A stretch of DNA of 64,000 nt from Eledone cirrhosa. Its lineage: Eukaryota. Made by a program: the position numbers and the translations under genes. Below are positions 1 through 64,000 of this stretch, one piece after another; the first letter of the stretch is position 1; each line of letters begins with the position of its first letter. The notes under the pieces were generated by a model. The model saw only the letters and a program-made list of their open reading frames with translations. It made no database searches and had not been told where the DNA came from. The stretch is taken from contig OZ024740.1 of assembly GCA_964016885.1 (NCBI GenBank), forward strand, positions 227,230,001 through 227,294,000, in the 5' to 3' direction.

Positions 1-197
1 TCTTTCATCTTTTTCTTTTGTTCTATTTTTGTTGTTCTTTTACATATATATGGGTGCGTGTATGTGTGTGCGTGCGTGTGTGTGTATGTGTGTGTGTGTA
101 GTAAATGATAAGGTGTTCGGAAAGCTGGTATAATGTGGATAGAATTATAAAGGTGGTGGAAAAAAAATATAAAATTAGAATGATATATACATGCATC

Positions 198-256
<59 letters not shown>

Positions 257-1079
257 TTACCCTTCCATCCTTCAAAAATAAGTATAATGCTAATAAGACT
301 TTGTGTTTTGTATCTCATCCCTGTGTTTATGTTGTTATTAACTATCTGTATATAGTTGATGGATGAGAGAAAACAGTCCTCAATCCTGGAGCAGAGTTTA
401 AATAGTCATTTATTACGGCTAAGTAGTGAATCTTGTTAATCTGGAGTTTCACTTGAAAGTACACAGGTGAAATCCCAGTGTAACAAAACTCATTATTTTG
501 CCATAATAAATGAATACACACACACACATGCACACACACATACACAAACATAAAACACAAACTAGAATGTTAATTTATTTAATGTGGCAAGCAAAATAAA
601 ATTAATTAAGTTGATACCCATATAGAGATGAAGTAAACATTGTTGAACAATGCTTAACTAAATCAAACAAAGACAAAATGTGACAAATAAATACCAAAAA
701 ATAAATAATAAAACTGATAGAAAATATTTGTTCAAAAAGAGTTGACACATCAGAGTACCAATTAATTAAAAATCAAAATAGCCAATACAGTGATAGTTTG
801 ATCTTTGGTGAACATTGTGATAGAAAACATAAGTTATTGATTTTGGAGTGGTCTACAACTCAATACAAATAAAGACTGAAATATTTTCTATGGAAAGAGA
901 TTTTTATTTGGTTTCAATGTCTTAAAAAGCAATGTTATATCTTCTATATTATATCTGTAAACTGAAAGTAAAATTGTATTGGGACCAGTTCTTTTAAATA
1001 TTGAGGCTTCCAGTTTTTTGAAAATGGTTTTATTCTGGGAATCATACTGACATTATGAGAAGAGTATATATATATATAT

Positions 1080-1410
1080 GGAGGCACATGGCTTAGTGGT
1101 TAGAGCATTGGCTTTGCAATCGAAAGGTTGTGAGTTCAATTCTCAGACCGGGTGATGTGCAAGACACTTTAATTCACATTGGTCCAGTTTACTCAGCTGT
1201 AGAAATGAGATGATAGGGACTGGGGTCCATATCATTCCACTGTAAAGTGGTCGTGTAGGTGCCATGGCAAAAAAGCACCCAGCACTCACTGTAAATGAGG
1301 TTGGTGTTAGGAAGGGCATCCAGCTGTAGAAATCAAGCCAGAATCAGTTCCCGTCCCACCCTTGCAAGCAGGGAAAAGCAGACGTAAAATGAAATGATGA
1401 TGAAATGATG
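1080..1410 (+). mobile_element. SINE family A (tRNA head + CORE-like domain + RTE-derived tail), with a small internal deletion
   Basis: A box TGGCTTAGTGG, B box GAGTTCAATTC, RTE-like 3' half and (GAT)n tail, flanked by (TA)n. Confidence 0.9.
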
Positions 1411-1463
<53 letters not shown>

Positions 1464-1596
1464 ATCACTGCCTTTTAAAACAAGATAATCTTATACAACA
1501 ATGCCAGAATCAACAGTTTTCCATAAGATGGGGACTTTTCCCAAAGAAATTTGTTTTCGTTTCTGCCACTGCCCACTCTCCTCTATCTTTCTATTT

Positions 1597-1961
1597 CTCC
1601 TTTAATTTCTCATTCTATTTTCTGATGAAGGACTAATGTCCAAAACGTTAAGACACTTTTCCTACTATATCAAGCATAAAAGGAATATATTTCTTCATTT
1701 TACTGTGTCGTTTGCTTTGCTATTTCTGTTTGCCTTTTGCATACATACACACACACATATACACACATATATATAGCCAACTGTATACGCACGTGTATTC
1801 TTTTTCTCCACAATTGTTTTCTCATTTTCCCCATTCCTTCCTCTCATCTTCTATTTTTAACTCTATCTTCTGATGAAGGTCTAGTGTCCAAAACGTTAAG
1901 ACGCTCCTCCTGCTATTTCAAGCATTAAACTAATATATTTCTTCTATGTACTGAGCCGTTT
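1597..1961 (+). mobile_element. Two diverged direct repeats (248-bp spacing), each with a degenerate minimal hammerhead motif; Penelope/retrozyme-like remnant
   Basis: CTGATGAAGGACTAATGTCCAAAACGTTAAGA at 1622 and CTGATGAAGGTCTAGTGTCCAAAACGTTAAGA at 1870, with shared downstream sequence. A related fragment lies at ~39618-39680. Confidence 0.6.
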
Positions 1962-4064
1962 GTATATATATATATATATATATATACCATGTTGTTTTGA
2001 AATATATTTCTTGAACCACACAGCTATGCTTCCACCTCATATTCATCAACTTTTAAATAATATCTTCTGTTTCATAGTAAGTTTCATACATAGAAGGAAA
2101 CAAAAGGATTTAGAAACAAAGTTGTACATAATATGAGAAAAAGGTGATAGATTTCTCTCGAATCTTTTCTTTTTGGCTAGAACCAGGCTAAGCCATCTTG
2201 ATTTTATTGGTTTTTTTCCTTTTCTTCTCCTTTTGTTTCTAGTTTTGTCTGTTTGTTAGTTTGTTTGTTAAATTGTTTCCCTGCTTTTTGTTGGCACTTA
2301 TTTCTTGGAGAAACAAAAGGAATAGTTAGACAAGGTGAGTTTTCATTTTCCCCTTCAATGGAGAAAGTTCGTAAAAATTCATCAATCAAGGTATGAGCTG
2401 AAGGATTTTCTGTTCAACCATTATCTCAGGCAGTAAAAACCCACTGAAGCAGCAGTGATTACTACTAGAAGAAGGCCAAAAATAAATAAAAGTAGGGTAT
2501 ATAGATTTTGAGCTGGAGAATAAATAATGGCATTTGCTTCATACACACATTTGATATAGAGTGGAAATCTATTGCAGCTTGCTTTATTTTTACTTTCAGT
2601 TTTCCATTGCTTAATCATAAATAAAACTGGCTATGTCCTTTTACATTAAGAATTACCATTACTCTTTCTGAAATTTTCTTCCTTTACCAAATTATTTCAG
2701 TGATTTTCTTTTAATGACATCAGATTTTAGTTATTTATTGAATGTTTCACGATTTGATAATGGTTTGATCTTTTAGTTACTTTGAACTCAACTTGATTAT
2801 ACAATTTGTATTCTCACTTCTTCTCTTGACATCCGTAGAAGGACAGGCTTTTGGAGGTTATTTTTATGGCATTTATATTTATATTTAGGAAGATAATTCC
2901 CATGAGAAATTTCATCAACGTTGTCTGGTTTTCCTGTTGAAAATTATTTCTGATGTTTCGTATAGGTAGAATAATTGTACTGTAAGTTTGGTAACATGTC
3001 GAGTGAACTCTTAGGTTATTAACCAGCAAGTGGAAGTTGTAGATATAATGTATTTATGAAGTATTTTTACTTCATTTGTTACTAAAGATTAATTGCTTTG
3101 GTTTGTTTACTTTTAGTGTGGGAAATAATTGATTTACATTCATTAAGCATCTTTGTAAGAATTATGCTCTGGTAAAAAATACGAGGGTACATTAATCCTG
3201 ACTAGAAAATATATCATTTGTCTGATGCTCAACAGGTTTACTGCTACCTGAAATCAGATCTCAAACTCATTACTATTGTACAAGACATTATTAGCTGACT
3301 AGAGAAAAACAAATTCTTACTTAATTGAAGTCTACATCCTAATGTGAATCAGCAAATAAAATGAACCAATAAATGAACAACTGTGATTCATTTCTGGAGT
3401 TCATAAATCTCTCTTTGATGAAAATGAAAGAGGCTAATAGGTCTCAGAAACAGCAAAGCTAAAATTGGTGGAAGAGAGCTGAAACACACAAAAGATATAA
3501 TGATAAAAAACAGACACAGTTTGTTTTTCAGTAATGTAACACTTGGAGCAATCAGGGATAGTGCTGCTGCTACACACACAAACATCTTAGATTGTGTCCA
3601 ATAAAAAGCCACTTGACTGATTAGCATAAAGTCACTCATCAACACACTCCAACCAGTCAGTTACAAATATACTGTCTCCTCTATCTGGGTTTTTCTACTG
3701 CTACTACAGTGATCTCTTCTTCTCACTACTGGTTGGCCCATATCTATTCAGGCATCCCTGACTTATTTGTCTCTTCTTTCTTTATTATGTCAAACCTTTC
3801 AGCTCCTGTAATCATAATTACATTCGTTCATGTTAGTAAGTCTAATTCTTCAACCAACCATTCATTTATAAGATGATAAAAACTGCTAGAAATAAAACTA
3901 TTACAAATAAAATTTAGAAATAACAGCCAAATTTTCATCAAATAATATTCCATTGTCTTAAAATTCTATGACATACTAGACAAAGTGATATCCAGAAAAG
4001 GGTGGGATAGACATAGTGGGAAAAACTTTGATAATACATCTGTTTGATCAATGATGACTTAGAC

Positions 4065-4490
4065 CAGGCATCAGCAACTTCTTTGCCTCCATGGGCCGGA
4101 TGAAGGCCATAAAAGAATAATTATGGAAAATTACACAAGTTAAAATTTAATCACGAGTGTTGACTATACTTTTAAATAATTTGTATTAACCAAAGATGAA
4201 TGCAGTAATGGAAAAACATCATTTATTCAATTTAAGACATCGTTGTTTTGAAATATGTTTAAAAAATCTTTGAAATACATAGCAGCCAAAAAATTAATGG
4301 GAAACTTGATGTTTTTTGTTCCTTGAAAGCTTCTCAGTATTAGGCTTCAAACTTGTTTGATGCCAACAGCAAGATATTATCTCATCTATCATATTACAAT
4401 AAATTTAAATTTTAAATAAACAACTCATTGGGCATCAGTTCTCGTGGGCCGGTCAAAATCCCTTTGTAGGCCGTAGGTTGCCAACCCCTG
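4065..4490. mobile_element. Non-autonomous hAT (Charlie-like) MITE
   Basis: Imperfect TIRs CAGGCATCAGCAAC / GTTGCCAACCCCTG, subterminal GGGCCGG motifs, and an 8-bp TSD ACTTAGAC/ATTTAGAC with one mismatch. Confidence 0.75.
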
Positions 4491-4572
4491 ATTTAGACTA
4501 AACAACCATATGTACTACATCACAGGAAGTAGAACATTTGTTGTTTTGTTTTAAATAAAACTATATTTAGTA

Positions 4573-7500
4573 CAGCATCAACAGCAACAATAACATCAAC
4601 AACAGCAGCAACAATAACATCAACAACAGCAGCAACAATAAAACCATCAGCAGCATCATCATCAATAACATCATCAACAGCAGCATCAATAACACCATCA
4701 ACAGCAGCAATAACATCATCAACAGCATCATCAATAATAACATCCACAGCATCATCAATAACATCAACAGCATCATCAATAACAGCATAAACAGCAGCAA
4801 TAACATCATCAACAGCATCAACAATAACATCATAAACAGCAGCATCAATAACATCGTCAACAGCAGCATCAATAACATCATCAACAGCAGCATCAATAAC
4901 ATCATCAACAGCAGCAACAATAACACCATCAACAGCAGCATCAATAACATCATCAACAACATCATCAATAACATCATCAACAGCAGCATCAATAACATCA
5001 TCAACAGCAACATCAATAACACCATCAACAGCAGCATCAATAACATCATCAACAGCATCATCAATAACATCATCAACAGCAACATCAATACCATCATCAA
5101 CAGCATCATCAATAACATCAACAACAGCATCATCAATAACATCAACAACAGCATCATCAATAACATCATCAACAGCAGCATCAATAACATCATCAACAGC
5201 ATCATCAATAACATCATCAACAGCAGCATCAATAACATCATCAACAGCATCATCAATAACATCATCAACAGCAGCAATAACATCATCAACAGCATCATCA
5301 ATAACATCATCAACAGCAGCATCAATAACATCAACAACAGCAGCATCAATAACATCCTCAACAGCATCATCAATAACATCATCAACAGCAGCATCAATAA
5401 CATCATCAACAGCATCATCAATAACATCATAAACAGCATCATCAATAACATCATCAACAGCAGCATCAATAACATCATAAACAGCAGCAATAATAACATC
5501 ATAAACAACAGCATCATCAATAACATCATCAACAGCAGCATCAATAACATCAACAACAGCAGCATCAATAACATCATCAACAGCAGCAATAATAACATCA
5601 TCAACAGCATCATCAATAACATCATCAACAGCATCATCAATAACAGCATAAACAGCAGCATCAATAACATCATCAACAGCATCATCAATAACATCATAAA
5701 CAGCATCATCAATAACATCATCAACAGCAGCATCAATAACATCATAAACAGCAGCAATAATAACATCATAAACAACAGCATCATCAATAACATCATCAAC
5801 AGCAGCATCAATAACATCAACAACAGCAGCATCAATAACATCATCAACAGCAGCAATAATAACATCATCAACAGCAGCATCAATAACATCATCAACAGCA
5901 TCATCAATAACAGCATAAACAGCAGCATCAATAACATCATCAACAGCAGCATCAATAACATCAAAAACAGCAGCATCAATAACATCATCAACAGCATCAT
6001 CAATAACAGCATAAACAGCAGCATCAATAACATCATCAACAGCAGCATCAATAACATCATCAACAGCAGCAATAACATCGTCAACAGCAGCATCAATAAC
6101 ATCATCAACAGCAGCATCAATAACATCATCAACAGCAGCAATAACATCGTCAACAGCAGCATCAATAACATCATCAACAGCAGCATCAATAACATCATCA
6201 ACAGCATCATCAATAACATCATAAACAGCAGCATCAATAACATCATCAACAGCAGCATCAATAACATCATCAACAGCATCATCAATAACATCATCAACAG
6301 CAGCATCAATAACATCATCAACAGCATCAACAATAACATCATCAACAGCAGCATCAATAACATCATCAACAGCATCATCAATAACATCATCAACAGCATC
6401 ATCAATAACATCATCAACAGCAGCAATAATAACATCATAAACAGCAGCATCAATAACATCATCAACAGCATCATCAATAACATCATCAACAGCAGCATCA
6501 ATAACATCATAAACAGCAGCAATAATAACATCATCAACAGCAGCAATAACATCATCAACAGCAGCATCAATAACATCATGAACAGCATCATCAATAACAT
6601 CATCAACAGCAGCAATAATAACATCATCAACAGCATCATCAATAACATCATCAACAGCAGCATCAATAACATCATCAACAGCAGCATCAATAACATCATA
6701 AACAGCAGCAATAATAACATCATCAACAGCAGCATCAATAACATCATCAACAGCAGCAATAACATCATCAACAGCATCATCAATAACATCATCAACAGCA
6801 GCATCAATAACATCATAAACAGCAGCAATAATAACATCATCAACAGCAGCATCAATAACATCATCAACAGCAGCAATAACATCATCAACAGCATCATCAA
6901 TAACATCATCAACAGCAGCATCAATAACATCATAAACAGCAGCAATAATAACATCATCAACAGCAGCATCAATAACATCATCAACAGCAGCAATAACATC
7001 ACCAACAGCATCATCAATAACATCATCAACAGCATCATCAATAACATCATAAACAGCAGCAATAATAACATCATCAACAGCAGCATCAATAACATCATCA
7101 ACAGCAGCAATAACATCACCAACAGCAGCATCAATAACATCATCAACAGCATCATCAATAACATCATCAACAGCAGCAATAATAACATCATCAACAGCAG
7201 CAGCAATAACATCATCAACAGCAGCATCAATAACATCATAAACAGCAGCAATAATAACATCATCAACAGCAGCATCAATAACATCATCAACAGCAGCAAT
7301 AACATCATCAACAGCATCATCAATAACATCATCAACAGCCGCATCAATAACATCATCAACAGCAGCAATAATAACATCATAACAGCAGCATCAATAACAT
7401 CATCAACAGCATCATCAATAACATCATCAACAGCATCATCAATAACATCATAAACAGCAGCAATAATAACATCATCAACAGCATCATCAATAACATCATC

Positions 7501-9700
7501 AACAGCAGCATCAATAACATCATAAACAGCAGCAATAATAACATCATCAACAGCAGCATCAATAACATCATCAACAGCATCATCAATAACATCATCAACA
7601 GCATCATCAATAACATCATAAACAGCAGCAATAATAACATCATCAACAGCAGCAATAATAACATCATCAACAGCAGCATCAATAACATCATCAACAGCAT
7701 CATCAATAACATCATCAACAGCATCATCAATAACATCATCAACAGCAGCATCAATAACATCAACAACAGCAGCATCAATAACATCATCAACAGCATCATC
7801 AATAACAGCATAAACAGCATCATCAATAACATCATCAACAGCATCATCAATAACATCATCAACAGCATCATCAATAACATCATAAACAGCAGCATCAATA
7901 ACATCATCAACAGCAGCATCAATAACATCATCAACAGCATCATCAATAACATCATCAACAGCAGCAATAATAACATCATCAACAGCATCATCAATAACAT
8001 CATCAACAGCATCATCAATAACATCATCAACAGCATCATCAATAACATCATAAACAGCATCATCAATAACATCATAAACAGCAGCAATAATAACATCATC
8101 AACAGCAGCATCAATAACATCATCAACAGCATCATCAATAACATTATAAACAGCAGCAATAATAACATCATCAACAGCAGCATCAACAACATCATCAATA
8201 ACATCATCAACAGCAGCAATAATAACATCATCAACAGCAGCATCAATAACATCATCAACAGCAGCAATAATAACATCATCAACAGCAGCAATAATAACAT
8301 CATAAACAGCAGCAATAATAACATCATCAACAGCATCATCAATAACATCATAAACAGCAGCAATAATAACATCATCAACAGCAGCATCAATAACATCATC
8401 AACAGCAGCATCAATAACATCATAAACAGCATCATCAATAACATCATAAACAGCAGCAATAATAACATCATCAACAGCAGCATCAATAACATCATCAACA
8501 GCAGCAATAACATCATCAACAGCAGCATCAATAACATCATCAACAGCATCATCAATAACATCATCAACAGCATCATCAATAACATCATCAACAGCATCAA
8601 CAATAACATCAACAACAGCATCATCAATAACATCATCAACAGCATCATCAATAACATCATAAACAGCAGCAATAATAACATCATCAACAGCAGCATCAAT
8701 AACCACATCAACAGCATCATCAATAACATCATCAACAGCATCATCAATAACATCATCAACAGCAGCAATAATAACATCATCAACAGCATCATCAATAACA
8801 TCATAAACAGCAGCATCAATAACATCATAAACAGCAGCAATAATAACATCATCAACAGCAGCATCAATAACATCATCAACAGCATCATCAATAACATCAT
8901 CAACAGCATCATCAATAACATCATCAACAGCAGCAATAATAACATCATCAACAGCATCATCAATAACATCATAAACAGCAGCATCAATAACATCATCAAC
9001 AGCATCATCAATAACATCATCAACAGCATCATCAATAACATCATAAACAGCAGCAATAATAACATCATCAACAGCAGCATCAATAACATCATCAACAGCA
9101 TCATCAATAACATCATCAACAGCATCATCAATAACATCATCAACAGCAGCAATAATAACATCATCAACAGCATCATCAATAACATCATAAACAGCAGCAT
9201 CAATAACATCATCAACAGCATCATCAATAACATCATCAACAGCAGCAATAATAACATTATCAACAGCATCATCAATAACATCATCAACAGCATCATCAAT
9301 AACATCATCAACAGCATCATCAATAACATCATCAACAGCAGCATCAATAACATCATCAACAGCATCATCAATAACATTATAAACAGCAGCAATAATAACA
9401 TCATCAACAGCAGCATCAACAACATCATCAATAACATCATCAACAGCATCATCAATAACATCATAAACAGCAGCATCAATAACATCATTAACAGCAGCAT
9501 CAATAACATCATCAACAGCAGCATCAATAACATCATAAACAGCAGCATCAATAACATCATCAAAAGCAGCATCAATAACATCGTCAACAGCAACATCAAT
9601 AACAGTATAAACAGCATCATCAATAACATCATCAACAGCAGCATCAACAACATCATAAACAGCAGCATCAACAACACCCTCAACAATATCAGCAGCAGCC
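4573..9700. repeat. ~5.1-kb minisatellite of 21-24-bp units (AACAGCAGCATCAATAACATCATC and variants)
   Basis: Directly visible tandem array built from triplet words. Confidence 0.97.
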
Positions 9701-9751
9701 CCAGCATCATGTTTAAAATTATTGATAGTGCATTCTTTGGGATAAAATATA

Positions 9752-10066
9752 TTTTAAAAAAAATGAATATATAAATAATGAAAAAAATGAATATATAAAT
9801 AATTGTTTCTACTTTAAGCACAAGGCCAGCAAATACCCAGTGCATTACTGGTACTTTATTTTATCGACCCCGTAAGGATGAAAGGCATAGTCAACCTCGG
9901 CGAGATTGAATGAATATATAAATAATAAAAAAAAATGAATATATAAATAATGAAAAAAATGAATATATAAATAATGAAAAAAACTGAATATATAAATAAT
10001 GAAAAAAACTGAATATATAAATAATGAAAAAAATGAATATATAAATAATGAATATATAAATAAAAA
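9752..10066. repeat. ~24-bp AT-rich minisatellite (AAATGAATATATAAATAATGAAAA) interrupted by a minus-strand SINE B 3' fragment (9797-9908)
   Basis: Repeat units occur on both sides of the reverse-complemented SINE B core and tail. Confidence 0.8.
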
Positions 10067-10494
10067 CTTTAAACATTCCATCAAAACAAGAAATATTTTT
10101 TATCCCTTACCTTAACAATATCAACCTCTTATGCTTTTTATTGTTTGTCTTAGTCCCTAGAGTTTTACTTCTGTAGAATACTCTAGAAACATTGACAGTT
10201 CCATTCATAATGTCTTACCAATGACAAAGTCTATAGATCTTGTATAGATCTCTAAAGAAGAAATACAGTCCAAGCAAGAGGCAATCAAAAGATTATATGG
10301 AAACTGTATTGACAATAAGAAGATTACAGTGAATAAAAGTATGTATATGTGAGTATATTAATGAAGAGACAAACGTGTATGTGTATATATATGAATGTGT
10401 GTATATGTGTGTATATGTGTGTGTGTGTAATATATACATGTACATATAGGTGTTCGAGTGGCATGCATATATAAATGTATATATAGCTGTTCGA

Positions 10495-10846
<352 letters not shown>

Positions 10847-11193
10847 ATACACTCATATTGTACAAAACATCTTTTAACCATAAGTTTCTAGTTACTTCTT
10901 ATCAGTTAACAATGCCAGCCAGCCAAGCTAAAGAAGTTTACTTGAGTTTGTTTGTTATTTATACCATTTTCTTTTTTAAACATATGCTAAGATAACCATC
11001 ATTTAAAGGTTTGTCTCTACAAACGAGAAATACAAGGGCATAATTCTGAATTGATTTATTAGATAACTGTCAATCATTTTGTCATCTGTGTTCGACAGAT
11101 ATTTTTTCTCTCCTAAGCAAAATGCACTATAATTTTTTCCCATAAATTTGAAATGTAATACCCAATATTTATCTCTCTCTCTCTCTCTCTGTA

Positions 11194-11224
<31 letters not shown>

Positions 11225-11306
11225 ATATGTATGTGTATCTTTGTGTGTGTGCAAACATATGTGTGTATAAACACACACACAGACACACACATATATATAT
11301 ATATAT

Positions 11307-11662
11307 GGAGGCACATGGCTTAGTGGTTAGAGCATTGGGCTTGCAATCGAAAGGTTGTGAGTTCAATTCTCAGACCGGTTTGGGTGATGTGTTGTTTCCT
11401 TGAGCAAGACACTTTATTTCACATTGCTCCAGTTTACTCAGCTGTAGAAATGAGATGATAGGACTGGGCTCCCTATTATTCCACTCCAAAATGGTCGTGT
11501 AGGCGCCATGGAAAAAAAAAGCACCCAGCACTCACTGTAAATGAGGTTAGTGGTAGGAAGAGCATCCAGTTGTAGAAATCAAGCCAGAATCAGTTCCCGT
11601 CTTACCCTTGCAAGCAGGGAAAAGCAGACGTAAAATGATGATGAAAATGATGATGATGATGA
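11307..11662 (+). mobile_element. SINE family A
   Basis: Near-identical to the other family A copies; follows (TA)n. Confidence 0.9.
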
Positions 11663-11857
11663 TATATATTGAAGGAGGTGTTTTATGTAAAATCATACAT
11701 AGAAACAGTCAAACATTAACTGCTGAATGAGTACTCAATACATATGAGTAGACTATAGGTTATAGACTTATATATATATTCAAAAATATATGCAACACAT
11801 CAAAATATATACCTACATATCTACTTAGAAAAACTGGCATGCATATATGTATACAGT

Positions 11858-13250
11858 CCTCATCATCATTTTTCCAAATGCTTTTTTATGCCAGCATAAA
11901 TTGGATGGGTTGTCTGTCACAGACCAACTCAGTTACTCGTACATTCCATTTAGGCATGATGTCTGGGGCTGGATGCCTCTCCTACATCAACCACTTTACA
12001 ATGTGTAGCAAGTGTATTGTATCATGGCACCAGCACTAAAGAAGTTATCTTAACTCCAGCAAGACTCGAGAGTCCTCCCTGCCCTACTCTGTCTCTCTGT
12101 GTATCTATTGATTCACCAGCCTGTTTAGAGTTTGTACTGAATGTATTTTATCATGGTTCATGCGCAATAATAGTTGTCTTGCTCTTAAGAAGACTACAGT
12201 GTCCTCTCTACCATACATTCTCTTTGTTTGGTTATTTACCAGAAAGTTATCAGATCCTGGCAGGTAGAAGAGAAAGTGAGGAAAGAGAACCAAAATGAGA
12301 ATGTGATAGAAGGTGATAGAATAATAGAAGAGAACCAAAATGATAGTTGTGAGAGGGTGATAGAGAAGAGAGTAAAGGAAACCAGACAGCTATACAATGG
12401 TTGTTGGTAAGTAAATATAATAGGAACAATATGAGCTACATGATCAGAGGAAGGGATAGAAGAGGGAGTACTAGAAGTAAGAGAATGGTTGGAGAGGGTG
12501 ATAGGATAGAGTCTGATAGATGCCAATAGTGAATGATAGAGGAGTGAGTAATGTAAATCGGTGGGGGATGGGTGATGGTAAAGACATAAGTGAAATAGAT
12601 AATTAAGTGTAATGAGTGATATAGGAGAGGGAAATGGGGAAAGGAAGATGGCTAGCAATAAAGAAGGTACAATGGTAAAGGAGGAATGATTATGGACTGA
12701 TATAATGTGATACCATACCTCATAACAGGGGCACTGTGATGGGGATGAGAGATATGTAATAACAAGGAGATACATTGATTGATAAAACAGGTATGAGTTA
12801 GAAAGAGCCAAATAGTGGAATATTGGAAGAGGCCCAAATGTAACTATTTTACATCTCAATATCCATGAAAATCCCTAACATAAATTTTTACATTCATTTT
12901 CCATGCTTACATTCTTACACTGGCTACTGTGCATTCAGATTACAAAGCTCCATTCCTAATTAGGTCGTCAAGGTGGTAAAAGTTATTAACTACTTCTCAT
13001 GCCTTTTTGGAGTATTTGGAGGAATTTACCTCATGCATACCCATATCACTGACTGCACCCATTCATGAGCCATATCAAGACTACCTGCCTCATTAGCCTG
13101 CCTGGGATCTCACTACACCTCTTGTGTGTCTATAGTTTACAATAGGTATACTGTATGGATTTTCTACCAACTCCTTTTCTGCATATCAAGTATGGCCATT
13201 TACTTGATGGTTCTGCTTTCTCTTCTTTTCTTCTAACTATAACTTTAGTA
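11858..13250 (-). pseudogene. Decayed RTE LINE copy: 3' tail remnant (~11858-12050) and RT/PHD coding remnant (~12975-13250)
   Basis: Minus strand translates as KVIVRRKEEKAEPSSKWPYLICRKGVGRKSIQYTYCKL*THKRCSEIPGRLM, homologous to KVLVCRKENKAAVPSGKWSCSACRKGVGRNSILCPKCKVWVHKRCSGITGRLT in the intact ORF. Whether the intervening purine-rich DNA belongs to the element is uncertain. Confidence 0.7.
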
Positions 13251-13997
13251 GCATAAGTATAGATAGTAAGAAACTGAAACTAAACCTCCTTTTCAAACCA
13301 CAAAATTAAGGAAGTACATTAATATTCCATGGTGGCAGACAAATCTTACAACTCTTCCCTTCAATATTTCAAACTGCAGGAACAGAAATTAGACATCAGA
13401 ATTGTGAGGTAACAAAACACTTGTCACTTCACAATGCTGTCACTAGTAACCATAGTGAATTATAGTACATGAACTATTCACTCCCAGTTAAGTAAATTTG
13501 GTCATGCACTTGATGTAGTGGAAAGGGTAAGGTATGAAGAGGTAACTCTTAACAGGTTTTCTAGTACTCTCAATTTGGTCAACACTTTCGACAATATGTA
13601 TCTGTGTGTAAAGATATGAATACTTTTGTGACATCTGACTTTACAGCATAATTCACATATCAAAATAGTCCCAAGGTTAATATCCTGGAACAGATATTTT
13701 TGTATTGTATCCTTAGAGAAAACACTTGAGCAATCGTAAATGACAACCAAGTTTGTGTCATCCTCTAGATATTACAATACAAAAACCAACTAGAGTATTA
13801 ACCAAGTGAGGCATTCTGTTAACTGTGCAAACAAGGTTTTTCATAGCAACATATTTACATCATTGTCTAAACAAACAGCTTCTTCTACATACCACCTAAA
13901 CTATTTTATATTTTGTTGCTTAACACCTTCATCATCATCATCATCATCATCATCATAGATTTGCTGAATCAGGGCATAATGGTGCTATACAATAATG

Positions 13998-14033
<36 letters not shown>

Positions 14034-14329
14034 CCATGGTCCCAGTGAAAATATTCTAATATTCAACTTGATTCAACTTAATGTTGACTCATTTGTATTA
14101 TTGTCAATGACAGCTGGTGGCTGGCACACCCATCCATCATTTATTATCAACTAACCAATCTCATTATTCTAATTATAATTCTTATTATTATTGCTATTAT
14201 TATTACTAACCTTTTTTTTTATTTCGCCTATCATAAATATTCGATTCTCTCATGACAGATTAAGTAAGCCTGAGTACAATGCCCAAAGCTCTCTCTCTCT
14301 CTCTCTCTCTCTCACCCCCCTCTCTCCTC

Positions 14330-14444
<115 letters not shown>

Positions 14445-15315
14445 GCTTGCAGAGAATCTGAAAAAGAATTTCCTTTGTGAGAAATAAATGGTTAATTTTG
14501 TATGTCAGGAATTCAAGATTTATGAGTTGTGAATACTTGCAGTTCTTTTCTCAGTAGTAATTTTGGAGAAACATCCTTTCTCTAAGGTCAACTTTAATTC
14601 TGTTGCTTCAATACTATAAATCTTTCTCCAAAGTTCAGCCAAGTAATTAACATGGCTTGTAAAGGTTCACAGATTTTTGGAGTATGACAAAAAGTTCAGG
14701 CACGGTCTTTGAACTATTGCTAGCAAATCATATATATTATACATATTTGGTGTTTTGTATTTGTGTCAGGAAGCAGAAAGAAAGAGGATGAAGTAGATCA
14801 TTTTATATATAACTCCAAAAACTTTGCTTATAGCCAAAAGTTAATATTGAAATAATCAAAACTTTGCTATACCATATAACAAATTGCTGTTACTGGGTTG
14901 GTTCAAAGTTAGGTGACCATTATAATGGTATTGATTCCCAACATTATCTTCATCACCATCAGCATTCTATTTTCATTATCATTATTTCCTCTTTGCTTTC
15001 TGATTATAATCTCATCATGATTATAGTAATACTGAGTAGAAAGAGGAGGAGGGGGAAGGAGGGGTAGAGGAGGAGGAACAATAAGAGGTGGGGAGGATGA
15101 GGCAGTAGCAGTAATAGTAGTAGTAGTAGTAGTAGTAATAGTAATAGTACTAGTAGTAGCAGCAGCAGCAGCAGCAGCAGCAGTGTAGTAGTAGTGGTAG
15201 TTGTTGTTGTTGTTGTTGTAAGAGGAGGAGTAGGAGGAGGGGAGGAAGGTTAATAGCTGTGGTGAGAACTGTGAGAGTTATTGAATGTAGCAACAATAAT
15301 AACAGTGGCACCACT

Positions 15316-16430
15316 ATAATGTTGATAGTGTTGTTGATAATGGCCATAATGTTGGTGATAATGTTGATAGTGTTGTTGATGATGGCCATAATGTTGGTGA
15401 TAATGTTGATAGTGTTGTTGATGATGGCCATAATGTTGGTGATAATGTTGATAGTGTTGTTGATGATGGCCATAATGTTGGTGATAATGTTGATAGTGTT
15501 GTTGATGATGGCCATAATGTTGGTGATAATGTTGATAGTGTTGTTGATGATGGCCATAATGTTGGTGATAATGTTGATAGTGTTGTTGATGATGGCCATA
15601 ATGTTGGTGATAATGTTGATAGTGTTGTTGATGATGGCCATAATGTTGGTGATAATGTTGATAGTGTTGTTGATGATGGCCATAATGTTGGTGATAATGT
15701 TGATAGTGTTGTTGATGATGGCCATAATGTTGGTGATAATGTTGATAGTGTTGTTGATGATGGCCATAATGTTGGTGATAATGTTGATAGTGTTGTTGAT
15801 AATGGCCATAATGTTGGTGATAATGTTGATAGTGTTGCTGATGATGGCCATAATGTTGGTGATAATGTTGATAGTGTTGTTGATGATGGCCATAATGTTG
15901 GCGATAATGTTGATAGTGTTGTTGATAATGGCCATAATGTTGGTGATAATGTTGATAGTGTTGTTGATGATGGCCATAATGTTGGTGATAATGTTGATAG
16001 TGTTGTTGATGATGGCCATAATGTTGGTGATAATGTTGATAGTGTTGCTGATAATGGCCATAATGTTGGTGATAATGTTGATAGTGTTGTTGATGATGGC
16101 CATAATGTTGGTGATAATGTTGATAGTGTTGTTGATGATGGCCATAATGTTGGTGATAATGTTGATAGTGTTGTTGATGATGGCCATAATGTTGGTGATA
16201 ATGTTGATAATGTTGTTGATGATGGCCATAATGTTGGTGATAATGTTGATAGTGTTGTTGATGATGGCCATAATGTTGGTGATAATGTTGATAATGTTGT
16301 TGATGATGGCCATAATGTTGGTGATAATGTTGATAGTGTTGTTGATGATGGCCATAATGTTGGTGATAATGTTGATAATGTTGTTGATGATGGCCATAAT
16401 GTTGGTGATAATGTTGATAGTGTTGCTGAT
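15316..16430. repeat. 42-bp minisatellite, ~26 copies (ATAATGTTGATAGTGTTGTTGATGATGGCCATAATGTTGGTG)
   Basis: Very homogeneous tandem array with a 14-codon period in the ORF track. Confidence 0.97.
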
Positions 16431-17564
16431 GGGTTATAAAAACACAAGGATATTTACTGACAAGTATCCGTATCACATGATACATGACAATAACAACTAC
16501 CACTGCAACTACAATCAATAACAACAACAACTATTGCAGCAGCAATAACAACAACAACTACTGCGACAACAACAACTACCACTGCAACAAGAACAACAAC
16601 AACAACTACTGCAGCAACAATAACAACAACAACAACTACTACTGCAACAGCAATAACTACTACTACTACTACAACTACAATAACAACAACTGCTACAAGT
16701 ACAACAACAATAACAAGTACAACTATTACTGCAACTACAACAACAAGTACAGCAAAAACAACATTCTCTGTTGGTTACATTCACATGAAGAGAGAGAGAG
16801 ATTGGCATATCATTACATTACACCTATTGGATGAAGACATCTTTCAATATCAATTTACCCAACCTTTGTTTTTGTTGTTACTTTCCATTGACACACTGAG
16901 TGTTGTTGTTGTTATTGCTGCTGTTGTTATTATTTTTATCTTGGTTGCTTTTCTTTGTTTTATTTCTATCCAACATCACAGCAATCTTGATAACAACAAC
17001 AACAACAATAATAATTATAAAGAAAAAATATATATAAAAAGAGGAAAAAAAACAAAACCAAAAACAAACCACGTAGGAAATAGATTTCCAATATGCAGGG
17101 TGCCACTTTCCAATAATTGAAACTTCACGTTCTAATATCTGGTTATCCACTTCCAATAATATAGCATTGAGTTAGGGTATCAATTCTAATATTTGATTTA
17201 TCCAATACTGATATTCCAGCATATAACTTGCTCCAGTATTTCAAGATATAGCAAGTCAAGTGTTGTGAGTTAATCCATTTTGTATCCTAATTATTGCTTC
17301 TTTTAGATAAAGGTGAAGAAGCAAAGGGAAAGGAAAGGAAAGGGAAGGAAATAACTTTTAAGAAGCATATAAGGAAATGAAAACAACAAAAAGTTCATAT
17401 ACCTTCTTTGAATAGTTATTACTTTGATGATTTGATCAATAAAAGCCTGTAGCTTATCCTTTGCCCTTATTCTTCATCTCCTCACATTACATTGTTTCTC
17501 CAGCCCTTATTCTTTATTTGCATACCATTAGAAGATTCTCTTGCACACACTCACTCACTCACTA

Positions 17565-17650
<86 letters not shown>

Positions 17651-17689
17651 TTGTGTTTATATATATATCATAGTATATTTCATATAGAA

Positions 17690-18320
17690 ATGATTTCTAC
17701 AGTGTTCAGCTCATGATCTTAAAGTTATGAGTTCGATTTATGGCAGCATTTTGTACTCTTGAGCAAAACACTTTATTTCACGTTGTTCCTATATACTCAA
17801 CTGGCAAAACATTGTACATGTGATTCAACAACTATCTTTATCATGCTGAATCTCCCTAAGAATTAAGTTATGAGTATACATGTGCATAGAATGATCAGTC
17901 ACTTGCACATTAATTTCATGGAGGCACATGGCTTAGTGGTTAGAGCATTGGCCTTGCAATCGAAAGGTTGTGAGTTCAATTCTCAGACCGGGTGATGTGT
18001 TGTTTCCTTGAGCAAGAGACTTTATTTCACATTGCTCCAGTTTACTCAGCTGTAGAAATGAGATGATAGGGACTGGGGTCCCTATCATTCCACTGCAAAG
18101 TGGACGTGTAGGCGCCACGGCAAAAAAGCACCCAGCACTCACTGTAAATGAGGTTGGTGTTAGGAAGGGCATCCAGCTGTAGAAATCAAGCCAGAATCAG
18201 TTCCCGTCCCACCCTTGCAAGCAGGGAAGAGCGGACGTAAAATGAAATGAAATGATGATGAAGCCGGTCCATTGATCAAGCCATTCGAACACTCACCTTT
18301 GGAACCGAACCAACAGAGAT
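17690..18320 (+). mobile_element. Old tRNA/CORE SINE with tail type E, split by a family A insertion
   Basis: Degenerate head and CORE (CTTGAGCAAAACACTTTATTTCACGTTG). The tail GCTGAATCTCCCT...CACTTGCACATTAATTTCATG resumes after 18260. A homologous tail lies on the minus strand at ~22030-22185. Confidence 0.6.
17920..18260 (+). mobile_element. SINE family A
   Basis: Full-length copy with a perfect internal hairpin ATGATAGGGAC/GTCCCTATCAT. Confidence 0.92.
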
Positions 18321-18622
18321 CCAATATACATACCCAGATATATCTCCAAAAGCAATACCCCTTTTCTAGAGTGGGCTATGGTATCCAAACCATGACTAGA
18401 TTGTGAACCCATAATTTGAAAGACTTCTTCAGGTGGTGCTATTAAGTTAGACATGGCCTGGGCCAACATTGGCTGAAACCAATCAAAGCTATCAAAGTAA
18501 AGTTTTATTTATTTATTTATTTGTGTGTATGGAAGGAAGACAAAGGAAAACCTGGGCAGAGGTGGTGAGAACTAATCCCAAATTGCTGTAGCTCACAGAA
18601 GAGATGACAAAGTAACATGATG

Positions 18623-19009
18623 AGGTGCGAGTTGCTGTGCTAAGAAAAACATGTCCAACCCATGCAAGTGTTAAACAGCAATACACGAAATAAGGATGAC
18701 TATGATCATCATCATCATCATCATCACCGTTTTACATCTGTTCTTCCACGCTAGCATGGGTTAGACGGGTTGTCCTGTTGTGGGCAGTGTCTGGTCGGTG
18801 ACCATGCCTTGCTCATACAGGGACTGATTTGGCTTGATTTCTACAGCTGGATGCCCTTCCTAACACCAACCTCATTTACAGTGAGTGCTGGGTGCTTTTT
18901 CGTGGCGCCTACACGTCCACTTTACAGTATGGGCTGGGTGCTTTTTTGCCGTGGCACCTCCACGACCACCTTGCGGTGGGGGTTGTGGGGGCATATTGTC
19001 TATATGCTT
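18623..19009 (-). mobile_element. 5'-truncated RTE 3' UTR copy plus an 83-bp shared 3' flank
   Basis: Homologous to the LINE 3' UTR and near-identical to 28120-28508, including the sequence beyond the (GAT)n tail. Confidence 0.8.
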
Positions 19010-19473
19010 ATGATTATGAATGTAAAGGTCCATAACTAAATACCATAATGCATGTTTTGTCCTATGGTGTAAAGATTTAGCAAAAGATTACTATAATAAT
19101 ATGGAGGTGCAACAGCAGCAGTAGTAGTAGTAACAATAACAATAATGACAACAGCAGCAATAGTAACATCAGTGGCAATAGTAACAATAGCAGCAGCAGT
19201 AACAATAGTAACAATAGTAACAGCAGCGGCAGTAGTAAGAACAACAGTAGTAACAGCAACAGCAATAGTAACAGTAGCAGCAGTAGTAAGAACAGCAGTA
19301 GTAACAGCAGCAATAATAACAACAGCAGCAACAGTCATCTCATTCTAATGTAGGTGTTAATTATAGTTTATGGCAAACATGGTTATAAGATTTTGTTAGA
19401 TCAGGAAATATGCACTGAGAAAAGATGACATATTTCATATCCATAACACACATACATATCTACATACCTACAT

Positions 19474-19568
<95 letters not shown>

Positions 19569-19714
19569 GTGTGTGTTTGTGTGTGTGTATCTATCTATCT
19601 CTCTCTCTCTCTATATATATATATATGTAATAGAGAGGGAGAGAGAGAGAAGGAATTATGCAATAACATTTAAGTATCTGCATACATATATGATGATCAT
19701 CATCATCATACGTG

Positions 19715-19755
<41 letters not shown>

Positions 19756-20211
19756 ATATATGTATGTGTGTATGTATGTATGTATGTAGAAACCAAGCCA
19801 GAATCAGTTTCCGCCCCACCCTTGCAAGCAGTGAAAAAGCGGACGTAAAATGAAATGATGAAATGAAGATGATATATATATATATAAAACAAAACTGTGC
19901 AATAACATAGAAGGAAAGGAGGATGGACAATGTTTGTGTTTGCAGCCAGTGGGTAAAAGGTTATCCTAGAAATAAACATGGCCAAGCAGAGTGTTAAAGA
20001 TCTTTTGGTAGCTTTAAAAAGCAATCTACTTAGCTGAAGAAGCTGTGTAAACACTGTGGTTCCATTAACATTACTTCAACATGTGTGTAATTTCATCATT
20101 GTTACAACAAACATTAATGTTGCACTTTTTCTTTTTTCCTGCGTCTTTACTTTTTTTCTCGTGTCTCTCTTTTTTTTCTTGTTTATTTTATTTACTGTAT
20201 CATTATTGTTA

Positions 20212-21150
20212 TTAGCAGTATCAGTTGAGCGTCAGACACGATGCTTTGCAGAATAGAGTTATGGCTCTTTACATTCTGAGTTCAAATCCCACCGAGGTTG
20301 ACTTTGCCTTTCATCCTTACCGGGTCGATAAAATAAAGTACCAGTAATGTACTTGGGATAATTGCCGGCCTTGTGCCAAAAGTAGAAATAATTATTGTTA
20401 TTATTATGGGGTCGATTTAATCAAATTTCCTCTTCCCTTAATTTGTTGGCCTTGTGCCTAAATCAGAAACCATTATTTTCTGAGTTCAAATCCCGCCGAG
20501 GTTAACTTTGCCTTTCATCCTTACGGGGTCGATAAAATAAAGTACCAGTAATGTACTGGGTAATTGATGGCCTTGTGCCAAAAGTAGAAACAATTATTTT
20601 AAGCTGAAGTAGAGCAGTAGATTGGCAGAATTGTTAGGTTGTTCAAGAAAATATTTTGAGGTATTTGTTACAGTCCTCTATAGTCTGAGTTCAAATCATG
20701 CCAAAATCAACTTCATCTACTATCCTGACGATGGGGTGTCTATAAGATAAAGTACTAGTAATGCACTTGGGTCGATTTAATCGACTTTCCTCTTTCCCTC
20801 AAATTACTGGCCTTTGACATATATCAGAAACCATTATTAAGGTGGTAGACAGGTAGTATCAGTAGAGCATAGGACAACGTTTTACAGTATATAGTTACAC
20901 CCCTTTACATTCTGAGTTCAAATCTCGCTGTGGTTGGTTTTGCCTTTCATCCTGATGTTTTCTATAAAATAAAGTATCAGTAACACGCTGAGTCAATTTG
21001 ATCGACTTTCCTCTCCGCCAAAATTGTTGGCCTTGTGCCTAAATCAGAAACCATTATTGGGGTGGTAGAATGACAAAGTCAGTTGAGCATCAGACAATAT
21101 AGGGCCATGTAATCTTTAGTTACACCCTTTTACATTCTGAATTTAAATCC
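20212..21150 (+). mobile_element. Head-to-tail cluster of ~5-6 SINE family B copies and fragments
   Basis: Repeated CTGAGTTCAAATCCCGCCGAGGTTAACTTTGCCTTTCATCCTTACGGGGTCGATAAAATAAAGTACCAG core with B box and (ATT)n tail. Confidence 0.85.
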
Positions 21151-22495
21151 TGTTGGGGAGGAGAAGTAGAGGCAATCATAGATATTGATAAACGTAATGA
21201 CTTGGAAAAGAAAAAAAAACGAAAGTAAAGTTAGAGGTTTTGTAAGAAGGAAGAAAGGAAGGCAAGAAGTGAAAAATAGATTTAAACTAGGCAAAAAAAA
21301 AACAAAAGAAAGAATTAGAAGAAAAGAGAGAAGATAAAGAAGGAATGACTAAATAGTAAAATAAGGAAAATGAATGATAGAAATACAAGTAGAAAAAGAT
21401 TTACAAAAAACAAATTAAATAAAAAAGTAGAATTAGAAGTATTGAATAGATGGATGTAAAGGAATCTATTCTGATGAAAAAAAAATGAATCTAATGTAAA
21501 AAGTTTTAAATTAAAAACAAGAAAATAATATTTCATATTTGTTGAAACCATCATTTATTATATTCAGATTATACTAAAAAAAATATAGAATTTACATTTA
21601 TTCATAACTGAAATTTAATAATCAATGCTTTTGGCATGATTACCTTGCAGTTTCATAATCCTATTAATCATACTTCCAGGAAAGTTTTTTTTGTCAATAA
21701 TGTGGCCTCTAATTTGTGCCATGCTATAGTAGTTCTTGAACTTTGTTTTTTGTTTGTTTTGTAGGGTTTGGGGGTTTATTTATTAATTTTCTCAAATTTG
21801 GATTTTACTTTAATGATCTGACATAAATTTTTAATAGGATTCATGTCTGAAGATTATACAAACTGAAACAAAATCTTAATTTCATGATTTTTGAGGAACA
21901 AATGAACACACACACACATACACAAACATACACAGTAAGACACACACACATATATATATATACATACTCATACACACAAACACATATACACACATACACA
22001 CACACACACTAACATACTTATGTGTGCACATTGTTGCTGTACTTCCATTGGTTTCACCAACGAGTGTTCCAAGTGATTTGATCAACAGGGCAGCCTACTC
22101 ATGAAATTGATATACAAGTAGCTAAGCATTCCACAGACACGTGTACTCTTAATATAGCTCACAAAGAGATTCAGTGTGACAGTGTATCTCCTCATATTTC
22201 CTCAGTTTGATAAGTACTTTGAGCACAAAACTATAATCCCTTGATTCACTGTTATAGCTTAATGGCTCTACTGCCAAATACCTTTCTGGATTTGAAATTC
22301 AAAGTATATGCATACACTGCACAATTAAGAATGCAGAATAGGCTGGTCATGTTTTTACTTAGTTTATATGAATATCGGTATTGTAAACAAATATAGGTTG
22401 ATGACATCTCAAGTAAAATGACTGCCTAGACTTAACAAATGTGCCTGTAGTGATATACAGTCATATGAATTTATATATACTATGATATCTCTTGT

Positions 22496-22893
22496 GGAGA
22501 TGCCTGGCCTAGTGATAAGAATGTTTGACTTTCAATCATAATGCTAAGGATTCAATTCCTGGGCTGGGTTGCGTGTTGTGTTCTTGAGCAAAACACTTCA
22601 TTTCACATTGCTCCAGTATACTCAGCTGAAAATGTGTACCAGCAATAGCTGGGAGTTTAACACTGTGATGGTCCGGCAGCCTGTCCAGCAGAAGTCTTGT
22701 ACTCTCAGTCACTTCACACCACAAACCGTAATAAGCACCAGCCTGACGAGCCTCCTGGCTTGCAACAGACTTTAACCCTGTGATTGACTGGCATCCTGTC
22801 CAGGGAGTGTAGTCTTGTACTCTCAGCTATTTAACATGACAGAAAGCAGGATAAGCACTGAACTGATGAGCCTTCTGGTTTGAGACAGACTTT
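22496..22893 (+). mobile_element. Old tRNA/CORE SINE with tail type D, the tail tandemly duplicated
   Basis: Head and CORE at 22496-22640, then two diverged tails AAC(A/C)CTGTGAT...ATAAGCAC...CAGACTTT at ~22658-22773 and ~22774-22893. Confidence 0.65.
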
Positions 22894-23149
22894 AGACTAA
22901 GACTTTAGATGATATCTCTTGTTCCAGGCTTTTACTAGACTTTATTAGCAATGATTTGGAATATTTCAGCATTTTTATGTATACACAACTGCAAGTGAAG
23001 TTACAAACACTAGTTATGGAAAGCACATGCAATTGTATGTATGGGACAAAGCCTGAAACCAAAATAATGTAAACACAAAGAAAGTGTCACTTGATTACCA
23101 CTGCAGCCTGTGACTTCTATCCAAGTATACACATTGTATTTATTACATC

Positions 23150-23720
23150 ATCGTTTATAGAAGGTAGGTAGTGCTAGTGCTACAATAAGATGCGCCCAAT
23201 CCATTCTGTATAGTAGTAGTAGTACTTGTGCCATCATTGAATACACCCAGTTTACTCTGTAAAGTGGTAATGATGGTGCCATGATAAAATGCACCTTGTC
23301 CTCTCTGAAGTAGTTAGCATTAGGAAGGACATATAGCTGTAGAAACCATGCCACAATGGAACATATGTGTAAGACATGGTCATTTGATCTGTTTAGTTTC
23401 ATAAAGTGACAACATGTCTAACCCATGCCAGCATGGAAAACAGACGTAAAATGGTGATGATGTAAAATGTAAGATGATGATATATATATATTGCTGGTGG
23501 CACAACAAAATGTACCCAGTACACTCTGTAAAGTGGTTTGTGTTAGGAAGGACATCCAGCCATAGAAATCTTGTCAAAAATGCAATGTACAAGTGAGACT
23601 TGATCTGCTAACTCATCAAGAACAGTAGCTCTGATTAGGTATTATTTGATCTGCAATGACCTATTCAACCCATACCAACTTAAAAAACTGGCAACCAATG
23701 CTGTTACTGATGATGATGAT
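23150..23720 (+). mobile_element. Two decayed RTE 3' UTR/tail remnants
   Basis: Subrepeats ..ACCCAGT(T/A)(T)ACTCTGTAAAGTGG.., TTAGGAAGGACAT..GCTGTAGAAA, and CCATGCCAGCATGGAAAACAGACGTAAAATGGTGATG. A similar remnant lies at ~27590-27765. Confidence 0.7.
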
Positions 23721-24798
23721 AAAATATGTGTATCAGCATACTTATATGTGTGTGTGTCTGTGTGAAGAGGAAGAGACTATGAATGAAATAATTCACCTTT
23801 ATGTGGAATACAATTAATTCTTCTCGAATTCTGAAAACATTACAAAGAAAACTCCAGGTGGTAAATTAAAAAAAAGTAAAGCTGAATATGACTGTTGTAA
23901 GTCTTTAATACTTTAATGTTATTCATGTGACAACAATAACAATGGTTACCATACATAACAATTATAAAAATGAAATGTTTACAGATAAAATTCTATAAAA
24001 AGAAGAAATGAACAGAAGGTTGAAAAATAAAAAAATAAATGGAGTACACTAAAAAAAAAAATTAGATTTTTATCTTATTTTCGAAACATTTTTCTGCAAA
24101 CAAATTAGAGCAAATTGGCAGAGTTGTTAGAGAGTCAGAGAGAAAAACCTTGTATTTGTTATGGCTCTTTGTTATCTCAGTTGAAATCTCCTTGTGATCT
24201 ACTCTCAGGTCATGAATACCACCCCTCTCTGGCCCTGGCAAAATTTTATTTTAAGTGGTACCATTCCTGTGACAATTAATTTTCTTTAGACATTAAAAAA
24301 CATTCATGACAAAAAAAGTCCATTACTAGAAATCCCATACATTATAAAATAAATAGGATGGGTTGGGGTCTCAATATGTAAACTAAATGACTAATTCTGG
24401 GTTTTAAAAAAAATCTAGGGAGACAACCTAAAAAATTATCGATTTTCCAAACTCCCCTATTATTTGGGACCCAAGAGTACATAGTAAGTAATGAATGCTT
24501 GACCCTATCCACTATTGCAAGTAGACTATTACTCTGTTGATAGAATAACTGGGACACTAATTGTAGAAAGCAACAGATTTTCATTTACTTTAACTCTTAA
24601 TATCATGTACTGCCTGAAACCATATTAACAAGATATTCTTCTACAGTACAAAATAACACTATGACAGCATCATATCAAAGGTTTACTCATACTATTTCAC
24701 AATGATCTGTTCAGTAGTGAGGATACTATAAACGTTTGAATTAACAAACCTGCTTTTAGGTATTTTCTTCTAAATCATCAGAGTATGTTAAGAGTTAA

Positions 24799-25350
24799 CC
24801 CTTTAGCATTTAAGCCGGCCACATCTGGCCAGAATTCTCTCACCTCTTTCTGTTGAAACTGGTTGTAACTTGCTACTCATACAGGTGTTAAGGTATTGTT
24901 CTCAAAATAAATATAAAAGTTTCATAGCTTTGATATTACGTGAGACAATTATGTGAGGTAAAGTGTTTACCATGAAAATACAATAGTATATATAGAGACA
25001 CATGGCTTAGTGGTTAGAGCATTGGTCTTGCAATCAAAAGGTTGTGAGTTCAATTCTCAGACTGGGTGATGTGTTGTTTCCTTGAGCAAGACACTTTATT
25101 TCACATTGCCCCAGTTTACTCAGCTGTAGAAATGAGATGATAGGGACTGGAGTCCCTATCATTCCACTGCAAAGTGGTCGTGGAGGTGCCACGGCAAAAA
25201 AGCACCCAGCACTCACTGTAAATGAGGTTGGTGTTAGGAAGGGCATCCAGCTGTAGAAATCAAGCCAGAATCAGTTCCCGTCCCACTCTTGCAAGCAGGG
25301 TAAAGCGGACGTAAAATGAAATGATATAGAGTAATGTAAATGCTAAAGGG
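24799..25350. mobile_element. piggyBac-like MITE containing a SINE A insertion
   Basis: 14-bp TIR CCCTTTAGCATTTA / TAAATGCTAAAGGG flanked by TTAA on both sides. Confidence 0.8.
24995..25325 (+). mobile_element. SINE family A
   Basis: Full-length copy nested in the MITE. Confidence 0.9.
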
Positions 25351-25765
25351 TTAAGGGTTAATTATCATAGCATGCAACCCCTAGCTCTGCTACTTAATTT
25401 CCATTCCAAAGAGGAATAGTTTGGTGATAAACACCATGTATATAACAATGAATTCTCATTCTAGGAATATAGAAACATCAATTAGACTGCTTCTTCTGCA
25501 TTTTTTTTCTCCCTCCGTTTCTAGTTTCCAGTCAGATCCAGCATCTGTCATAACCATCATCATCATTATTAGTGTTGTTGTTACTTTGTTTTATTTATGT
25601 TATTTTTTTTATTAAATTTAGAAATTTCATTTTATTTTATTTTACTTTACTCTAAATTTATAATGTTTTTGTTTTTGTTTTTAACTTTAGATTTCGTATG
25701 TTTGTGTAAAAGCTTTTGTGATTTATTTATTTATTTACACCACACACACATATATATGCATATGC

Positions 25766-25816
<51 letters not shown>

Positions 25817-25903
25817 GACATATGTATATATATATATATACACACATATATATGTATACAGATATGTATACACACACATATATATATACATAATATATTT
25901 ATA

Positions 25904-25945
<42 letters not shown>

Positions 25946-27019
25946 TCATACATATGCATGATAGTATTGATGATGCACACACACACTCACACACACACTC
26001 ATACACACTCACACACACACACACACACACACTCTCATACACATACACACACACACACATATATATATAATACTAAAACTACACAGTGTAGAGTTAAACA
26101 ATCAGGGAATAGTGGCAGGTGTCTGCATACATGTATTGTATAAAGTGAAATGTGCAGTGTCAGTTAACAAGTACTAATCATGTCTTGGTTGACTGCATCC
26201 ATCTTAAATGTGCATTTTCAGGAGGTGAAACGAACATCTGGGATGAATCAAAATATAGATGATGGAGGTGGTGAAGGCAGGGCACTGTTTGCCACAAACT
26301 ATATCAGATACTTTTATTTCTTTCATTCCTTTTTCTTTCTTTTCTACTTTCTTTTACTGTCTTTTTCTTTCTTATTAATCGATTCTGCTCGTGGTTTGTT
26401 TTATGTATTTTTTTACATTTGATTTATATATATATATATATATTTTTTTTTTTGTTTCATGTGTTTCTCTTTTGTTTTTTTTTTGTTTTGCATTTGGTTT
26501 GGTTTCTGATTTGTTGTGTTTTTTTTTTTGGAAGGGGTATTTTTTTTTTGTGGGGGTTTCTGTTGCTTCCTCCAAGTACAAGACATTGTCATTCTGATGA
26601 ACATGTAATATACCAGATACAATACACTGCTGCTATATAACAGCTTGGATTATAACAATGTATTGCTATTCTATCAAACGAACTAACAATGCTATATACT
26701 GATTACATACTTATATACTTATATCACAGATATGATGCATGCTATTCTTAGTAATTTGCAATAACTAAGATACAACACAAAAGCTTTTACTTGCAATATA
26801 TAGTATCCCAAATATATTGCTCTCAGACCATTTACAATAAATCATATTTCATATACTTTGTATTTATATTATAAGCATTATATAAGAGTATTATAGTTTG
26901 CTTGAAACATTATAGAATATACAGGAAATTGTTTGTTTTCTGTGGGGTTTTTTCTTATAGAAAGCTTTAGTAATGGAGATAAAATATTAACCCTTTTGTT
27001 ACCAAATTACTAATAACAT

Positions 27020-27538
27020 TGTGGTGGATTGGCAGAATTACTTGTGTGTTGGACAAAATGTTTTGCGTCATTTGGTTTGAACTCTTTATGTACTGAGTTC
27101 AAATCCTACTGAGATCAACTTAGCTTTTCATCCTACGAGAGTTGATAAAATAAAGTACCAGTCGAGTACTGAGGTCAATATATCTGACTTACCACCCCAC
27201 CTAAATTTGCTGGAATTGTGTCAAAATTAAAAATATGTCAAATGAAAGACACTGCCTATGAATTTCAAATAATTTAAAGAATAATAAAGAAATTTGATGT
27301 ATTTATTAATATAACTAATTCTATCATTATTAGTGGATTGGCAAAGGGTGGTGGATTGGCAGTATCGGTAGAGGGTTGGACGCCATGCTTTGCAGCATAG
27401 AGTTACTCCCCTTTATGATCTGAGTTCAAATCCCGCCGAGGTTAACTTTGCCTTTCATTCTTACGGGGTCGATAAAATAAAGTACCAGTAATGCATTGGG
27501 TAATTGCTGGCCTTGTGCCAAAAGTAGAAATAATTATT
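27020..27538 (+). mobile_element. Two SINE family B copies (old ~27020-27230; young 27346-27538)
   Basis: GGTGGATTGGCAG head, B box, shared central core and tail. Confidence 0.85.
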
Positions 27539-28107
27539 AGTTGGAGATTTCAACGTAACTTAACAAAGGTTCTTACTCGCAAACAATGATAGAAGTGTGA
27601 TAAAATGCACTCAGTACATTCTGTAAAGTGGCTGTGCTGATAGTACAATAACATGCACCAAGCACACTTGGAAATGCTAGTGCTGGTGCCACAATAATAT
27701 ATATTTAGTACACTCTATAAAGTGGTTGGCATTAGGAAAGGCATCAAGCGATAGCAACCATGCTTAAAATATTCATAGTGAGACTTTTGTATGTTTATTA
27801 TACACAAACATATTGTATATGCCTATATATACCCCTATTACGAACTACACTATGTTTGTCCTACTGCTAAATGATCCTAAATAATCAAGTTCACACTATA
27901 TGCAAATATGTATCACCAGCTAATGTTTCATATGAAAAATAGCTTATAAGATATAATTGTCTCTAGTCTTAGTACAAACTAGGTAAATGTCAGCAATGAC
28001 AAAAGAAAATACAGAAATATGTATCTGACATTATCATACTTCTGCTGAAATTGTTGTGACCTGATCACAACTTAAGATATTCATTGTGAGAACCTTGTAC
28101 GCTTATT

Positions 28108-28590
28108 ATCATCATCATCAGGTGCGAGTTGCTGTGCTAAGAAAAACATGTCCAACCCATGCAAGTGTTAAACAGCAATACACGAAATAAGGATGACTAT
28201 GATCATCATCATCATCATCATCACCGTTTTACGTCCGTTCTTCCACGCTAGCATGGGTAAGACGGGTTGTTCTGTTGTGGGCAGTGTCTGGTCGGCTGAC
28301 CATGCGTTGCTCATACAGGAACTGATCTGGCTTGATTTCTACAGCTGGATGCCCTTCCTAACACCAACCTCATTTACAGTGAGTGCTGGGTGGTTTTTCG
28401 TGGCGCCTACACGTCCACTTTACAGTGTGGGCTTGGTGCTTTTTTGCCGTGGCACCTCCACGGCCACCTTGCGGTGGGGGGGTGGGGGGGCATATTGTCT
28501 ATATGCTTCAGCTTGTACCCATGGGAGGTCGGGTACTCTGTATTACTGCGTGATGCCAGAAGTCACGGTCGTGTGTCATTGCCTTTGATA
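28108..28590 (-). mobile_element. 5'-truncated RTE 3' UTR copy plus an 83-bp shared 3' flank and a second (GAT)n tail
   Basis: Matches 18623-19009, with an additional (ATC)4 at 28108-28119. Confidence 0.8.
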
Positions 28591-28632
28591 TAAATATATC
28601 ACATATGACTTCATATACATCTGTATTATATA

Positions 28633-28667
<35 letters not shown>

Positions 28668-28789
28668 TGTATGTATGTATGTATGTTTGTATGTATATAT
28701 ATATATATATGTGCGTGTGTGTGTGCGTGCATGTGTGTGTGTACATATATAGAGAGGGAGAGAGACACACATAAATATATATACTATGA

Positions 28790-28850
<61 letters not shown>

Positions 28851-28872
28851 TGAATGCATATGTGTGTATATA

Positions 28873-29060
28873 TCGACAGTCGATCGACTTTCGTCAAATC
28901 GGACCGAGAAAACAATGTTTCCATTGTCTATCGGTCACACAACTCCAGGTAGAAGGAGCAACGTGAAATAAAGTGTCTTGCACCACCCGGTCCGGGAATC
29001 GAACTCACAACCTCACGATTGTAAATCCAATTCTCTAACCACTCAACCACGTGCCTTCAC
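28873..29060 (-). mobile_element. SINE family C (tRNA head + partial CORE + structured tail)
   Basis: Homologous to 52224-52447, with an internal deletion. Confidence 0.8.
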
Positions 29061-29076
29061 TATATTTATATATATA

Positions 29077-43294: not shown

Positions 43295-43710
43295 CCTCTC
43301 CCTCTTTCTCCCCTTCTCCTACCCCCCCCTCTCCCTCCCTCCCACTCTTTGTTCCTCCATCTCTTATTAACTATCTATTTCCATGTTTCTCACACACGCA
43401 CACATACACCCACACATACATAAACACACACATGCACACATACATACATATCCATACACACATACACACACACACACACTACTCTCTGTGTCTCCCCCTC
43501 CCCTTTCTCTTTCTTTCTCCCTCCCTTATTAACTGTCTGACTGTATGTAAAATCCCCAGCATGTGTCTTTGTATTGTCCCCTTTTCTTGTGCGCCCTTGT
43601 GGCAAATAAAGAAATATATCTTTTTACAGATTTCTCTCTTTCTCACACACCCACACACACATACACGTACACATGCATACACACCCACATGCCCCCACAC
43701 AATACACACA

Positions 43711-43757
<47 letters not shown>

Positions 43758-43881
43758 AGTGCCTCTGAGGCCATGTTCTTAATTAACTAATCATTATTAA
43801 CTGAGGCATATATGGCAAATGAATGACATATTAAGTGAATAAATACTACATAGTAGTAGTAGTAGTGGTGGTGGTGGTTTA

Positions 43882-43950
<69 letters not shown>

Positions 43951-44346
43951 TGTTGTTGTTGTTGTTGTTGTTGTGGGGGCATCCATGTCAGAGTTCAGTG
44001 CTGTAATTCAAGATAAACTCCAGTGAAATATCAAGATAGTTAACCCTTTTGCTACGAAACCACCTGAAAGTGCCTTTGGTTCTACAATAGTAAGCTGTTT
44101 ATTTTAAAGTGTTTGTATTTATCTAAAAACCTTCCATCGTAATTTTATCTTAAGTTATGTTTCAAACAACTTAAGACATCAGAATATCATCATGTTTATT
44201 CTCATGTGATGCCTGTTTCACGATCGATCAGATCAAGTACAATTGGTATCGATCGTGCCTGACTCTGGAATTGATAGCACATCAGACTCGTAGTTTTCAG
44301 AATGGCAGGAGGTATTCGGTGAGTCTCTCTCTCTCTCTCTCACTCA

Positions 44347-44380
<34 letters not shown>

Positions 44381-44383
44381 CTA

Positions 44384-44578
44384 TCATCATCATCGTCAAA
44401 CGTTTATCTTCCACGCTAGCATGGGTTTAGATGGGAATTGTCCCATTGAGGCAAGATTGGTCGGGTGACCATGTCTCGCTCGTATAGGACTGTCTGGCAT
44501 TCTTTCTACAGCTGGATACCCTTCCTAATGCCAACCACATTTACAGTGTGGAATGGGAGCCTTTTTACTGTGTCTCCT

Positions 44579-44583
<5 letters not shown>
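44384..44583 (-). mobile_element. 5'-truncated RTE 3' end
   Basis: Colinear with 59161-59365 of the intact LINE. Confidence 0.8.
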
Positions 44584-44628
<45 letters not shown>

Positions 44629-45135
44629 CACATTGCTTTGGGTGGAAGTTGAGAAGGGGTCCTTAAAAATATATTAGAGTTAAGTATTTTTAAGGTAGCC
44701 TGTTACTTTGGAGTTTTTCTTATCTGTAACCAATCCTTCAAGCAAGTAAAAAATATTTTCTTCCTGTCCGAGGAATAGGCCACATATTGGGATAAACTGC
44801 TGTGAAACAGACAACTGGATCAACCTTAATAAAGCATATAAAGATATGTGTACACACATACAGACTAACAGATGCAGACACACACACAAAGCCAAACAAG
44901 GAAACCTCTGTGTAGTCAATAGCCTAGTAGAAATCCCTTAAGAAAAGAAAAGGACACATTACATAATGTAGTCCCTATATGGGATGCTTTTGATCCTAGG
45001 TCTCTTCTTGATCAGAAATGAGCTGAGGGCTAAACAACAGCAACAACATATATACACATACAGAAACATGCACCTCTCCCTCCTTTCCTTGTAGTCATAT
45101 ATACAACTTGTCATCATTAAGTTTAATAAGTTAAG

Positions 45136-45319
45136 GGTGGTGGATTGGCAGTATCGGTAGAGGGTCGGACGCCATGCTTTCCAGCATAGTTACATCCCTT
45201 TACGATCTGAGTTCAAATCCCGCCGAAGTTGACTTTGCCTTTCATCCTTACGGGGTCGATAAAATAAAGTACCAGTAATGCACTGGGTAATTGCTGGCCT
45301 TGTGCCTAAAGTAGAAACA
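45136..45319 (+). mobile_element. SINE family B, full length, with a perfect 20-bp TSD
   Basis: ATTAAGTTTAATAAGTTAAG at 45116-45135 and 45320-45339 defines the element boundaries. Confidence 0.93.
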
Positions 45320-46108
45320 ATTAAGTTTAATAAGTTAAGAAAAGTAAATTCTATGGCTGGAGATAAAAGAACAAAATGAAGATAAGCTTGCTTGCTAATT
45401 GTTTGTTCTTTTCTATCTTACAAATACATCTGCGTCTTTTGTCAACTTACTTTCCATTCCAACAATTATATCTTTCTCTTCCACTACACATAATGTCACT
45501 GTTACCCTGTTGGTCTCAGCAGTTGTAATTGGCATGCAGCTTCAACTATGAAAAGACCAATGGAAATATAGTTTCCTTGGTCTGATCTGACAATTAGCTC
45601 CTTTCTTTTTTGTTTTTTTTACTATTCTTTTTCTTTTACCTTTTTGTTCTCAGCATATTTTTCATTAACTTCTATTCCAATATTTTCACCAAAGTGAAAC
45701 CGACAGATCAGTAGGAGCTTAACAAAAAGAATGTATTTCAAATTAGACACAAAGCCACTCAGTTTTCTTCATTTCAAACTCCCTTGATATGGTCTTCTTT
45801 TTTTTTTTCTTTGACTAACATGAAGAAGTGGTCGTTATTCTTTGTTCTTTAAATTGGGTTTTCTTGTTAATAAAAATTCTTCATGTCCAGCTCTATTTTC
45901 TTCATTACTTCTTCTTCTTGTTTTTATATATTGATGCTTTTTGCAGGGGTTCAACTTTTTCACTAAATCCCTCAATTCTCCTTCTTCCTCACCCCAATCT
46001 CTATAACCCCTCACATACACACTCAAATGTCTTTTACTCATTACTGACATCTTCCTCTTGTTTTTTTTTGTCTCTCTGGTTTTCCTTTGGTTTTTGTTTT
46101 TTACATAC

Positions 46109-46200
<92 letters not shown>

Positions 46201-46732
46201 TAAATACTTTTTCTCTTTCCTTATGCCATTATTGCCGTTCCACTCCCCTTCTCATTCATTTTGCAAAGTTTCAGTTTCTTATTTATTTTCCTCTTCCCCT
46301 TTCTCTCACTCCACCTTTCTCTCCCTTCCCCTTACTCTCCCTCCCCTTTCTCTAACATGTTCAGAGAATTATTATTATTTGATTGTATTTTTTTTTCTAG
46401 TTTTTTTTTATCATTATTCTAGTAATACACTGGGTAATTGCTGGCCTTGTGCCAAAAGTAGAAACAATTATTCTAATCATCACTATGATCATTGTCACAC
46501 ACAGTCACACTCAATATTATTCTCTCAATCTGACAATTCTGTCCACTTTTTTCCTCACCATTGTCTTCAACACAATAGTGCCTTTAGGCATTGGTACAAC
46601 AGCTCTATTTGCTCAATATTAACCCTGGTGCAGTATCAACAATAATAGCACCACCAACTCTCTCTCTTTCTCGCTATAAATATATATATATATATATTTA
46701 TATATATATTTATATATATATTTATATATATT

Positions 46733-46805
<73 letters not shown>

Positions 46806-46827
46806 GTATGTGTGTATATATATATTA

Positions 46828-47300
46828 TGTTAGGTCACCAGTTGGTGTTACTGGTAACATGTATCCCAGTACAACCTGTCTCATGGTCGGGTCGTTGGGG
46901 ACTAAACTGGCAACCCCACCAAGGTTTCTTGGTGAGGAGGGTGACTTTGGACATCCTGCAGGACTAAAAACAAAACCTGTCAAAGGGCAAAGGAGCTCTT
47001 AAGAGTCAATGGCCATCCAAAATCACCGGGAGAGATGACCCCTTAGCCTTTGTCAAGGCAGAATTCTAGGAGAAGGAAAACTCTGAAATAACACTTGCAA
47101 CTCTGATGGTATCCAATGATGTTGACTTGTTCTTCTTTTTGGTAAATATCATCTTGGTTAAGAGAGTGGGACTGGCTTTGTGCAGTGCCTTTGCTCACTA
47201 TAAAAGCTTCACGGCACAGGCATTGCTTTGTATCTGGAGATCTCTCTGCACTTGTCATCACATAGTACCATGGGCCCAGCACTATGTGTCAATAATTGTT
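46828..47300 (+). mobile_element. Possible RTE-type 5' UTR fragment
   Basis: GC-richer island after (TA)n, with AACTGGCAACCCCACC and CTAGGAGAAGGAAAACTCTGA words that I recall from RTE 5' UTRs. No ORF follows. Confidence 0.35.
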
Positions 47301-47434
47301 ACAAGTGTAGCATTTGTACCAGAGTTTTCAAGTTGCTGGCTGGACTAAAAAGTCACACTTGTTCAGCGCATCGGTAGGGGTTCTCCTACACGGATATAAA
47401 GTAGTGGCCATACTTGAAAACGAGTTGGCAGCCA

Positions 47435-47478
<44 letters not shown>

Positions 47479-47588
47479 ATATATGTATATCGGGATAAAA
47501 TCAGTTTAAAACTAGTTAAACCATCACTCAACTCAACAGAGTGTATGTCTGTATATATATATATATATATAATATATGTACGTATGTA

Positions 47589-47626
<38 letters not shown>

Positions 47627-48269
47627 CATGAGAAGAAAGAAGAATACTGCGTGGTTTGCACATGCGTTACATATGATAAAAATAGTCCTTCGTCAGTGAT
47701 TTTCCAACCATCATTGGTATTTCATCGCATTAAAAATCAGATACCTCAGGTTGGTGTGAGCAATAATCTAAAAAAAGTTATTGTGACCAGTAATCGCGTA
47801 AAGCGAGGGGGACAAGTGAACAACATAGAAGGATAAAAACAAATACATATTTATGTATATTATATATACATATATATACATATATATTATTATATATATT
47901 ATCTATATACATGTATCTGTGTGTGTGCATGTGTGCATGTATGGGTGTCTGTGCATCTGAGTGTGTGTATATATGCATATCAGACTGGTAATATATAAAT
48001 ACGATGATGTGTCTTTGTGTGTGTGCTGGGGGTGGGTTTTTTTCCAATTTATGATATATGCTAACAAGAAACATATTTTCTCAGTACTAAACGAATGAAT
48101 AGATTAGCAATAATAATAATAATAGTAATAATAATGATTTCTTTATTAGCCACACAGGGCTCACATTAAGGAAACATTAAAGACGATACAGGATGATACA
48201 GTGTGAGTTTTTCTTTGTGGAAAATAAAATTTATAACAGAGACTAAGAAAATAAACATTTAAAACAAAA

Positions 48270-48462
48270 TAATAATAATTGTTTCTACTTTTGGCACAAG
48301 GCCAACAATTACTCAGTGCATTACTGGTACTTTATTTTATCTACCCAGTAAGGATGAAAGGCAAAGTTAACCTCGGCGGGATTTGAACTCAGAATGGCAA
48401 GGGCCGTAACTCTATGCATCAAAGCATGGCGTCCGACCCTCTACCGATACTGCCAATCCACC
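48270..48462 (-). mobile_element. SINE family B
   Basis: Reverse complement of the family B consensus. An older copy lies at ~49270-49430. Confidence 0.88.
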
Positions 48463-49789
48463 GAATACCTGATTGTCAAAGGAGTACTTGATACTATCTA
48501 AAAGAGTTTTCAAGGATGGTTAAAGAACATTAGTCCAGCCCCCTATTTTGGAACACTTCAAAAGGCATGCTTGCTGGGAACAACAAGAACCCTCTGATAT
48601 GTCCTGAATATCTGAGGGTGCAAGTAGTGGCTTGATATTCATTTCAACAAACTTTCCAGTTAAATAACATCAATGACTGAAACTCCATGAAAATAATGAT
48701 TTCATTTATTGGCCACAAGGGCCGATCACTCCATGAAAATAATAATAATACTAATAATAATAATACTAAGTATAGTAAAAGAAAATATTCAAAAACAAAG
48801 GAAGCATGTAGTATGTAAAAAATATATGGATGGAGAGGAGGTTTGACAATTAGTGGTCTGGTTTTATGGCAAAAGATAGCTGTTTATTCTGAAACAAAAC
48901 ACACTTTAAAGGGAACAAAAAAAATTAAATGAAAAGAAAAAGAAGAAAAGAATCGAATCAAACAATGAAAAAAGAGGAAAGGGTGAGGGACATACACTAC
49001 ACCCCAGTCTTAACAGTGCCTCAGCTGTGCCCCGCGAACAAAATGACAAAAGCATTACCATGGAGAATGGCCAGAGACACCCGGTGCAACAGCCAAAATG
49101 TTCTTGTTATTCAATCAAAAGGCTAGCCTACTTATTAAGTCAACATGTAAGTGACTGAGCATTCCGCAATATTATTTATCTTTAAGCTTTTTGATAGCAG
49201 CCTAGCCCAAGTCAGCTCTAGTTCTTTGAAATTAAACCATCCATTTTAAAGGGATTCTATTTAAGGAGAAAATTGATTAAATCAACCCTAGTATTTGACT
49301 GGTACCTTATTTTATTGAACTCAAAAGTATGAAAGGCAAAGTTGAGCTCAACAGGATTTGAACTGAGAATGTAAATAGTGGGAACAAATACTGCAATGGC
49401 ATTTTATCCAAAACTCTACCAATTCTAATAATGAAATAATTAATAATACCTACAAATTCCTCATTAATTCATTGAAATACAGTTTATTTCATTAGACATA
49501 TGGTCATGAAAGGGTTAATGTAATTCTTAGAGAGATTCAGAGACACTGTATAACAAGACTGCTTCTTTTGAATTATAGGCACAGTCTATCCAATGGCCAT
49601 ACACATAGTTTCTGCCTGCCCAATTTCACTCTCTAGGCTTGGGTTAAATGTTATCTAAGATCAAAAACAACTCAAAACTCTTGTATTTTCTTGACCAAAG
49701 AGGTAAGATATAACCTTCAGGAGGCAGCCATACCTATGTTTATAGACATATAATTCTGTGTCTCTATTGTATATATATTACATAACTTT

Positions 49790-49985
49790 ACATATCCGCT
49801 CTCTTGCTCTGGAACCCTGACTCCAGCCTGACTAGAAGTAGGAAGCTGTCATTCCCTGACGTTATCTTTAGGGATACGGGAATCAGTAGACAGGACCTGG
49901 GGGCAGCGATGGGGGACAGGGAATTCTGGGGCATGAGAGTGAGATCCATCATCTCGACAGTAGTCGACGAATGATGATGATGATG
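49790..49985 (+). mobile_element. 5'-truncated LINE of a second RTE-like lineage with a 10-bp TSD
   Basis: Encodes ALLLWNPDSSLTRSRKLSFPDVIFRDTGISRQDLGAAMGDREFWGMRVRSIISTVVDE*, running into (TGA)n. TSD ACATAACTTT at 49780-49789 and 49986-49995. Confidence 0.85.
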
Positions 49986-51161
49986 ACATAACTTTGAAAG
50001 TTGTAGAACATAAAATAGATGTAAGTAACTATTAATATTTTGGACTCCTCAACCTAGTAGTCCAGTTCCAACAATAATTAACTATATCCCATCAGCCCAG
50101 TATTCCGTTCTGCTACACATTTATGTTTACTACTGTTATTTACACAGCTTTCTGCATGAATCAGCAATCATTTTACATTGTTACTTTAGCTTGAGTTCTT
50201 CAGGAAGGCATTGTCATGATTTCGGTGAGATATTTATAATCATTTTTTTTTTTAGGGTTAATTAACAAATATCAATTTTTTTCAATGGTTTTCATGTTGA
50301 CATACAGGGTTGGAGACTATACACATATGGTAGGGGAGCATGGTTCAATGGGTTAAATCTCAACACAATAAACGGGTTATATTAAATACGTGTCTAAAAT
50401 GTGATGGTCTACGATAGAATTCTGAGTATGTTTAGATTGTAATAAACAGTGTCCACATTCCTATAGATTCAATAGAATAAATCAACTGTACTAGAATCCC
50501 AACAAGTAGCGTAAGCTTCATTAAATTGTTGCCTACTAGAAAAAGGGTATAAGAGAGTTTTCAGAATTGTCCAATAGCTTGGTTGAGATTAGAAAGAATA
50601 TACAGCCGTAAGGAAGATTCTCCTATTATTCAAACTAATTCCAGCAAAGGATAAAGAAATTTTTTTCGGATCTTGTTTGTATAAATTTTTTTTTTTTTTT
50701 AGATGTTTTCAAAGGGAAGGTCGGGGTGTATTTTTAAAACCCATTATTTTCTACTGCAATTGAGTGCGTTAGACATCAAAATTTCCCCTCTGTATATTAT
50801 TGGAACAGTTTTCATTTATCATGGTTAGATGCCTTTTTGAGTGCTAACACATTCTACTACAATGTGGGTTTCATACTTGTTTTTGCAAGTAATTTCACAT
50901 GCTCTTTTCAGTTTGATAATTTAAAGAATAAACATGTCACAATATTGATATAATTCTGTTAATGGTTACTAAAACATGCAAAATGGGTTTGTTGAAAATG
51001 GCCTTTAAGGGAGAAGCAAAAGGAATGCAAAAACCTCTTTTTTGCTAGCTAGAACAGAAACTCTCTTATGATTAATGAAATAAATAAAATAAGTTTGACT
51101 TTATATCAATTCATATATAATGGGTTTTTTTCCCAAAACCATGATGTATATATATATATAT

Positions 51162-51357
51162 AACGAAGGAAATGTGGTAAGGAACCAGATAGACCATAAC
51201 GCACCAAAGTACTCAATACCTAGGGTAGTAGAGTGGGTAATAGGAACAAGTATGACTCCAACGGCAGAGCTCAAGCCGTTTCGACGGCTAATTCTGGACG
51301 CAGAATTAGCCGTTGAAACGGCTTGAGCTCTGCCGTCGGGGTCATGCTTGTTCCTAT
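51162..51357 (-). mobile_element. Fold-back element family P1 (57-bp arms, 4-nt loop, + tail)
   Basis: Arms at 51240-51296 and 51301-51357. The tail 51162-51239 is the reverse complement of 41411-41490. Confidence 0.8.
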
Positions 51358-51421
51358 ATATATATATATATAGTAATAATAATAAATGTGAAGACTAAAA
51401 TCCATATATATAGTATATATA

Positions 51422-51488
<67 letters not shown>

Positions 51489-51548
51489 TATATATATGGA
51501 TTTTAGTCTTCACATTTATTATTATTACTATATATATATATATATATA

Positions 51549-51638
<90 letters not shown>

Positions 51639-51670
51639 ATATATTATATATATATATATATAGTATATAT

Positions 51671-51716
<46 letters not shown>

Positions 51717-51723
51717 ATATATA

Positions 51724-51810
<87 letters not shown>

Positions 51811-51813
<3 letters not shown>

Positions 51814-52176
51814 GGAGGGTCATATTTGTGTAATAATATTGCCAGAATTAATAACAGAACACACTCACTCAGGAGGAAACATAATAGCACCACTGACGAT
51901 GTTGCAGATGTGCAACGAAAGAAATTTGATAGACTATATATATATGTGTTTGTGTCTATATTGTATCTGTATTTTTTACCGTTGGTAAGTCGATGGTAAC
52001 ATTGAGGACCGAATAAATTAAATTAACCGATATAAAAGACACAGAAGCGAAAACCAACCAAACACTGAGTGTGTTCTGTTATTAATTCTGGCAATATTAT
52101 TACACAAATATGACCCTCCCCAAGTCTAACAATATTTGTTTCGACACACGATTTCATATCAAAAACCTCGCAAAAC
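51811..52176. mobile_element. Fold-back element P2 (57-bp perfect arms) with a hammerhead-like core in the spacer
   Basis: Arms at 51811-51867 and 52066-52122. CTGACGA-T-GTTGCA-GATG-TGCAAC-GAAA at 51893-51920. Confidence 0.75.
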
Positions 52177-52223
52177 TATATATATATATATATATCATAT
52201 ATATATACTATATATATATATAT

Positions 52224-52447
52224 AAATAGGAACGATCGACTTTCGTCGAATCGGACCAAGGGAACAATGTTTCCGTTGGTCTTTCCAATTGCTAATACTA
52301 TCTATCGGTCGCAACTCCAGGTAGAAGGAGCAACGTGAAATAAAGTGTCTTGCTCAAGGACATAACGCATCACCTGGTCCAGGAATCGAACTCACAACCT
52401 TACGATTGCGAATCCAATTCTCTAACCACTCTGCCACACGCCTTCAC
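52224..52447 (-). mobile_element. SINE family C
   Basis: Minus strand has A box TGGCAGAGTGG, B box GAGTTCGATTCC, CORE CCTTGAGCAAGACACTTTATTTCACGTTGCTCC and a hairpin tail, in (TA)n. Confidence 0.85.
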
Positions 52448-52547
52448 ATATATACTCTATATATATATATATATATGATGATGATGATGATATAAATACA
52501 TATATATAGATAGATAGATATATAGATATAGATATATTATATATATA

Positions 52548-52768
52548 TATTAAAATAACAGATTAAAGTTTAAGCAAAGAATCGCTGCTTTCACCCTTAA
52601 CGGGATCTTCAGAAGATCCCGTTAAGGGTGAAAGCAGCGATTCTTTGCTTAAACTTTAATCTGTTATTTTAATAAATATTTGTTCTAGGGTTCTTATATA
52701 TTTGATATATATTTATCCTTATCAAGCCCTCTTTGGATTTTAGTCTTCACATTTATTATTATTACTAT
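52548..52768. mobile_element. Fold-back element P3: perfect 63-bp-arm palindrome + tail
   Basis: Arms at 52548-52610 and 52612-52674. The tail end TGGATTTTAGTCTTCACATTTATTATTATTACTA also occurs as inverted copies at 51371-51404 and 51497-51530. Confidence 0.85.
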
Positions 52769-52966
52769 ATATATATATATAGATATATTTCTTTATTCAT
52801 ATATAGATAGATAGATAGATATAGATATAGATATAGTGTATATATAGATATATAGATATATAGTATATATAGATATATATATATAGTGTATATATAAATA
52901 TAGATATAGTATATATATATATAGTGTATATATAAATATAGATATAGTATATATATATATATATAT

Positions 52967-53024
<58 letters not shown>

Positions 53025-53077
53025 TGTATATATAGATATATGTATAGTATTAAATATATATATATATATATATAGTG

Positions 53078-53109
<32 letters not shown>

Positions 53110-53112
53110 GTG

Positions 53113-53144
<32 letters not shown>

Positions 53145-53235
53145 ATATATATATATGTATATATATATATGGAATAGAATGAAACGAAATTTCATTTCTC
53201 ACTCTTAGTACGGCACTTACTTCAATACATACATA

Positions 53236-53570
53236 TCATCATCATCATTTTACGTCCGCTTTTCCCTGCTTGCAAGGGTGGGATGGGAACTGATTCTGCC
53301 TTGATTTCTACAGCTGGATGCCCTTCCTAACACCAACCTCATTTACAGTGAGTGCTGGGTGCTTTTTTGCCATGGCACCTCCACGACCACTTTACAGTGA
53401 AATGATATGGACCCCAGTCCCTATCATCTCATTTCTACAGCTGAGTAAACTGGAGCAATGTGAAATAAAGTGTCTTGCTCAAGGAAACAACACATCACCC
53501 GGTCTGAGAATTGAACTCACAACCTTTCGATTGTAAGGCCAATGCTCTAACCACTAAGCCATGTGCCTCC
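53236..53570 (-). mobile_element. SINE family A
   Basis: Reverse complement of the family A consensus. Confidence 0.92.
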
Positions 53571-53635
53571 ATATATATATATATAACCCATGCTAGCATG
53601 GAAGATGGACGTTAAACGATGATGATGATGATGAG

Positions 53636-53667
<32 letters not shown>

Positions 53668-53681
53668 ATATATAATATTAA

Positions 53682-54550
53682 GGATACTATTTATGGTTAT
53701 GTATATACTAACATTTTTTATAGTTATATATATTTTAAACCCTAAACAGTGAAGGTCAGTAATTTATTACTACCTTATTACCAGTAAGATAAATAGCTCA
53801 ATGTAATAACATCAGTTGTTCTACAGAGTAGTTATATAGAATTCACAAGAATCAAAGCTATGTTCAAAGCATTTATTCATTTACAATTGTTTCATCCAAA
53901 CCTAGGCTTGGAGTCTTCGGAGCATTTTTCAATGTTTGTACACATGATTGACCTCCTTTTCAATGCAAGAGACATACAGATACATATGTATATATTGATG
54001 TACAGTGGAGTGACACATATTATATTATATTATTTCTGTATAGCAATTCAAATTCAAAATCAAAATCAAAATTAAAATTAAAACAAAATTAAAACAAAAT
54101 TAAAATAAATTTGGCAGTTAACATAGTCTTGTTAAAGTCCTTGTATTACATGTAATACCCTGCCACACAATAATCATATATAAATGAGACACACGTGCAT
54201 GCCCCACGTGTAACTAACGCATACAATAACTATTACATCTAACTAACAAACTATCCTCTTGCATTATCTATGTTAACTGCCAAATGTATTTTAATTTTGT
54301 TTTAATTTTGTTTTAATTTTAATTTTGATTTTGATTTTGAATTTGAATTGCTATACAGAAATATAATATAATATATGTCACCCCACTGTACATCAATATA
54401 TACATATGTATCTGTATGTCTCTTGTGTTGGAAAGGAGGTCAATTATGTGTACAAACATTGAAAAATGCTCCGAAGACTCCAAGCCTAGGTTTGGATGAA
54501 ACAATTGTAAGTGAATAAATGCTTTGAACATAGCTTTGATTCTTGTGAAT

Positions 54551-54553
<3 letters not shown>
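53682..54553. mobile_element. Fold-back element P4: ~290-bp inverted arms + one-sided tail; Penelope-like inverted pseudo-LTR
   Basis: Arms at ~53838-54126 and ~54268-54553, confirmed by the mirror ORFs 53860+ and 54531-. Tail at 53682-53837. Confidence 0.85.
54467..54513 (+). ncRNA. Minimal type-I hammerhead ribozyme motif (U4C variant); mirror copy at 53878-53924 (-)
   Basis: TGCT-CCGAAGA-C-TCCAAGCC-TA-GGTTTGGA-T-GAAAC-AATT-GTA-AGTG gives stem II, the GAAA core, a short stem III with a palindromic AATT loop, and a GUA cleavage triplet. Confidence 0.6.
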
Positions 54554-54597
<44 letters not shown>

Positions 54598-57273
54598 TTA
54601 GTGCAAAATGAGAAAAACACGACACTATTTGTGAGTGTTATTTGTGTTTGCATTGTATTAAAACACATCTTCAGGAATAACACCTACTAATGAAAATTAC
54701 AAATACCACCCACCCATCAGTATTAATCTATACAACCTTCTCAACTATGGATATGTCACCTACTAACAGTAATATTCAAAGCTATTTACTTGCTTTCTAA
54801 TCACTGTTACAATGTGCATCTATTCCCCCACCCTATCTCCCACACCTAATTTTACCCCCAACTGAATGATATTTGCAGAAGAAAAAAATAAAAGATTCCT
54901 ATTGAAATTCCAAGGAACAAATAACAATGGCAACAGAATGAACTATTCTTGTTGTGTGTTTTGTTTACAAGGCAAGCTTTTATAAATATGCTACAAAGGT
55001 TCATTGAAAAGAATCTGCCAAGCTAGGATACAAAATATAGTCAAAATGGCAGCTGATTTCCTATGTCTGTCTCAGTGGTAAAAATAATCATTTCAAAGTC
55101 AAGCAGTATTACAATTCTTAATAAAGAACTCAAAAGTACCCTGATCTCTTATCAATGGTTCCATGGGGCTTGCTATCACAGTCTTACAATTACTTCTTGT
55201 CTTATTACATTGATTCTGTCACCCAGCTTCAACACCTATAACAAATTAATTCCCAAGTTAAATATAAATAAACATATACTCTACCAAGATCTGTTAAATT
55301 ATTTAACAAAGAGTCAACATGGAATCAATTCTTCCATCTAAAAAACAAATTCTTGCATGATAAAATCTATTAAACACCTATTTACACTGCATTTTCTTTC
55401 TCTTTCAGTTCTGTAATTTGCAATAGAACTTTTACTGAAAAAGAATTCTTCATTATTTGTTCAGCAAATCTAATTATTTCATGCCTAATACAAATTAACT
55501 TATTTCAATCACTATTATCTTTCCTTTGCTTCTGAAATCGCGACATCATGGCATTTATTTCACCAAATTCTTCAACTCATTGCTCTATTTCTTTTATTCT
55601 CATAGAAAATCCATTCTTTTGTTTTACTTTTCCGCTTCTGTGCTTCACACCAAACATCATATTACTGTTTGACTATCTTATTTACACACTACTCATTTGT
55701 TTTTCCATACAAATATAAGGGTTATCAGTTACCTTCCATTGAACTTTATAATCATGTCAGATTCCTATCCTTTACAAATCTTTAATAAGTAAGTTTCTCT
55801 TTGAGATTATTCTTTTATTATCTCCTTGGGCAAGCAACTTCTCTATACTTGTTATAATGCATGTAAACATATGTGTATGAAAAGTACTTTGTAAAGGGAA
55901 TCACAATTACCCAAGCTGAATAGATGCTGTATGAAAAATACACAGTGTGTGGTTCATCACTAAAATGTTATTGTCTTTAATATAAGTTGTTTAATTTTCA
56001 ATAGCCCAACTCATCTATATGTAAATAGATATCATAACGTGTTGTATAACTTATAGGTTTTATTAGTTTACAGTACAAACTTCGAATCCTCTCATGAACA
56101 ATATACTGGTAGTGATATTGTGAGAGATGGGGAGGGGACAGAGTTATTTAGTGCCATGAGAATAGAGTTTGCTTCAGTATACTTTGTCTACTATACAGAT
56201 CATTCCCAGCACTAAAGCAATATTTGTAGCAATCAAATTGACATATATATATAGACATAGGTAAGCAGGGACTAACATATTTAACCCTTTCATTACCATA
56301 TTTCTAATGACAGACACTGTTTATGTGTTTTAGTTAATGCTTAGAATAATCAAAACTTTGGAGGGATTTTTCCCAGTATGAAGTTGGTTTATAGAACATA
56401 ATTTAACAAAGAGAGAAGCAGAGAGAGAGAGATGGAGTGTGTGTGGGTGTGCTCACCGAACATCGTTTTTATAAACAACTCTTGTAAATGTATGTATACA
56501 TTCAGCATAACACCTTACTACTCCCGTATCTAAATATATCTGGAGCTTAAAAGTTGATAATAATATTGACAATTGTAACATTGTTTGGTACATTATAAAA
56601 TACGCATCTTCTTACATTCATGGTTCCAGAAAATGTGGCCTCTTTTTCTCAGAGAAATATAACATTCCATAACAGCTTGTTGCAGTTTTTGAAAAGCAGT
56701 TGAGAATTGTCAAATTATTAACAACGATTACATAACTATTTATTGGAAATTTTCAACTACAAAAGTGTTGGCAAATTATGTTTTTCACTTAATGGATTTT
56801 CTGTACCCTAAATATGGTCCCATACTTCAAACACTTTCTTTTGTTCATTAACACTAACACCTCATCAACAAGATCTGCCTTCCCTGCTTTCATGGTTTCT
56901 TTGCACATATTACTGACTGGAATGAAGACGTGTGTTTTCACACATGAACAAATGAAAATCTGCTGCAACTGTTCATGAATATGTGATGCATATGTTAATA
57001 GTTTTGTTCAGCAACCAACGAGATATTAATGTAATGTTGATTAATCATATTTTGATATGGTTGTGAATAGTTTCACTTGGGTTATGTTGCTTCCTTTCAA
57101 TAATTCAAAACTTTGGAATCATGAAACATAGATCTGCGATTAAAGAAGCTTCAGTTCCTTGTAAAACATACACGCTTTACATTGTGTTAAGTAATTTTTC
57201 CCCATTAATAAAAACAAACATTCATTAACACACACACACATATATATATAGAGAGAGAGAGATATATTCACAC

Positions 57274-57317
<44 letters not shown>

Positions 57318-57396
57318 GTATATATATATATACACACACATTTTCACATATATATATATACATACACACACATACATACATACATACATACATACA

Positions 57397-57428
<32 letters not shown>

Positions 57429-58244
57429 ATTATATATCCTGAACAATAGAGAATTCATTCGGATCAATATATCCATATTGATTTATGAAGATCAATATAT
57501 CATCACTCAGATATCATTATATTTATATCAATAGAGCTCACTATATCAGTTAATCTCTATCAACATATTAGAGCTATTTGGATCTCTCTAGTCAATATCT
57601 CCTAATCAATACACAAAATACTTAAATAATGATATATATATATGTGTGTGTGTGTATTGTGTGTATTTGTATGTGAGTATGTGTATTGTGTGTCTTTTAA
57701 TGTATGTATATATGTATATCTATAAATCTCTCATGGATATACATATGTGGTTATATATTGGCAAGGAATGATGTAAATTTGTAGAACCCTTTATATGTGT
57801 GTGTATGGATGTGTTTGTGTGTATATATCTGTGTGTGGGGGTGTATGTGTGTGCACATGTGTTTATGTGACTATGTTGGGATGCATATGCACATTATACA
57901 TATTTAAGCTGAACTGACATTTCAATATGAATGTACCAATACTGTCATGTGTATGTATGTATATATATTGGAAATCAATATATCTATATCAAACTAAATC
58001 AATAACACTAAATCTATGTATCAATATCATTATGCTAAAATCAATATGCTTGTATCCAGAAATCAGCATCTCTGCTGACCTTCAGGCAATAAAACAAACT
58101 ACTTACAACACCCACCCATTTCTAACCTTTCTATAAAAAGAAAAGCTTTCACACTGTGCCAGAGGACAAATGGTGATATTTTCTATAAAATACACGAAAA
58201 AGGTTATACCATGAGCACATGACTTGATTCTATTAAAAGGAAAT

Positions 58245-58283
<39 letters not shown>

Positions 58284-58364
58284 CGATTTCATCTCTTTTT
58301 CTTTATACTTCCACTCGTGTAGGACACCTCGGTTATTTTTCATTTTGTAAAAAAAAAACCTCAC

Positions 58365-58431
<67 letters not shown>

Positions 58432-58472
58432 ATATATATAAATATATATATTATATATATAAATATATATAT

Positions 58473-58507
<35 letters not shown>

Positions 58508-59554
58508 ATATATATATTAAAATATTGATTAATACATACATTTATTAAATATATTGTCTGACAAAAGTGTAGGTTAACAAAAGTGCCAAAGATAGTCACT
58601 GTTAGAACCTAAAATCAGTTCTACTAATATTAAATTTAAGAATTTTCATTGTGAGCAGTAACACAATAATTGCAGGGTAAGAAATTGTCTAGACAAGAGT
58701 ATCCACATATGTGTGTTTGTACAATAATATAGGCACAATAACAGACGATCTGAGAGTAAAGTTGTTAGAAGATCGATTCTTACCATCCATATACATAAAT
58801 ACAAGATGGCTGCAACTCGATTTCGAGTAATGCTATCACTTGATACTTAAGCATGAGCATCCCTGATGTGGCTTTTTAGTCCTGATAGGGACTTTCCCAT
58901 GGCCAGCAATGCATGCATCACAATAAATGTCACATATCAAGCGTTGCCTGCGCTTAAAGTTTTTTTGAGTGAGGAAAGGCTTTGCATGGAACCAATCCTA
59001 CTCTCTGAACATCGAATGCATTTGCCCAAAAATAACTGGTCTACATCATTGGATGCAAACAAAGTCACAGGTTTTATATCAGAGTGACTTTCTAGAGAGA
59101 TATCTTAATGGGGGCTAGGAGTCTCTTGCTCCACAAAATATTTACATACATACATATATATCATCATCATCATCATCATCATCAGCGTTTAACGTCCGTG
59201 TTCCACGCTTGCATGGGTTTGGACGGGGGTAGTCCCACTTGAGGCAAGAGTGATTGTCTTGCTCGCATAGGACTGTCTGGCAGGTTTTCTACAGTTGGAT
59301 GCCCTTCCTAACACCAACCACATTTACAGTGTGGGTCTGGGAGGTTTTTACCGTGTTGCCTACACGGCCACATTACAGCGTGGACTGTGTGTTTTTTTGT
59401 CGTGACACCTACACGATCTCATTTGTTTCGGCCTCGATGGCGCGGCACCAACATAACTTTACATAGAACGGGGTGGTGTGGATCGGGTGGGGGTGGTGGG
59501 ACGGGGTGTATTTGTTAGAGATGCCTACTGGCTGGAGTAGGTTTTACTATATAT

Positions 59555-62500
59555 TTAGGTAAGGCGGGTCTTCTCTGTTACTGAGTACCGCCAAAGGTCT
59601 CGGTCCAGTGACATTGTCTTGGAGAGGTGTAAGTGTGTGATGTCGGAGTTTATCAGCTCGTCCCAGGTTTTTCTAGGTCTGCCTATTCCGTGACTACCGT
59701 CTATCTTTATTGCCCTGCACTTTGTTATACAGCTATCGACTTTCATGCGCATCACGTGTCCATACCAACGTAGCCTTCTCTCGAGTAAACAACATCTGAT
59801 CCCTCTTATCTCTAATTTATTCCTTAGTTCGTTTATGCTTTGCCGTTCACGTATATTACTGTTACACATCCAGCGGAGCATGCAAGCTTCGTTCCTCTCT
59901 AGTCTGCGTATATCCTCTGCACACAATGCCCAGGTCTCACTGCCATGCAGCATTGCTGTTCGTATGCAGGCATCGTACAACCTGCCTTTCATTTTTAGTG
60001 AGAACCCTTTAGCAGCTAATAGTGGTATAAGCTCTCTGAACTTTTTCCAACCAGTTCTGACTCTAGCTACAGTACTTTCAGAGCACCCTCCCCCACTGCT
60101 GATTTTATCGCCCAGGTAACGGAAGCTGTCCACTATTTCTATAGAACCCTCTGCGCAATTGAAAGAGCTAGTAGTTTGTGGGCACTTGCTGCTACTTATT
60201 GCACCAGAGCACCGGCCACATGTAAAATCTATGTTCTTAGTTAGCCTACCTGTGATCCCACTACATCTTTTATGCACCCATACTTTGCATTTAGGACATA
60301 AAATGGAGTTTCTACCTACGCCTTTCCTACACGCCGAGCACGACCATTTCCCAGAAGGGACCGCCGCCTTGTTTTCTTTCCTACAAACTAGTACTTTGGT
60401 CTTAGCCAGGTTAATTTTAAGTCCTTTTGACTCTAGGCCGTGCTTCCATGTTTGGAATTTCTTCTCTAGCTCGGCCATTGATTCCGCTATGAGTGTCAGG
60501 TCGTCTGCGTATAGGAGTTCCCATGGGCAGCCTGTCTTGAACTCCTCTGTTATGGCCTGAAGGGCAATAATAAATAGTAGTGGACTGAGAACAGAGCCCT
60601 GATGGACGCCGACTTTTACGCTAAACTCTTCACTATATTCGTTGTTAATTCTAACCTTGCTGACTGTTTCTTTATACATGGCTTGTATAGCCCTCACAAG
60701 CCATTCGTCAACGCCTAGTTTTCTAAGAGCCCACCAGATAATGGAGCGGGGGACTCTGTCGAAGGCTTTCTCCAAGTCGACAAAAGCTAAGTAGAGGGGT
60801 TTACCTTTAGCTAGGTACTTCTCTTGTAGTTGTCGTACTATGAAAAGAGCGTCTGTGGTACTTTTGCCTGACACAAACCCGAACTGCATTTCATCTAGGT
60901 CAATTCTCTCTCTGATTAGCTGCGCTATTACTCTTTCCGTGACCTTCATGACCTGGTCGATTAATTTAATGCCTCTATAGTTACTCCTATCTAGGGCGTC
61001 TCCTTTACCCTTATAACAGTTAACGATGATGCTGCTATGCCAGTCCTTCGGAACAACCCCGTTTTGTACGACTTGGTTAACTATGCGGGTGACCATGGTG
61101 TGTCCCACCGTGCCAGATGCCTTCAGCATCTCAGCAACTATTTCCGAAGGCCCAGCCGCCTTACCAGTCTTCATATCCTTGATTGCCTTACTTATTATAC
61201 TCCCCTCGACTAACACTGCTGGTCCCTCTATTGGGTCGATATGGGGGAGACTGCCTTTCTCCCAATTATTCTCCTCATTTAGAAGCCTTTCATAGTGACA
61301 CTTCCAAGCTACCTTCTTATCAGCGTCGGTGATGGCAAGTGTGCCATCGTCGTTTAGTACACACTTCTCCCCGACAATATCACGGTTTTCCTTGACGCAT
61401 TGCCTAGCAATCCTGAACACCTCACGTTTTTGGTCATCGCGTTGTAGAACATGCTTGAACTTTCTTTCCTCAGCTTCCCTTCTTGCTAAGTACACTTGTC
61501 TCCTAGCTTCCCTCCTGGCCACTTGATAGTCCTCTCTACTTCCCCCATCCCGCCATACTTTCCAAGCCTGCTTTTTGGCCTTAATTGACCCCTCCACCTT
61601 ACTGTTCCACCACCATGTTACTCTCCTCCTGCCTACAGGCCTGCTCCAGCCACAGACCTCGTCTGTCGCCAACAGCAGGTTTGCTTTCAGAAATTCCCAC
61701 TCTCCCTCTATATTGTCCGACTCTAAATGTTCTTCCTTACTGTCGAAAGCATCAAGTAATATGCTTTGAAATTTATTCCTGGCTGTGGGGTCCTTTAACT
61801 TCCATATTTTCCTCCTGAGGATAGTCCTCTTCTGTTGTCGAGTACGTCTCGTCCTGACTATGAGGTCGCTAATTATCAGTCTATGTTGGGAGGTGCATTC
61901 TTCATGGGGGAGGGATTTAGTGTTAACAACAGACACTCTGTCACGTCTTCTGGTAAGGATATAATCTACCTGGCTTGTGTGTTCCCCGGATCTATAGGTG
62001 ATCAGGTGATTGTCACGTTTTTTGAAGTTAGTGTTACAGATAGTTAGGTTATTTGCATCACAGAATTCCAGGATTCTGGAGCCTTCCTCATTTCTAGTAC
62101 CAAACCCATAGCCTCCATGGATTTCGTCGTAGCCGTCACAATGTTGTCCAACGTGACCATTTAGGTCGCCTGCGATAATTATATAGTCACTGTCGGATAT
62201 TTGGGAGGTAGTTAGCATCAGTGTCTCATAGAATCTGTCTTTTATAGTGCCGGGCAGTCCGGATTGGGGTGCGTACGCAGATATTACTGTCACCGTAGTT
62301 CTATTGAGGACAAGTCGTATTTTAATTATTCTGTCGTTCACTCTATTTACGTCTATTATCTTATCTGCCCACTTTTCTGCTACCATGATTCCTACTCCAC
62401 CCAGCCCATCGTCGTTTCCCACCCAGAAAAGCTTATAACAACGTTTTTTACCCTCAATGAACCTAGCAGACCCACCCCTCCACCTGGTCTCTTGAATACA

Positions 62501-62917
62501 ACAAACATCGACCTCCTTACGTTCAAGCATTTCTACAACCTCGTTAGCGCGACCCTTTAGGGTGCCTACATTTATGGTACCAACTCTGAAGTTTTGGATT
62601 GCGTTTGGGGGTTGGGGGCGGTGAGGGGCGGGGGGCGATGGTGTTATGTTAGCCGTCCGCGGTCGAAACAATGAGGAGTGCTCGCATTCTCGTCCAAGGG
62701 GTGAATTTGTCTTTATCTTTGGCATTGTCGCTGAGCGTCCAGATTTTTCTCTCTCACCTCCACTCTCCAGGATTCCGCAGTCCATCCATCCATCATATAT
62801 CGTATATCGAAAGGCAACCAGGCAAGCGATAGTATAGGCCTCTGGTTTCTGATTGGTCCGCGTAATAATACTGGTGATACGTGGGGGCTGTTTTATGATT
62901 GGTCCACGTAATAGCAA
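59555..62917 (-). CDS. RTE-clade LINE polyprotein: APE endonuclease + reverse transcriptase with an internal PHD finger (first in-frame ATGs at 62785 and 62725)
   Basis: Uninterrupted 1120-codon ORF. APE motifs: GTINVGTL, CIQETRW, SAYAPQ, GDLNGHVG, VDYIL, SQH. RT motifs: KAAGPSEI, NYRGIKL, QFGF, FVDLEKAFD, GVHQGSVLSPLLF, LYADD, GLKIN..KTK, FRYLG. RTE-type C-terminus: HGSETW, RRLRWYGHVMR, GRPRKTW. Confidence 0.97.
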   Translation of the reverse strand: MLLRGPIIKQPPRITSIITRTNQKPEAYTIACLVAFRYTIYDGWMDCGILESGGEREKSGRSATMPKIKTNSPLGRECEHSSLFRPRTANITPSPPAPHRPQPPNAIQNFRVGTINVGTLKGRANEVVEMLERKEVDVCCIQETRWRGGSARFIEGKKRCYKLFWVGNDDGLGGVGIMVAEKWADKIIDVNRVNDRIIKIRLVLNRTTVTVISAYAPQSGLPGTIKDRFYETLMLTTSQISDSDYIIIAGDLNGHVGQHCDGYDEIHGGYGFGTRNEEGSRILEFCDANNLTICNTNFKKRDNHLITYRSGEHTSQVDYILTRRRDRVSVVNTKSLPHEECTSQHRLIISDLIVRTRRTRQQKRTILRRKIWKLKDPTARNKFQSILLDAFDSKEEHLESDNIEGEWEFLKANLLLATDEVCGWSRPVGRRRVTWWWNSKVEGSIKAKKQAWKVWRDGGSREDYQVARREARRQVYLARREAEERKFKHVLQRDDQKREVFRIARQCVKENRDIVGEKCVLNDDGTLAITDADKKVAWKCHYERLLNEENNWEKGSLPHIDPIEGPAVLVEGSIISKAIKDMKTGKAAGPSEIVAEMLKASGTVGHTMVTRIVNQVVQNGVVPKDWHSSIIVNCYKGKGDALDRSNYRGIKLIDQVMKVTERVIAQLIRERIDLDEMQFGFVSGKSTTDALFIVRQLQEKYLAKGKPLYLAFVDLEKAFDRVPRSIIWWALRKLGVDEWLVRAIQAMYKETVSKVRINNEYSEEFSVKVGVHQGSVLSPLLFIIALQAITEEFKTGCPWELLYADDLTLIAESMAELEKKFQTWKHGLESKGLKINLAKTKVLVCRKENKAAVPSGKWSCSACRKGVGRNSILCPKCKVWVHKRCSGITGRLTKNIDFTCGRCSGAISSSKCPQTTSSFNCAEGSIEIVDSFRYLGDKISSGGGCSESTVARVRTGWKKFRELIPLLAAKGFSLKMKGRLYDACIRTAMLHGSETWALCAEDIRRLERNEACMLRWMCNSNIRERQSINELRNKLEIRGIRCCLLERRLRWYGHVMRMKVDSCITKCRAIKIDGSHGIGRPRKTWDELINSDITHLHLSKTMSLDRDLWRYSVTEKTRLT
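62843..62913 (-). promoter_or_regulatory. Two direct-repeat CCAAT (NF-Y-like) boxes in the LINE 5' region
   Basis: Minus strand reads TATTACGTGGACCAATCATAAAACAG and TATTACGCGGACCAATCAGAAACCAG, with the CCAAT cores 46 bp apart, upstream of the first ATG. Confidence 0.45.
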
Positions 62918-62944
62918 TGGTGGTGTGTGGGGAGGGGTGTTGGG

Positions 62945-64000
62945 TAGCTAGCAAGAAGGTAATGATTGAGATTTGTCTATGCATTTAACAAGCGATTAAC
63001 AAAAATACAAAATTTGTTCAGTTAAATACGTCCAAAAACCTAAACGTATTTAGCACTTAATAGGAACAGAAAATGTAGTTTGTTTTAGCGATAGAATGGC
63101 TATTTGGACTTGAAATACGAAATGAGAGAGAGAGAGGAGAGAGAGATGAAGTCTGTACCTTATGTTTACATGATTTTCTTTCGGACAGCAGGCAAAGAAA
63201 TGAAATTTGGCGAAGTGAATTCCTATCATATATTTATAGGGAGAGAGAGAGAGAGAGAGAGAGTGCGAGGGTAGGGGGCCACATGATGGCTGTGGGTGTT
63301 AGGCGTTTGACCGCCCCGTGCCTTCGAAGAAGGAAGAAGGAAAGGGTTTTGCTTTTTTGGGGGTTTGAAAATACGTTAGGAATTAAGGTTTGAAAATAGC
63401 TAGCAAGAAGGTAATGATTGAGATTTGTCTATGCATTTAACAAGCGATTAACAAAAATACAAAATTTGTTCAGTTAAATACGTCCAAAAACCTAAACGTA
63501 TTTAGCACTTAATAGGAACAGAAAATGTAGTTTGTTTTAGCGATAGAATGGCTATTTGGACTTGAAATACGAAATGAGAGAGAGAGAGGAGAGAGAGATG
63601 AAGTCTGTACCTTATGTTTACATGATTTTCTTTCGGACAGCAGGCAAAGAAATGAAATTTGGCGAAGTGAATTCCTATCATATATTTATAGGGAGAGAGA
63701 GAGAGAGAGAGAGAGTGCGAGGGTAGGGGGCCACATGATGGCTGTGGGTGTTAGGCGTTTGACCGCCCCGTGCCTTCGAAGAAGGAAGAAGGAAAGGGTT
63801 TTGCTTTTTTGGGGGTTTGAAAATACGTTAGGAATTAAGGTTTGAAAATAGCTAGCAAGAAGGTAATGATTGAGATTTGTCTATGCATTTAACAAGCGAT
63901 TAACAAAAATACAAAATTTGTTCAGTTAAATACGTCCAAAAACCTAAACGTATTTAGCACTTAATAGGAACAGAAAATGTAGTTTGTTTTAGCGATAGAA
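62945..64000. repeat. Tandem array of 452-bp units (62945-63396, 63397-63848, 63849-end partial)
   Basis: TAGCTAGCAAGAAGGTAATG recurs at 62945, 63397 and 63849. Units appear identical, including the (GA)11 and T6G5 run lengths. Confidence 0.96.

Follow-up and report, generated by a model that had tools for sequence, protein, structure and literature searches.

The tandem array of 452-bp units that enters the window, by which we mean the whole 64,000-nucleotide stretch of Eledone cirrhosa DNA analyzed here, was confirmed to form the 5′ end, variable in length, of a single-ORF LINE family that is very young and of the RTE type. The overall model, which we consider probable, is that of a young RTE-type LINE with a variable 5′ array, in which each unit would carry a TATA promoter, units would be lost at the RNA level, and the array would regrow at the DNA level.

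Self-comparison at a lag of 452 nucleotides gave the last mismatch at position 62944 and none from 62945 onward (Table 1). The exact repeat adjoins the leader, as an earlier reading of the sequence alone (the sequence-only reading) had proposed, and extends past the window to a whole array of 6,128 bp, or 13.6 units. The same reading took the units to be identical down to their microsatellites, which held for only the 7 ORF-proximal units and failed farther out, where distal units of 454, 458, and 459 bp vary in microsatellite length and one unit has a deletion of ~25 bp. In the 14th unit, at TATA+30, the array gives way to (TA)n. No TSD is present at ~62945; the element terminates in (TA)n at both outer ends, which obscures any TSD. 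The ORF encodes an AP-type endonuclease, a reverse transcriptase, and a PHD finger (Pfam). Each monomer unit has 13 CpG, and its longest ATG-started frame is 59 amino acids. There are four ATGs per unit, so RNA from a long array should translate poorly, and short transcripts are a possible source of protein in trans. The two CCAAT-type boxes of the leader, which may be NF-Y sites, could serve a second or an antisense promoter. Elsewhere in the window are unrelated minisatellite arrays at 4582-9685 (24-bp units), 15316-16431 (42-bp units), 31656-32846 (units of about 20 to 22 bp), 33235-36156 (degenerate, TG rich), and 37461-38434 (111-bp units), as well as a MITE-like 194-bp inverted repeat at 53838-54553 with arms that are 96% complementary and 328 bp apart.

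Table 1. Features of the array, leader, and LINE, in window coordinates
Feature	Position	Strand	Remarks
Monomer unit -1	62945..63396	(-)	452 bp, 38.7% GC; adjoins leader; exact lag-452 repeat; same junction in family copies
Monomer unit -2	63397..63848	(-)	identical to unit -1; lag-452 repeat
Monomer unit -3, part	63849..64000	(-)	array goes on to G000:C1:227299072
(CT)11 tract	63242..63263	(-)	upstream of TATA box; length differs between loci
TATA-like box, unit -1	63232..63238	(-)	second copy at 63684-63690; older subfamilies have a (TA)n run instead
Initiator-like CCAAATT	63204..63210	(-)	A at 63208 is the predicted start; in unit -2, 63660
Non-repeated leader (tether)	62786..62944	(-)	159 nt; 335 exact genome matches to a leader 24-mer
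CCAAT-type boxes (two) in leader	62896-62905 and 62850-62859	(-)	one retained in sister family
Single intact ORF	59555..62785	(-)	1,076 aa from ATG 62785; 1,056 aa from ATG 62725
3′ UTR	59185..59554	(-)	between ORF and tail
(TGA)8 tail	59161..59184	(-)	runs into (TA)n target

The array belongs to the LINE. When the genome was searched with the monomer, every place scored, the best 26 of 395 candidates, adjoined the same 3.8-kb body at 98.7% identity or more (26/26). A search with the leader, in which 40 of 1,687 candidates were scored, gave 22 new places, and unit DNA lay upstream of the leader in all 20 that were fetched at that step. Exact patterns provided an unranked sample, with 765 matches to a monomer 25-mer, 335 to the leader 24-mer, and none to the reversed controls; places were known for the first 100 matches listed per pattern, which cover contig C1, while 665 monomer matches lie beyond these. 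On that contig, the leader was found downstream at 20 of 20 monomer places, and unit DNA (at least 21 bp) was found upstream of all 75 leader copies. No free monomer satellite occurred at the 26 or the 20 monomer-selected places, the latter drawn from the first 100 listed of the 765 matches. Altogether, the same leader is immediately preceded by unit DNA at 119 of 119 family loci, and full-length copies devoid of monomers, which the sequence-only reading had regarded as contrary to its proposal, were absent from this set. Copy number ranges over these loci from 0.05 to about 31 units. A contig of run X5 (organism B) bridges a diverged leader-monomer junction, indicating a related 5′ end under a second organism label.

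The family is young, and its arrays are mostly short. The ORF is intact in 63 of 97 full-length bodies, many bodies differ by 0 to 3 substitutions, and the copy in the window is 1 substitution from its nearest relative. Insertions favor (TA)n, which hides TSDs: a TA microsatellite was present in 57 of 98 5′ flanks, and elsewhere there were only scattered short TSD matches. Some insertions lie in minisatellites (about 17, 49, and 40 bp) instead of the common (TA)n target, namely, those at L080, L100 to L103, L045, L175, and L177. Flank comparison gave no allelic pair, in that no two of 65 loci shared a site. Unit length is locus specific (429 to 547 bp), and the longest arrays have 20 to 31 units. 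On contig C1, where removal of 3 segmental duplicates from 75 copies left 72, the median array was 515 bp, and 61 of the 72 arrays were shorter than 800 bp, such that most copies keep fewer than 1.7 units. The rate of 5′ ends fell fivefold beyond 800 bp, from 1.81 to 0.36 per kb. Lengths were bimodal, with 7 of 72 arrays reaching at least 2.5 kb when 0.8 was expected under a constant early 5′-end rate. Across the 119 loci, monomers diverge ~3 times faster than synonymous sites and several-fold faster than the 3′ UTR, figures that may be inflated by indel-adjacent alignment. Partial-unit duplications or deletions are common to L081 and L101 and to L053 and L093, and L111 has a 37-bp duplication of the TATA-initiator block.

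By structure, the element fits RTE and not L1. It has a single ORF with an AP-type endonuclease and reverse transcriptase, no ORF1, and a short-repeat 3′ tail of (TGA)n that was present in 26 of 26 copies, all of which are RTE-like traits; the two ORFs and poly(A) tail of L1 are absent. Protein homologs were almost all unnamed and provided no clade label, and the best named one was a nematode hypothetical protein (33%). RTE LINEs typically have a short, non-repetitive 5′ UTR, from which this family departs in having 0.05 to about 31 tandem 5′ units.

The sequence-only reading described a (CT)11 tract, a TATA-like box, and an initiator-like TCATTT in each unit, and all three were located as it had said: CTATAAAT begins on the element (minus) strand at 63239 and 63691, and TCATTT begins at 63203, 35 nt past the first T of the TATA box. 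Textbook spacing puts the start ~30 nt after the TATA T, however, and a better initiator than TCATTT is CCA(+1)AATT, the A of which, at 63208, lies exactly 30 nt after that T. The TATA motif is itself weak evidence of a promoter, because TATA plus initiator at the same spacing occurs 35 times in the window (TATAWAWR occurs 2,143 times) and because older subfamilies have a (TA)n run in its place. Similarly, positions +20 to +39 from TATA are nearly invariant over 62 aligned units, but other unit blocks are equally conserved. The 5′ junctions were more informative in a sister family than in this one. After 28 of 117 junction calls had been left out as ambiguous, rearranged, open, or duplicated, 6 of the 89 usable copies had their junction at +29 to +35 from TATA, including the copy in the window (+30 of unit -14) and L096 (+30 of unit -3). 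The cluster at +25 to +37 had a P value of 0.03, and the densest 7-nt window was not above random (5 versus 5.4).

The sister family (L160 to L209), which served as an independent test, is older, has bodies ~83% identical to those described above, and carries its own tandem monomer of ~375 to 390 bp. No homology between the two monomers was detected (alignment z 1.1 to 1.8), but their layouts match: a C-run, TATA, 26 to 27 nt, and CCA. None of 17 sister copies departs from the common TATA, which stands next to a variable spacer of near-constant length, and the unit is partially duplicated in tandem, rarely beyond 1.6 units. Among 26 junctions, from 30 loci less 3 without a hit and 1 duplicate, 10 fell at +25 to +40 when 1.06 was expected (P = 4e-8), some of them in unit -1 and others in unit -2, and 7 fell at +25 to +37 when 0.86 was expected. 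A further sister variant forms arrays of 2 to 3 units. The pattern count of 16 from that search is no measure of family size, as its gap was too short for most sister copies. We infer the promoter role from this clustering of 5′ ends, a strong effect in the sister family but a marginal one in the family of the window. A TATA-type promoter, with a predicted start about 30 nt downstream, is likely to be present in every unit.

Other signals were considered in the same region. The CCAAT boxes of the leader count against the reading of the units as promoters. No Rfam match at an E value of 5 or lower was found in 62500-64000, a search that divergent HDV-like ribozymes could escape. Motifs resembling a splice donor (~63150-63175) and a splice acceptor (62945-62965, next to the unit end) occur in the two monomers and are better developed in that of the sister family (L160 to L189), but pattern searches gave no precisely spliced copy, and the one match was not a GT-AG junction. 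Splicing between the first unit and the leader is thus unsupported, though possible.

Two kinds of evidence indicate that multi-unit arrays travel on RNA: an inversion resembling twin priming and unit types common to different loci. At L068 (G000:C7:47.575-47.590 Mb), a (TA)n flank is followed by 9.8 inverted units and then 15.2 forward units, and the breakpoints fall at nearly the same monomer phase (~346-350 and 344). Inversion with breakpoints of shared phase is the signature of twin priming. Unit types are continuous across the breakpoint, consistent with a template of ~25 units, and even with later growth of both halves, the RNA must have included at least about 3 units. Moreover, two unit types recur in the same order in arrays C4a and L035, and three exact unit types are common to C8 and L049; overall, the 271 units collapse to 62 types, 7 of which are common to more than one locus.

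These observations bear on whether long arrays matter to the family. The promoter might be confined to the final one or two units or to the leader with its CCAAT boxes, and long arrays might be passive by-products of a general amplification of direct repeats that does not feed back to the family. Consistent with such passivity, arrays are short in most copies and the 5′-end rate drops beyond 800 bp, the sister family rarely exceeds 1.6 units, and amplification also strikes DNA other than monomers, namely, host flank at L086 (below) and a 2.56-kb segment that was amplified five times at G000:C3:83.98-84.00 Mb. (The latter, L214 to L216, comprises one sister monomer plus leader.) Passive arrays would not account, however, for the at least 3 units on one RNA at L068 or for mixed unit types inherited between loci. 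In addition, several arrays of at least 2 units end upstream of a TATA box (e.g., C1432, L035, L049, L069, L088m, and L099) and thus need an RNA that began farther upstream, and a 1.6-unit lineage that did not regrow would presumably lose its promoter in the next round. We therefore regard passive arrays as unlikely and favor units that act as promoters and are carried on RNA.

Expansion by tandem duplication of DNA was observed at one locus and supported statistically at others. L086 (G000:C1:142.897-142.902 Mb) contains three copies of a 1,547-bp repeat, 99.97% identical, each comprising 804 bp of flanking host DNA, the junction of the insertion, and 1.5 units; the copies are joined by 3- to 4-bp microhomology at a new junction that was found only there. 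Because this duplication includes flank, it occurred in the chromosome. Block duplications, in which variants recur at 4- and 8-unit spacing, were found in L070, L076, L088m, and L099 and likewise point to expansion in the chromosome, as does a deficit of mutations. The sum over 20 arrays was 34 distinct substitutions when about 67 were expected from private substitutions in their bodies, and the five longest arrays had 8 when 28 were expected; the oldest array, L107, showed no deficit (13 versus 14.8). Assembly polishing could erase variants and mimic such a deficit. Unequal exchange is the presumed route of expansion. The sequence-only reading had supposed that the array regenerates itself, and regeneration is indeed seen, but it looks like tandem amplification of DNA after insertion, and long arrays are a minority (11 of 72 on C1 reach 800 bp).

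An alternative to duplication in the chromosome is that reverse transcriptase builds most of the array at insertion, by jumping repeatedly from the RNA 5′ end back to one unit downstream. Such reiteration would explain why arrays are homogeneous within loci and distinct between them, given how few of the 62 unit types are shared, and why L076, with about 31 units, has a body free of private substitutions; an expansion model based on priming has also been discussed for mouse L1 (PMC6454616). It cannot, however, produce the flank-containing repeat at L086, and the recurrence of point variants at 4- and 8-unit spacing and the fewer substitutions in arrays than in their bodies both speak against it. 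As the main source of the arrays, reiteration thus appears improbable, and as an added contributor during insertion it is possible; we continue to favor amplification of DNA in the chromosome.

That the array is an independent satellite beside the LINE, or an artefact of assembly, is largely refuted and very improbable: one array (C4a) ends at an assembly gap, and an orphan array could lie beyond the first 100 of the 765 monomer matches, but at all 119 loci the junction to the leader is fixed, the few exceptions being internal deletions or duplications. The leader-monomer junction is also spanned by contigs of runs X4 and X5, and neither collapse nor overexpansion produces locus-specific unit types, block duplications, or an inversion. 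Short-read contigs also cover the unit-unit junction, none with 31 letters on both sides, and were not counted as bridging it.

The promoter array that we favor would renew itself as follows. RNA would start inside one unit and, to judge from the clustering of 5′ ends, leave behind whatever lies upstream in that unit, the TATA box included. Reverse transcription would copy the RNA, several units included, and would usually stop early, such that most daughters have fewer than 1.7 units. A copy with more than one unit would be a direct repeat, which tandem duplication of DNA could lengthen to 6 to 31 homogeneous units, and the regrown multi-unit copies would presumably be the next source elements. 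In this way, an upstream promoter that is otherwise not heritable would be made heritable by tandem repetition. More tentatively, and with slightly more doubt than belief, we propose that an RTE-type lineage independently evolved a self-renewing tandem TATA promoter and kept the architecture while swapping the sequence of the unit, as the two non-alignable monomers with the same TATA/+30 layout would suggest. Such a lineage would survive only through host tandem amplification that periodically rebuilds multi-unit masters, which would be transcribed and then reverse transcribed, as RNAs of up to ~15 kb, and would seed arrays the size of satellites.

A LINE with an upstream-type promoter should lose that promoter at each jump, a problem that mouse L1 solves with tandem monomers. 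In the present family there are hundreds of near-identical copies, and their units are long and resolvable enough that loss of units by retrotransposition is separable from regrowth in DNA. If the model is true, it would be a convergent case of a tandem promoter outside the L1 clade and a traceable route from promoter to satellite. It would also be a warning that repeat annotation based on consensus sequences misses such 5′ ends.

The closest likeness is to rodent L1. Mouse L1 has a variable number of ~200-bp monomers, a tether, additive activity, and 5′ ends clustered near YY1, and its daughters are shorter by 0.6 to 1.8 monomers (PMC10620060), and a survey of vertebrates lists mouse and rat as having tandem 5′ monomers (PMC5381506). 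The mouse L1Md A, Gf, and Tf families (~200 bp) and rat L1 (~650 bp) share with the element here the order of variable tandem units, non-repeated tether, and ORF (PMC6454616, PMC10620060, PMC5381506). The parallel to mouse L1 monomers, first drawn by the sequence-only reading, extends to all 119 loci, each with variable tandem units plus tether at the 5′ end. Alike are the loss of units by daughters, the rare very long arrays (50 in mouse), and the fast turnover of 5′ ends between families; clustering of 5′ ends at one unit phase may be a further likeness, being marginal here (6/89) and clear in the sister family (10/26). How mouse monomers regrow is called unclear in a study that mentions proposals of both second-strand priming and unequal crossing-over and says that the latter lacks quantitative support (PMC6454616). 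The differences are as marked. In contrast to L1, with its two ORFs and poly(A), the element here has a single ORF, a (TGA)n tail, and (TA)n targets, and its AT-rich units of 450 to 550 bp have a TATA-like box, unlike the GC-rich CpG-island units with YY1. The unit printed here has only a one-mismatch look-alike of the YY1 core, GCCATCTT, which is absent from older variants. Also unlike mouse L1, arrays of at least 2.5 kb are found at roughly one tenth of the leader-bearing copies on C1. We conclude that the 5′ end probably works like the mouse L1 monomer promoter, as judged from sequence, but that the element is not an L1.

Nearer in class is RTE-2_OV of Octopus vulgaris, which resembles the element in having one ORF of ~1,100 amino acids with an endonuclease, a reverse transcriptase, and a zinc finger and in its microsatellite 3′ end (PMC9115989, PMC6007223); microsatellite tails are reported for RTE elements in the latter source (PMC6007223). 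The description of RTE-2_OV is based on a transcript whose UTRs are ~600 nt long; microsatellite makes up most of its 3′ UTR, in contrast to that of the element here (PMC9115989). Neither "tandem" nor "monomer" appears in the main text of that paper (PMC9115989), and the passages covered of an octopus repeat annotation of 2026 mention no such arrays (PMC13282606). Searches of the openly accessible literature listed no account of 5′ tandem promoter units in RTE elements. More distantly, the A-modules of Dictyostelium TRE5-A reportedly occur in tandem; TRE5-A differs in having two ORFs and in targeting tRNA genes. The A-module is like the units here in being a 5′ module, of 200 bp, with promoter activity in a non-LTR element (PMC3159450). 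In Drosophila HeT-A and in the U3 region of retroviral LTRs, an upstream promoter is kept heritable by a redundant copy; there, the spare promoter lies at the 3′ end or in the neighboring element, and here it would lie in the next 5′ unit.
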